DNA of 64,000 nt from Raja brachyura. Taxonomy: Eukaryota. Below, in pieces: positions 1 through 64,000 of this stretch. Position 1 is the first letter of the stretch; every line of letters begins with the position of its first letter. The notes below the pieces were generated by a model. The model had not been told where the DNA came from. It was given only the letters and a program-made list of their open reading frames with translations, and did not search any database. The stretch covers positions 24,490,001 through 24,554,000 of the forward strand of contig OY740798.1 in NCBI GenBank assembly GCA_963514005.1. Direction: 5' to 3'. The translations under genes were made by a program, and so were the position numbers.

Positions 1-139
1 GCCTAAAAAATCGCCTTTGTGGGATAGGCCCTTTACTGAAACTAGCCTCATCTTTTTTTAAGATAACATAGTGCCTTATTATCCCCCGTTCGCATCTCAC
101 CATCTACCTTTCATTCCTCCAACGTGGGATGCTTTCCCC

Positions 140-1560
140 TTACATGTTATCGCACTTTTTAAGAAAGGCGGGATAGAGAAAACAGGGAATTATAGACCAG
201 TTAGCCTGACATTGGTGGTGGGGAAGATGCTGGAGTCAATTATAAAAGATGAAATAGCCGCACTTTTGGATAGCAGTAACACGATCGGTCCGAGTCAGCA
301 TGGATTTATGAAGGGGAAATCATGCTTCACTAATCTTCTGGAATTTGTTGAAGATATAACTAGGAAAGTGGACAAGGGAGAGCCAGTGGATGTAGTGTAC
401 CTGGACTTTCAGAAAGCATTTGATAAGGTCCCACATAGGAGATTAGTGGCACATGGTATTGGGGGTAGAGTGCTGACAAGGATAGAAAATTGGTTGGCAG
501 ACAGGAAAGAAAGAGTAGGGATTAACGGGTCCCTTTCAGAATGGCAGGCAGTTACTAGTGAGGTACAGCAAGGCTCGGTGCTGGGACAACAGCTATTTAC
601 AATATACATCAATGATTTGGATGAAGGGATTCAAAGTAACATTAGCAAATTTGCAGATGACATAAAGCTGGGAGGAGGGTGCTATGAGAATGCAGGGTGA
701 CTTGGACAGGTTGGAGGAGTGGGCCGATGCATGTCAAATGAAGTTTAATGCGGATAAATGTGAGGTTATCCACTTTGGTAGCAAAAACAGGAAGGCAGAT
801 TACTATCTAAATGGTGTCAAGTTGGGAAAAGGGGAAGTACAACAGTATCTGGGGATCCTTGTTCATCAGTCTATGAAAGTAAGCATGCATGTACAGCAGG
901 CAGTGAAGAAAGCTAATGGCAATTTGGCCTTTGTAACAAGGGGAGTCGAATATAAGAGCAAAGAGGTCCTCCTGCAGTTGTAGAGAGCCCTAGTGAGACC
1001 ACACCTGGGGTATTGTGTGCAGTTTTGGTCCGCTAATTTGAGGAAGGACATTCTTGCTATTGAGGGAGTGCAGCGTAGATTTACAAGGTTGATTCCCGGG
1101 ATGGCGGGACTGTCATATGCTGAGAGAATGGAGCGGCTGGGCTTGTACACATTGGAGTTTAGAAGGAAGAGAGGAGATCTCATTGTAACATATAAGATTG
1201 TTAAGGGTTTGGACACGCTAGAGGCAGGAAACATGTTCCCGATGTTGGGGGAGTCCAGAACCAGGGGCCACAGTTTAAGAATAAGCAGTAAGCCATTTAG
1301 AACGGAGACGAGAAAACACCTTTTCTCACAGAGAGTTGTGAGTCTGTGGAATTCTCTGCCTCAGAGGGCGGTGGAGGCAGGTTCTCTGGATGCTTTCAAG
1401 AGAGAGCTAGATAGGGCTCTTAAAAATAGCGGAGTCAGGGGATATGGGGAGAAGGCAGGAACGGGGTATTGATTGGGGATGATCAGCCCTGATCACATTA
1501 AATGGCCGTGCTGGCTGAAGGGCCGAATGGCCTACTCCTGCACCTATTGGGTATTGTCTA
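140..1560 (+). mobile_element. CR1 (HER1-like) LINE, 5'-truncated RT and 3' UTR
   Basis: NYRPVSLT, YLDFQKAFDKVPH, QGSVLG, FADD, RTRGHSLR; frameshifted. Confidence 0.95.
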
Positions 1561-3015
1561 CATTCAACCTCCCAAAGTGCACCACCTAACACTTGCTCGG
1601 ATTAAATTTAATCTGCCATTTCTCCGTACATTTCTGTAGCTGATCTATATCCCGCTGTATACTTTGACAGCTTTCCTCACAGTCCACAACTCCAGCATTC
1701 TTGGTGTCATCTACAAACCTATGAGCAAACCCATCTCCATTTATGTCCAAGCGATTATATATATCACAAATAACAGAGGTCCCAGCACAGATCTCTGCAG
1801 AACTCCACTGGTCACAAACATTCAATCTGAGGAATGCCCTTCCACCACAACCCTCTGTCTTCTATAAGCCAGTTCTGAATCCATACGACCAAGTCACTGT
1901 GAATCCTGTGCATCTTCTGGAGCAACCTAACATGGGGTACTTTATCAAATGCCTTACTAAAATCCATGTACATAACATCCACCCTCATTGATCACCTTCA
2001 TTACCTCAAAAAAATAATCAAGTTGGGAAGACATGACCAAAGAGTATCTTTGGACATGACCTGCTGCATACAAAGCTATGTTGACTGTCCCTAATTATCC
2101 CATTCTCTTCCAAATGGGAGTAAATCCTAATCGAAGAATCTTCTCCAATAGCTTTGGTTATTGGAAAAATTTGGGAATCATGAGTACGATGAGTAGGTTA
2201 TAGTCTGTTTAATTTTAGAGCTCACATACTGGAGAAACAGGATGGGAAAATGGCCAACATAGGGTATTAGGAGGGCAATTTGATGTGCCAATGTATTTAG
2301 CTCGGCACAGCTTGCTTAGATAGAATAACATTGGAGGTTGTAAACCTGGCTGAGAGTAATAAAATACCCTGGAAATGGGTCTTTTGCCCATTTGTAAATT
2401 ATGGGAGAGAGGTGTTCAAATTAAAAGGAAACAAAGTTAAAGATATCTCCAGGGAAAGACAGAGATGAATGGTTACACATACATTGATTAATGATGACTT
2501 CTTTCAGGTCCACAAGTAACCATTGTGTCATGAGAATATAAAATGCTGTAGGTATTGTGATTCTTTGAAACACTTTGGGTTGTCTCAGAATGTTTTCAGT
2601 TGCGCACTGTTAAGACCTTTAATAAACCAACTTGTTAGATAGACTCTCCACTGATTTATGATTTGTGCCCATGCCTATCCAAGTAAAGGCATATACAGGG
2701 TACGGATGTAGCACAACATTCCCCCCTACAGCTTCCCTCCCACAGATAGGAGGCTCACCGGATTCTCTCTTCTTAAACAAAGGACAAAATTGGCTACTCG
2801 CCAGGCCTCCAGGATCTCACCTGTGGCTAGGGAAGATACAAAGATCTTTGTCAAGGCTCCTGCAGTCTCCTCTCTTGTCTCTCTTACTCTCCAGTCCTCC
2901 GGGATCTCGCCTGTGGCTAGAGAAGATGCAAAAATCTTCGCCAAGGCTCCTACAGTCTCCTCTCCTATCTCTCTTAATAACCTGGGATAGACCCCATCAG
3001 GCCCTGTGGATTTAT
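1560..3015 (-). mobile_element. CR1 LINE fragments, interrupted by a solo-LTR-like insert
   Basis: KSTGPDGVYPRLLRE...IPEDWR and RFVDDTK...WQIKFNPSKC on the minus strand. Confidence 0.85.
2155..2730 (+). mobile_element. Candidate solo LTR inserted in a CR1
   Basis: TG...CA ends; 4-bp TSD GCTT (2151-2154, 2731-2734); TATAAAA near 2538 and AATAAA near 2621; CR1 sequence resumes on both sides. Confidence 0.6.
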
Positions 3016-3793
3016 TAATGTTCTTCAGGAACCAAAACATCACCATCAGTAGTACTGGTGTTAGTAGTACTCTTCCCATTTAGTTTATCTATTAAACTAT
3101 CACCAGAAAGTATTTTTGTCATGTTATCTGCTAAGTTAAGAAACACAAGAAAGGGGAAATCTTCCGGCTGTGGATGGAGTGAGAGCACACATATGGAAAT
3201 GGAGGAAATGCGTGTGGGAATTCCATCGACACACAGCAGTGGGAAGCAGTTTCCAAAAGAAAGCTGGCATTTCAGATGTCCAACAGGGGAAAGCTTCATC
3301 TTTGGTCCACGGATTTTGCTTGACCTGCTGAGTTCTCCCAGCAGTTTATTTGTTGCACTAGATTCCAGCTTCTGCAGTGTCTCGTGTTTCCATTAAATAT
3401 GCAAAACTTGTTCACTGGCAGTATACTTTAGACATGGTAACTCAGTGCAGCAATGAGACTGTTTACTTGGAGGTGTTCTACCTTGAATGCATCATTGACC
3501 AAAATCTGAGTTTGTTTTTGTGGGAAGACAACATCATTTGGTATCATTCACAGGATCACTAATTGTGCAACTTTCATGATTAACTCTCCTTCCTAAGCCA
3601 ATACCCCATAAACAGATCCACTGGGGTTACTTATTCAGTGAGTGTGGGATTTTAAATTGATTGCCATCTTGTTCTATCAACAATAGAAACACAAACAAAA
3701 ATGTATTCACGGTCTGAAAAATTCTTTGTGATCTCTAAAACTTGGCACACTACTATATTAAATAATTTCATTTTTTGTAAGGAATGATTCTAC

Positions 3794-3916
3794 CTTCAGA
3801 TGGTGAGCAGTGGTATAGAGTCTTCCACATCCCTCATATTCACAACGAAATGCTTTTTCTCCGAGCTGTTGAGCTTTGGCACTAACCCGCCCTGTCACAT
3901 GACCTTGAAGAACAAT
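3794..3916 (-). CDS. ZNF143: ZNF143 exon 8 ([41 protein letters not shown]; start of zinc finger 1)
   Basis: 123 nt; AG acceptor 3917-3918, GT donor 3792-3793; phase 0/0; C-x4-C finger start. Confidence 0.96.
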
Positions 3917-4169
3917 CTTAGAAAACAGAACAGCAGTAGATTAGTAAAAGTAAAATAGTACATTAGCATTGAATTTCCTATTATTGTGATGTTAATAATT
4001 TGCCATTTCCATGATAAATGACAATAATTTATAATTTATTATTTATAAATCACACAAACATGGATAGCGGATTGTCAGGACAACCAGATGTTATTTCCAT
4101 TGATACTCCAACATTATTTAACGTTATATAGTAGAATAATAAATATTCCTTTGAGTTTAGGAGGCACCA

Positions 4170-4473
4170 AAGCTTCAGTGATGCAGCACTGGAGTGGCTG
4201 CTTCACAGCACCAGGGACTCCGATTCAATTCTGACTACGATTGTTATCTGTACTAAGCTTGTACGTTCTCCCTGTGACTGTGTGGGCTTTCTCTAGGTGC
4301 TCCTGTTTCCTCCCACACTCCAAAGAAGTACAGGTTTGTAGGTTAATTGACTTCTATAAAATTGTAAATTGTCCCTAGTGTGGAATAGTGCTGGTATACG
4401 GTGTGGTCGCTGATTGGCTTGGACTTGGTGGGCCGCGGAGCCTGTTTTCACACTGTAACTCTAAAGTCTAAAG
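4170..4473 (+). mobile_element. tRNA-derived V-SINE (HE1-like)
   Basis: Decayed A/B-box head, V-domain (gtacgttctccctgtg...tttcctcccacactccaaag), ctaaag tail. Confidence 0.8.
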
Positions 4474-5249
4474 AGTCAGTTGGAAGCAATAAATGTGGGC
4501 CTCAATGAGCTGTTTGGGAGTGAGGAAAGTGGGGCCCCGGTGAATCATTAGGGATACATCAACTGTAGCAAACATCAAGTTCTAAGCTAGATGCCAAAAT
4601 ATTGAAATTACTGAATTACTAAAGCACCACAGTAATTGTATTCATTAATTTACAACGGATCATCTCAGAATTGCTAGAAGACTGATATTTCTTGATCTCA
4701 TTATGCGAGCATCTGTGGATATTATAATGTTCACCTTTAAAATGGTCTGGTGGAGGAGGGGAGTCGAATTATCCCACAGTTGAAAGTAAGTTGATATGTT
4801 AAATTCAAGCACAAACCGTTGAAATATTTATTTTCCCCAGTTTCATCCAGATTAAACCCGACATCCATTATCTGTTTTAAGTCATTGCTACTCTACAGCT
4901 AATGTTCTTTAAAACAATCTGAAGTGTGAATGTCCCAACACATTACATAACTGAAAGGAGAGGCAAAAATAATAAAATTATGTTTGAGGGAATTTCTGAG
5001 AGTACCCAGTGATCTATTGACACAAAAGAAAAGAGTCAAGATTTCATGCTGAGATCCTGCATCAGAATCAGAAATGCTGATACAAATCTTTTTCCTCCAC
5101 AGATGCTACTTGATTTGAGTTCTTCCAGCAGTTTATTATTTTGCTCTAGATTTGAGCATTTGCAGTCTCTTGTTCTGCCTTTCTAAACTCTTGATTAACC
5201 TGGTCAAGTAATGGTCTATCATTCTGTTATTTAAAAATACATTACTACT

Positions 5250-5492
5250 TTCATTTACATGACATTGCTGTGCTCCAAACATTATGGTGCCCTGAAATGG
5301 GGGGGACTATGTACAAACACTGCTGTAATTTCTACATAATGAAACCAATATGTGTAAAAATGCCCTTTATTAAAATATGACAATGTGCACTTTAACCACA
5401 TGTGAATGTTTTCTATTACAAATCTCAAATTGTGGAGCAGAGGCAAATAAATAAATGATGGGTCTTTGTCCCAAACATTATGGAGGGCACCG
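5250..5492 (+). mobile_element. Solo right TIR of the second Tc1 family
   Basis: Matches 23731-23969; ends tggagggcaccg|TA. Confidence 0.88.
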
Positions 5493-5494
5493 TA

Positions 5495-5975
5495 TGTGTT
5501 AAAAGTATGTCTTAGTGTTCCTTGGTTTGTTTTATGTGGGTGGGGGTTGGGGGAATCTTTTTTTAAATCTCTTACCTCGACGGAGATGTGATTTTTTTCC
5601 GTATCGTATCTCCGTCCCCACTGCGGCCTAACATCGTAGAGTTGGCGGCCTTTCCTGGAGACCGACAGGCGCTCCAAGTTTGCGGGACTTTAATATCACG
5701 GAGCTTGCGATCCCTTTGCCGGGGATCGAAGCTCCAACCACGGGGCCTGTGGACTTTAACATTGTGCGCAGTCTCAGATAAGAAGAGGCCAACTCGGGAG
5801 CTCCATGCCGCGGAGAGTTTCAACCACCCCGACGTGGGAGGTTCGATCACCCCGATGGGGGCTTTGATCGTCCGCTGCGGGGGGCTTTGATCACCCCAAC
5901 TGCAGATGGTTTGACTGCCCCGACCGCCGGGGAACAAAGAGGAAGAAGACTGAACTTTATTGCCTTCCATCAAAG
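5495..5975 (+). mobile_element. Partial copy of the same non-autonomous retroelement family
   Basis: Shares ...gcggcctaa...gagttggcggcct and aacaaagagg-aaga...ttgccttcca blocks with the reverse complement of 42484-43505. Confidence 0.65.
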
Positions 5976-7489
5976 GATGAAAAAAAAAAAAATTCAACCC
6001 TAAATTTGTAATTAAAAAAATAGAAACAGGGGTATGCTATTTGGTTCCTTATCCATCCCCCACCATTCAAGAAGATCACGGCTGATCTTATAGCTCAGTA
6101 ACACTTTACTGGACTAACTCAATATCACCTAAAAACAAAAATCTATTATTCTCTGTCTTGTACAGACTTCAATACTTAACCTACACTGTGTTCTTGGCTA
6201 AAGAATCACAATGATTTTGTACCTAACTGCTTGCTATCTGTTACCTTTCAGTGACTTCTGTACAAGGACATCCAGGTCCCTCTGAACATCAAAATATGTC
6301 AGTCTTTCATATTAAGAAAATCAGGAGTGAGTGCAGGAAAGAGGCACCGAGATAAAAGATCAGTCACAATATTGATGATTGGTAGTACTGGTCTACATCT
6401 GATTCCATTTCTTATGTTCCTATGATCTCACCATTTTGTAAAAAAATAGTATTTTTTATACTTTTTGTGAAACCAAGGTGGATGATTTCACACTTTACTC
6501 AATTATAGTGCAGCGTGAAATCATCCACCACCTTGCTCATTCACTTAGTCATACAAAAACTCCAAAATCTTTTGCATAATTTTCCCAATTTACACTGCCA
6601 TCCAGCTTTGCATCATCACCAAACTTGGATAAATGACACCTGGTTCAGTCATATTAATATTAATAAAAGTATGGAACAGCAATGAACCCACGAAGATGGA
6701 CGCAAAATGCTGGAGTAGCTAAGAGGGTCAGGCAGTGTCTCTGGAGAAATGGAAGAGGTGACATTTCGGATCGAGACCCTTCGTCAGTCTGAACCAGCAT
6801 CGGCAGTTCCTTGCTACATCGGCGCGAACCCACTGTACCCTCCCAGTAACAGAATCTCTCAACCTGAAAATAACCATTTCCCACAACCATTTTCTCTTTG
6901 CTTACATATTCTAGATTATTGCTAGAATATTACTTCCAATCCCATGTGGTTTAATTTAATAGCCTCCATCTTATGGCATCTTACAATGGACCTTTCAAAT
7001 GTCTTTACCCTAACATACTGTATGAGAAAACATTCAGAAGAGGCAAATTTTTTAAAAATGAGGAAGATTTAACCCCCAGTCCCGTCTTCATATTGACATT
7101 GCTAATAGCACCAACTGACCATTTTAGAACTTAATTGAAAATACAAATTAATTCAAAGGTTTTCTGTAGAATCTACCCATCAATCGAGATGAGTTTACAA
7201 ATCATTCGAACATCATCCAACAAATTTACACACTAAGTCTCTGACAGATTCTCAATTCCACACATCCCTTTCATAGGTATGGTCTACAAAAAATGTCAGC
7301 AACAAATTGCTCCTATTCATTTCTGAAAAATATTTTCTCTGCTCTCACCAGATAATTTACACATTAAGGCAGAAAGTTTTGAATTAAGTAAGCATGTTCT
7401 GCACATGCACACAGGATTACTGCATGATGAGCAAAAGTATCACTGTTCTACCCTAGTTAGTTCTTACTGAATTGCAATAATAGTCTTAC

Positions 7490-7564
7490 CTGCATTTTTT
7501 TTTCATGATCATTTTCATTCACCAGTCCTGTACTGCTGACACTCTCATTGCCATCAGCAGTTAC
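7490..7564 (-). CDS. ZNF143: ZNF143 exon 7 (VTADGNESVSSTGLVNENDHEKKMQ)
   Basis: 75 nt; AG 7565-7566, GT 7488-7489; ends in the conserved EKKMQ. Confidence 0.93.
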
Positions 7565-7902
7565 CTAGAGAAAAGTAAAATTGAATGCCGTCGTACAAAC
7601 GGTGATATATTTATGCTTAACAAATTCACGTTTTCTAACTGCAAAGATCGATCCTAGTTCCTAATATCTTGTTCCTTCTGTACTCAACCAATTTAAACTT
7701 CCCCTTTGAAGTTTTAAGTTACAATGGCGCTTCTTAGGACAATATTTAAAGGTTACAGCGATCGCTACATTCCTAAGAAACTTTGTATTATGGAAAATCT
7801 CATAGTAAAATTACTTCTATAAATTGTGAAAGGGGGGGTTAGGGGCTAGAGAGTTTCAGACTTGCAATAACAAAGTTATTTTTTCTGCAAAATTTTCAGC
7901 TA

Positions 7903-8266
7903 TGGATCCACCTCTGATTTTCCAGCACCCTTGGTTCCAGCGTTTCGCTGGACCAACAGAGGTCACTGCCTGGGGGGGGGGGGGGGCGAGATACCCACTC
8001 GCAAAATCGGCCACGGAAGTGAGTCATGGGAATAGATCAGCCGCTCCTGCCGGGCCGGAGTTCCAAACCGCTGTCACAAGGGGCAAACCACCCAACGATC
8101 AGCCGCGGATGTCGGATACGGGAACAGATCTGCCAGATCCGCCGCCCCATCCAGCCTAGGCGCCACATTTGGGGGGGGGGGGGGGGGGGGATTTCACTCT
8201 TGTCATTTTGTCTGGATTGACGGAGGTGCCGGACCACCAGTTGCCAGAAAAGAAGTGGTGGACCTG
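7903..8266. mobile_element. pogo/Tigger-like MITE
   Basis: TA-flanked imperfect TIRs (tggatccacctctgattttccagca / tgccagaaaagaagtggtggacctg). Confidence 0.6.
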
Positions 8267-8424
8267 TATAATTTTATTTTTGTGGCTGGAAGCTAAAACT
8301 ACCAAAGACTGTATGTTACATTGTTTAATAGTATCATTACACAAATGACAATAAAGCCGATAGCTTTTCAATTTCCTTGGCAAGCCATAGTAAAACTGGC
8401 AGCTTAACATCTTAAGAGATCTCC

Positions 8425-8955
8425 TCTCCTAATCTGAGGAAAGACATTCTTGCCATAGAGGGAGTACAGAGAAGGTTCACCAGACTGATTCCTGGGATGG
8501 CAGAACTTCCATATGAAGAAAGACTGGATAGACTCGGCTTGGACTCGCTGGAATTTAGGAGATTGAGGGGGGATCTTATAGAGACTTACAAAATTCTTAA
8601 GGGGTTGGACAGGCTAGATGCAGGAAGATTGTTCCCGATGTTGGGGAACGCCAGAACTAGGGGTCACAGTTTAAGGATAAGGGGGAAGTCTTTTAGGACC
8701 GAGATGAGAAGATCATTTTTCATACAGAGAGTGGTGAGTCTGTGGAATTCTCTGCCACAGAAGGTAGTTGAGGCCAGTTCATTGGCTATATTTAAGAGGG
8801 AGTTAGATGTGGCCCTTGTGGCTAAAGGGATCAGGGGGTATGGAGAGAAGGCAGGTACAGGATAGTGAGTTGGATGATCAGCCATTATCATATTGAATGG
8901 CGGTGCAGGCTCGAAGGGCCGAATGGCCTACTCCTGCACCTATTTTCTATGATTC
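8425..8955 (+). mobile_element. CR1 3' end
   Basis: LEFRRLRGDLIETYKI...RTRGHSL, then the 3' UTR and ttctatg tail. Confidence 0.93.
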
Positions 8956-9317
8956 TATGAGACAATGGTGTCTGATTACTATGGAGAGGATTTTTCCTGG
9001 ACTGTCTTTTCCCAAGACAACATTTTTCGCTTGTCAATTTCCAAGCAGTTCTCTCATCCCCAATCAAAATTGCATTCAAAGCAATTTGGCCCACATAATA
9101 CAAACAGTGTTCCCATATTCATTAATCACATTGTATCAAATTAGCGTTGTGGATATATGCGTTAAAAGAAAACTACCCGGAGACTGGGTAGAACTGTAAT
9201 TGTATTTTTCAACATTATGTTAAATATTAAAAATTTAAATATATATTACAGCCCTTCAAAAAGTCAAGATGAGGCATCATGTAATTTTACAGAATTGAGG
9301 TTGAAACAGTCAATTAC

Positions 9318-9514
9318 TTTTGTGGCATATTGCTCAAGCACACTGATGGTCTCAGGATCTACTGTGGTTTCCCCTGTGTGCAGTCCTGCCAGGGTACTAT
9401 CAGCTTGAACAGTGAGGATGGTGTCAGATTGTGGTACTTGTATCATATGGTGGATATAGGCAGTAGTTCCATCTTCCAGCTGCACAGCTTGCACTGCATT
9501 TGGATCATAGCCAT
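9318..9514 (-). CDS. ZNF143: ZNF143 exon 6 ([66 protein letters not shown])
   Basis: 197 nt; AG 9515-9516, GT 9316-9317; overlaps ORF-track entry 9264..9494. Confidence 0.97.
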
Positions 9515-9596
9515 CTTAATCAAGAAAATAAAGTAAATAATGAATTTACATTTTTGTGCAATAATCTAATTAGAAAATAAATCTTGAATAATTTAC

Positions 9597-9680
9597 CTTT
9601 TGGTGAATGATGAATAAATGCTGTTGATCCATCCTCCAACTGAACAGCCTGTCCATCCTCAAAACGCAAACAATCTCCTC
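9597..9680 (-). CDS. ZNF143: ZNF143 exon 5 ([28 protein letters not shown])
   Basis: 84 nt; phase 1/1; AG 9681-9682, GT 9595-9596; activation-domain repeat. Confidence 0.96.
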
Positions 9681-10407
9681 CTATAGGACAAAATCAGTAC
9701 AAAGAATACAGAATAATTCTTCTGGATTACTGAAAAAGAATCCCACAGCATTTGTCAATATCATTTATTTAAAGATTAGCAAAAATGACATCTTGTGCCT
9801 GTACACCAAACTGCTAACCAATATCCGTTATTAAAAACATTATACCATATATGGAATTTAGGAAGGGCAGGTCTTGGCATCCATTTTGATGTCTTCAATA
9901 GTTTCCATTGCCAATCTTGTTAAATATCCAAATCCAACATATTAAGAATGACTGCACAATTATTACCCATGATTCATTTAAACTAAAATTTTGATTTGTG
10001 ATTTTTATTTGATTATGACATAAGAAGAACCGTTCTATCCCCCTGCACATCTAGTTTATTTTCAAACACCTGTGAGTCTGCAAACCTAGTTTATCTTTGC
10101 ATTCAAAAGGCAACACTTCCATAAATGAAGGACTTCCACAGTAATACAGTAGAGTCAAGCTAGATAATATGTTCAAAACCTACAAGCTAATTCAGAAGCA
10201 TGAGATTACCATCATAGATAAATAAATGCTTACAGTGTTATACTTGATTCAGGTAGCAAAATATGGGTTCCTACTGAGAACTGATGGACTGTTTCTTTTC
10301 TCATGCTAAGTTCTGCTAATAACTTAGAGAATAATAGACTAGCAAATCTCCAAAGTCATCTAATATTGGCAGCTGTAATCCATACCAGAAAAAGATACAT
10401 GATACAT

Positions 10408-10577
10408 ATTGGCTATATTTAAGAGGTAGTTAGATGTGGCCCTTGTGGCTAAATGGATCAGGGGGTATGGAGAGAAGGCAGGTAAGGGATACTGAGTTCG
10501 ATGATCATATTGAATGGCGGTGCAGGCTCGAAGGGCCGAATGGCCTACTCCTACACCTTTTTTCTTTGTTTCTATGA
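10408..10577 (+). mobile_element. CR1 3' tail fragment
   Basis: Near identical to 8782-8950. Confidence 0.9.
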
Positions 10578-11204
10578 ACATTCAGCAATCTTGTTATTTA
10601 TTGACTCCCATTATGATTTCACAGTCATGTTTCATGTCTTTCCAGGTTTACATTAAGAAAATGGAGGCCTACACATTCAAAACACTGTCCTGAATTTTGT
10701 GGCAGGAAAAGCAAAAATATTGCAATTCACTGCCATTACTCGGACAACTGTGTCATAACAACAATTTTCAGATTTTCATATTTCCAGTTTGATTTAAAAA
10801 TCCCAAAGACTCTGATACTGATACATTGTGCCTTCATACACAGTGCAATTTGCAACCCTTACTAGCTTTCCATATCTGAAATGAATTGACATGATAAGAT
10901 CTCCAGCCTTTTATGAATTAGTGCAATTCTAAAATAATCCAATAAAGTTAATAATGACTCGGTATGGCAAAATAACAAACTGATTTACACTTCTCTCTAC
11001 AATTGTGCTAGCTCATACTTGATATGCATATACATCACAATTATACCTGTTAATTGCATTTATTACTTTTAATTCTTATACCCTTCCATATCTTAAAACA
11101 TCATTTCTAAGTGACCCAGGCACTAAGCCATTGTCAGTCTTTAAGATTTCCAAGTTAACCCAAGCAGGTGAGAATCCTAAGGTTTATACCAACATTGGCT
11201 TGTC

Positions 11205-11700
11205 TCCAATGACTCACACAGATTCTACAGATGCACCATAGAAAGCATGTTGTCAGGTTGTATCACAGCTTGGTTTGGGAACAGGTTTGCCCAAGAATGC
11301 AAGAAATTGCAGAGTTGTACATGTAGCCCAGTCCATCACAGACCAGACTACCCACCATTGACTCCACCTACACCATGTTGATTCGAAAAAACAGCCAACA
11401 TAATCATAAACTTGTCCCTTTCTTATCAAGCTTCAGAGCGATCCTTCCATAAGCTAAGCTACCGTCTGATTCACTTTTGTGAATCATTGTAGATATTGGA
11501 CTTTGCCCATGGATATGATGCACTATAATGCCGAGATCTGATTCACTACAATGTTGGGAACTATATTCTGCACTCTGTACCATACCGTTTGCTCTACCAA
11601 ATGAACGGGTCTGACTTGACTGTACTTATCATTTGATCTGAATGGATAACATGTAAAACAAAGCTTTTCATGGTATACATGAGAATAATAAACTTGAACC
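11205..11700 (+). mobile_element. Rex1/Babar-like LINE 3' fragment
   Basis: Encodes FYRCTIESMLSGCITAWFGN, typical of the Rex1 ORF C-terminus. Confidence 0.7.
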
Positions 11701-11925
11701 CAAAACTGAATGAATCTTGCAGGTTAACCAAACTGCTCAATGCCAGGGATCCACAATGTTGCTGACTCCAAATTCTGGACCGATGAGACAGTTGGATTTT
11801 TGCTTTCAGTATCTTAACAAATATTCATGGCCGACAATTAGACATTAATGCAGCAGTTTAAAAAAAAAAACGTTGATAAAAAGTGAGACGCTCGAGAATT
11901 CAGAGAAAATTATCATATCACTCAC

Positions 11926-12009
11926 CTGATTTTGGTACTGAAACATGTTGTACATATGCTGCAGAACCATCCTCTAGTTGAATAACTTGGCCATCAACCA
12001 ACTTCCCAT
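11926..12009 (-). CDS. ZNF143: ZNF143 exon 4 (DGKLVDGQVIQLEDGSAAYVQHVSVPKS)
   Basis: 84 nt; phase 1/1; AG 12010-12011, GT 11924-11925. Confidence 0.96.
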
Positions 12010-12344
12010 CTGAAATAGATGACATGCATCATATAGGTACATAACTTTTTTTCATTTATTAAATTTCACTATAAGTGTCTCACATGGATCAGGAAAGTCT
12101 CAAGTATTAATGACCAATCAGGTTTGAGATATCTGCTTTCAGTTAAGCCCAAATGGAGTGCTAAAATGGGCGCCGTCTGTACAATAAGATGATCAAAATT
12201 CAACTGTTATTTCTGCTCCTGATGAGTTATCACCTGCTCCAAAGGTGGTGGAATGGGGAGGGGGTAGTGTCAGATGTGCTTTAGTACCCACCATTATTAA
12301 ATAATCTTTTGGCTCTTGAATATACAAATTTGCTCAGTACAATG

Positions 12345-13232
12345 AGCTGTGGATAATGAAGTAGATTTTCAAAGTCTACAGAGAGATTTGGGCCATTTGG
12401 AAGAGTGGGCTGAAAGATGGCAGATGGAGTTTAATGCTGATAAGTGTGAGGTGCTACATCTTGGCAGGACAAATCAAAATAGGACGTACATGGTAAATGG
12501 TAGGGAATTGAGGAATGCTCGTGGAACAGACAGATCTAGGAATAACTGTGCATAGTTCCCTGAAGGTGGAATCGCATGTAGATAGGGTGGTAAAGAAAGC
12601 TTTTGGTGTGCTGGCCTTTATAAATCAGAGCATTGAATATAGGAGTAGGGAAGTAATGTTAAAATTGTACAAGGCATTGGTAAGACCAATTCTGGAGTAT
12701 GGTGTACAATTTTGGTCGCCTAATTATAGGATGGATGTCAACAAAATAGAGAGAGTACAGAGGAGATTTACTAGAATGTTGCCTGGGTTCCAGCAACTAA
12801 GTTACAGAGAAAGGTTGAACAAGTTAGGTCTTTATTCTTTGGAGCGCAGAAGGTTAAGGGGGGACTTGATTGAGGTCTTTAAACTGATGAAAGGGATAGA
12901 CAGAGTTGACGTGGATAAGCTTTTCCCATTGAGGGTAGGAAAGATTCAAACAAGAGGGCATGACATGAGAATTAAGGGACAGAAGTTTAGGGGGAACTTC
13001 TTTACTCAGAGAGTGGTGGCTGTGTGGAATGATCTTCCTGCAGAAGTGGTGGAGGCAGGATCGATTTTAACACTTAAAAGTAAAGTGGATAGGTATATGG
13101 ACGGGAAGGGAATGGAGGGGTATGGTCTGAGTGCAGGTAGATGGGACTAGGGGAAAATAAATGGTCGGCACGGACTGGAAGGGCCGAGAAGGCCTGTTTC
13201 TGTGCTGTAATTGTTATATGGTTATATGGTTA
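12345..13232 (+). mobile_element. CR1 LINE 3' part (different subfamily)
   Basis: WQMEFNADKCEV...LVRPILEYGVQFWSP...TRGH; (gttatatg)n tail. Confidence 0.93.
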
Positions 13233-13492
13233 ATGAGATACCAATGGACAGTTGAAGCCTTTGGAATTGTACCCCAGCACAAAATTGGCAGATGTGGAGG
13301 GGTGTTGATGAGTTATTCTTTATTTTTCTGTGACGAGTACACATTTCGCTCCTCAGATGTTAAATAGATTGTTTAATCTCACCCTATAGTTGGAGCTGCA
13401 GGAAAAACCATGCTAATGGCCAAGCTAGCATATATACATTCATTAAACAATAGAATTGTCACAAACTAGAAAATTGTCAAGAAAATGCATAC

Positions 13493-13585
13493 CTTTAGAA
13501 TTGTGTTGGAAATATGCTGTGGTGCCATCTGCAAGAGTAACGGCTTGTAAACTCACGCCATCCATATTTTCCAATCGATCGCCAT
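13493..13585 (-). CDS. ZNF143: ZNF143 exon 3 ([31 protein letters not shown])
   Basis: 93 nt; phase 1/1; AG 13586-13587, GT 13491-13492. Confidence 0.96.
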
Positions 13586-14257
13586 CTGAATAAAAGGATT
13601 AATTTCTGTTCAAGATAGGTAAAGCACAAAACAAACAATACATGGAAATCGCTCTCCTCCACATTCCTTCCTCAGGCTTCACAATTCACAACTCTTCAAA
13701 CTGTCTGTCTCACACCTTCTGCTCCAATCTCAGGCCTTTGTTCAAACTATCTGCCCATCGAAAATAAACATTGCCTGTGCGCACCAATTGCCTGCCGTGG
13801 TCTGTACTGCCTCTCCTCTTTTCCAGATTTCCTCACTTCCCTCCTCTCTCTCTCTGAAAAAGAGTCCTGACCAGAAATGTCACCTGTCCATGTTGACCCG
13901 CTGGGTTTTGTGTCCTTTTGTGTAAACCAACATCTGCAGCTCCTTGTTTCTACATAGAAACCCAACATCATTGTTGCTACATCTATACACACACGAAACA
14001 GGGCTACTGAGAAAAGGCTATCGAAGGAAATGAGAAGCTGCATAATTTCAGTATTTCCCTATTAGTTCCACATACTATTCCTTAAATGAGCAGATCAAAA
14101 GCTTAAGCAAGTGCCACTTTTGCTAGAGTATGGGAATAACCTTGAACAACTAGTATGTCAAATTCATTCCCTTCACAGGGGCAATCTCATCATTTTCTCT
14201 GGAGCACGAGAATAGAATTAAGATGTTTGCCCAGTGGCAAACTGTAGCCGACCAATA

Positions 14258-15627
14258 CAGTGCATTCAGAAAGTATTCAGACCCTTTCACTTTTTCCACA
14301 TTTTGTTACATTACAGCCTTATTCTAAAATGGATTCAATTCTTTTTTTTTTATCATCAAACTACACACAATACCCCATAATAAAAAAGCAAAAACAGTTG
14401 TTTAGAAATTTTTGCAAAGTAATTAAAAATAAATAACTGAAATATTACATTTACATAAGTATTCAGACCCTTTACTCAGTACTTTGATGAGGCACCTTAG
14501 GCAGCGATTACAGCCTCAAGTCTTCTTGGGTATGATGATATAAGCTTGGCACATCTGTATTTGGGTAATTCTCCCATTCCTCTCTGCAGATCCTCCTCAA
14601 GCTCTGCCAGGTTGGATGGGGAGCATCGATGCACAGCTATTTTCAGGTCCCTCCAGAGATGTTCGATCGGTTTCAAGTCCACGCTCCAGGCTCATTCACA
14701 GACTTGTCACAAAGCCTTGAGGAGGTGTTTGGTGAACTCACTGTGGTGGATGTTAAATTTGTATTTATTGTGTGGTTTTGTTACTTTTAATATATGTATG
14801 ACTGCAGGCACAAAATTTCATTCATTCAATTCAAACTCCAAGCGGGCTGTCATGTGCCTTTTACTGAGGAGTGGCTTCCGTCCGGCCACTCTGCCATAAA
14901 GGCCTGATTGATGGAGTGCCGCAGATATAGTTGTCCTTCCAGAAGGTTCTCCCATCGCCACAGAGAAACTCCGGAGCTCTGTCAGAGTGACCATCGGGTT
15001 CTTGGTCAACTCCCTGACCAAGGCCCTTTTCCCCCCCGATTGCTCAGTTTGGCCAGGCGGCCAGCTCTATGAAGAGTCCTGGTGGTTCCAAAGTTCTTCC
15101 ATTCAAGAATGACGGAAGCCACTGTACTCTTCGGGACCTGCAATGCTGCAGAAATTGTTTTATACCCTTCCCCAGAACTGTGTCTTGTCACAATCCTGTC
15201 TCGGAGGTCTACGGACAATTCCTTCATTTTCAAGGCTTGGTTTTTGCTCTGACATGTCCTGTCAACTGTGGGACCTTATATGTGTGTGCCTTTCCAAACC
15301 ATGTCCAGTCAATTTAATTTACCACTGGAGGACTCCAATCAGGTTGTAGAAACATCTCTAGGATAATCAATGGAAACAGGATGAACCTAAGCTTAATTTT
15401 GAGTGTCATAGCAAAGGGTCTGAATACGTATGTAAATGTGATATTTCAGTTATTTCTTTTTAAATAGTTTGCAAAAATTTCTAAACACCTGTTTTTGCAT
15501 CTTCATTCTGGGGTATTGTGTATAGATTGATGATTAAAAAAATGAATTTAAACCATTTTAAAATAAGGCTGTAACGTAACACAATGTGGAAAAAGTGAAG
15601 AGGTCTGAATACTTTCTGAATGCACTG
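14258..15627 (-). mobile_element. Tc1-family (IR-DR type) transposon, defective, in ZNF143 intron 2
   Basis: TA-flanked TIRs CAGTGCATTCAGAAAGTATTCAGACC of about 210 bp with inner direct repeats. Transposase fragments KELSVDLRDRIV...GLYGRVAGRKPLL and DLKPIEHLWRDLK. Central region deleted and replaced by a retroelement tail (14718-14825). Confidence 0.94.
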
Positions 15628-16354
15628 TATGTAGCAAAATGCACTGAATCAAATAACTACGTTTAATTACATTTCAAACATAATTTAAGTTTAATTTGCT
15701 TTATGTTTTTTCTCTGTTAGGAACCCCATCATTATCAACTTTTATGTGATAAAGCACAAAAGAAAAACCTATGATACTACTGTTATCATTTACAGACTAG
15801 AATACATGCAGAATACTGCTATTGAAGCTTGCATCTATGCATGTACATGTTTAGGCAAGGATATGTTTTAAAGAACTCTGAATAGCAAATAATGTGGATC
15901 AGAGATTTTTTTACATTTTTAAGTAATAAAATGAGCATATGAAAAACTTGCCCAACTGATCATGATCCTGTTGTAATTTTGGTAACTATCTTTGCTATCT
16001 ACAATATCACTCACTTCTGTGTCTATTATTATTATTATTATTTATTATTGTTGTTTTCGCTCTCCTTCTTTCACCAATTCAATCAATGTTTATAGTATTG
16101 TCCACACAACTGGGAAACAATAAAAACAATGACATGCAATATATATAAAAGTACACAGCATTTAAGAAAATACACTGGACACAAGTCTTTTGTTTTAAAT
16201 TTGGCATGCAAATAAATGAGTAATGTAAATATGATAATAGGTAGATAGATAACAGGTTAACAGGTATTCCATATTGTATTGAAATATGAAAATTGTCTAA
16301 TTCTTCCTACAAATCATTAATGTAATTAACAAATCTCAATCTGTCAAAGCTGTC

Positions 16355-16628
16355 AATGGTTATGTGGAGAAGGCAGGGGAATAGGGTTAGGAGGGAGAGA
16401 TAGACAATAGATGCAGGAGTAGGTCATTCAGCCCTTCGAGCCAGCACTGCCATTCAATGTGATCATGGCTGATCATCCACAATCAGTACCTTGTTCATGC
16501 CTTCTCACCATATCCCCTGACTCCGCTATCTTTAAGAGCTCTATCTAGATCAGCCATGATTGAATGGCGGAGTAGACTTGAAAGGCCAAATGGCCTAATT
16601 CTGCTCCTATCACATATGACCTTATGAT
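16355..16628. mobile_element. CR1 3' UTR (+) with a nested CR1 tail in the opposite orientation (about 16404-16548)
   Basis: Both pieces match the other CR1 tails in this window. Confidence 0.8.
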
Positions 16629-16678
16629 CTGAAAATGTTCAAAACCTAAAACAGAAAAAGTAATTTATGGCAATTTAC

Positions 16679-16787
16679 CTGTTACTGCAACAGTTTCTGT
16701 GAGGCACAATGTGACGTGCTGACCATCGCCCACTCCCTGGAATTCTGCCATACTCTGAGCTTCTCTGTTTATTTGTGCCAATAACAT
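16679..16787 (-). CDS. ZNF143: ZNF143 exon 2, coding part with canonical start ([36 protein letters not shown])
   Basis: ATG at 16787-16785; exon begins at 16789 after tattttattAG; GT donor 16677-16678. Confidence 0.96.
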
Positions 16788-17204
16788 ATCTAATAAAATA
16801 ACACATTAATTATAATTTCAAGGACATTATCTATTAACAGGAAGACATCAGAATCCCATGGTAAATAATCAAATATAAATTGTATATTTCTATTCAAATT
16901 AAACTGAGATAGACATAGAATACCTTCCCAGCAAACTGGTTCCTAATAGAGAGTGGATACTACAATTCTGCACACGTCATCCTTGCCATCTCTGCCTAAC
17001 AGTATATGTTCAGTTGTTCAACATTCATTGCCGTATAAGTATACAACTTAATTCAACAATGCACATCAATACAGGAAATCACCAACTAATTCATAATACA
17101 TGCCTTCCAGTTCTGAATCATATTACTCCTCCTCATAGAGAGAATGCAGAAGGTATTTCAAACTGATGCCTAACTGTTCAATTATTAGTTGGATAAACTG
17201 CAAA

Positions 17205-17535
17205 ACACATTAATTAATTAAGATGTTTCATATTTGTTTCAGAATGCTTCAATATATAATAACTGAACATTTTAGTCAGTTCTTTTAATTTTTAAGAAAG
17301 TTATGGGCTTTTATGTCAATTGACTGTCCTCTGTCACAGCTTTTGTGTTACGTCAATGGAAAAACAATAGGAATGCAAAGATGCTAAATTCCGAGTATGA
17401 AAATGACTACAGCTTTTTTAATACTGAAGATATGAAAGTGAATCAGGTATCAAATTAAAGTTCTTTTTATGCTTTACCTGATGGGATAAATTGCAGGCTT
17501 GATTTTTAAAATCTCAAAATGTTGTAACATTCCTA
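17205..17535. mobile_element. Terminal fragment of the same TIR transposon family in ZNF143 intron 1
   Basis: Near-collinear with 43540-43841 (tttcatatttgtttcagaatgcttcaat ... ttgtaacatt[c/g]cta). Confidence 0.85.
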
Positions 17536-17892
17536 CTTCCACAAATACCTCCCTCCCCATACTCTCCCTCTTTCTCCATTAACCAGTGTGTTAACCAGTT
17601 CCACAGTTTGCAACGATTTATCCCCCTTGGGCTCACACTATTTCCAGCCAACAATTGGCCTATCGTGAAATATCCTTGCCTGAGGTCATCTGTTGCCGGC
17701 CCCGATTTGTCTTGGTTTTTCCTTCGCTTTCAGTTCCTCCCCACCCCCCCCCACCCCGCACTACCTGCCCCCCACCCACAAAAATCAGTCTGAAGAAGGG
17801 TCGCAACCCAAAACGTCACCTATCCATTTTCTCCAGAGATGCTGCCTGGCCCGCAAAGTTACTCCAGCATTTTGTATCTATAAGAGACATTA

Positions 17893-19025
17893 GAACATAG
17901 AAAATAGGTGCAGGAGGAGGCCATTCGGCCCTTCGGGCCAGCACCGCCATTCATTGTGATCATGGCTGATCGTCCCCAATCAATAACCCGTCCCTGCCTT
18001 CTCCCCATATCCCCTGCTTCCACTAGCCCCTAGAGCTCTATCTAACTCTCTCTTAAACCCATCCAGTGATTTGGCCTCCACTGCCCTCTGTGGCAGGGAA
18101 TTCCACAAATTCACAACTCTGGGTGAAAACATTTTTTCTCACCTCAGTTTTAAATGGCCTCCCCTTTACTCTAAGACTGTGGCCCCTGGTTCTGGACTCG
18201 CCCAACATTGGGAACATTCTTCCTGCATCTAGCTTGTCCAGTCCTTTTATAATTTTATACGTTTCTATAAGATGCCCCCTCATCCTTCTAAACTCCAGTG
18301 AATACAAGCCTAGTCTTTTCAATCTTTCCTCATATGACAGTCCCGCCATCCCAGGGATCAATCTTTGAACCTATGCTGCACTGCCTCAACCACAAGGATG
18401 TCCCTCCTCAAATTAGGAGACCAAAACTGTACGCAATACTCCAGATGTGGTCTTACCAGAGCTCTATACAACTGCAGAAGAACCTCTCTACTCCTATACT
18501 GAAATCCTCTTGTTATGAAGGCCAACATTCCATTAGCTTTCTTCACTGCCTGCTGTACCTGTAAGCCAACTTTCAGTGACCGGTGTACAAGGACACCCAG
18601 GTCTCGCTGTACCTCCCCCTTACCTAACCTAACCCCATTGAGATAATAATCTGCCCCCTTGTTTTTGCCACCAAAGTGGATAACCTCACATTTATCTATA
18701 TTATATTGCATCTGCCACGCATCTGCCCACTCACTCAACCTGTCCAGGTCACCCTGCAACCTCCTAACATCCTCTTCACAGTTCACACTGCCACCCTGCT
18801 TTGTGTCATCCACAAACTTGCTAGTGTTGCTCCTAATTCCCTCTTCCAAATCAGTAATATATATGGTAAACAGTTGCGGCACTCCACTCGCCACTGCCTG
18901 CCATTCTGAAAAGGACCCGTTCACTCCTACTCTTTGCTTCCTGTCTGTCAACCAATTTTCTATGCACGTCAACACCCTACCCCCAATACCATGTGCTCTA
19001 ATTTTAGTCACCAATCTCCCGTGCA
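17893..19025 (-). mobile_element. CR1 LINE 3' part
   Basis: ORFs 18358..19014 and 18053..18361 are CR1 RT C-terminal sequence. Confidence 0.94.
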
Positions 19026-19377
19026 GGACTAGTCAAGAAAAATGAACCATGTGTCATGTATAGATTGCTGGGTTCAAGTGAATTCATTGAGTACACTTAA
19101 GAGGAAAATCAGGAGGGCAAAATGGAGACATGTTAGCTTTGGCAGATGTTTAAAGAGAATTGAAAGATATTTTCCAAATATATTATGGGTAAAGCAGTAA
19201 TTATGGAGAGAATAGAAGCCTTTAAGATCAAAGTTATCGTTAAGATTTATCGTCTGTATTTACCATGGATACTAGGGAGCTTGGAGATGCTTGAAGAGGG
19301 TTGACATTACAGAGGGGGAGGTGCTGATAGTCTTACCACATCTAAAGATAGATACATTTCCATGACCTAAACACAAA

Positions 19378-19620
19378 GGGTGGCAGTGGCGTAGCTGGTA
19401 GAGTTGCTGTCTCACAGCACCAGAGACCCAGGTTTGATCCTGACCTCGGGTGTGTCTGTGCAGTTTGCACGTTCTCCCTGTAGCCAAAAAGGTTTCATCC
19501 GGTTTCTTCCAACATCCCACAAAGACGTGCAAGTTTGTAAGTTAATTGGCCTCTTTAAATTACTCCTAGTGTGTAGGGAATGGATGCAAAAGTGGGAAAT
19601 CATAGAACTATTGTGAATGA
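19378..19620 (+). mobile_element. V-SINE (HE1-like)
   Basis: gtggcgtagctggtagag...ggtttgatcctgacc head plus V-domain. Confidence 0.82.
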
Positions 19621-19654
19621 GTTTGGAGGTTGGGAGGAGGTGGTTTGGGTGAGA

Positions 19655-20355
19655 AGGTAGACAAAGGTGCTGGAGAAACTCAGCGGGGGCAGCAGCATCC
19701 ATGGAGCGAAGGAAATAGGCAACGTTTCGGGCCGAAACCCTTCTTCAGACTGATGTAGGGTGGGGGGAGAAAAAAGGAGCAAGGAAGAGGAGGAGCCAGA
19801 GGGCTGAGGGAGAGCTGAGAAGGGGAGGAGACAGCAAGGGCTATCGGAAATTGGAGGTCCATGTTCATGCCACTAGGGTGCAAACTGCCCAAGCGGAATA
19901 TGAGGTGCTATTCCTCCAATTTCCAGTGGTGCTCACTCTGGCCATGGAGGAGGCCCAGGGCAGAGAGGTCGGATTCGGAATGGGAGGGAGCGTTGAAGTG
20001 CTGAGCCACAGGGAGATCAGGTTGGTTAATGCAGAACGAGCGGAGGTGTTCGGCGAAACGATCGCCAAGCCTACGCTTAGTCTCACCGATGTAGAGCAGC
20101 TGACATCTAGAGCAGCGGATGCAATAGATGATGTTGGAGGAGGTGCAGGTGAACCTCTGTCGCACCTGGAACGACTGCTTGGGTCCTTGAATGGAGTCGA
20201 GGGGGGAGGTAGGGATGAGTGAGTAGGGATGAGTTAACCTGGGAGTTGCAGAGGGAACGGTATCTGCAAAAAGGGGTGGAGATGGGAAGATGTGGCTAAT
20301 GGTGGAATCCCGTTGGAGGTGGCGAAAATGTCGGAGGAGTATTTGCGATGGCTGA
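19655..20355 (-). mobile_element. Penelope-like element fragment (GIY-YIG endonuclease plus tail)
   Basis: CTSSNIIYCIRCSRCQLLYIGETKRRLGDRFAEHL; tail carries a hammerhead motif at 19721-19748. Confidence 0.9.
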
Positions 20356-21219
20356 TGTGCACCACATTCTGCAGAGAATGTTAAACGTGTCTTTGAGGGA
20401 AATGACCACAGAGGATTTGTAGACTTTCTGCCTACGCCCATTATTATTATTAGTGCTCCCCTAGGTAGTTTATGCCTGCACATTAGGTGTGATCATCTCG
20501 CTAAAATTCTTACCTACTTTGCTCTCAGCATCACAAATTATCCTGAATGTGATAAGATCCAGTTCCTTCATGCAATCAGTCGAACGCGACAGCTGTATGT
20601 ATGCACTTCCCAAATGTGTAGTCACCAGCATCACAAAGTTTTGTTGATCTCCTACCTTCTTCAGGAGGAGCATACCACTCCTGGAGCATACTAACTGCCA
20701 TCCCAATGGCACCAATTGACCAAAGAGGAAAGTTAACAATGCCTTACCTTATCTAACCGTCAACCTCTGCTTAACCTCCTCGGCAAAGCCTTTTGAGCTC
20801 CTCAGCTTTTATCCTCAAACACAGCACTCACCTCAGGCATCTATCAGTCTGAAGAAGGATTCCAACCCAAATCATTTATTCATGTTCTTTAGGGGTGGGG
20901 GACAGGGGGACGGGGGGGGGGGGGGGGAAGAGGCGAGTGGAGTTGAATCACCATTCAGCAGGAAGTCGCATCCTTCCTGTGGTGTCATACAGTATGTAGC
21001 AGTGAAGGATGAAATCCGACAGGGTTTTAGTGACAGGAGATGCGATAGCTAGGGTAGTTGACAGGATTCAATGGTTGCAAATGGACTCCTGGATGGGGTG
21101 TTGTTTTCCTGGTGCCAAGGTTGAGGTCAAACCAATGTTCACGCTGAATATTATTTTTTATTATAAGTTGTAATAACTGAAGATCCTGTATTAATCCTTT
21201 AGCACCCAACTTGTAACAG

Positions 21220-21502
21220 GACAGCACAGTGGCGCAGCAGTAGAGCTGCTGCCTCACAGCACCAGAGACCCGGGTTCGATCGTGACCTCGGGTGCTGTCT
21301 GTATAGACAGGCATGTCCTCTCTGTGTCTGTGTTGGTTTTCTCTGGGTGCTCCGGTTTCCTCCCACATTCCAAAAGACGTGCCGGTTTGTAGGTTAATTG
21401 GCTTCTGTAAACTGTGTGTGTAGGGTAGAACTAGTGCGAACAGGTGATCTCTGGTCAATGGGCCAAAGACCTTGTTTCCACGTTGATCCTCTAAACTAAA
21501 CC
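21220..21502 (+). mobile_element. V-SINE (HE1-like)
   Basis: A box tggcgcagcagtag, B box ggttcgatcg, V-domain, (ctaaa)n tail. Confidence 0.85.
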
Positions 21503-21755
21503 TAGAAAAGGCATATCTATTCATTTATGTCCAACTCTCTATACTTTAATTAATCCTCTGCCGACGTTAGTATGTTACCGCAACCTGTTTACCTTTTGGT
21601 TTATGTAACAAACTTTCACTTTTGCAATTTCAAGCACTTTTTATAAATCCAAATGTAGCACATTAACTGGATGACTAAACGAAATTTGTTATTTCAAATA
21701 AAATTTATGTCATAAACTATCGTGACATTGAACAAGCACAGTATGATTTTCTATT

Positions 21756-21850
21756 CCCTGAAGAAGGGTCTCGACCCGAAACGTCGCCTATCTCCTACGC
21801 TCCTTAGATGCTGCTTCACCCGCTGAGTTTCTCCAGCCTTTTGTGTAACC
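21756..21850 (+). mobile_element. 95-bp Penelope-tail mini-element
   Basis: 13-bp TSD ATGATTTTCTATT at 21743-21755 and 21851-21863. Confidence 0.88.
21758..21785 (+). ncRNA. Minimal type I hammerhead ribozyme motif
   Basis: CTGAAGA-a-GGGTC(tc)GACCC-GAAAC-GTC: CUGANGA core, stem II, GAAA, GUC cleavage triplet and palindromic ACGT stem III. Confidence 0.75.
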
Positions 21851-22362
21851 ATGATTTTCTATTAGCCTAGTACCTGCTTTTTAATGATATTTTCCAACAT
21901 TTTGCTGACAACTTTCCCAACTTTTTTGGCATGAATATGGTAGAGTCAGAATCCATTTTCTGGCATGGAAATATCAAATACTATAGAGCATAGCATTAGG
22001 GTGTGAGGGGCAACGTTTAAAAGAGATGAAAGGGCAAGCTTTCTTTGTTATACAGGTGGTGGCGGGTGCATGTAACACGAGGCAGATAAGATAGTGGCAT
22101 TTAAGAAACTTTCACAGAGAACAAGGATGTGTAGGGAATGGTGGGATATGGATTATGTGCAAGCAGTTAAGAGTTCAGTGAAGAGATTGGCGTGCAAAAT
22201 TAGAGCACATTCTATTGGGGGTAGGGTATTCACATGAATAGAGAACTGGTTGGCAGACATGAAGCAAAGAGTAGGAATTCAAGGGACCTTTTCAGAACGG
22301 CAGGCAGTGACTAGTGGGGTGACTCAAGGCTCGGTGCTGGGACCCCAGTTATTTACAATATA

Positions 22363-23969
22363 CAATGTGTGGGACAAAGGCCCATCATTTATTTATTTGC
22401 TCTATACTCCACAATTTGCGATTTGTTGTAGAAAAAAATCACATGGTTAAAGTGCACATTGTCAGATTTTATTGAAGGCCATTTTTACACATTTTGGTTT
22501 CACCATGTAGAAATTACAGCTGTGTTTATACATAGTCCCCCCATTTCAGGGCACCATAATGTTTGGGACACATGGCTTAGCAGGTGTTGTAATTGCTCAG
22601 GTGTGTTTAAATGCCTCCTTAATGCAGGTATAAGAGAGCTCTCAGCACCTGGTCTTTCCTCGAGTCTTTCCATCACCTTTGGAAACTTTTATTGCTGTTT
22701 ATCAACACGAGGACCAAAGCTGTGTCAATGAAAGTCAAAGAAACCATTATGAGACTGAGAAACAAGATTAAAACTGTTAGAGACATCAGCCAAACCTTAG
22801 GCTTACCAAAATCAACTGGTTGGAACATCATTAAGAAGAAAGAGAGCACTGGTGAGCTTACAAATCGCAAAGGGACTGGCAGGCTAAGGAAGACCTCCAC
22901 AGCTGATGACAGAAGAATTCTCTCTGCAATAAGAAAAATCCCAAAACATCTGGCCAACAGATCAGAAACACTCTTCAGAGGTCAGGTGTGGATTTGTCAA
23001 TGACCACTATCCGCAGAAGACTACATGAACAGATATACAAAGGCTACACTGCAAGATGCAAACCACTGGTTAGCCGCAAAAATAGGATGGCCAGGTTACA
23101 GTTTGCCAAGAAGTACTTAAAAGAGCAACCACAGTTCTGGAAAAAGGTCTTGTGGACAGATGAGACGAAGATTAACTTATATCGGGGTGATGGCAAGAGC
23201 AAAGTATGGAGGAGAGAAGGAAGTGCCCAAGATCCAAAGCATTCCACCTGATCTGTGAAACAAAGTGGTGGGGGGTGTTATGGCCTGGGCATGTATGGCT
23301 GCTGAAGGTTGATGATACAACTGTTGATGGTAGCACCATAATGAATTCTGAAGTGTATAGACACATCCTATCTGCTCAAGTTCAAACAAATGCCTCAAAA
23401 CTCATTGGTCGACGGTACATTCTACAGCAAGACAATGATCCCAAACATACTGCTAAAGCAATAAAGTAGTTTTTCAAAGCTAAAAAATGGTCAATTCTTG
23501 AGTGGCCAAGTCAATCACCCAATCTGAACCCAATTGAGCATGTCTTTTATATGCTGAAGAGAAAACTGAAGGGGACTGTCCCTCAAAACAAGCATAAGCT
23601 AAAGATGGCTGCAATACAGGTCTGGCAGAGCATCACCAGAGAAGACACCCAACCAACTGGTGATGTCCATGAATTGCAGACTTCATGCAGTCATTGCAGG
23701 AGATGCAGCAAAATACTAAACATGACTAATTTCATTTACGTGACATTGCTGTGTCCCAAACATTATGGTGCCCTGAAATGGGGGGACTATGTATAAACAG
23801 TGCTGTAATTTCTACATGGTGAAACCAAAATGTATAGAAATGGCCTTTATTACAATCTGACAATGTGCACATTAACCACATGTGATTTTTTTCTATTGCA
23901 AATCTCAAATTGTGGAGTACAGAGGCAAACAAATATATGATGGGTCTTTGTCCTAAATATTATGGAGGG
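22363..23969 (+). mobile_element. Second Tc1-family transposon, defective, nearly full length
   Basis: Long TIRs with inner repeats (cataatgtttgggaca); transposase fragments ...VLWTDETKI, QQDNDPKH, WPSQSPNLNPIEH; flanked by CR1 sequence. Confidence 0.93.
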
Positions 23970-23971
23970 CC

Positions 23972-25335
23972 CTTGAGAGAATGGAGCGGCTGGGCTTGTA
24001 TACTCTGGAGTTTAGAAGGATGAGAGGGGATCTTAATTTAAACATATAATATTATTAATGATTTTGACACACTAGAGGCAGGAAGCATGTTCCCGATGTT
24101 GGGGGAGTCCAGAACCAGGGGCCACTGTTTAAGAATAAAGGGTAAGCCATTTAGAACGGAGATGAGGAAACACTTTTTCACAGAGTTGTGAGTCTGTGGA
24201 ATTCTCTGCCTCAGAGGGCGACGGAGCTCGGTTCTCTGTATACTTTCAAGAGAGAGCTAGCTAGAGCTCTTGAAGATAGCAGAGTCAGGGGACATGGGGA
24301 GAAGACAGGAACGGGTACTGATTGGGAATGATCAGCCATGATCACATTGAATGGTGGTGTTGGGTCAAAGGGCCGAATGGCCTCCTCCTGCACCTATTGT
24401 CACTTATTAACGATTTAGACGAGGGAATTAACTGTAACATCTTCAAGTTTGTAGATGACACAAAGCTGGGTGGCAGTGTGAGCTGTGATGATGCTATGAG
24501 GCTGCAGGGTGACTTGGATAGGTTGGGTGAGTGGGCAGATGCAGTATAATGTGGATAAATGTGAGGTTATCCACTTTGGTGGCATGAACAGGAAGGCAGA
24601 TTATTATCTGAATGGTGCCAGATTAGGAAAAGGGGAGGTGCAACGAGACCTGGGTGTGCTTGTACATCTGTCACTGAAAGTAAGCATGCAGGTACAGCAG
24701 GCAGTGAAGAAAGCCTTCATTGCGAGAGTATTTGAGTTTAGGAGCAAGGAGGTCTTACTGCAGTTGTACAGGGCCCAGGTGAGACCGCACCTGGAGTATT
24801 GTGTGCAATTTTGGACTCCTAATCTGCAGAAGAACATTATTGCTATTGAGGGAGTGCAGTGTAGGTTCACCAGGTTAATTCCCAGAATGGCGGGACTGAC
24901 ATATGATGAAAGAATGGGTCAACTGGGCTTGTATTCACTGGAATTTAGAGGATGAGAAGGGGTCTTACAGAAACATATAAAATTCTTAAAGGATTGGACA
25001 GGCTAAATGCAGGAATAATAATCCCAATGTTGGGGAGTCCAGAACCAGGGGTCACAGTTTAAGAATAAGGGGTAGGCCATTTGGGACTGAGATGAGGAAA
25101 AACATTTTCACCCAGAGTTGTGAATCTGAATTTCTCTGCCACAGAAGGCAGTGGAGGCCAATTCACTCGATGTTTTCAAGAGTGTTAGATTTAGCTCTTC
25201 CGGCTGAAGAAATCAAAGGATATGGGGGAAAAGCAGGAACGGGGTACTGGTTTTGGATGATCAGCCATGATCATATTGAATTCAGGTGCTGGCTCGAATG
25301 GTTGAATGGCCGACACCTGCACCTATTTTTCTACG
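23972..25335 (+). mobile_element. Two head-to-tail CR1 3' fragments (junction near 24400)
   Basis: Each ends in the CR1 3' UTR; ORFs 24322..24549 and 24509..24955. Confidence 0.9.
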
Positions 25336-25812
25336 TCTTTTCTGTTTCTAATGTGGGCCGAAAGGCCTGTTCCGGTGCCGTACTGTTCTTTGTCCAAATC
25401 CACCAGTGTCAAGCACTATCTATTCCACGTAGTGGTCTACTAATCCATCAGAGGACACGCAGGAGTGGAAGAAAGTCAGCCTCAACCCAAGTAATTACCT
25501 AAAAAATATTAATGGAGATACATATTGTCTCCCTTCGGACCAGATCATCTGAAGGGACAACAGCACTAATGGGAATACAGGTCACTTTTATATTCTTTCC
25601 TATTTTGATTACCTGGATACTGCTGCTCTATCCATGCTTATGGGATGGCAATCATCAAAATAATTGTGTCCGTTCAACGTATCCGTGTTTCAGTTCATTT
25701 AGGATTTTCAGTATATTTCCCTTTAATATGTGCTTTGAGGGTGGCATTGACATGGAAGCTGACTTTGTGATATTACTCAAAACTAGTAGCATTCTTGAAG
25801 AAGACCCTAACT

Positions 25813-26344
25813 CAGGGGTCGGCAACCTACGGCCCCCAAGCCGAAATCATCCGGCCCGTGGACTTCCGTCATCTCCGGTACCTCCCGGGCCCGAGGCCGC
25901 GGTGACGCAATGGCGGAGCCGCCAAGCTCTGGCTGTACCGTATCTTGCGCAAAGCCGCAGGAACGGCCGCGCACCTTCTGTGTCTGGGCTTCACTGTCAG
26001 GATCGGGGTTATAAATAGGCCGGGGCCGAGTAAGTATGAGTATTTGAGCCACCGCCTTCAGAACAGAGCCAAGGAAACGGTCCGTAGATGCGCCATGTCC
26101 GTGAGCGCCCGTAACCAAAGATCCTATAGCGAGTAACTAGGGGCCGGCGCTCCGGGTCAGAGATAGCCTGCTATCGGATCTTTGCTCCGGGTGGCGTCCT
26201 CTAACGGGCCGGATCTATGTGAGCACGTGATTAGATGCCTGCCATCCGGGTCGGGATCCATGTGTACACATGATAAATGTGGCCCGCCATCCGCTCACAG
26301 ACATGCGTCCTGGCCCCTATGTAGAACAAGGTTGCCGACCCCTG
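25813..26344. mobile_element. hAT-superfamily MITE
   Basis: Perfect 16-bp TIR CAGGGGTCGGCAACCT; 8-bp TSD CCCTAACT at 25805-25812 and 26345-26352; subterminal ggcccg motifs. Confidence 0.93.
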
Positions 26345-28030
26345 CCCTAACTTGATACTCTGCAATCACTCGCCCTCATCTACACCTATATCTTTGACTC
26401 AGACTTTAAAACAGCCAGCTAATAATGAAATAGGTCCAGAGTAGATAAAACATTAGCTCAATTTCTCTTTCCAGAGATACTGCCTGGCCCACTGAAGCAT
26501 ATTTAATCTTTATTTCAGGTTTCCAGTATCTGGTGGTTTTTTTTTTAACTTTCACTGAAATCATATCTGCTTTCAAATAATGTTATTGAGAATTCTGCTT
26601 AAAAGACATTTACATGAAATGTTTTGGATGGAACTGCAGATGCTGGTTTGAACCGAAGAGACACAAAAAGCTGGTGCAAATCAGCAGGACAAGCAGCATC
26701 TCAGGAGAGACGGAATGGGTGACATGTCGGGTCGAGGGATAAGGGAAACGAGAAATATGATTTGATACAAAATGTTAAGTTTTCCTCTGCACAAACGTTG
26801 ACGTGCTTACTGAGAACTTTCATCATTTTCCATTTACACTACTAAGATTTGTATTTACTCTCAGCACTTAGCGCTTGTGTTTGGTGAAGTCAAATTATTT
26901 TTTTCCTCATGTGACCTTTCAGTTAGTAGGCAATAAAATAGACAATATATACAATTGCCCATCACCAGCTTCCCAAACAATGAAAGGATGAATGATCCCC
27001 TTTAGTTCTTCTAATTATGACTTCGCTTTGCTATTAGGCAGGGAATTCGAGCTGCCAAAATAATATTAATTGTCGCATAGCTTAGATTTGACAAAACAGG
27101 GTCCAAGTTTTTCCTGCCCTCAATGCTCCAAATATATGTGCCACAAACAATCTTATTTACCACGGTGATCCTGAACTCAAGACAAGGCCCTAAGTGGCAT
27201 CAAGACTTTGGGTTACATAATTTAGTGGCGTGTTCGAGAGCCCATTAACACATGCAACGTTGTCATTGTTCTTAAATGTACAGATGTTGATAATATTTAC
27301 TGTGATATTGGCATACAACTCCCATCATACAAAGTTAACAACTTTGCTTAACCACATTGACGTCAAGTTAATTTAACCATGACATCACATGATTGATGAT
27401 CGGCATGGACTCAGTTGCCTGAAGGGCTTTTTTCAACACCATATCTCTAATCTAAAGTAAATTAAACATCCTTAATGAGAAAATGAGTGCTCGTGTCATC
27501 TATTGTAACAGAAAAAAATTTCAGAGAAATTCACGTTTAATTATGTGATGTATATCCAAGCCAAAAATTGGAGAACTTCCCCCCAAAATATTGAAAGTCA
27601 AACTATGAGTGGCTGTCGGTATAGACTAGGAAGGTTCATGTTCAGTGGTTATTTTTTCCCCCTAAATGTGACTTATGTGGGATGCTTCACTCATCACTTT
27701 GGATGGTTATAACTGGATTGAACAATTTAATTAATCATTCACCAAATGGATATGCACATGATTATAAAAATTGAAAAGTGACTGAGCTGGTGCCAGGTAT
27801 TCTTAGTTATGTATTGCAGAGTAGACTCGATGGGCAGAATGGCCTAATTCTACAGCTATAACTTGTGAACATGAACTTGTGTTATAGAAAATTCAAGATA
27901 TTTGAAAACATGAGGCGATTGATTTGAACGGCATATTACAGATAGCTTATAAGTCTATGAAAACAAACTGCTGGAGGAACTGAGCGGGTCATGCAGCATG
28001 AATGGAGGGAATGGACATTTCATAATGAGA

Positions 28031-28384
28031 GTAGGAGGTTGGTTTGTAGTGGATGTCAGTCAGGAGTGTATCACCTGCAATAGAGATGGTGAGGTCAAGG
28101 AATGGTAGGGAAATGTCAGAAATGGTCGAAGTATATTTGAGTGCCGGATGGAAGTTGGTGGTGAAATGGATGAAGTCAGTCAGTTCTGCGTGGGTGCAGG
28201 AGGTGACACCAAAGCAGTCGTCAATGTAACGGAGGTAAAGGTCGGGGGTGGGGCCCTGGTACGCCGAGAACAAAGATTGTTCGACGTGCCCGACAAAGGG
28301 TCTGAAGAAGGGTCTCGACCCGAAACATCGCCTATCTCCTTAGATGCTGCTGCACCCGCTGAGTTTCTCCAGCTTTTTGTGTAA
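28031..28384. mobile_element. Penelope-like insertion: inverted RT fragment joined to a hammerhead-bearing tail
   Basis: LYLRYIDDCFG...PFLDLTI on the minus strand; tail on the plus strand; 14-bp TSD ATTTCATAATGAGA at 28017-28030 and 28385-28398. Confidence 0.87.
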
Positions 28385-28629
28385 ATTTCATAATGAGATC
28401 TTACTTCAGAGTGACAGATGACATTTTGTGTTGAGACCCTTCTTCAGACTCTAATACCATCCTGACCTCCCCTCTAAATCGTCTTCCCCTCCCCCCCCCG
28501 GACACTGAATAGTCTGCCCTCAGTAGAGGTCTTAACTTTGCGCTGTGCACCAACACCTCACGGAGTTCCAATCCCACCATGATGTTGAGCTGTTTATACA
28601 AGACTGAAACAGGCACTCTGGCTTGATCA

Positions 28630-28870
28630 TTAGTTCACACTAGTTCTAGCTTATTCCACTTTTCCATCCACTCCCTACACAGGTGCAATATGCAGCAGCC
28701 CTGTTAACCTACAACCCCTCGTCTTTGGATCGTGGGGAAAAAAATGAAGCATTCAGAGGAAAACCATGTAGTCACAGGAAGAACGTTCAAATTTCACAGA
28801 CCGCATCCGAGATTAGGATTAAACCCGGGGCGCTGGTGCTGTGAGGTAACAGCTCTAATCTCACACCCAC
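28630..28870 (-). mobile_element. V-SINE, degraded
   Basis: Reverse-complement match to the SINE head and V-domain. Confidence 0.7.
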
Positions 28871-30669
28871 TATCCAGGTTATCCACTTTTATCACACAGT
28901 ATATTTTAGCATTGAAATTTCATCACAATTTCAATTCTTCCACATGGGGACACCGACAATTAACCATACAGCCAATCATAGCTATCTACCACAATCTGCT
29001 GCAAAAATTTGAAATTCAAAAATCTGCAGATTCTACAACACTGATATTAAAACAGAAAATGTTCGAAACTGTTAACAAATCACACAGCATCCGTGGAAAG
29101 GGAAAGAGAATATTTCAGATCAGAGACCTCTGCATTAGAATTGAAGAGTTTTTAACCAGGATCTTTTACTTAAGTTTCTCTTTCCATAGATGGTGCCTAA
29201 CCCGTCGTGTACTTCCAGCATTTTGTTTTTATACTGCAAAAGTTGACGCAGATACCAGGTTAACCTAGATAGCATATCAAGTTATGATATTATTAATTTG
29301 CCACTATTTGCTTCATGAGTGAGCAATGACAGCTATCCAAAGGAAACCCATTCCATGTAAAGACAAAATATACTGCATTAAATGCCGTATTAATGAAAAA
29401 TTAAACCCAAAATCAAATTTAAAAAATACCCTGCAGATTTGATAAAATCTAAAGTTGGAGATATTAATCTAAAATCACAACAGCTACCATGCCTTTCCAT
29501 CGTTTTACATTATAGAGAAATATATAAATTTAAGGAACACAAAAACGTTATGCACATGGGTCCCATTTTCAATAGTCATTAATTAAAAAAAACACTTTTT
29601 ATTTATTAACGTTTAAAAGTTCAATTCTTTTCAATCCAACTATTGTTTTGCTTTACGGTGCTGGTAATAGGTAATCGTATATTTAATAAGCATAACTTGA
29701 AAAATTACCAGCTTATCTTCCTATAATTACTCTGTACCTCAAAAAAGGCCATCACGGTAATCGTTTTTATGCAGGGCTGTTCAGGAATTTGATTTATTTA
29801 TAACAGTAGGCCAGGAGACGGCTGTTACACAAAAAATGTGAAGTATCGTGACAAAATATCAATTGCGAAGATAACTTTAAGGAATTATTGACTAACAAGT
29901 AGCTCTGTAGAATGTCATTTGAATACGTAGACAAGTGATACCAATACAACCACGTTAATGGAAGTACCATCAATCTCTCGCCGAGGCTTTTGAAATTGGC
30001 ACGACTAATAGTTGTATACTGGAATATATTAATGAAGTATTTGGTGATCTGGACTAACTTCAATAAAATTTATGGAAATGCCAGAGGCACGGAACAAAAA
30101 AATAGAAATACCAAGTACAAATCACTTAAAGCGGAAACCAAAGCTAGAATTTTAAAAAATATTTGAATATTCATCAGTAAAGTTCATTTCAGATGTTGAC
30201 AAATCTTGGACACTAGCAGTACTTGCTGCTTTTATTCAGTAACATTCTAACGCTACAAGGCGCGGGCCCAGTAATTTACACGTTAACGATCACAAAACCA
30301 GAAACATTTCACAGTTGAGCTGTTTACTGGCGGCAACGGGCAAGCCGGGCAGTAAAATCCTCCGGACAAAGAGCAGCGGCAGCCGGGGTGGTGTTGGAGC
30401 GAGCGGGCGGACGGCCTGCCTGGGGCCGGACGGTGGGAAGCCGCCCCTGCGGTTACTGGTTACGTAGGGCAAGTTTGAAAATGTACCGAGGACCAAAGCA
30501 GAGGCGAGAGACTTCATGGTCCGGCTGAACCAAACTGGCTTCCACACCTACTCTCAGCACCAAACCGCCGAGGCTCCGCTCCCGGACACCTCTCCCCAAC
30601 ACACAACTAAAACCTTGGCCGAGCTGGGTAAAAGAAATAGGGCACACTGGGTAAAAAAAAATTACTAAC

Positions 30670-30730
30670 CTCTTTTTTTCCAACAATTCCTCCCTTCGAC
30701 CACCATGCATCAGGAGCGGAAACACAGTGG
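30670..30730 (-). other. ZNF143: ZNF143 first (5' UTR) exon; 5' end approximate
   Basis: Minus strand reads cctgatgcatggtggtcgaagggaggaattgttggaaaaaaagag|GTTAGT, a donor inside a CpG island. It closely resembles the human ZNF143 leader as I recall it (TGCATGGTGGTCG...GGAATTGTTGGAAAA); not verified by alignment. Confidence 0.8.
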
Positions 30731-30734
30731 CGCT

Positions 30735-30848
30735 CCTCACCCGCCCCGCACCCTGAATCGCGCATTGCTCCACCTCGCCCGCCCCGCACCCTGAATCGCA
30801 CATTGCGCCACCTCGCCCGCCACGATCCCTGAATCGCGCATTTCTTCA
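30735..30848. repeat. 38-bp tandem repeat, 3 copies, immediately upstream of ZNF143 exon 1
   Basis: Unit cctcRcccgccccgcaccctgaatcgcRcattgcNcca; the ctgaatcg core recurs at 30753, 30791 and 30829. Confidence 0.92.
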
Positions 30849-30959
30849 CCGCACCTGCCTACTCCTCAGTCACTCATTCCCATTCTTCGTTCTTGGTCCT
30901 CCAAAATATTCCAACTGGAATTTAAACTGGAGGTGGTGAAGGGAGGGGTTTAGCCAGAG

Positions 30960-31285
30960 AGGGTTATTGGGAAGAAAGTGCCACTAAATTTAGTTGCATC
31001 TGGCTGGGCAACCGTGGCTTGGTGGAGATTATTCCATGCTTTAATAGTGCGTGGAAAGAACAAATTGCTGTACACATCTGTCTTTGAGGCTGGGACCACA
31101 AATTGGATCGAATGCCCTCGTCTGCTCCTAATTGGTCCTAATAGATCTTGTGATCTATGTCTAGCTGACCATTTAACATTTTGTAAAAACAGGTCAAACG
31201 GTGAGCTTCACGTCTGTCTTGTAGAGGGTTCCACCCTAGAGAATTCAGAAGTTTGGTGACATTGACTGCAACCCTCCACCAGGGT
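30960..31285 (-). mobile_element. LINE ORF2 C-terminal fragment (L2/CR1 group)
   Basis: VTKLLNSLGWNPLQDRREAHRLTCFYKMLNG; downstream FFPRTI-like motif. Confidence 0.65.
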
Positions 31286-31479
31286 GTTGGAAGAAACTGC
31301 AGGTGCTGGTTTACACTGAAGATAGACAAAGTACTGGAGTAACTCAGCGGGACAGGCATCTCTGGATAAAATATTTTTTTATTTTAAAATAGTGATTGGA
31401 ATGGGTGTCAGTATGTGTTATGCTGTTGGAAGTAAGAATTTCATTGTTCTATCTGGGATATATGACAATAAAACACTCT

Positions 31480-32030
31480 TGACATTTTGGGTTGAGAACC
31501 TTCTTCAGACTGAGTCAGGGAGGAGGGAAACACAAGGGTGGAAGATTGCAACCTTCTCGTGGTCCGCCCTGTTTCGACTAATGCAATCAACTCGACATGC
31601 ACAAACGGAAGATCAAATAGAACAAGTTGTCCAACAACTTTAGGCTGTGCACGCCACATAAAAGAAGAAGAGGGAAACACAGAGTTAAGGAAGTGTAAGG
31701 TGTGAAAACGAGACATTAACAGGGATGCTGTTCAAGGTAAATGTGGAATAGATCATTGTTAGAAGGTGACAACGAAGCATACAAAGATAATATGAAATCC
31801 GGGGGACAGTCAGGTCGGAGAACTAGGATAGGAGAGATGGAGAGAGGGAACGCAAGGGTTTCTTGAAGTTAGAGGTCAATATTCATACAGCTGGGTTGTA
31901 ATTCGCCCAGGTGAAATATGAGGTGCTGTTCTTCCAATTTGCGTTGAGCCTCATTGACAATGGTGGAGGCCCAGGACAGAAAGGTCGGTGTAGGAATTGG
32001 AGTTAAAGTGTTTAGCAAGTTCAGGTAAGT
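31480..32030 (-). mobile_element. Penelope-like tail/EN-end fragment with a nested plus-strand retroelement tail (31547-31670, GAA tail)
   Basis: Similar to 58300-58575 and 19850-20010. Confidence 0.7.
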
Positions 32031-32039
32031 TCAGGTGGA

Positions 32040-32395
32040 GCAAGGTGGAGGGGGGCGGGGACATTGCCAGAGGGGGGCAGGGGAGGACACTGGCAGTGGG
32101 CGGGGACTATTGCGAGGGGGGCGAAGACACTGGCTTGGGGGGGCACCGGTGGGGGGACACTGGAGGAGGGGGTGGAGGGAGGGAGAAGACTGGCCGGGGA
32201 GAGGGAGGAAACTGGCTGGGGGGGATCATTGGTCGGGACACACACACTGGCCGAGAGGGGTCTGCCCGTGTGGACGGGACTAGCCGGGGAGAGGGAGGAG
32301 ACCGGCTGGGGAGGGGGACATTGGCCTGGGGAGAGGGAGGAGATCGGCCGGGGGGGAGGGACTGGCTGGGGGGGGGGGGGGAGAGGGGGAGAGAG
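32040..32395 (+). repeat. G-rich low-complexity minisatellite-like tract
   Basis: Repeated ggggagagggagga...ggctgggg units and G runs longer than 10 nt. Confidence 0.8.
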
Positions 32396-32830
32396 ACAGC
32401 CGGCCTCGCGCTCCATTGTCGGCGGATCCACGCGACCAGCGCGGAGTCACGTGCGCGGGGCCGGCTCGCTCACCTCACGTGATGAACCAGGCCGTGATGC
32501 AATGCAACCCCTGGGCGCCCGGAAACGAAGCTGCCGCTGTCGCAGTTACTCAGCTTCCCGGGTGCTCTCGGGCGCCATTTTACAAAAAGGCCATCGGTCC
32601 ACCAGATGAATTTAATACATATTCGATGCGCAAAAGCCTCCGGAATATGTGTTTGCTGTGTTGGGGAAATTTAAATGAGCGAGGGCAGCGTTAAAGGCCC
32701 AATTCTTTGGCGTTTTGGCCAACACGCAGCGGTCAGGTGTCGTCAGCGAGCCTGTCGGCGGAATGGAGCTGGCGGGAGGGTGGATGCAGCGCCTCCGTGC
32801 GGCCGCCCGCGGTGCTTCATCACCACGTCT
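32395..32830 (-). promoter_or_regulatory. Second CpG island with promoter motifs and a candidate alternative first exon (about 32474-32600)
   Basis: E-boxes GTCACGTG 32446-32453 and TCACGTGA 32475-32482; YY1-type AAAATGGCG (minus, 32573-32581); donor GAG|GTGAGC with exon end at 32474. Confidence 0.65.
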
Positions 32831-32929
32831 GGTGCTGGTTCCTTTGAGCTGCAGAGAATAACTTTAATAAAATGAGGAAGCTGTAAAAGCGAGCCTCTTT
32901 CAAAGGTGTAGTTAGCACTTCCGAATAAA

Positions 32930-33439
32930 CTTAAACTTTGCCAAATTGGCGGTACTGTAGAGAGTGAAGATGGTTATTAAAAATTAACGCATGATCTTGA
33001 TCAGTTGAGTATCTTTGGGCAAGAGGGCTGAGGAATGGTTGATGGGAGTTTATCACAGATATGTGCAAGGTGTTGCATTTTGGGAAGTCAAAATAAGGCA
33101 AGGGCTTCACGGAATGTTGTAGGGATCTATCCAAGGGATCTAGAAGTGCAGGTTCACATTCCTCGAATGTGGGGCACCCCCCCATCCCGGTGTTAGGGGG
33201 GCAAGAAGGAAGAGGGACCAATGGGACTATATTGAATACTATTGTAACTTTGTCAACACCCTATTTGTGGCAACTCTTTGCATACTTGTGTATATGCAAA
33301 ACAAAGAATTTCACTGTACCGAGTATACATGACAATAAAGTGTTAATCAGTTGGAAAGTGCAGAGGAGATTTACGGTGATAGGGAAAGATTTAATAGGAA
33401 CCTGAGGGACAACATTTTCACACAGAGGGTGGTGGGTAT
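32930..33439 (+). mobile_element. Degraded CR1 that hosts the Gypsy insertion (continues at 45158-45340)
   Basis: cacagagggtggtgGGTAT|atggaatgagctgccagagg is continuous CR1 sequence once the LTR element is removed. Confidence 0.8.
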
Positions 33440-33638
33440 TGTCATGACGATGAGACATGATGATATGCAAATATCATGACCTTTGTATCAGATAACTTGG
33501 AGGTCAGTGTGTGCACTGGGTAAGCCTAGGCTGGAGGCCATGGCTGAGTAAGATAATAAACACGGAGACCAAGGAACGTAACCTGTAAATATTGTGTCAG
33601 TATTATTATTATTCCACATCTGAGGCGAAGATGTGACA
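33440..33638 (+). repeat. 5' LTR of the Gypsy element
   Basis: 199-bp direct repeat of 44946-45152; contains AATAAA; followed by the PBS at 33640-33652. Confidence 0.96.
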
Positions 33639-36189
33639 TTGGCGACGAGGATATTTCGGATATTTTGGACTCTGAATCCGTGGCTACGAGCAGGAAAATT
33701 TTTTTTTTTTTTAAATGGCAGTCGCTGGAGCTGATTTCTTAGCACTTCGCAGAGTTCCACGTGCGATGCGAGTACCGTCAGCGTGAAGTGGAATGCTTGG
33801 CTGGAGGAATTCGAAGCTTACGACAACAGTTGAGGTCTCTTTCTTGAGGAGAGTAAGCCGGGGCAGAAAGCACGAAGGAGAGCGTTGCTTCTTTTCACCG
33901 CGAGGCCAGCAGTTCGAGAAATGTTTAAAACACTCCCTGATACCGGAATGAAGGAAAACTATAAGAAAGCCGTTGATGCTTTGAACAGTCATTAGTGGTG
34001 CCAAATGCTACATTTCAACGCCATTTGTTCCGTAAAACAATGCAGGAAGAGGGCGAGATTGTTGCTCAATTTGTGACGAGACTCAGACAGGTGTCTGTAG
34101 GATGCAAATATGTGGCTGCTGATGTGGAAAACCAGATATTGGATCAGGTTGTCCAGCATTGCAGGTTCGACAAGCTCAGGAGAAGGCTGCTTGAAGAAGG
34201 GGGTGAGTTAAACCTTAAAGATGCTTTGTCGATTGCAGCAGCACTGGAAGCTGTTGAGGGACAATTTCACAACATGAAATTGAAAGATTCTAAGACTGGG
34301 CAAGTTGACCATCTGTTCTACAATAGACCAAGAGGTATGCCTGAACATGAGATCAAGTGTTACAGGTGTGGCAACAAGGGTCACATAGGGAAAGATGCAT
34401 GATGTCCAGCAAAATGTGGAACATGTAGGAAACGTGGAGATAAAGATCATTTTGCAAAGAAATGTAAAAGTAAGGCCAGGGACAAGACAACTGATTACAA
34501 CAAGAAAGGGAAGTCCAGTGAAATGAAAAACAGACCTTGACTGAAAAAGAAGGGTAATGTTCGTCACGTAGAAGGTGATTTCGGAAGTGATGAAGCTGGT
34601 GAGCATGCTGTTAAAAGGAATTATCAATTTGCATTGAATGAGAGCCATTACGAGAAAGTTGCAGTACCCATCGGAGGTGTTACAGTGCCAGTGATTGTAG
34701 ATTCTGGTAGCGACAGCAACGTAATTGACAGATCACTTTGGGAATGCTTGAAACAGCAGAAAATCAAGTGCACGTCAAGGAGGTGTAGTAGGAAGTTATA
34801 TCCATGCACCGCAACTAAACCATTGCAGACCATTGGATGTTTCACGGCTAAAGTAGAAGTCGGAGATAGAGAAACTGAAGCAGAATTTGTGGTGATAGAG
34901 GAGAAGGGAGAACCTCTGCTTAGTAGAAATACAGCTTGAGAGCTGGGAGTGCTTCACATCGGAGTGCATGTCAATTCAGTGCAGTCATATGATGACATGA
35001 GGCAGGAATTTCATTCAGTATTCCAAGGGGTTGGAAAATTGAAAGGCCGGCAAGTGAAGTTAGCCATTGATGAAAATGTCAAGCCGATAGCTCAACCGGT
35101 GCGGAGAACGGCATTTGGACTTTGTGGGAAAGTTGAAGCTAATATCAAGGAGTTGATTGATCAGGACATTATTGAACCAATTGAATGTTCAACACCATGG
35201 GTGAGTCCAGTTGTGATTGTGCTGAAACCCAATGATGACATTAGACTGTGTGTTGACATGAGGAGAGCCAATGGGGCAATAATCAGAGAAAGATTCCCAA
35301 TTCCTATGGTTGATGAGGTGCTCAACCAGTTATCAACCAGTAAAGTGTTTTCCAAAATTGATCTAAAGTGGGGATATCATCAGTTGGAATTACATCCAGA
35401 GTCAAGAGAGGTGACAACATTCGTCACCCACTGCGGATTGTACCGATACAAAAGACTGATGTTTGGAATCAATGCTGGTCCCGAGATCTATCAGTACAAA
35501 ATTCACAGAGTGATTCAAGGTGTACCAGGAGTAGCAAACATATCAGATGACATCATCGTCCATGCAGCAATTCGTGAAGAGCATGACAGGAGGTTGAAGC
35601 TAGTGTTGACTAAACTTCAAGAAGCAGGTCTCACTGTGAATGAAGACAAGTGCACGTTTGGCGTCTAATGAGTGCATAAACCCTTGGATATTATGATCCA
35701 GCTGCACCAACAAAAGTCATAGCAGGTGCTAGTCTTGTCGGCTTAGGAGCAGTGCTGGTACAGAAACATGCAGATGGACCCAGAATCATAGCATATGCCA
35801 GTCGATCGTTAACCAGCGTGGAGAGAAGGTATTCTCAAACAGAGAGTGAAGCACTGGGACTAGTGTGGGACTGTGAAAGGTTCCATGCATACTTGTATGG
35901 CATTGAATTTGAACTTGTTACAGATCATAAGCCGCTGGATGTGATCTATTCGACATCGTCTAAGCCATGTGCCAGAATAGAACATTGGGTGCTGAGACTC
36001 CAACAGTACAAGTACAAAGTAGTCCACATTGCTGGGAAAGCAAACATCGCGGACCCGTTGTCGAGACTGTTGAAGGATGAACAGCTGTGAGCAACATCCA
36101 CGCTAGAGATGGAAGCAAATAACTTTGTGCTATTCGTCGCAATTCAGTCAATGCCAGGGGCCGTAACAACGAAGAAAGTTGAAAGGGAA

Positions 36190-39100
36190 ACATAGAAAAT
36201 AGGTGCAGGAGTAGGCCATTCGGCCCTTCGAGCCTGCACCGCCATTCAATATGATCATGGCTGATCATCCAACTCAGTATCCCGTACCTGCCTTCTCTCC
36301 ATACCCCCTGATCCCCTTAGCCACAAGGGTCACATCTAACTCCCTCTTAAATATAGCCAATGAACTGGCCTCAACTACCTTCTGTGGCAGAGAATTCCAC
36401 AGATTCACCACTCACTGTGTGAAAAATATTTTTCTCATCTCGGTCCTAAAAGACTTCCCCCTTATCCTTAAACTGTGACCCCTTGTTCTGGACTTCCCCA
36501 ACATCGGGAACAATCTTCCTGTATCTAGCTTGTCCAACTCCTTAAGAAGTTTGTAAGTTTCTATAAGATCCCCCCCTCAATCTTAGAAATTTTAACGAGT
36601 ACATGCTGAGTCTATCCAGTCTTTCTTCATATGAAAGTTCTGACATCCCAGGAATCAGTCTGGTGAACCTTCTCTGTATTCCCTCTATGGCAAGAATGTC
36701 TTTCCTCAGATTAGGAGACCAAAACTGTACGCAATACTCCAGGTGTGGTCTCACCAAGACCCTGTATAACTGCAGTAGAACCTCCCTGCTCCTATACTCA
36801 AATCCTTTTGCTATGAATGCGAACATACCATTCGTTTTCTTCACTGCCTGCTGCACCTGCATGCCTACTTTCAATGACTGGTGTATCATGACACCCAGGT
36901 CTCATTGCATCTCCCCTTTTCCTAATCGGCCACCATTCAAATAATAGTCTACTTTCCTGTTTTTGCCACCAAAGCAGATAACCTCACATTTATCCACATT
37001 ATACTGCATCTGCCATGCATTTGGATAGGTTGCCCACACGCAACCTATCCAAGTCACCTTGCAGCCTCCTAGCATCCTCCTCCAGCTAACACTGACCCCC
37101 AGCTTCATGTCATCCGCAAACTTGTAGATGTTACATTTAATTCCCTCAGCCAAATCATTAATATATATTGTAAATAGCTGGGTGACTTCAATCTACATAT
37201 AGATTGGGTGAATCAAATTGGCAGAGGTTCTGAGGAAGACGATTTCCTGAGATTATTACCTTCGCGGCCCTTCTCCTTAACTCTCCTAACTCTATACACG
37301 CAGGCTTATACTGAAAATAAACTACCAGAAACTTTAGTAGAATCAACAATAACGCTTATACCAAAAAAAAGATAAGACTTAGAGGAACCGGGTTCTTACA
37401 GAGCAATATCAATTCTAAATACGGATCAGAAAATGTTAGCAAAGATTCTAGCAAGAAGACTGAATAATTATATTAACAAATTGGTAAACCCGGATCAAAC
37501 GGGATTTATACCTAGAAGACAATCATTTAATAATTTGAGAAGGCTTTTCAATGTAATGTACTCTCACAAAGAGGACATTGAAGATATTTCAGTCGTTACG
37601 TTGGATGCAGAGAAGGCATTTGGTCAGGTAGAATGGCAGTATTTATATAAGGTACTCCACAAATTTAATACGGGAGAGATTTTTTATTAGATGGGTTAAA
37701 CTACTTTATGATAAACCTACGGCAAGAATATTAAGTAATAATATGTTATCTCCAAAATTGTATTTATCAAGGGGTAATAGGCAGGGTTGTGCCTTATCAC
37801 AATTACTATTTGCCCTTATGATAGAACCGCTGGCTGAAAGGATTAGAAAGCATCCGAATATTCACGGATATAATACTAAGGACTCAAAGAATAAAATGTC
37901 ATTATATGCTGACGATATTCTTTTATATATTACTAATACACAAACAAGTATCCCCACATTAACACTAATCGAGGAATTTGGTTGTTTTTCAGGATATAGA
38001 ATAAATTGGAATAAAAGCGAAATTATGTCTTTGAAACCACAGGATGCGAGACACTTATTAAAATTCCCTTTCAAAATTGCAACAGAAAAATTCAAGTATT
38101 TGGGTATTCAAATTACGAGAAGACACAAATCATTATTTAGTGCCAATTTTATGCCACTATTAAATAAACTGAATGTTATGATTACATTTTGGAAAACGCT
38201 ACTGCTCTCATTGATAGGTAGAATTAATGCTATAAAAATGACTTTCTTACCACAATTAATATATTTGTTTCAAGCGATCCCAATATATATTCCAAAATAT
38301 TTTTTCAAAAAACTAGATTCTAATATCACTAATTTTATATGGGATTATAGAGCACACAGAATTCAACGAAAGCATCTGTGCAAACCTAAAGAAGTTGGGG
38401 GTTTATCATTACCTAACTTTACGTATTACTACTGGGCAGTGCATATTAAGAACATAATGTACTGGTTGGATAGTCCCACTCACCAGTCAGAGTGGATAAG
38501 AATGGAGAAAGAGGAGTGTTTCTCGTACGATAGAGAAACGATCTTGTTCTCACCGATAAAATAGTATAATATAGAAGAAGAACCCAATTATTCACAATAC
38601 AATAAGAATTTGGAAACAAATAAAATTATCCTTGAAATTAAATAATCTATCAGTACTAACCCCAATATTGAATAATCCTGCATTCAAACCATCTCTTATC
38701 GACAAAACATATAAACAATGGGATAGACTGGGAATTAGGAAAGTAGGAGATATGTATGAATTGGGTAAATTGTTATCATTTCAACAATTAAAATCAAAAT
38801 TTAAACTGAATGATAATCAATATTTTAAATATATACAGATATGTGACTTTATGAAGAAATATATACATAGATTTCAAACTATATCTTTAGACCCTTTAGA
38901 AGAAGCAATGAATATTAAGACTGATTCACAAAAACTAATATCATATTTTTATAATAGTATATTAAATAGAGAATTACCCTCAACAGAGGCACTAAGAGAA
39001 GATCGGGAACATGAATTAATGATAAAGATTCTGAAAGATAGATGGGAAAAGTATCTGATGAACACACATAATTGTTCCATTAATGCAAGAGATAACTTAA

Positions 39101-40305
39101 TTCAATTTATATTATTTAAAAACGAGGTTGAATAAATTCTACTCAAACGTCTCTCCTAGGTGCGATAAATGTTTGTTTCAAAATGCCAATATTACACATT
39201 CATTTGTAGGATGTATAAAGTTGAATAAATTTTGGAGCGATATATTTGATATATTTACAAAGCTCTTTAAGTTAAGACTAGAACCTAATACGGAATGGAT
39301 TATATTTGGAATAATAGTAGAAGATATCAATTTAAACAAAGACCAAAAAGTACTCTTCAATTATTGGTTAATAATTGGAAAGAAATTGATACTTAAATTT
39401 TGGAAATATACAGCTATACCAACTATTAAAATGTGGATTAGTAATATGACGGACATAGCTCACCTTGAAGAAATGAGACTCTGCCTAATAGATAAATATG
39501 ACCAATTCTTAAGGAGTTGGTCCCCTTTCATCGACTTTTTGGAATCATGTGATACAGCAGTACCGTAAAGATTACTGATTTCAGGTCAGGTCGTGGATAG
39601 AATTACATCTCCGAACAAAGATTTGAAACTTTTCTTTTTTTAAGGGTCTTTTTCTCCTATTTCTACTTTCTACTTTCTCTTTTCTTATATACACACTTCA
39701 CGTTTTTCTATTTTTCCTCTTTTTCTTCTCTCTCTCTCTTGTCTTTTTTTACTTCCTTTTCAAAAACATAAAACTAGAGGTTGTACATAGAATGTATTAC
39801 GTTATGACATAGTTGGCACCTAAAATTAGGTGCCACTGTATTGTTTTGTATTGCATTAACTTCTAACAAAATAAACAAAAAAAACAGAAAAACTCTCCTA
39901 ACTCCCTAAAATATCCTTTCAGGACCTCTTCTCTTTTTCTACCTATGTCATTGGTACCTATATGTACCACGACCTCAGGCTCCTCTCCTTCCCCTTTCAG
40001 GATATCTTGGACACGTTCAGACACATCCCAGACCCTGGCACCAGGGAGGCAAACTACCATCCGGATCTCCTGACTGCATCCACAGAATCGCCTATCTGAG
40101 CCCCTAACTACAGAGTCCCCTATTACTAATGCCCTCCTTTTCATTTCCCTACCCTTCTGAGCAACAGGGCCGGTCTCTGTGCCGGAGGCCCGGCCGCTGT
40201 TGCTACCCCTAGGTAGGCTGTCTCCCCCAACAGTACTCAAACAGGAGTGCTTATTGCCCCTCCTAACCATGACCCACTTGTCTGCCTCCCGTGGCATACC
40301 GTGGC
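36190..40305 (-). mobile_element. Rearranged CR1 (HER1-like) LINE nested in Gypsy pol and split by an L1
   Basis: RT C-terminus and 3' UTR at 36190-37180; inverted endonuclease fragment 37181-37249 (GDFNLHIDW on +); ORF1 SGNH esterase (VIGDS, VHIGTND) at 39905-40305 continuing at 37292-37246. The Gypsy frame rejoins across the insertion (VERE|SEHVPEL). Confidence 0.88.
37293..39890 (+). mobile_element. L1-clade LINE, 5'-truncated ORF2 with 3' UTR and A-rich tail
   Basis: RT motifs (DQTGFIP, LDAEKAF, GNRQGC, LYADD), GGLSLP, C-terminal CCHC (CDKC...H...C); A-rich tail; 14-bp TSD AACTCTCCTAACTC at 37279-37292 and 39891-39904 at a TT/AA site. Confidence 0.95.
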
Positions 40306-40489
40306 AATCAGAACATGTTCCTGAACTCAAAGATATCAGAGAGCATATACACAGTGGACAATGGGAGCAATGCCCTTATAAAGCATATGTTCCAATAAAA
40401 GATGAATGTTGTGTAATTGGACAGTGTATGCTGAGAGGTAGCAGATTGGTGATCCCGCAGGCACTACGACCAAGGATAATGTCATTAGC

Positions 40490-41506
40490 TAGCAATGTTA
40501 CGAAATTTTGAGATTTAAAAAATTAAGTCTGCAATTTATCCCATCAGATAAAGCATAAAAAGAAGTTTAATTTGACACCTAATTCATATCTTCAGTATTA
40601 AAAAAGTTATGGCCATTTTCATACTCAGAAATTAGCATCTTGTTCCCTATTGCTTTTCCATTGACTTAACACAAAAGCTGTGATCAAGGACAGTCAAAAT
40701 CCCATAACTTTCATAAAAATTAAGAGAACTGAATGAAATTTTCAGTTATTATAGATTGAAGCATTCTGAAACAAATATGAAACAATCTTACTTGGATGAC
40801 CTGAAATTTAAGCATATAATTAGTTAGTTACCTAATTGTAGCTAATTACAAAATTCAATTACTAGATCTAAACATTTCTTAAGAAAAGGTTAACATTTTT
40901 TAAAAGCCTAAGTGTCCAAATAACATTCACACAAGAATTCACAATATAACATGATTTTTAAATCTCATTGTCATGAATTTATAAGCCAAATTGAAGGAAT
41001 TTCATATTTAATTCCCGTAAATTAATGGCCATTGAAATCAACTTGCGAGTGGGTTTTTGTGGAACGGGATTGTTTGAAACGTTGCGGTTTGCGGTGAATT
41101 TAACCCCTAGTCGGCAGGAAAAATACTGCCTGTTTGTATATTTTTTAAGGCACCTTTTCGCAACATGTAATTTTGATTAAAGGTTTCCTGAGAAGCACGT
41201 TTTAATTTAAAAATAAACTGTGTACCTTTCTTTGTCCCCTACATGTGATCTGTCCCGTTGTCGGCGTTCACGGCTTTAGAAGATGATTTTTAATTCACTC
41301 TAGCAATTAAATTATTCAGCGCAGTTTAAACATAACTCCATAAAACAAATGTCGGAGCAATTTCTCTTCAGCAAATAAATCCCCTGAGATTAATCGATTT
41401 GAATGGTCTGGAGTAAACGGCATTTTAAACCCGCCCCCTCTCAAAGGCACCAAAGGGCAGTGACAAAACTGCAGCGCCCCTAAAGGTAAGTTTTGTAACA
41501 TACCTA
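40490..41506. mobile_element. Non-autonomous TIR DNA transposon with 7-bp TSD, copy 1
   Basis: Ends TAGCAATGTTACGAAA ... TTTTGTAACATACCTA; TSD CATTAGC (40483-40489) / CATTAGT (41507-41513). Confidence 0.88.
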
Positions 41507-41778
41507 CATTAGTTCATGAAAGACATTTAGGCATCGTCGGTACTAAACAGAATTTGCGGAGTAAAGTGTGGTGGCCAGGTTGTGAGAAAGATGCCAGAAA
41601 ATTTGTCAAGACCGATCACGGATGCCAAATCACAAGCTGGAGCAACCCACCAGAACCAATTAGAAGTACAAAGTTGCCAACAGGACCATGGGTTGACAAA
41701 GTTGTTGACTTTCTTGGACCACTTCCAACAGGTGAATCAATTATGGTAGTAGTAGACTACTATAGTAGGTACTATGAG

Positions 41779-43841
41779 TAGGTATGTTACAAAACTTACC
41801 TTGAGCAGCGCTGCAGTTCTGCCGCTCCCTGTGTGCGTGACTTTGGCGCCTTTCAGAGGGGGGCGGGCTTAAAGTGCCGTTTTTCCACAGACAGGGAAAA
41901 TCGATCCATGTCGGGCAATTTCGTTGCGTAAGAAAAATCGCTCCGACATTTCATTCATGAAGGTATTTTTAAATTACGCTAGATTATTTATTAACTAGAG
42001 TAATTTAAAAATCACCTTCAAAAGCCGTGAGCGCCGACAACGGGAAGGATTTTGCGTAGGGGAGAAAAAAAGATACACAGTTTATTTTTTTATTAAAAGT
42101 TGTTTTTTATGGAGGCTTTAATAATATTTTCATGTTGCGAAATGGGGTCCAAAAAAAATGTATGAACCAACAGTATTTTTCTTCCCGAATTTACCGCAAA
42201 CCGCGACGTCCCAATCCACCGCATTCCACTAAAACCCACTCTCTAGTTGATTTAAATGGCCATTAATTTACACGCATTAAACACTAAATTCCTTCCATTT
42301 GGCCCAGAAATTCATGAAAATGAGATTTAAAAATTATGTTATATTGTGGATTATTGTGTGAATGTTATTTGGACACTTAGGCAATTAAAAAAAAAGTTTA
42401 TCTTTTCTTAAGAAATGGATAGATGTTTAGATCTACTCATTGAATTTTGTAATTAGCTACAATTAGATAACTAACTAATTATTAGATTAGATTCTTTATT
42501 TGTCATTCAGACCTTTCGGTCTGAACGAAACTCTGTTCCCCTGCAGTCATACATATAATTAAAAATAAATAAACAAAAATGACAGAACACACAATAAACA
42601 CAAATTTAACATCCACCACAGTGAGTTCACCAAACACCTCCTCACTGTGGTGGAAGGCAAAGTCTTAAAGTCTGTGTCTCTTCCCTCTTTGTTTCCCTCT
42701 GCGCCGAGGTGATCCAGGCCTCAGATGCCGCGACCGCACCGGGCGATGGTAATTAAGTCAGTCCCGCGGTTCAACCGAGCTCCACGAATGGGCCGGTTCA
42801 ACTCCGCGGCCTGGGGGGTCCACCGGGCCCCTGGTCGGGCCGCTGCAACCGCTCCGGGACCGAGTCGGGTCGCCGCCCCGGTACCGAGTCGGGTTTCCGC
42901 CGCCGCTGCTGGGACCACTCCGGGACCGAGTCGGGCCGCCGCCGCCACCGCTGCAGCTGCAGGAACCGCTCCGGTAGTCGGGCCGCCGCTGCTGCTGCCG
43001 CCGCCGCTGCCGGAACCGCTCCGGGAGTCGGGCCGCCGCCGCCGCTGCTGGAACCACTCCGGGAGTCGGGCCACCGCCACCGCCGCTGCTGCCGCCGCCG
43101 CTGCTGGAACCGCTCCGGGAGTCGGGCCGCCGCTGCTGCTGGAACCGCTCCGGGAGTCGGCCCGCCGCTGCTGCTGGAACCGCTCTGGGAGTCGGGCCGC
43201 CGCTGCTGCCGCTGCCGCTGCTGGAACAGCCCCTGGGCCCGAGGCCGCCAGCTCCGCCATTAGGCCTCGGCGCAGACAGAGACGGGGGAATACGACAGAA
43301 AGTCGCACACCCCCCCCCCCTCAGAAGGAAGAGACCCGGACATGTTACTCCCCCCCCCCACCCACATACACACACAATCTAACAAAACGAACGAACCCAA
43401 CTAAAAACAGGACAGAAAAATAAATTAACAGGCGGACTGCAGGCGGGCCGCAGCTGTTAACCCAGCGCCGCCATCTTGGACTCAAGATGTGTCAAGACTC
43501 AACTGTTATTTGCTTTAATTTCAGGTCATCCAAGTAAGATAGTTTCATATTTGTTTCAGAATGCTTCAATCTATAATAACTGAAAATTTCATTGAGTTCT
43601 CTTAATTTTTAAGAAGGTTATGGGCTTTTAACGGTTCTAGATCACAGCTTTTGAGTTAAGTCAATTGAAAGGCAATGGGGAACAAGATGCTAATTTCCGA
43701 GTATGAAAATGGTCATAACTTTCTTAATACTGAAGATATGAAAGTGAATTAGGTGTCAAATTAAACTTCTTTTTATGCTTTATCTGATGGGATAAATTGC
43801 AGACTTGATTTTTAAAATCTCAAAATTTTGTAACATTGCTA
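41779..43841. mobile_element. Same TIR transposon family, copy 2, inverted relative to copy 1 and interrupted by a retroelement
   Basis: Ends TAGGTATGTTACAAAA ... TTTTGTAACATTGCTA; TSD CTATGAG at 41772-41778 and 43842-43848. Confidence 0.9.
42484..43505 (-). mobile_element. Non-autonomous, non-tRNA retroelement with an internal GC-rich minisatellite
   Basis: 5' CCAAGATGGCGGCG head, internal ggaaccgctccgggagtcgggccgcc(gcY)n array, two perfect hairpins, and tail ATGACAAATAAAG(AATCT)n. Related pieces at 5495-5975 and 14718-14825. Confidence 0.75.
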
Positions 43842-44945
43842 CTATGAGTATGCAGTGATGAATTCAACTACAGCAGAAAAGACTGTATGGGCATTAGCAG
43901 AGATCTTCGCCAGATACGTGTTGGCTGTTACATTGTATTCCGACAATGGACCACAGTTTGTTTCGGAGACGTTTGCTGAATACATGGGAATCACAGGTAT
44001 CCATCATCACAAGGTGACTCCGAAATGACCACAAGCTAACAGAGAAGTAGAGAAACAAAACCAGTCCATAGAGAAGAGGATACGAATCGCCCATGCCGAA
44101 GGGAAAAACTGGAAGGAGGCAATGTTAGCATACATAGCTGTATATCGGGCGATATACGACGGGGAAAAGTCCAGCAGAAGCTTTATTTGGAAGGAAAATT
44201 TGCACTAAAATACTAGAAGTGCGAGAGATCATGGAAGACCATGAGCTGAGAGGCTGTGATGTCGAAAAGAAAGGTGCGGCAAAATGGTATGCTGACTTGA
44301 AACGAGGAGCCAGGCACTCAGACATAATTTCTGGGGATGATGTGCTTGTGAGGTGAGATGATGGCGGTAAGATAGACACTCCTTACCATTGCCAGCCATA
44401 CAATGTTGTATCGAGGAGCGGCTGCATAGTGACAGTCAAGTCTCCAGAAAGTGTTATCTACAAGAGAAATGTATCGAGCGTCAGAAAATACATATCCAGG
44501 GACACATAAAACGAGGTAGCCCAAAATTCACCAAGAGCTACTGATTCAGAGGGGCTAGACGACATTTCCGAGGTGGTGTCCAGAGTTCCAGAGGCAGCAA
44601 GCTGCAACGCAGGTGGTGAGCAGAGAAGGTGTCTGGGTGACAACACTTTGGCAGATTCATCAGGCTCTGATGCTCCTGTGCCAGCTGGTAGACCAAACCG
44701 TGAAAGGAGAGTCCCCAAGCAATACAATGATTTTATGTTCTGGATTATGATACTGTTTATTATGATACTGTTTATTATGAGCAAGGAGTTTATTAATGTT
44801 ACGAGAGTGTAAAAAGTTGCATTTGTTTTGTAGTAATGCATCTGTTTTGTGAGTTATTGGAACACAAATGAAAACCAAATATGTTTTGTAAGAATTTAAT
44901 TGGAAAGTATTATTAATTTAAAGTTTAATTCTGGTAAAGGAGTGG

Positions 44946-45152
44946 TGTCATGACGATGAGACATGATGATGATATGCAAATATCAGGACCTTTGTATCAG
45001 ATGAGTTGGAGGTCAGATTGCATGTGCACTGTGTGAGCCTAGGCAGGAGGCCATGGCTGAGTGAGATAATAAACACAGAGACCAAGGAATGTAACCTGTA
45101 AATATAGTGTCAGTATTATTATTATTCCACATCTGGAGGCAAAGATGTGACA
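44946..45152 (+). repeat. 3' LTR of the Gypsy element
   Basis: 207 bp; preceded by a polypurine tract and followed by TSD GGTAT. Confidence 0.96.
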
Positions 45153-45544
45153 GGTATATGGAATGAGCTGCCAGAGGAGGTAGTTGCGGCAGGTACCAGA
45201 ACAACATTTAAAAGCCATTTGGACAGGTACATGGATAGGAAATGTTTAGAGAGATGTGGGCCATGTGGGTGGAAGTAGTTTAGATGAGGCATCTTGATTG
45301 GGATGGGCGAGATTCCGTGCTGAATGACCATATGACTCTAATATTTAAGGCATATAAAAGGAAGTGTTAGAAAACTTGTCGAGTGGGAAATAACATTACT
45401 GCTTCAAGTCAAAGATCATTTTAAGTCTGAAGAAGGTTCCTGACTTGAAATGTTGTATGTCTTCCAGAGATGCTGTCTGACCCTCTGAACAGCACTTTAT
45501 TGTGTTTTTTGTAAATTGGCATCTGCATTTCCTTGTTTTTTAGA

Positions 45545-45933
45545 GACACAGCATGGAAATAGGTTCATAATAGTTCTGTTATCCCGCTTTTGATTCTGTT
45601 CTCTACACATTTGGGGCAATTTAGAGGCCAATTAACCTACAAACCCACATTTATTTGGGATGTGGCATGAAATCAGAGCACCCAGAGGAAACCACAGGGA
45701 GAAGTGCTGTCTGTGTGGAGTTTGCACCTTTTTCCTGTGATTGTGTCCGTTTTTGTCCTATATACAAAATACTTGTAGATTAATTGTTCTCTGTAAATTG
45801 CTCGAAATGTGTAGGGGGGGGGGGAAGATGCAAAAGTGGGATAACACGGCACTACTGTGAACAGATGATCAATAGATGGTGTGGATTGGATGGACCAAGA
45901 GCCTGTTTGCATGCTGTTTCTTTAAACTAAACT
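45545..45933. mobile_element. Two V-SINE fragments in inverted, head-to-head orientation
   Basis: Minus-strand copy 45545-45705 abuts plus-strand copy 45705-45933. Confidence 0.7.
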
Positions 45934-46569
45934 GTGAGATGCTACACTAGAAATCGGAAACAATTACATTTTGAGAACAATTACATTTTGAGATACCTAG
46001 CAGGTCAGGCAGCATCAGTGAAGAAAGGAATCACTGAGTTAAGGTGAATGACCTTGCATCCAAACTGATCAGATTTGATTCAGACAGTGAAAGTAGGTCA
46101 TCTGAAATTGTTTAATAGGATCCAATGTCTATAATGTGCCAAGATGGAAGGTTGGGGCCACCCAGTATTGTGTTATTGGGGTCTGTTAGGTCTGAAAATG
46201 TCACAGACATCTGTTTTCTCTGCCCCTCCGCTAACAAGCAATACAAAACACATTTGTTTTCTTTCTTCTCTGGTGCTGGTGAAGAGTCTTTACTTTGATA
46301 TGATGACATTGTATCTCCACAGAATGCTGGCTGACCTGCTAAGAATTTTCAGCACTTTCTATTTTTAATTCAGGTTCCCAGTATCTAGGTTTTCAGTTTG
46401 TCAGGCAATCTGAGTATTTGAGAAACTTGTTCAGATAGTGAATGTTCCATCTTTAATCAGAACTGCAAAACGTTTGCATAAAGTGTCAAGATGCAGAAGA
46501 AGACGATGGGCATGAAGAAAACTCAAAAAAGTGAAGGCCATAGCATTTTAAAAGAGAAGGCCTGTGGGG

Positions 46570-47980
46570 GAGCAACCTTGTTGAGGTGAAGTGCCTTGGT
46601 GAGTAAAGTGTGAGTCTTCGACGAAGAGGCTGAGACAAGGAGGCTACACGATTCTAAATTTGTGAGTTTTTGTCCACTAAAGAAATGGCAGGCAAGTTGG
46701 TAGTGTTGTTCCTGCAGGATGTGGGAAGTCAGGGACACCACTGGTGCTTCCGACAACTACACCTTCACCTACACCGACAGGGCCTTCAGTGAGGTTGTCA
46801 CACTGAGGATACCGGAAGAGTGAAGGTGGGTGACTGAGAAAGAAGTGGAAACGTGGAGTGCAGGAGACCCCGGTGGCTGTACCTACTGAAAACAGGTATA
46901 CCCTCTTGGGAGCGGACGACATGACAAGATTGAGTGGTTGCCAGGGCTGTGATTCCAACCCTGATACCGAGGCTCAACGGGGAAGAGTGACATCAGGCAG
47001 AACCATAGTGGTGGGGAGACGGAGGAGGTGCGGACAGGTGATTCTGCGGCAGCAGGCGAGACTCCAGGATGGTGTGTAGCCTCCCTGGTGCCAGGGTCCA
47101 GGACGTCTCGGAGCGGCTGCACGGCATCCTCAAGAGTGAGGGGGAGCAGCCGGTGGTTGTGCATGTTGGCACAAATGATATAGGTCGGAAGAGAAAGGAA
47201 TTTCTGGATCATTGGGATCTCTTCCGGGGCAGGGGTGACCTGTATAAAAGGGAGGGGCTGCACCTAAACTGGAGGGGGACCAACATCCTAGCGGGAAGGT
47301 TTGCTTTTGCTACACAGGAGGGTTTAAACTAGATTGTCAGGGGGTGGGATCTTGTGCAGGACAGTGGCACGTGAAAGGCTAGAGGTTGGTATGGAGGGTG
47401 GTGTGGGAAAGGTTAGTGGACGGAATAGGCAGGTGAAAGGGGGAGAGCGAGGAAGGAGGGTTGGTTTAAACTGCACATATTTTAATACAAGGGGCCTGAC
47501 GGGTAAAGCAGATGAGCTTAGGGCGTGGATAGGTATGAGCCACTGGGACGTTGTAGCCATGACGGAAACCTGGTTAAGGGACGGGCAGGACTGGTAGCTC
47601 AATGTTCCAGGGTACAGGAGCTTCAGGAGAGACAGGGGTGAGGGAAAAAGAGGAGGGTGGTGAGGGAAATTGAGATGTTAGTCAAAAACAAGGATGCATG
47701 AGACAGGTACAGTATAGGCAGCTGGGATCAAGTGCATACCTGGAGGAGTTTCGGGAACTAAGGAGTAAACGAAAAAAGGAAATCAAAATGGCAAAACGGG
47801 GCCAGGAGATAGCTCTGCCAGGTAGCATTAAGGTCAATCCCAAAAGATTTTATAAATACATAAGGGGAAGAAGGGTAACTGGAGAGAGTGGGACCTCTCA
47901 GGAATCAAAGCGGTCACCTCTGCGTGGAGCCACAGGAGATAGGCAAGGTCCTAAATTAGTATTTCTCCTCTGTATCTAGT
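46570..47980 (+). mobile_element. CR1 5' region (ORF1 esterase plus endonuclease fragments), internally deleted
   Basis: VPTENRY, LPGARVQDV, VHVGTNDIG, GLHLN, CTYFNTRGL, AMTETWL. Confidence 0.85.
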
Positions 47981-50656
47981 CTGTCCAGTCCTAGCAAGAT
48001 TTTACTTTTGAATGAGGTCGCCTCTCATTCTTCCGATTTCTTGTAAAGGTAATTTTTTTTAAAGTCACAAAAATGTGGATGCTAGAAATATTTTGGGAAG
48101 TGAAACATAGTTAACGTTCAGCTCTGTTTCGCTGGTATGGTCTGTTGAGTACTTCTGGTGTTCTTTTTTTTAGCAGCTCAAACACTTCTGTTTGCAGGGT
48201 AACTATGAGGTGGAAAGAATGAGTTATGGGAATTCAGCTTTAAGAGCCAGAAGTGCAGATTAAGGGGAGGTCCTGGGGTGCCATAGTCCTCAATGAGCAA
48301 TTCAATGAGCGGAGGCACAAATCTTTCTTCCTGGGGGTATTAGTTCTTTATTAGTAAGTTAAGAAAAGGACTGTTGTTTACAGTACAAAGCAATCGGAGT
48401 GTTAGGACAGCTGCCATGCTATTACCAGGGGAGGTGATTAACTTGACATGGGGTGCTATAGTGGGACCTTTTCACCTACTTGGATAATGCTACACAGAAA
48501 AAAAGTGCATTGATTTTGGAAAAGGCCAAGAAGCCCATTATCTGGACAGCAATAGAGGATCATTGGATGCTACAAACTCTAGTGGCGTTAATTAATGTGC
48601 CGGGCCAAAGGGTTAAGTGTATTTGAGACAAATGGCTGATGAGAGGTCAGTGATAAGTGGTGCATAACTGGAAGTGTGTGGTTAAATTTGTAACTCCATG
48701 GGGGTTGTATAGGAAGATTTTGTTCTCCCCTCAAAAATAGCATGAATCTGACGAGACGGGTTAAAAATGAAAATATTATATTTATTAAGTGGTTCCTGTT
48801 GGTTTACTCATTTCTTTGTTACAAAGAAGAAAGTTACATTTTACATTTCTTCAGGCCTGTTCACTTTTGAAAGTGGAGTACAAAACCAAAGATCATAGAG
48901 CGGAGCATGATCTTTGTACAAAACTCAGCTGTTCTCTGAAGTCTCATGATTAAAAAATATTGTCATTTTATTTAAATTGTAGCTACCACCTCAATCTCTC
49001 CAACCACTGATATTTGTAATGAGCCAGTTGGTAACAAAACCTCCCCATTTATAATACTTTTAAATTATCAAATGACTTGAGGCCCTTGACAGGAGTGTAA
49101 TAAAAAGTCATACATTAATTTATTACAGCAGACGACCAGCTGGTTGCTCAGAGGATAGTAATTCATTTAAGTTGAATCTTAAAAGAGGAAAGAAAGGTGG
49201 TTTATGAACTAAACTGAGGCTATTGCATTGGCATGGCTACAACGCGTTGATATTAAAATGTAAAGATGCTAAAGAGGTCATAATTGAGTGTGGAAGACTA
49301 GTGAGTGATATTAGATCAGTACAGATTAGTAACAGGGAGGATGGTGTGCGACAGAAGGTTGTGAAAACAAGTATCTCTTTTTTTTTAAAACAAGGAAGCC
49401 AACACAAATCAGTAAATACATTGTGCAGGAAACTGACTTACATTGGTTAATCTGAGACTCCTTTTAAAGCTTAAATGATATGCCAGAGGAATATGTTTTT
49501 GTGCTCAATGACAAGACATACAGCATACAGTATGTAGGAAACTTGAGAGAAAAAGCTAACATTTCCATCCATTCAATTAAATATTAGTTATCCATTCTTT
49601 TCAACTAAATGCACTTTCACTCGTTACATTTAGATTGTAAATTGGTGGAAATGGTAATCACATTGAAACATTACACATCTACATTATTACACAAAGTAGG
49701 AAAATTAGTATTTATATATGCAGGCATTATCTGTTGAAAGACAAAGAGTTAATATTTCAGGTCTTCATCACAATTAGGAAAAAAAAAAAAAATTATGTTG
49801 CAGAGGGTGGGGTATGTGGGGTGGGAGATGAATAGGACACTGTTAATGCCTCTGATAGTGTGTTGCCAGGATTGACATAACATTTATGTAGACCATTGGA
49901 AAGAGACAAAAACATGCAAAATATGTGAAATTTCGAGATCAGCATCGGTGGACAGGGAAACAGTTAAAGTTACACATAGATAATCTACAGATATGGCCAA
50001 TGCTGATGCAAATAGAGGTAACAAGTTAACAGAAATCAGTGTATTATATTGGGCTTCATTAGAACAGTGCCAGGTGACACAGATAGCTCAGAGTGGGAGT
50101 AGGATGGAAAAGCAAGTGACCTGCACAGGAATAAAATCAGGATAATTCCTGCAGAATAAGCAATGCTGCTCCAGTCATGTAATGTTTTGTTTCTCCAGCA
50201 GATACGACATAGGAGCACCCAATTGAATTCAACAGATTGGACGTGATGTAATCAAATTGTAACTTTTATTGAAGGGACTGTTTGGATTGTGGGATGATAT
50301 GAAAGGAAAAGGTAAAATGACAGTAGTCGCATCTCCTGCAGTTGCATGGGACTGCTGTGAGTAGGGAAGCATTTTGTGGAATAGTAGAAAATGGAGCAGC
50401 AAAGCACCGATCAATTTACAATGCTAAAAGAATCGGTGAAGATGTCTCTGGTGGTGGAATCTCATTGAAGGTGGCAAATCTTGCTTATTGCAGAAATTAG
50501 CACCAGATCAAACGTTTGCAAAAACATATGGAGTATTTTATCAGCTGATGATATAACATTAATCATTCCTCCCTGCCCAATTTCCATATTCCCATTGTTC
50601 TATCCATTTCTCCATCCTTTCAATTTTTCTTTTGTAGTTCCGATGCAGGGCCTTCT

Positions 50657-51351
50657 GGGCCTGTCCCACATAGGCGACTGTCAAGTTGCCGGCAGTCACC
50701 TGAAAAACCGGCAATTGGAACGGCGACTTTCAGAGTGGAACGCACACACACATCGCTTCCTTCACCAGCCCTTTATGCAGGCGGGGGACAGGGCAAGCGG
50801 GGGGAGTGCTGTCTGAGTGAAATTCACACGGTGCAAAGCCAATGTGATACAGACACACACATGAACAGGAAGGTTGGCGCTGTAATTAAGAAGCTAAAAA
50901 GCAGTGTATGGTTAGTCCTTTAAAAGAAGGGGGGAAAGGGGAGAGAGGGGGGAGGAGTGGAGACAACTTTTAAGAAGCCAGAGATACACGGCCGTGAAGC
51001 TCGGCGGACATTAACATTACCGGTCGGTTATCCTTGGTTCCAAAAACTACTGCTTTAGTTTTTTTCTCCTAATGAGCAAATGAAATTCACTGGTCAGCAC
51101 CGGCTGCAACCTAAGAGAACCTTCGACCTACTGGCAACCCACCATGACCTCCTGGCGGCACGAGAATTCTCGCTACTCTCCATTGTGGCTTCATTCTAGT
51201 CCCTGTTGAAAAATTTGCGGCGACCAAGAGGCTGCGACTAGCTCCCAGAATGCAGGAACTCCTCACGACCATAAAAGTGACTCCCCGGCAACCACCCGTG
51301 AACATGTGGCGACCGCATAGTCTCCTGCAGTCGCCAAAATAGGACAGGCCC
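50657..51351. mobile_element. PIF/Harbinger-like MITE
   Basis: TIR GGGCCTGTCC ... GGACAGGCCC with subterminal gcgac/gtcgc motifs; the same terminus occurs at positions 1-33. Confidence 0.72.
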
Positions 51352-52423
51352 ATTAGACTAGACTAAACATTTTTATTTATCATTTACAGGTTGGCTTAAC
51401 CCTCATTCACAGTTCCTCATCCTGGTGATTTGTACCATCACCTGCCCTACTGCAACTGAGCAGAGACAAATCAGTAGTCAACACCCATCTTAGCTCCATA
51501 CAATATTAATGTTTGGTGTTTTCTTTTTAATATTCATAATAAGGAAATGAAAATAGCAAAAATATGAACACATAGCAACAAATAATTTTTCAATCTCGTA
51601 GATGGAACATGTTTTTATTTCAAGGCATCCTTTCTGGTGTAGTTTCAGCAAAAAAAACAACTCTTGTGTAATATGCATCCCTCATTGCGTACTGTCATAA
51701 TGAAATCAATACGCCAAGTTGTAAAATTCTGTAACACTTAGGCAAAGAACTTTGGAAATGAGATGAGCTGCACTTTGTTGATTATAGCAAAGAATAAAAT
51801 TGATCTGCTTTTTACCAAGAAAATTGACTGATTCTTCATGGCATCTGCACCCAATCACTATCTGCAAGCCCTCCTTTGAGATGGAGAATTAAGATTGAAT
51901 TGTTCTTGATCAACATGTATTAGCTGGGTTCACATAAAAGTGGCATTCTGCTTGGAATAAAAGTATTTGATTTGAGTGAAAGGATTGTAGGAAAAAACAT
52001 TTTTTTTTTTTTAAGCTGGTATGTTACATTTCTAAGGCCTGTACGTAGTGGTTATCTACATAACGCAACAATTTCATTCCCTCTTTCAGGAAGCTGAGGA
52101 ATGGTAGGATAAAGTAGGAAATTGAACATTAAAATTCCATAAACAGCTCTGTGCCTTGTGAAAATAGTGATTATTTATGAGCCCAAAGTGAATGACATCG
52201 CAATATGTCCCAATCCAAAGACTTCCAGTCAGTCATTGGACAGTAATCATATTCCAGTGCCATGCTCAATTTTAAGGACTCTGCCAAATTTAAACATACC
52301 AAAATCCATTACCAACCTTGATCTGAAATTTTCCTGACACGTCACAAACTAGCTTTCTCGTACCATTTATTTTTGTAGTGATACCTCAATCTTACACAAA
52401 ACACCTTTCAGTTTCCAGGGCAT

Positions 52424-52713
52424 ACAAAAATGCTGGAGAAACTCAGCGGGTGAGGCAGCATCTATTGCGCGAACGAAATAGGCGACGTTTTGGGTCGAGA
52501 CCCTTCTTCAGACTGATGTGGGGGTGGGGGGGGAAGAAGAAGAAAGGAAGAGGTGGAGACAGTGGGCTGTGGGAGAGCTGGGAAGAGGAGGGGAAAGATG
52601 GAGAAAGCAGGGACTACCTGAAAATGGTGAAGTCAATTTTCATACTGCTGGGGTGTAAACTACCCAAGCGAAATATGAGTTGCTGCTCCTCCAATTTACG
52701 GTGGGCCTCACTC
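52424..52713 (-). mobile_element. Penelope-like tail fragment
   Basis: Collinear with 19660-19940; hammerhead-like motif at 52484-52511. Confidence 0.85.
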
Positions 52714-52899
52714 CAGTGTCAATTTCTGAGAATACAGGTTTGTTGGCTTTTTGTTTATGAGCAGAATTCTTTTCATTTTTCAGTGACAGTGATTACGTGG
52801 TCAACGATAAACAGCAAAGGCAGAATTTTAAATGTAAAATAGAATGCCAATTAATCCAGTAAAGCAGCGAAGTATCCTCTACATTATGTGTCAGTACAA

Positions 52900-53880
52900 T
52901 CAAATTAAATACATGCGGAGTTCCGCAGGGGTCAGTGCTCGGGCTGCTACTCTTCATATTGTATATGGATGAGGGGATTGAAGTCTTTGTGGGCAAGTTT
53001 GCAGATGATACTTAAAATAGCTGGATGGGCAGGTAGTGCAGAGAAAGTAGGGACTCTGCAGGAAGGACTTGGACAGGTTGGGAGAGTGGGCAGACAATTG
53101 GCAGATAGAATATAGTGTAGCAAAGTGCGGAGTCAAGCATTTTGGTAGTAGGAATAAAGGTGTAGACTATTTTCTAAATGGGGAGAGAAACTAGAAATCG
53201 AGGTGCAGGATTCCCAAAAATCGAATTGATAGTAAAGAAGGCAAACACAATGCTAGTATTTATTTCAAGAGGGCTAGAATACAAAAATAGGTATGTAATG
53301 CTGAGGCTCGATGCTTTGGTCAGGCCAAATTTGGAGTATTGTAAGCAATTTTGGGCACAATATCTGAGGATATGCTGGCCCTGGAATGGGTCTAGAGGTT
53401 TACAAGAATGATCACAGGAATGAGTGGGTTAACATATGAGCGTTTTACGGCAGTAGGCCTGTAATTGCAGCAGTTTAGAAGAATGAGGAGGGGGGGGGGG
53501 GACCTCACTGAAACGTACTTAATAGTGAAAGGCTTGGATAGAGTGGACGTCGATAGGATGTTTCCACTAGCGGGAGAGTCCAGGACTAGAGGTCATAGCC
53601 TCAGAATTAAAGGACGTTCTTTTAGGAAGGAGATGGAGGAATTTCTTGAGTCAGAGGGTGGTAAATCTGTGGAATTATTTGCCACAGAAGGTTGCGGAGG
53701 CCAAATCAATTGATATTTTCAATGCAGACAAATAGATTCTTGACTAGTACAGGTGTCAGGGGTTATGGGGAGAAGGCAGGAGAATGGGGTTAGGAGGGAG
53801 AGACGGATTAGCCATGATTGAATGGCAGAGTAGACTTGATGGGCCGAATGGCCTAATTCTGCTTCAATCACACGATCTTA
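52900..53880 (+). mobile_element. CR1 LINE 3' part, degraded
   Basis: PQGSVLG, FADD, RTRGHSLRIKG and the 3' UTR. Confidence 0.9.
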
Positions 53881-54059
53881 TGTAATAGATAATAATTTTA
53901 AAATGTTCCTGCTTGTTTTACGAGTTCAGTCTTAATTGATTTGTGAGTTGTGTGAATTCCTGAAGTGAAACTGCAAACTTGCTGGATATTCAAGCATCAT
54001 CCTCAATTCCGTCCATTTCATCTATTTGCATATAAAGCACAATTAACTTTTCAAGTTTG

Positions 54060-55850
54060 GTCTTGAATGCTCAATTTTTTTATTATTAAAGTTCTGTAAC
54101 AGAATACCACCACAGGGTTACAGGAATCTGCAAAAATTATTAATGCTCTGCAATATCACCGCATGGGTTTTCTTTAAAAAAAACCGGCAGATACTCGAAG
54201 TTCCAACTTCATCATCCTTGGTTCTGAATTTCAGACTATTTTTAAACAATAGCTTTGTCAATTTTAACCAGTTTGTTATTTCCATCCAATTCCTCATCAG
54301 CCTTCCAGTGTGATTTTCTGTACTCCAAACACCATTCCTTCATTTCTCCATCTCTGTAAACAACCGCCACTCTATTGCAATGAAGCACACAATCATCATT
54401 GCTAAACCGTGACACTTCTTGATCACAACCCGTGTTAAAGTGCAGCTTAATGCAACAATAAATTAACGTGCTCCCAAAAAAAAACAAAGGTTATCCTGTT
54501 CACCAAGTCATTGAACAGCCATACCGTTCAGCAAACCAACTGCGCAGGCAACCATTTGATTTTTAAATATCATTTTGCACACAAGTCACATCGTGCATTT
54601 TATTAACACAAGCACATCTACAATTTGTGATGTTAACAGTGCATGTTGCAATTAGAATTGTGTGCTGAGTGTGATGAACTCTTTACTCATGAGAAAACAA
54701 GTGCCTGGAAAAGGATAACCAATGTATTTTCTTCCTAATCTTGAAGGTCCTCAAGTTTAACATTAAAAGTTAAACAAAGACAATTTTTTACAACACAAGT
54801 TCAACCCAATTTTGCTTTAATAGCTTGCTGCATATACAGATGGCTCATCCATACACTCAACCAATTACAGTACTTTTTTCTCAGATATTAGAGCTTCATG
54901 TTCAAGTCCAATTTTACATGCTTCTAGGATTGTTTGTACTGAATTGCTCAGTGCTTATGATATCAATGTATTCAAATTTATTTTTAAAAAAAAGACTTGT
55001 ACATAGAGAGCTTAAAAAAGGGCACTGAGGGCACTGCCATTTTCAGCAGCAATGGAATATCATTGACTCTCATATAGCCAAAATCCCAATCAAAAATGAA
55101 GGTGGTGGCTACAGGCATAACACCTCAAATTTTCAAACTTAATGTCTCCATTATATTTAGATCATATATCCTTTGAACTTGTAGAACAGCAAACATGCTG
55201 TTCAATTTAGAAGGCTAGAAGGCTTTCGTAATATCAAAGTGCTATTTATGCATTTACAAATACACATCTGCCATTAAGTAGTGTTATGTTCAGCGTCTGA
55301 TAATCTACATCTGAATACAATCATTTTTAATCTTGGCATGAACAGGAAAATTTGGAGACAATTTTGAGCGTTATCTACCTGTTGTGTCGTATTTACATTA
55401 AAAATGAACTTGAAATGTGGAAAACCAAACCAGACTAATACTAACACTATTATGGATGTAAACACTGAAGGAGCCTGCTAGCCTAAACTACAGATGTGTT
55501 GAAATTATTCCACAAGCCAATGATTTCCTTGCCTGAAATGAAATCAAGGAATAAGCTGTCAACATGACATTTCTCCTTGCTTTTCAGGTTCCTATGGTTT
55601 GGAGACATTTACTTTTCTTTACATTAGTCTCTCTCAGGCCGATGTTCCTCTGAAACTTGTTTTTCTTCTCCAGAGGGCTCTCATGATCAAATTCCCACTT
55701 CTCCGATCATTTTGTCCATTCCATGTTGTAGGAAGTTGAGTGGATTTTGTGGATGATAGAACTGATTTTTTTGTTTGGAACCACTACTGGAAGGAACAAC
55801 ACAAGCTTTCACTACAACCAGTCACACAGTACAATGAATCAAAAGCGAAC
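54060..55850 (-). other. IPO7: Probable IPO7 3' UTR with candidate poly(A) signals
   Basis: Repeat-free AU-rich sequence after the stop; AATAAA on the minus strand at about 54599-54604 and 54079-54084. The true end cannot be determined from sequence alone. Confidence 0.6.
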
Positions 55851-55948
55851 TCAATTCATTCCTGGGGCAGAACCACCAAAATTAAATGAAGTTGGCACTA
55901 CTGGAGCATTGAACTTGTATCCACCATGTTTTTCAATCATTTTGGACT
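55851..55948 (-). CDS. IPO7: IPO7 last coding exon ([32 protein letters not shown])
   Basis: 98 nt; AG 55949-55950; TGA at 55853-55851; characteristic IPO7 C-terminus. Confidence 0.97.
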
Positions 55949-56373
55949 CTGTAATAGGGAGGGAAAAAAACAAAAAAACTCCTTAGGCAACAGGCTCAAA
56001 GTTCCACATTTGACATACTGCAGTAAGATAAGTTTCGTACATTAAAATGTATCTGAATTCTTAACTCCAGTTTCCAAGAATTAGAAAATAGGTGCAGGAG
56101 GCCATTCGGCCCTTCGAGCCAGCACCGCCATTCATTGTGATCATCCACAATCAGTAACCCGTGGCTGCCTTCTCCCCATACCCCTTGATTCCTCGAGCCC
56201 CAAGAGCTCTATTATAATAGGAAGTTCAATTATTACTGCTACTTTGATATTCATCTTTTGAAACAATTGTCATTCTTAATACAATGCCAAATTAATGTAG
56301 GTGCACCAACATTATACAAGTGTCAACTAATATGCAAATGAACAAGGAGCCACTTAAATGGTTACATAAATAC

Positions 56374-56490
56374 CTAGTGCAGCTCGCCTCTGATCTGCAA
56401 GAGTCCCAATGTCTTGCAACTGCTTCCTATGTTCATCAGTAAGATTGCATGTCAAGGCTTGGTACCATGTAGGGTCACAGTTCTGAATGC
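56374..56490 (-). CDS. IPO7: IPO7 penultimate exon ([39 protein letters not shown])
   Basis: 117 nt; AG 56491-56492, GT 56372-56373. Confidence 0.96.
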
Positions 56491-57790
56491 CTGTGAAAGG
56501 AAAATCATGTTTTTTACATCACCCCTTGCCACTATCGAGTGATCATTTGAACAGTAATGACATTTTAAAAATCTGCTCAGTATCTAAGCTACAGCCAATT
56601 AGTACAAATCCATTCATGAAACGAACAGAAAAATTTAGTGAAATATCTTAATTTTAAGTACTTCTGAATCCAGAATTCTCTGTGAAACGTCTCATTTTCC
56701 AGATGCTGCCTTAACTGATGAATGTTTCCATTATACACAGTACCCCAACTCGCCCCCTTCTCTCCCAACTGTACTCTTTTAGAAGATGTACGAGAAAACA
56801 ATCAATTCAACTGGAAAATAGAATAACAAAGTAGACACTAGACATAGTCATTATAAAATAAGATCAGCTCACAGCAGAATCAGAATTAATCTTATTTCAA
56901 AACCCATCCATATTGCACACATGATGGCACAGTACAAATAAATAACTATTTTCTCTTCACTTGTGATTGGAGATGTGCCAGTCTTAACAACCTACGTGAT
57001 TCGTGGAACAATGTCATCGGACTCGCTCTGGGGACACTGTATGCTGAAACCAGAACCCGCCCCAAATTGCCCTTCAGCAGTATTAGTCTATAGAGAAACC
57101 TCAAATGCCTCATACAGGCTATATTTGCGTGTCACGTTAACATGGATCTCCCCAGTCACTGGTAATACTTGGGAATTGGTACTGAGCATTTATCCAGCAA
57201 AGGAACAAATGGATCCAATATAACAGTCTCTAATAAAAGAAGATAATATGCTAGATAACTCAACAGGCTAGGCCTGAAGAACATGGAGAGATGACAATTC
57301 CCATTTTCAGTCTCTCGAGTTTCAAATCTTGAACATGTCTCCATTAAAAAGTGTGCCAGTTAGATGAGTAGTTTGGCCCATGATAAACTTCAAGGAGTGG
57401 CTGCTAATATTAAAAATGCTTAAAGTTGTACTTCGTTGGTTCTATATTTAAAATATAAATTCCAAATAATCAACAACTAAAATATATAGATGTCTCTAGA
57501 ATGTTTAACTATTCCAACATTTTGAAAACTGTTTCATTACATTGAAAACATAAACATGTAGATTTACACGGTGTATAGACCGAACCAATTTCAGTGGTAA
57601 AGCTCCCCGTCCACCACCATAGGTTGGGAGTGAGCATGTTGTGTTTCCGTACTGATCACTTTTTATTCACCATTTCATGCTGGACCGAATTTGTGAACAC
57701 CGTTTGATGATAGGCTTCCTTTACAAAAATAGTCTATACTTGAAAGATGATTAAACTAAATAGGACAGGAAAGTGAAAACTCAAACATAC

Positions 57791-57994
57791 TTTGCAGTAC
57801 AGTCTTGAATATCTGATATTCATCAATATTGCTGTCTTCATTATCAACAATGGTGCAGTATCCTTCAAGGGCTGTCTCTTCTGCATCATCATCTTCCCAT
57901 TCTTCATCATCACCATCCTCGCCAGCTTGCTTTGCTAACATTTCTAGATATTCTTGTCCATCTTCATCAATATCGTCTTCATCGCTACCCAGCT
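57791..57994 (-). CDS. IPO7: IPO7 acidic-loop exon ([46 protein letters not shown]...YQIFKTVLQ)
   Basis: 204 nt; AG 57995-57996, GT 57789-57790. Confidence 0.96.
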
Positions 57995-58249
57995 CTGTCA
58001 AAGAAAAGACAATTAGTAGCTTTAACACAAATAATGAATTTGCAATGAAAACTGCTTTCATCTGCATTGTTCCATTCTCCCCGCTGCTCCTGTAACTTAC
58101 TCAAGGACAAAATGCCACAAGGAGGAGAACACTAAATGTGCTGATATTGCACTTTTTGGAATATATACGGTTAGTATCAGGAATGAAAATCTGTTTGGAA
58201 GCTTGTCACTTAAGAACATCTTACACAATAACAATTACTTCAGGCAAAA

Positions 58250-60230
58250 AACGAGTAACTCAGCAGGACAGGCAACATCTCTGGAGAGAGGGAATTGGTG
58301 ACGTTCTGGGTCGAGATCCTTCTTCAGACGGAGAGTCAGGGGAGAGGGAGACAGAGATATGGAAGGGCGAGTTGTGAAAACAGATCAAGGGGGATGCTGA
58401 TCAAGGAAATGTAAAATGGTTCATTGTTAGCCGAGGGGAAGGTGACGAGGTATACAATCAGTACATTTTTAATCAGGACAGTGAGACTCGTTGGAGAACT
58501 CGGATGGGCGGGCAGAGAGAGAAAGCAAGGGTTATGTGAAGTTAGAGAAATCGTTATTCATACCGCTGAGTTGTTTCTACCACCTTTTTATTTCTACCAG
58601 CCATGTGATATCAACTTGTCCACTCCCCTTACCTCGCCCACTCGGAATGTACAGCCCTCCGCTCACTCTGCAGCAATCCTGACATTATCATCAAACCCGG
58701 CGACCCCTTAGTATTCTGGCGAGCTGACCTCCACCGTGCTGAGGTCAGGTGTCAGCTCTCAGGCACCTCCTCCTATTTATCCTTGGACCATGACCCCACA
58801 AATGAGCACTAGGCCATAATTTCACAAACCATTTCTGATTTTATCACTTCCGACTGTCTGCCCACGACATCCTCCAACCTTATTAACCCAGCCCCGCACG
58901 GCCCGGTTTTACCTTATCCCCAAACATAAACAGAACTGCCCTGGCAAACACATTGTTTCTGCCTGCTCATGTACCACTGAATTCATTTCCACATACCACA
59001 ACTCCATCCTATCTCTCCCCCCCCCCCCGGGCCAATCCCTCCATCCCTATCCATGTCCAAGACACCTCATACGCCCATAGTCTCTTCAATTACTTCCATT
59101 TTCCAGCCCCACATTCCCTCATCTTTACTATGGATGTTCTGTCACTCTACACCTCCATCCCCCACCAGGAAGCCATTAAAGCCCTCCGTTTCTTCCTCAA
59201 CCGCAGAACCAGCCAATTTCCCTCTATCAAAACACTTCTGCGACTCTTCCCACTTCCTCCAAATCATAGCCATGATGCAACACCTGTCCCAATACCCCCT
59301 CCCTCGAGTCCGTCCAAGGAACCAAACAGTCCTTTCACGTGAGGCAGAGGTCCACTTGCACCTCCTCCAACCTCATCTACTGTATCAGCTGTTCCAGGTG
59401 TGGATTTGTATACATCGGCGTGACCAAGCGCTGGCCTGGCAATTGTTTTGCTGAACAACTGCACTCGGTCCACCTAGGCCTATGTGATCTCCCCATTACT
59501 AAACAATAACTCCCATACTGACCTTTCTGTCCTGGGGCTCCTCCACTGTCAGAGCGAGGCCCAACACAAATTGGAGGAACATCATCTCATATTTTGATTG
59601 GGAAGTTTACAACCCAGCGGTATGAATATTGATTTCTTTAACTTCAAGTAACCCGTGCTTTACCTCCCTCTCTCTCTCCCTTCTCCATCCTAGTTCTCAG
59701 AGTTTCACTGTCCTGATTAAATTTTACTGATTGTCAAGTCACTTTTATTTCTATAGCACATTTAAAAACAACTCTCCTTGACCAGTGCTAGTGCAGGTAC
59801 TAACGTGCTACAAACAGTGGTACATAGATCAACAATACATACATAAATACATACATACAGCGCTCCCTCAGAGGACCTCAAGAAAGGCTTGAGTAGAAAT
59901 AAGATTAAAGTCTAGACTTAAGAGTTGATGGAGGGGGCAGTTCTGATGGGAAGAGGGATTCTGTTCCATAGTCCAGGTGCTGCAATTGTATGCCTCGTTT
60001 TCACCTTCCCCTCAGCTAACAATGAACTATTCCACATTTCTTTGAAAATTGTCCCCTTTGATCTGTTTTCACACCTGACCCTCCCATATCTCTATGTCTC
60101 CCTATTCCCTGACGCCCAAAACGCCACCCATTCCTTCTCTCCAGAGATGTTGCCTGTGCAAAGAATGCTGCGTTCTCCAGCATTTTGTGTTTATCTGTTG
60201 TAAACTAGTATCTGCAGTCTCTTCCAACAC
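58250..60230. mobile_element. Penelope-like element with inverted terminal (pseudo-LTR-like) arrangement in an IPO7 intron
   Basis: Minus-strand tail 58250-58575; plus-strand RT (FTMDVLSLYTSIPH) and GIY-YIG remnants 58590-59600; plus-strand tail to 60230; unrelated insert at about 59735-59985. Confidence 0.82.
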
Positions 60231-60610
60231 AATTACTTATAGTTCAATTCCAAAGAACACTCAGCACGTTTGAACTATCCTTGCATCGCTATGAATAGGG
60301 GAGTAAAGTAGTATTGTTATTCAGAATAAAGCTAATATTAACCTTTCTACAGTAAATCACATCACCAGGCTCTATTAGAGTTCACAATTCAAGAAAAAAT
60401 CAAGCACTATGAAAAGGGCTGAATCACTAAGATAATTTGGCCTCACTATAAAATCGTTCAATCTTAGCTTTCCTAATTTACATTATCATGTATTAGACAC
60501 CAGAAAATGTCAACTCGCTCTTAATCGCCACTTATATTAGGTCTACAATTTATTACCAAGTATTATGTATTCTAAATGGGATATAAAAATACAAATAGAA
60601 CTCAGCCTAC

Positions 60611-60816
60611 CATTTTCATCATCATCTTCTCCATCGTCATCATCATCACTATCGTTTTCATGCTCTGCACGACAAGCATATGCTCTTTTGAGTCCACCAA
60701 AAAGAAGAGTGAGAGCTGGTAGAATCTGTCCCACAACCTGGTTCACAATTTGTGGTCTCTGCTCAAGTTCAATCAATGCACAAAGGCCAAGGACGCACAT
60801 TTTCCGATCATGCAAA
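60611..60816 (-). CDS. IPO7: IPO7 internal exon ([21 protein letters not shown]...[19 protein letters not shown])
   Basis: 206 nt; AG 60817-60818, GT 60609-60610. Confidence 0.97.
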
Positions 60817-61274
60817 CTGGGCAAAAGGAAGAGGAAGTCATTGAATATGAACAATTACAATTTAGTTCACCTAAATTGTATGGCGACATACAACCACAAT
60901 TAATAAATGCATTCACTGTATGGAGTAACATGTTAATTTAATTTTGTAGGTTATGTCAATAGATTATTTGCATCCATAATACTGAAAAGGTGGAGTTCAA
61001 AAGCACCATATTCCATCTCAACAATGAAATGGAAGAGCATATTTCATGTAGTGTAATATCACGATTTGATGTTCAAAACTATAAATCTGCATTTCCCATT
61101 CACTACTCAGGGAAGTGCCATCCCAAACATCATAATTCCATTGGCAATATTACTACTTTGAGCTAACTAAAATTAGCTATTATTTCGATTTTCAATTATC
61201 AAAAATATCAATTCAGAAGCAGAGGATTTCACATCTATCCCAAGTCTATTCTCAGCTCAGAACTCTATAACCTA

Positions 61275-61447
61275 TAGTGCCCTCCATAATGTTTGGGACA
61301 AAGATCCTTCATTTATTTATTTTCCTCTGTACTCCACAATTGGAGATTTGTAATAGAAAAAAAAATCACAAGTAGTTAAAGTGCACATTGTCAGCCTTTT
61401 TTTTCTTTTTAAAAAGGGTATTTTTATATATTTTGGTTTCACCATAA
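61275..61447 (+). mobile_element. Left TIR fragment of the second Tc1 family
   Basis: TA|tagtgccctccataatgtttgggacaaag...; matches 22363-22510. Confidence 0.85.
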
Positions 61448-61666
61448 TTTCAGTGACCCACTTCAGGACATATGACAATAAAACACTCGAGTCAATTGCC
61501 TTTACCATAATTGTTGAGGAACCTCTAGTCGTTATTGTTCTATGTACTACTGTATGACATGGTGTACTGTATCCTGAAGTAATCTAAAGGTTTGCCACCT
61601 GGTTAACAGCTTACACTCCTCTTCATTATCAAATCCCTTCATAACCTGCATTTTCATACCCAGTAA

Positions 61667-62233
61667 AGGGCCGTCCCACTGCGGCGACCTAATCTGCGAA
61701 TTTAGAAGTTTGCCCTCGACTCACTCGCGCAGCATGGTCGATACGTGGTCCTAGGAGGTCACTGAAACGCTCATTCATGCTCGAGGGAAGTTCCCGAATA
61801 CTCGCGGCCTCAGCTAGGTCATGGAAAATTGTCCGCGAGTAAAATTTGGTCGGCATGGTTCTTTTTAACTGGTAGTGCAGTACAGTGGGGTCGCAATTTA
61901 GTTACAAGCAGTCAAGGGCAGACGTAGGCAATCGCCGTCACGAACCTGGCATTTTGATTGGCTCATTGGAGTTTTCTGGACCAAGGTAAACCGACCAGTA
62001 GGTAAAATGCCCGCTAAACTTTATTACACTTCTTAAAATTGTATCCACTCCTCTCCCCCCCCCCCCCCATCCCAAGGGATTTCAGACAGCCCTGGCCCCC
62101 GCCTTTGCGATGTGGGGGTGCGTCCGCTCCAGCTCGGGGTTTCAACGCTGACGGTCGATCCAGCTCGAGGTTGTCCAGGCGAGTTTGAACGTTGAACACT
62201 CTTCTTCACTCGTGGATTAGTGGGACAGCCACT
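61667..62233. mobile_element. PIF/Harbinger-like MITE in an IPO7 intron
   Basis: Ends agggccgtcccact ... agtgggacagccact, flanked by TAA/TTA. Confidence 0.68.
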
Positions 62234-62378
62234 TTACTTACTGTCTCAGCAAATGCCACCATTCCAGGAAACAAAATTCAATGTGATCAGATGATATTAC
62301 AAATAGAAAACTAGTGTATCATTTTCTTAACTTTAAAAGCTTCAAAACATACCGTCTAGTTTTCTCCCAAAACCTTAC

Positions 62379-62599
62379 CCTAAAAAGCAGTCTACATCAT
62401 TCAGCCATTGATTAATAAATTGTGTGGTGATTGGCTCAGTATTGTTGGGAAAGTGGAGGTTTTCCAAGGTAGTCAGCAACAGGTGTGGGCTGTAGTATAA
62501 AGCAGCAATGGCAACTTGCAGACACATCGTTCTTAGTTCACTGGTTTTGACTTCTCTCGTCAGCCTCTCAAGTGCAGCTTCCACAAACAGAGGTATGCA
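62379..62599 (-). CDS. IPO7: IPO7 internal exon ([38 protein letters not shown]...[11 protein letters not shown])
   Basis: 221 nt; AG 62600-62601, GT 62377-62378. Confidence 0.97.
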
Positions 62600-63307
62600 C
62601 TAGAAAAAAAAACTGCGTCAACTTCAGTATATAAATGCAAACCTGAAAATGTTGTGCAACTTATCAAGATTTTGAAACACCAAGTTATTGAGGCAACATG
62701 ACCAGTCTTGGAAGCATACAAACGTGGTCCAAAATAGACAAGCGATTTAAACCAGGTATGGCCAAATTGCCAAAATACTTTGACATTACCTAGCTTATTA
62801 AAAAAAAATTGAGATTGGCAAATTTAGATTTACTACCTATCCTCTAAATTTGTTTCAGATGGTGCTGAGCCACTTCATAGAACCACCGTGATCCTCAGCA
62901 TGAAGCAATTCCGTGTCATGAACAGAGTTCAAGTAATTTGACCTCGTAATAGTGAAGGAATAGTGATACATTTTTTAAACAGGAAGATGTGAAACATGGT
63001 ATGAAACTACGTGGTTGTAGAATTCAAATTTGTCACCTTATCCCAGAGAATGTTAGGGGCTTGGTAGATAAAAATAAAGCCTTATCCTGTTGAAGAGCAT
63101 TTGTACGTAGTGCACAATGCAGTCTTTAGTTTACAGTGCACTTCTATTATTGGATAACGCTGTACAGATAACCAAAGAGCAAACTTAACACAATTCCCTC
63201 TATTATCTTAATCAAAACAAGCAAAATAATATTTATTATTCAATGTTTATAGAGCAACATATTGGAAGGTAATCTACATTCAATTAACTGATTTTTACTG
63301 TACTAAC

Positions 63308-63403
63308 CTGATCAATGCCACGCCCTTTGCACTGTAGAATAATCACTTCAAGCAATTTAGCTGCATGGCATTCTGCATCCTCACCTGCATCCCCTGTTAG
63401 CAC
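63308..63403 (-). CDS. IPO7: IPO7 internal exon ([32 protein letters not shown])
   Basis: 96 nt; AG 63404-63405, GT 63306-63307; importin-7 sequence. Confidence 0.96.
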
Positions 63404-63627
63404 CTGAAATAAAATACAATACCTCCATGAAATAAACAGAATAAATGCTGTAGAAATTACAGGGTCCCAGAACATTTGTCTCCTGATAAATGACTGACTC
63501 ATCAAAACTGACAATCAGCCAACTTTGTCAGGACACTTTATTTACTTTTTCTGTCAATTTTATTTTTAAATTATTTCAATTTTATTTTAAGTCTGGGGGA
63601 TGGAGATAAGCTGAGATATACCATTAG

Positions 63628-63890
63628 GGCTGCACAGTGGTAGAGTTGTAGAGCTGATCCTTTACAGCGCCAGAGACCAGGATTCAATCCTGACCTCAGC
63701 TGTTGGCTGTATAGAGTTTGTATGTTCTGCCTGTGACTGCGTGGGCTCTCTCTGGGTGCTCCAGTTCCTACCAGTTTTGCAGGTTAATTGGCACTGTAAA
63801 TTGTCCCTAGCGTGTAGGATAGAACTAGTGTATAGACGCTCGCCTGTCTGCGCGGACTCGGTGGACCAGAGGGCCTGTATCTCTAAATTA
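63628..63890 (+). mobile_element. V-SINE (HE1-like)
   Basis: Same head, V-domain and tail as 21220-21502. Confidence 0.82.
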
Positions 63891-64000
63891 GAAATAGATC
63901 ACAGTAATGAATCTAATCAAGTATATTAGCTGAAAACAGAAAGATGAAAATACTCAGGTAAGACAGCATTTGTGAGAAGGGAAATAATACATCATGATGA

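Follow-up and report, generated by a model that had tools for sequence, protein, structure and literature searches.

What gave rise to a free-standing unit of only 95 bp, and is such a unit a mobile element in its own right? The question is raised by the 64,000-nucleotide stretch of Raja brachyura DNA analysed here (contig OY740798.1, positions 24,490,001 to 24,554,000; hereafter the window), in which ATGATTTTCTATT is found at 21743-21755 and again at 21851-21863, bracketing a 95-bp insert. The duplication is exact, these are its only two occurrences within the window, and the chance of such a match is 4.8e-8 per placement. The first-pass annotation had reported this perfect 13-bp duplication around the unit, and it is borne out both by the sequence and by an empty site in the related organism D. 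Occupied and empty alleles were compared in four of 20 listed runs (X1, X3, X6 and X10). Contigs from X1, X3 and X6 (organisms A, B and C) reach into the insert from each flank, and record 9 of run X10 (organism D) fuses window position 21742 (record 274) to 21851 (record 273). Because 21742 runs straight into 21851, the X10 allele is without the insert and without one copy of the duplication. The 95-bp insertion is real and lineage-restricted. Its parts, numbered within the module with the C of CTGAAGA as 0 (21758 in the window copy), are the following:

21743..21755, no strand: left 13-bp copy of the target site duplication (TSD), the single copy in the empty site of run X10
21756..21757, plus strand: two-base junction filler CC, replacing the AGT start of the family
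21758..21785, plus strand: minimal type I hammerhead motif, read from the sequence and matching the description of min-HHR in the part of PMC4209133 used here
21758..21781, plus strand: hammerhead parts read from the sequence, namely CUGAAGA (21758-21764), an extra A, stem II GGGUC-UC-GACCC (21766-21777) and GAAA (21778-21781)
21781..21784, plus strand: ACGU palindrome of the hammerhead, with the predicted cut after 21785
21786..21850, plus strand: remainder of the module of a Penelope-like element (PLE), delimited by the 3' ends of 100 copies
21851..21863, no strand: right copy of the TSD, from the sequence and the empty site of run X10

The motif CTGAAGA-A-GGGTC-TC-GACCC-GAAAC-GTC is present at 21758-21785 as first read. 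The unit had also been said to begin two nucleotides before CTGAAGA, which is right for the position and wrong for the two bases as family sequence, since the family carries AGT there. In fact, the exact 38-mer core is found 29,497 times genome-wide, preceded by AGT in 18,598 cases and by CC in 218, and the junctions of 30 CC-preceded loci that we inspected were heterogeneous. A subfamily starting with TTCC or CC was considered and rejected, its enrichment among the top BLAST hits being a query bias and the 218 genome-wide cases having unrelated junctions. The element-derived part of the insert is 93 bases and the leading CC is junction filler, which abolishes the initiator-like start and one of two stem I pairs, helix I of the window copy being 1 bp. 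At its other side the insert stops at the first of two module end points (+93), the optional 37-nt tail is missing, and no homology with the target is seen at the 3' junction. Because AGT was lost at joining and there is no tail, the window copy probably no longer works as a ribozyme, promoter or template. One 95-bp copy by itself is ordinary and has no evident function.

Terminal modules with a minimal hammerhead are of a known kind, of which the window copy is a further member. Its parent is classed as a Neptune-type PLE by the features set out in the portion of PMC8557442 on which we rely. [quoted passage not shown] Matches to Pfam were weak (RVT_1, E 2.5e-4; GIY-YIG, E 1.7e-3), each below the curated cut-offs, and there were 537 homologues at E<=1e-30, many with RT annotation and some with GIY-YIG. 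The listed homologues are mostly 700-950 aa long. A long Pro/Ser/Thr-rich stretch, at about residues 160-470, separates the N-terminal domain of the L244 ORF from the RT.

Tandem units (L241, L243 and L245) measure 3,930-4,051 bp, with a module at each end and an ATG at +163, and the ATG of the 1,192-aa ORF lies likewise 163 nt downstream of the C of CTGAAG. The module ends one ~4-kb unit and stands before the ORF of the unit that follows, and in long copies the 3' UTR and the end of the GIY-YIG-encoding ORF lie upstream of the module. The arrangement of EN+ PLEs, with tandem and inverted pseudo-LTRs and an optional 30-40-bp tail, is found here. A locus that seemed to show a module reading into the ORF (L177) was rejected, as it consists of two separate insertions. 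As far as the account of Craig et al. (2021, PMC8557442) extends, EN+ PLEs of the Neptune clade share with the window family the single ORF with RT and C-terminal GIY-YIG, the DKG motif, a linker of the CX2-5CxxC type, partial tandems, inverted 5' pieces, the optional 30-40-bp tail and the pseudo-LTR hammerhead. In that account, however, 5' truncation is described without a peak, whereas about half of the window family's copies consist of the module alone, their 5' end being fixed. The window holds three further copies:

19658..20330, minus strand: older, separate long copy of the PLE family, comprising a GIY-YIG fragment, the 3' UTR and, at the 3' end, the module (19748-19658); it shares 66% identity with the C-terminus of L244's intact ORF
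28302..28447, plus strand: short module copy starting GT/CTGAAG, with a 28-bp inverted piece at 28447-28420
52423..52511, minus strand: module that closes, at the 3' end, a longer copy belonging to an older subfamily; CATCAGT stands before it

Outside these copies, the minus strand of the window carries an exon of an importin-7-like host gene at 60546-60854 (match to PDB 6n88_A, E 5.6e-31) and a second importin-7-like exon at 57756-58100, assigned solely from its acidic sequence. On the plus strand, 37376-39568 holds broken ORF pieces that we presume from their translations to be an L1-like RT, and 33977-36090 a broken gag-pol that we take, on the same basis, to be Gypsy-like.

The module is abundant. 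Exact matches in the 2.7-Gb genome number 29,605 for one 42-mer and 40,969 for a 44-mer, that is about 30,000-41,000 exact young copies, and 96 BLAST hits within 340 kb of arbitrarily placed regions extrapolate to roughly 0.7-0.8 million copies of all ages. End points were scored in the first 100 genomic matches, all within the first 4.2 Mb of contig C1, a sample blind to the 5' flanks because the search pattern lay 3' of the predicted cut. Their 3' ends fall at +89 to +98 (63 copies) or at +121 to +134 (34), with 3 elsewhere. Among the 5' ends, 44 lie at -5 to 0, 4 at -6 to -12, 37 at -19 or beyond (26 reaching the extension limit and 11 ending between -19 and -272) and 15 at +2 to +32, none of these at +23 to +30. 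The 3' ends thus cluster at two points separated by 37 nt, and the 5' ends have a single sharp end point at AGT/CTGAAGA. The genome-wide counts agree: the 29,497 exact cores fall to 18,598 with AGT and to 10,775 with ACCAGT, a loss of 63% over six bases. Since about 37% of core-matching copies are without the full AGT, the 5' end is a 6-nt cluster rather than one base.

The sharp 5' peak near CTGAAGA that had been predicted is therefore there, and for this class of copies it refutes a smooth, random 5' truncation. Breaks inside the module and between -19 and -272 are what ordinary, extreme random truncation of 3'-primed copies would leave, yet such truncation accounts neither for 44 of 100 ends in a 6-nt window nor for the steep genome-wide fall, and we give it next to no credence as the origin of the insert. 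TSDs are 9-18 bp long, and an adjacent TSD of at least 9 bp was seen in only 20 of 70 short copies.

A sharp peak had been offered as support for a distinct family; alone it is no proof of one, and here it more likely marks where the RNA of the autonomous element begins. In total, 517 exact matches continue beyond the tail into the 5' UTR and ATG. Thirty ORF-carrying pieces start at -7 to +3 (10), further upstream (7) or break at +23 to +106 (13), so that 17 reach +3, of which 10 stop by -7. This comparison discriminates best: ORF pieces cannot derive from solo modules and yet share that end, hence the fixed 5' end is a property of the ORF-bearing template. Moreover, young ungapped copies (n=151: 70 short, 69 long and 12 unclassified), which belong to one young subfamily and give modest power, do not separate by length: mismatches per 93 nt are 1.57 in short versus 1.54 in long copies, the long tail is present in 19/70 versus 23/69, and six variant sites showed no difference between the 70 short and 69 long copies (p at least 0.097). 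Among 30 BLAST loci, 4 of the 6 nearest relatives of the window copy (98.9%) are long. Within this modest power, no family sequence apart from that of the autonomous element was found, and the 95-bp unit is likely not a separate family. The proposed distinct, non-autonomous, retrozyme-like family is not supported, in view of the shared 5' end of the ORF pieces, the likeness of short and long copies in divergence, variants and tail, and a start upstream of the cut. What stands of the first-pass annotation is a PLE-type minimal hammerhead module inserted solo with a TSD, most likely by the RT and endonuclease of the PLE.

The hammerhead itself bears on the same point. The family has the CUGANGA and GAAA core, an NUH cut site, a base before stem II and a palindrome at 15.2-16.2. 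In the available portion of Cervera and De la Pena (2014, PMC4209133), min-HHR share with it a helix III that is only a palindrome, the unpaired base before stem II, G10.1-C11.1 and single motifs dispersed in their thousands; that activity in vitro is low and that single motifs are widespread is reported there as well. Single motifs are held in that source to be probably truncated PLEs, whereas here the 5' ends are non-random. We tabulated 243 module copies, chosen at <=8 mismatches in 31 nt and hence biased towards conservation. Of 141 older copies, 114 have the first helix I position paired, 93 the second and 23 the third; the family has accordingly 2 bp, like the D. virilis variant and in contrast to the 4-5 bp given for other min-HHR in PMC4209133, so far as it is drawn on here. 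With a 2-bp helix I there is no loop 1, and the loop-loop contact of canonical type I hammerheads is not found. Stem II differences among subfamilies are largely one-sided changes to G-U, with hardly any double changes. An Rfam scan of the window returned no hammerhead model at E<=1, and in folding the insert has no advantage over shuffles (z 0.37 and 0.78), its minimum-energy structure not being a hammerhead.

Retrozymes, according to the sections at hand of PMC7229834 and Li et al. (2026, bioRxiv 10.64898/2026.07.22.740005), form tandem arrays with a hammerhead in each unit. Non-LTR retrozymes (Cervera and de la Pena 2020, PMC7229834; bioRxiv 10.64898/2026.07.22.740005) are in these same sections non-coding and PLE-related, with a type I hammerhead and a TSD >4 bp, all of which they have in common with the window unit; they differ in being tandem repeats, typically of 150-450 bp, with canonical hammerheads and expression as circles. 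The window unit is a 95-bp monomer between TSDs with a minimal motif, its ends do not follow the cut site, and head-to-tail units each with a hammerhead are not found. That dimeric hammerheads excise the module, which is perhaps circularised and then retroposed as a family of its own, is in our view very improbable. The catalytic core, the extra A and the ACGU palindrome would suit it, as would the frequent head-to-head and tandem pairs, but the 28 nt upstream of the cut are retained, no circular permutation occurs among the 100 copies, and stem I is only 2 bp, or 1 bp in the window copy. Two-mismatch junction counts are 232 at the predicted cut (+28) against 195 and 99 at the control positions +31 and +25, less than 1% of copies and no clear peak, although cleavage may occur rarely. 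At the +28 loci, the only ones inspected, 18/30 were scored as true junctions by script, about three inverted ones being mislabelled. Same-direction run-on into a second module beyond the tail was seen in 1 of the 100 sampled copies. One locus (L310-L312, G000:C2:55272483-55272639), also in favour of excision, has three 61-bp head-to-tail repeats, each beginning exactly at the predicted cleavage site; these may have been left by a cut template or by stuttering of the RT.

Initiators follow the consensus YYANWYY. Positions -5 to +1 read CCAGTCT, and older subfamilies have most often TCAGTCT (28/141); both fit the consensus, with A at -3. For D. virilis Penelope, an internal promoter containing Inr and DPE is reported in the part of PMC2377424 consulted. 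The base preceding AGT, where it was counted, is G in 2,039 cases, A in 1,075 and T in 627, so that G makes up 54.5% observed versus 26.8% expected. This excess is inflated, since among 30 GAGT loci 5 are one repeat carried by a DNA transposon and 12 stand behind an inverted module; the G share is about 50% once a sixth is removed as transposon-borne duplicates, and a TSD was callable at just 4 of the 30. For L1 and SVA an untemplated G is taken as a copied cap (PMC4859970, in the passage concerned).

A sharp capped start is likewise predicted, and the initiator match likewise explained, if solo modules behave as SINEs, with an internal promoter overlapping the hammerhead and short capped RNAs copied in trans by the PLE protein. 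The ACGT palindrome at +27 to +30 from the putative start has DPE-like spacing and matches 5 of 8 positions of RGACGTGY (PMC2377424, same part), and capture of unrelated sequence between solo pLTRs has been described (PMC3846280, in the portion used). Nevertheless, short-only variants are absent among the 70 short and 69 long copies compared, the ORF-bearing pieces have the same 5' end, the window copy is without AGT, and copies ending at +93 are without the downstream RNA that the anole protein needs (PMC11167929, in its in vitro part); we regard SINE-like copying as unlikely, though not negligible. A sharp end could also come from a barrier in a longer, tandem read-through RNA, the RT stalling or being released at the 5' edge of the hammerhead by structure or a bound protein. 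Copies passing -3 (37/100), the existence of head-to-tail tandems and a peak at the stem I edge would agree with it; a barrier predicts neither the G excess at -4 nor the initiator match, however, and a stem I of just 2 bp in a region folding no better than shuffles (z 0.37) makes a poor obstacle, so that we consider it improbable.

The 95-bp insert is a recent, TSD-flanked module copy, and we find it likely that it was made as run-off (strong-stop-like) cDNA covering the initial ~96 nt of the PLE mRNA. Reverse transcription in the family, from this analysis, probably primes within the PLE mRNA and runs off its capped 5' end. Transcription would start at the A of the initiator-like CCAGTCT (-3), giving a presumably capped RNA that would hold the module twice. 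The GIY-YIG domain would make a staggered cut in host DNA, leaving the TSDs of 9-18 bp, and the RT would prime inside the RNA, near +93 or +130. Synthesis primed in the 5' module would run off after ~95-135 nt and leave solo copies such as that of the window, which would be of the +93 type, with AGT lost and CC gained at joining; priming in the 3' module would yield long copies, truncated to varying extents, and re-priming may produce inverted and tandem composites. The near-equal split of solo-end and long copies (44-48 vs 37) fits priming in the 5' versus the 3' module. Because the template would be uncut RNA, the hammerhead may be a passenger at the copying step.

This run-off model finds a parallel in vitro. 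In the part of the study available, the RT of an anole PLE starts synthesis at two places inside the RNA that delimit the tail; it does so without homology to the target and requires RNA downstream of these sites. Products become shorter when the template is shortened at its 5' end, and uncut RNA serves as the chief substrate (PMC11167929). The anole element belongs, however, to a PLE clade other than that of the window family. PAc (Poseidon of Anolis carolinensis; Frangieh et al. 2024, PMC11167929), in that same part, has in common with the window family two 3' end points bounding a tail, a module at the pLTR-ORF junction and no sign of cut RNA as template, and the 3' junction without target homology is seen in the window copy as well. 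It differs in that its ORF begins inside the hammerhead, whereas that of the window family lies 163 nt downstream, and its description in this part has no discussion of genomic run-off copies ending at a capped start. In the portions of the literature covered, we found no description of run-off copies ending at a PLE start site.

Several composite arrangements were observed. Many insertions among L181-L210 are composites in which a module, the tail and 50-150 nt from the beginning of the ORF come before a second module that starts anew near AGT/CTGAAG, which suggests repeated priming and jumping inside one event. Head-to-head pairs are common (junctions L264-L283; L032/L033, L092, L114), usually with the long tail on one arm, the short end on the other and one TSD round both. 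A dispersed non-coding repeat of ~2.98 kb (L291:1712-4700, L292:1779-4751, L293, L294, L122; G000:C1), 97.7-99% identical at 5 loci, carries eight PLE module fragments and spreads them secondarily. Its 14-bp terminal inverted repeats, CAGGCACGTGCCGT, and 8-bp TSDs mark it as a DNA transposon, and the idea that this module-carrying repeat is a non-autonomous element mobilised by the PLE was rejected. We take it to be hAT-like and non-autonomous.

How pseudo-LTRs are regenerated and what hammerheads do are both open in PLE biology, as presented in the parts used of PMC2377424, PMC8557442 and PMC11167929. With an intact ORF and tens of thousands of copies that hardly differ, a young family is a natural record of where cDNA starts and stops. 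Under the run-off model the start of transcription is predicted to the single base, and cleavage would not be needed for copying. Perhaps, and we advance this only tentatively, an obligatory strong-stop step opens PLE retrotransposition, at which the RT would prime ~95-135 nt inside the capped 5' end, copy the uncut hammerhead and cap, and jump; this would regenerate the pseudo-LTR and leave hundreds of thousands of solo modules, the ACGU/GAAA box doubling as a downstream promoter element and AGT-keeping solos acting as tiny Pol II promoters. A sharp-ended mini-element flanked by a TSD is not necessarily a SINE or a retrozyme, and short run-off copies may record how PLEs copy themselves.
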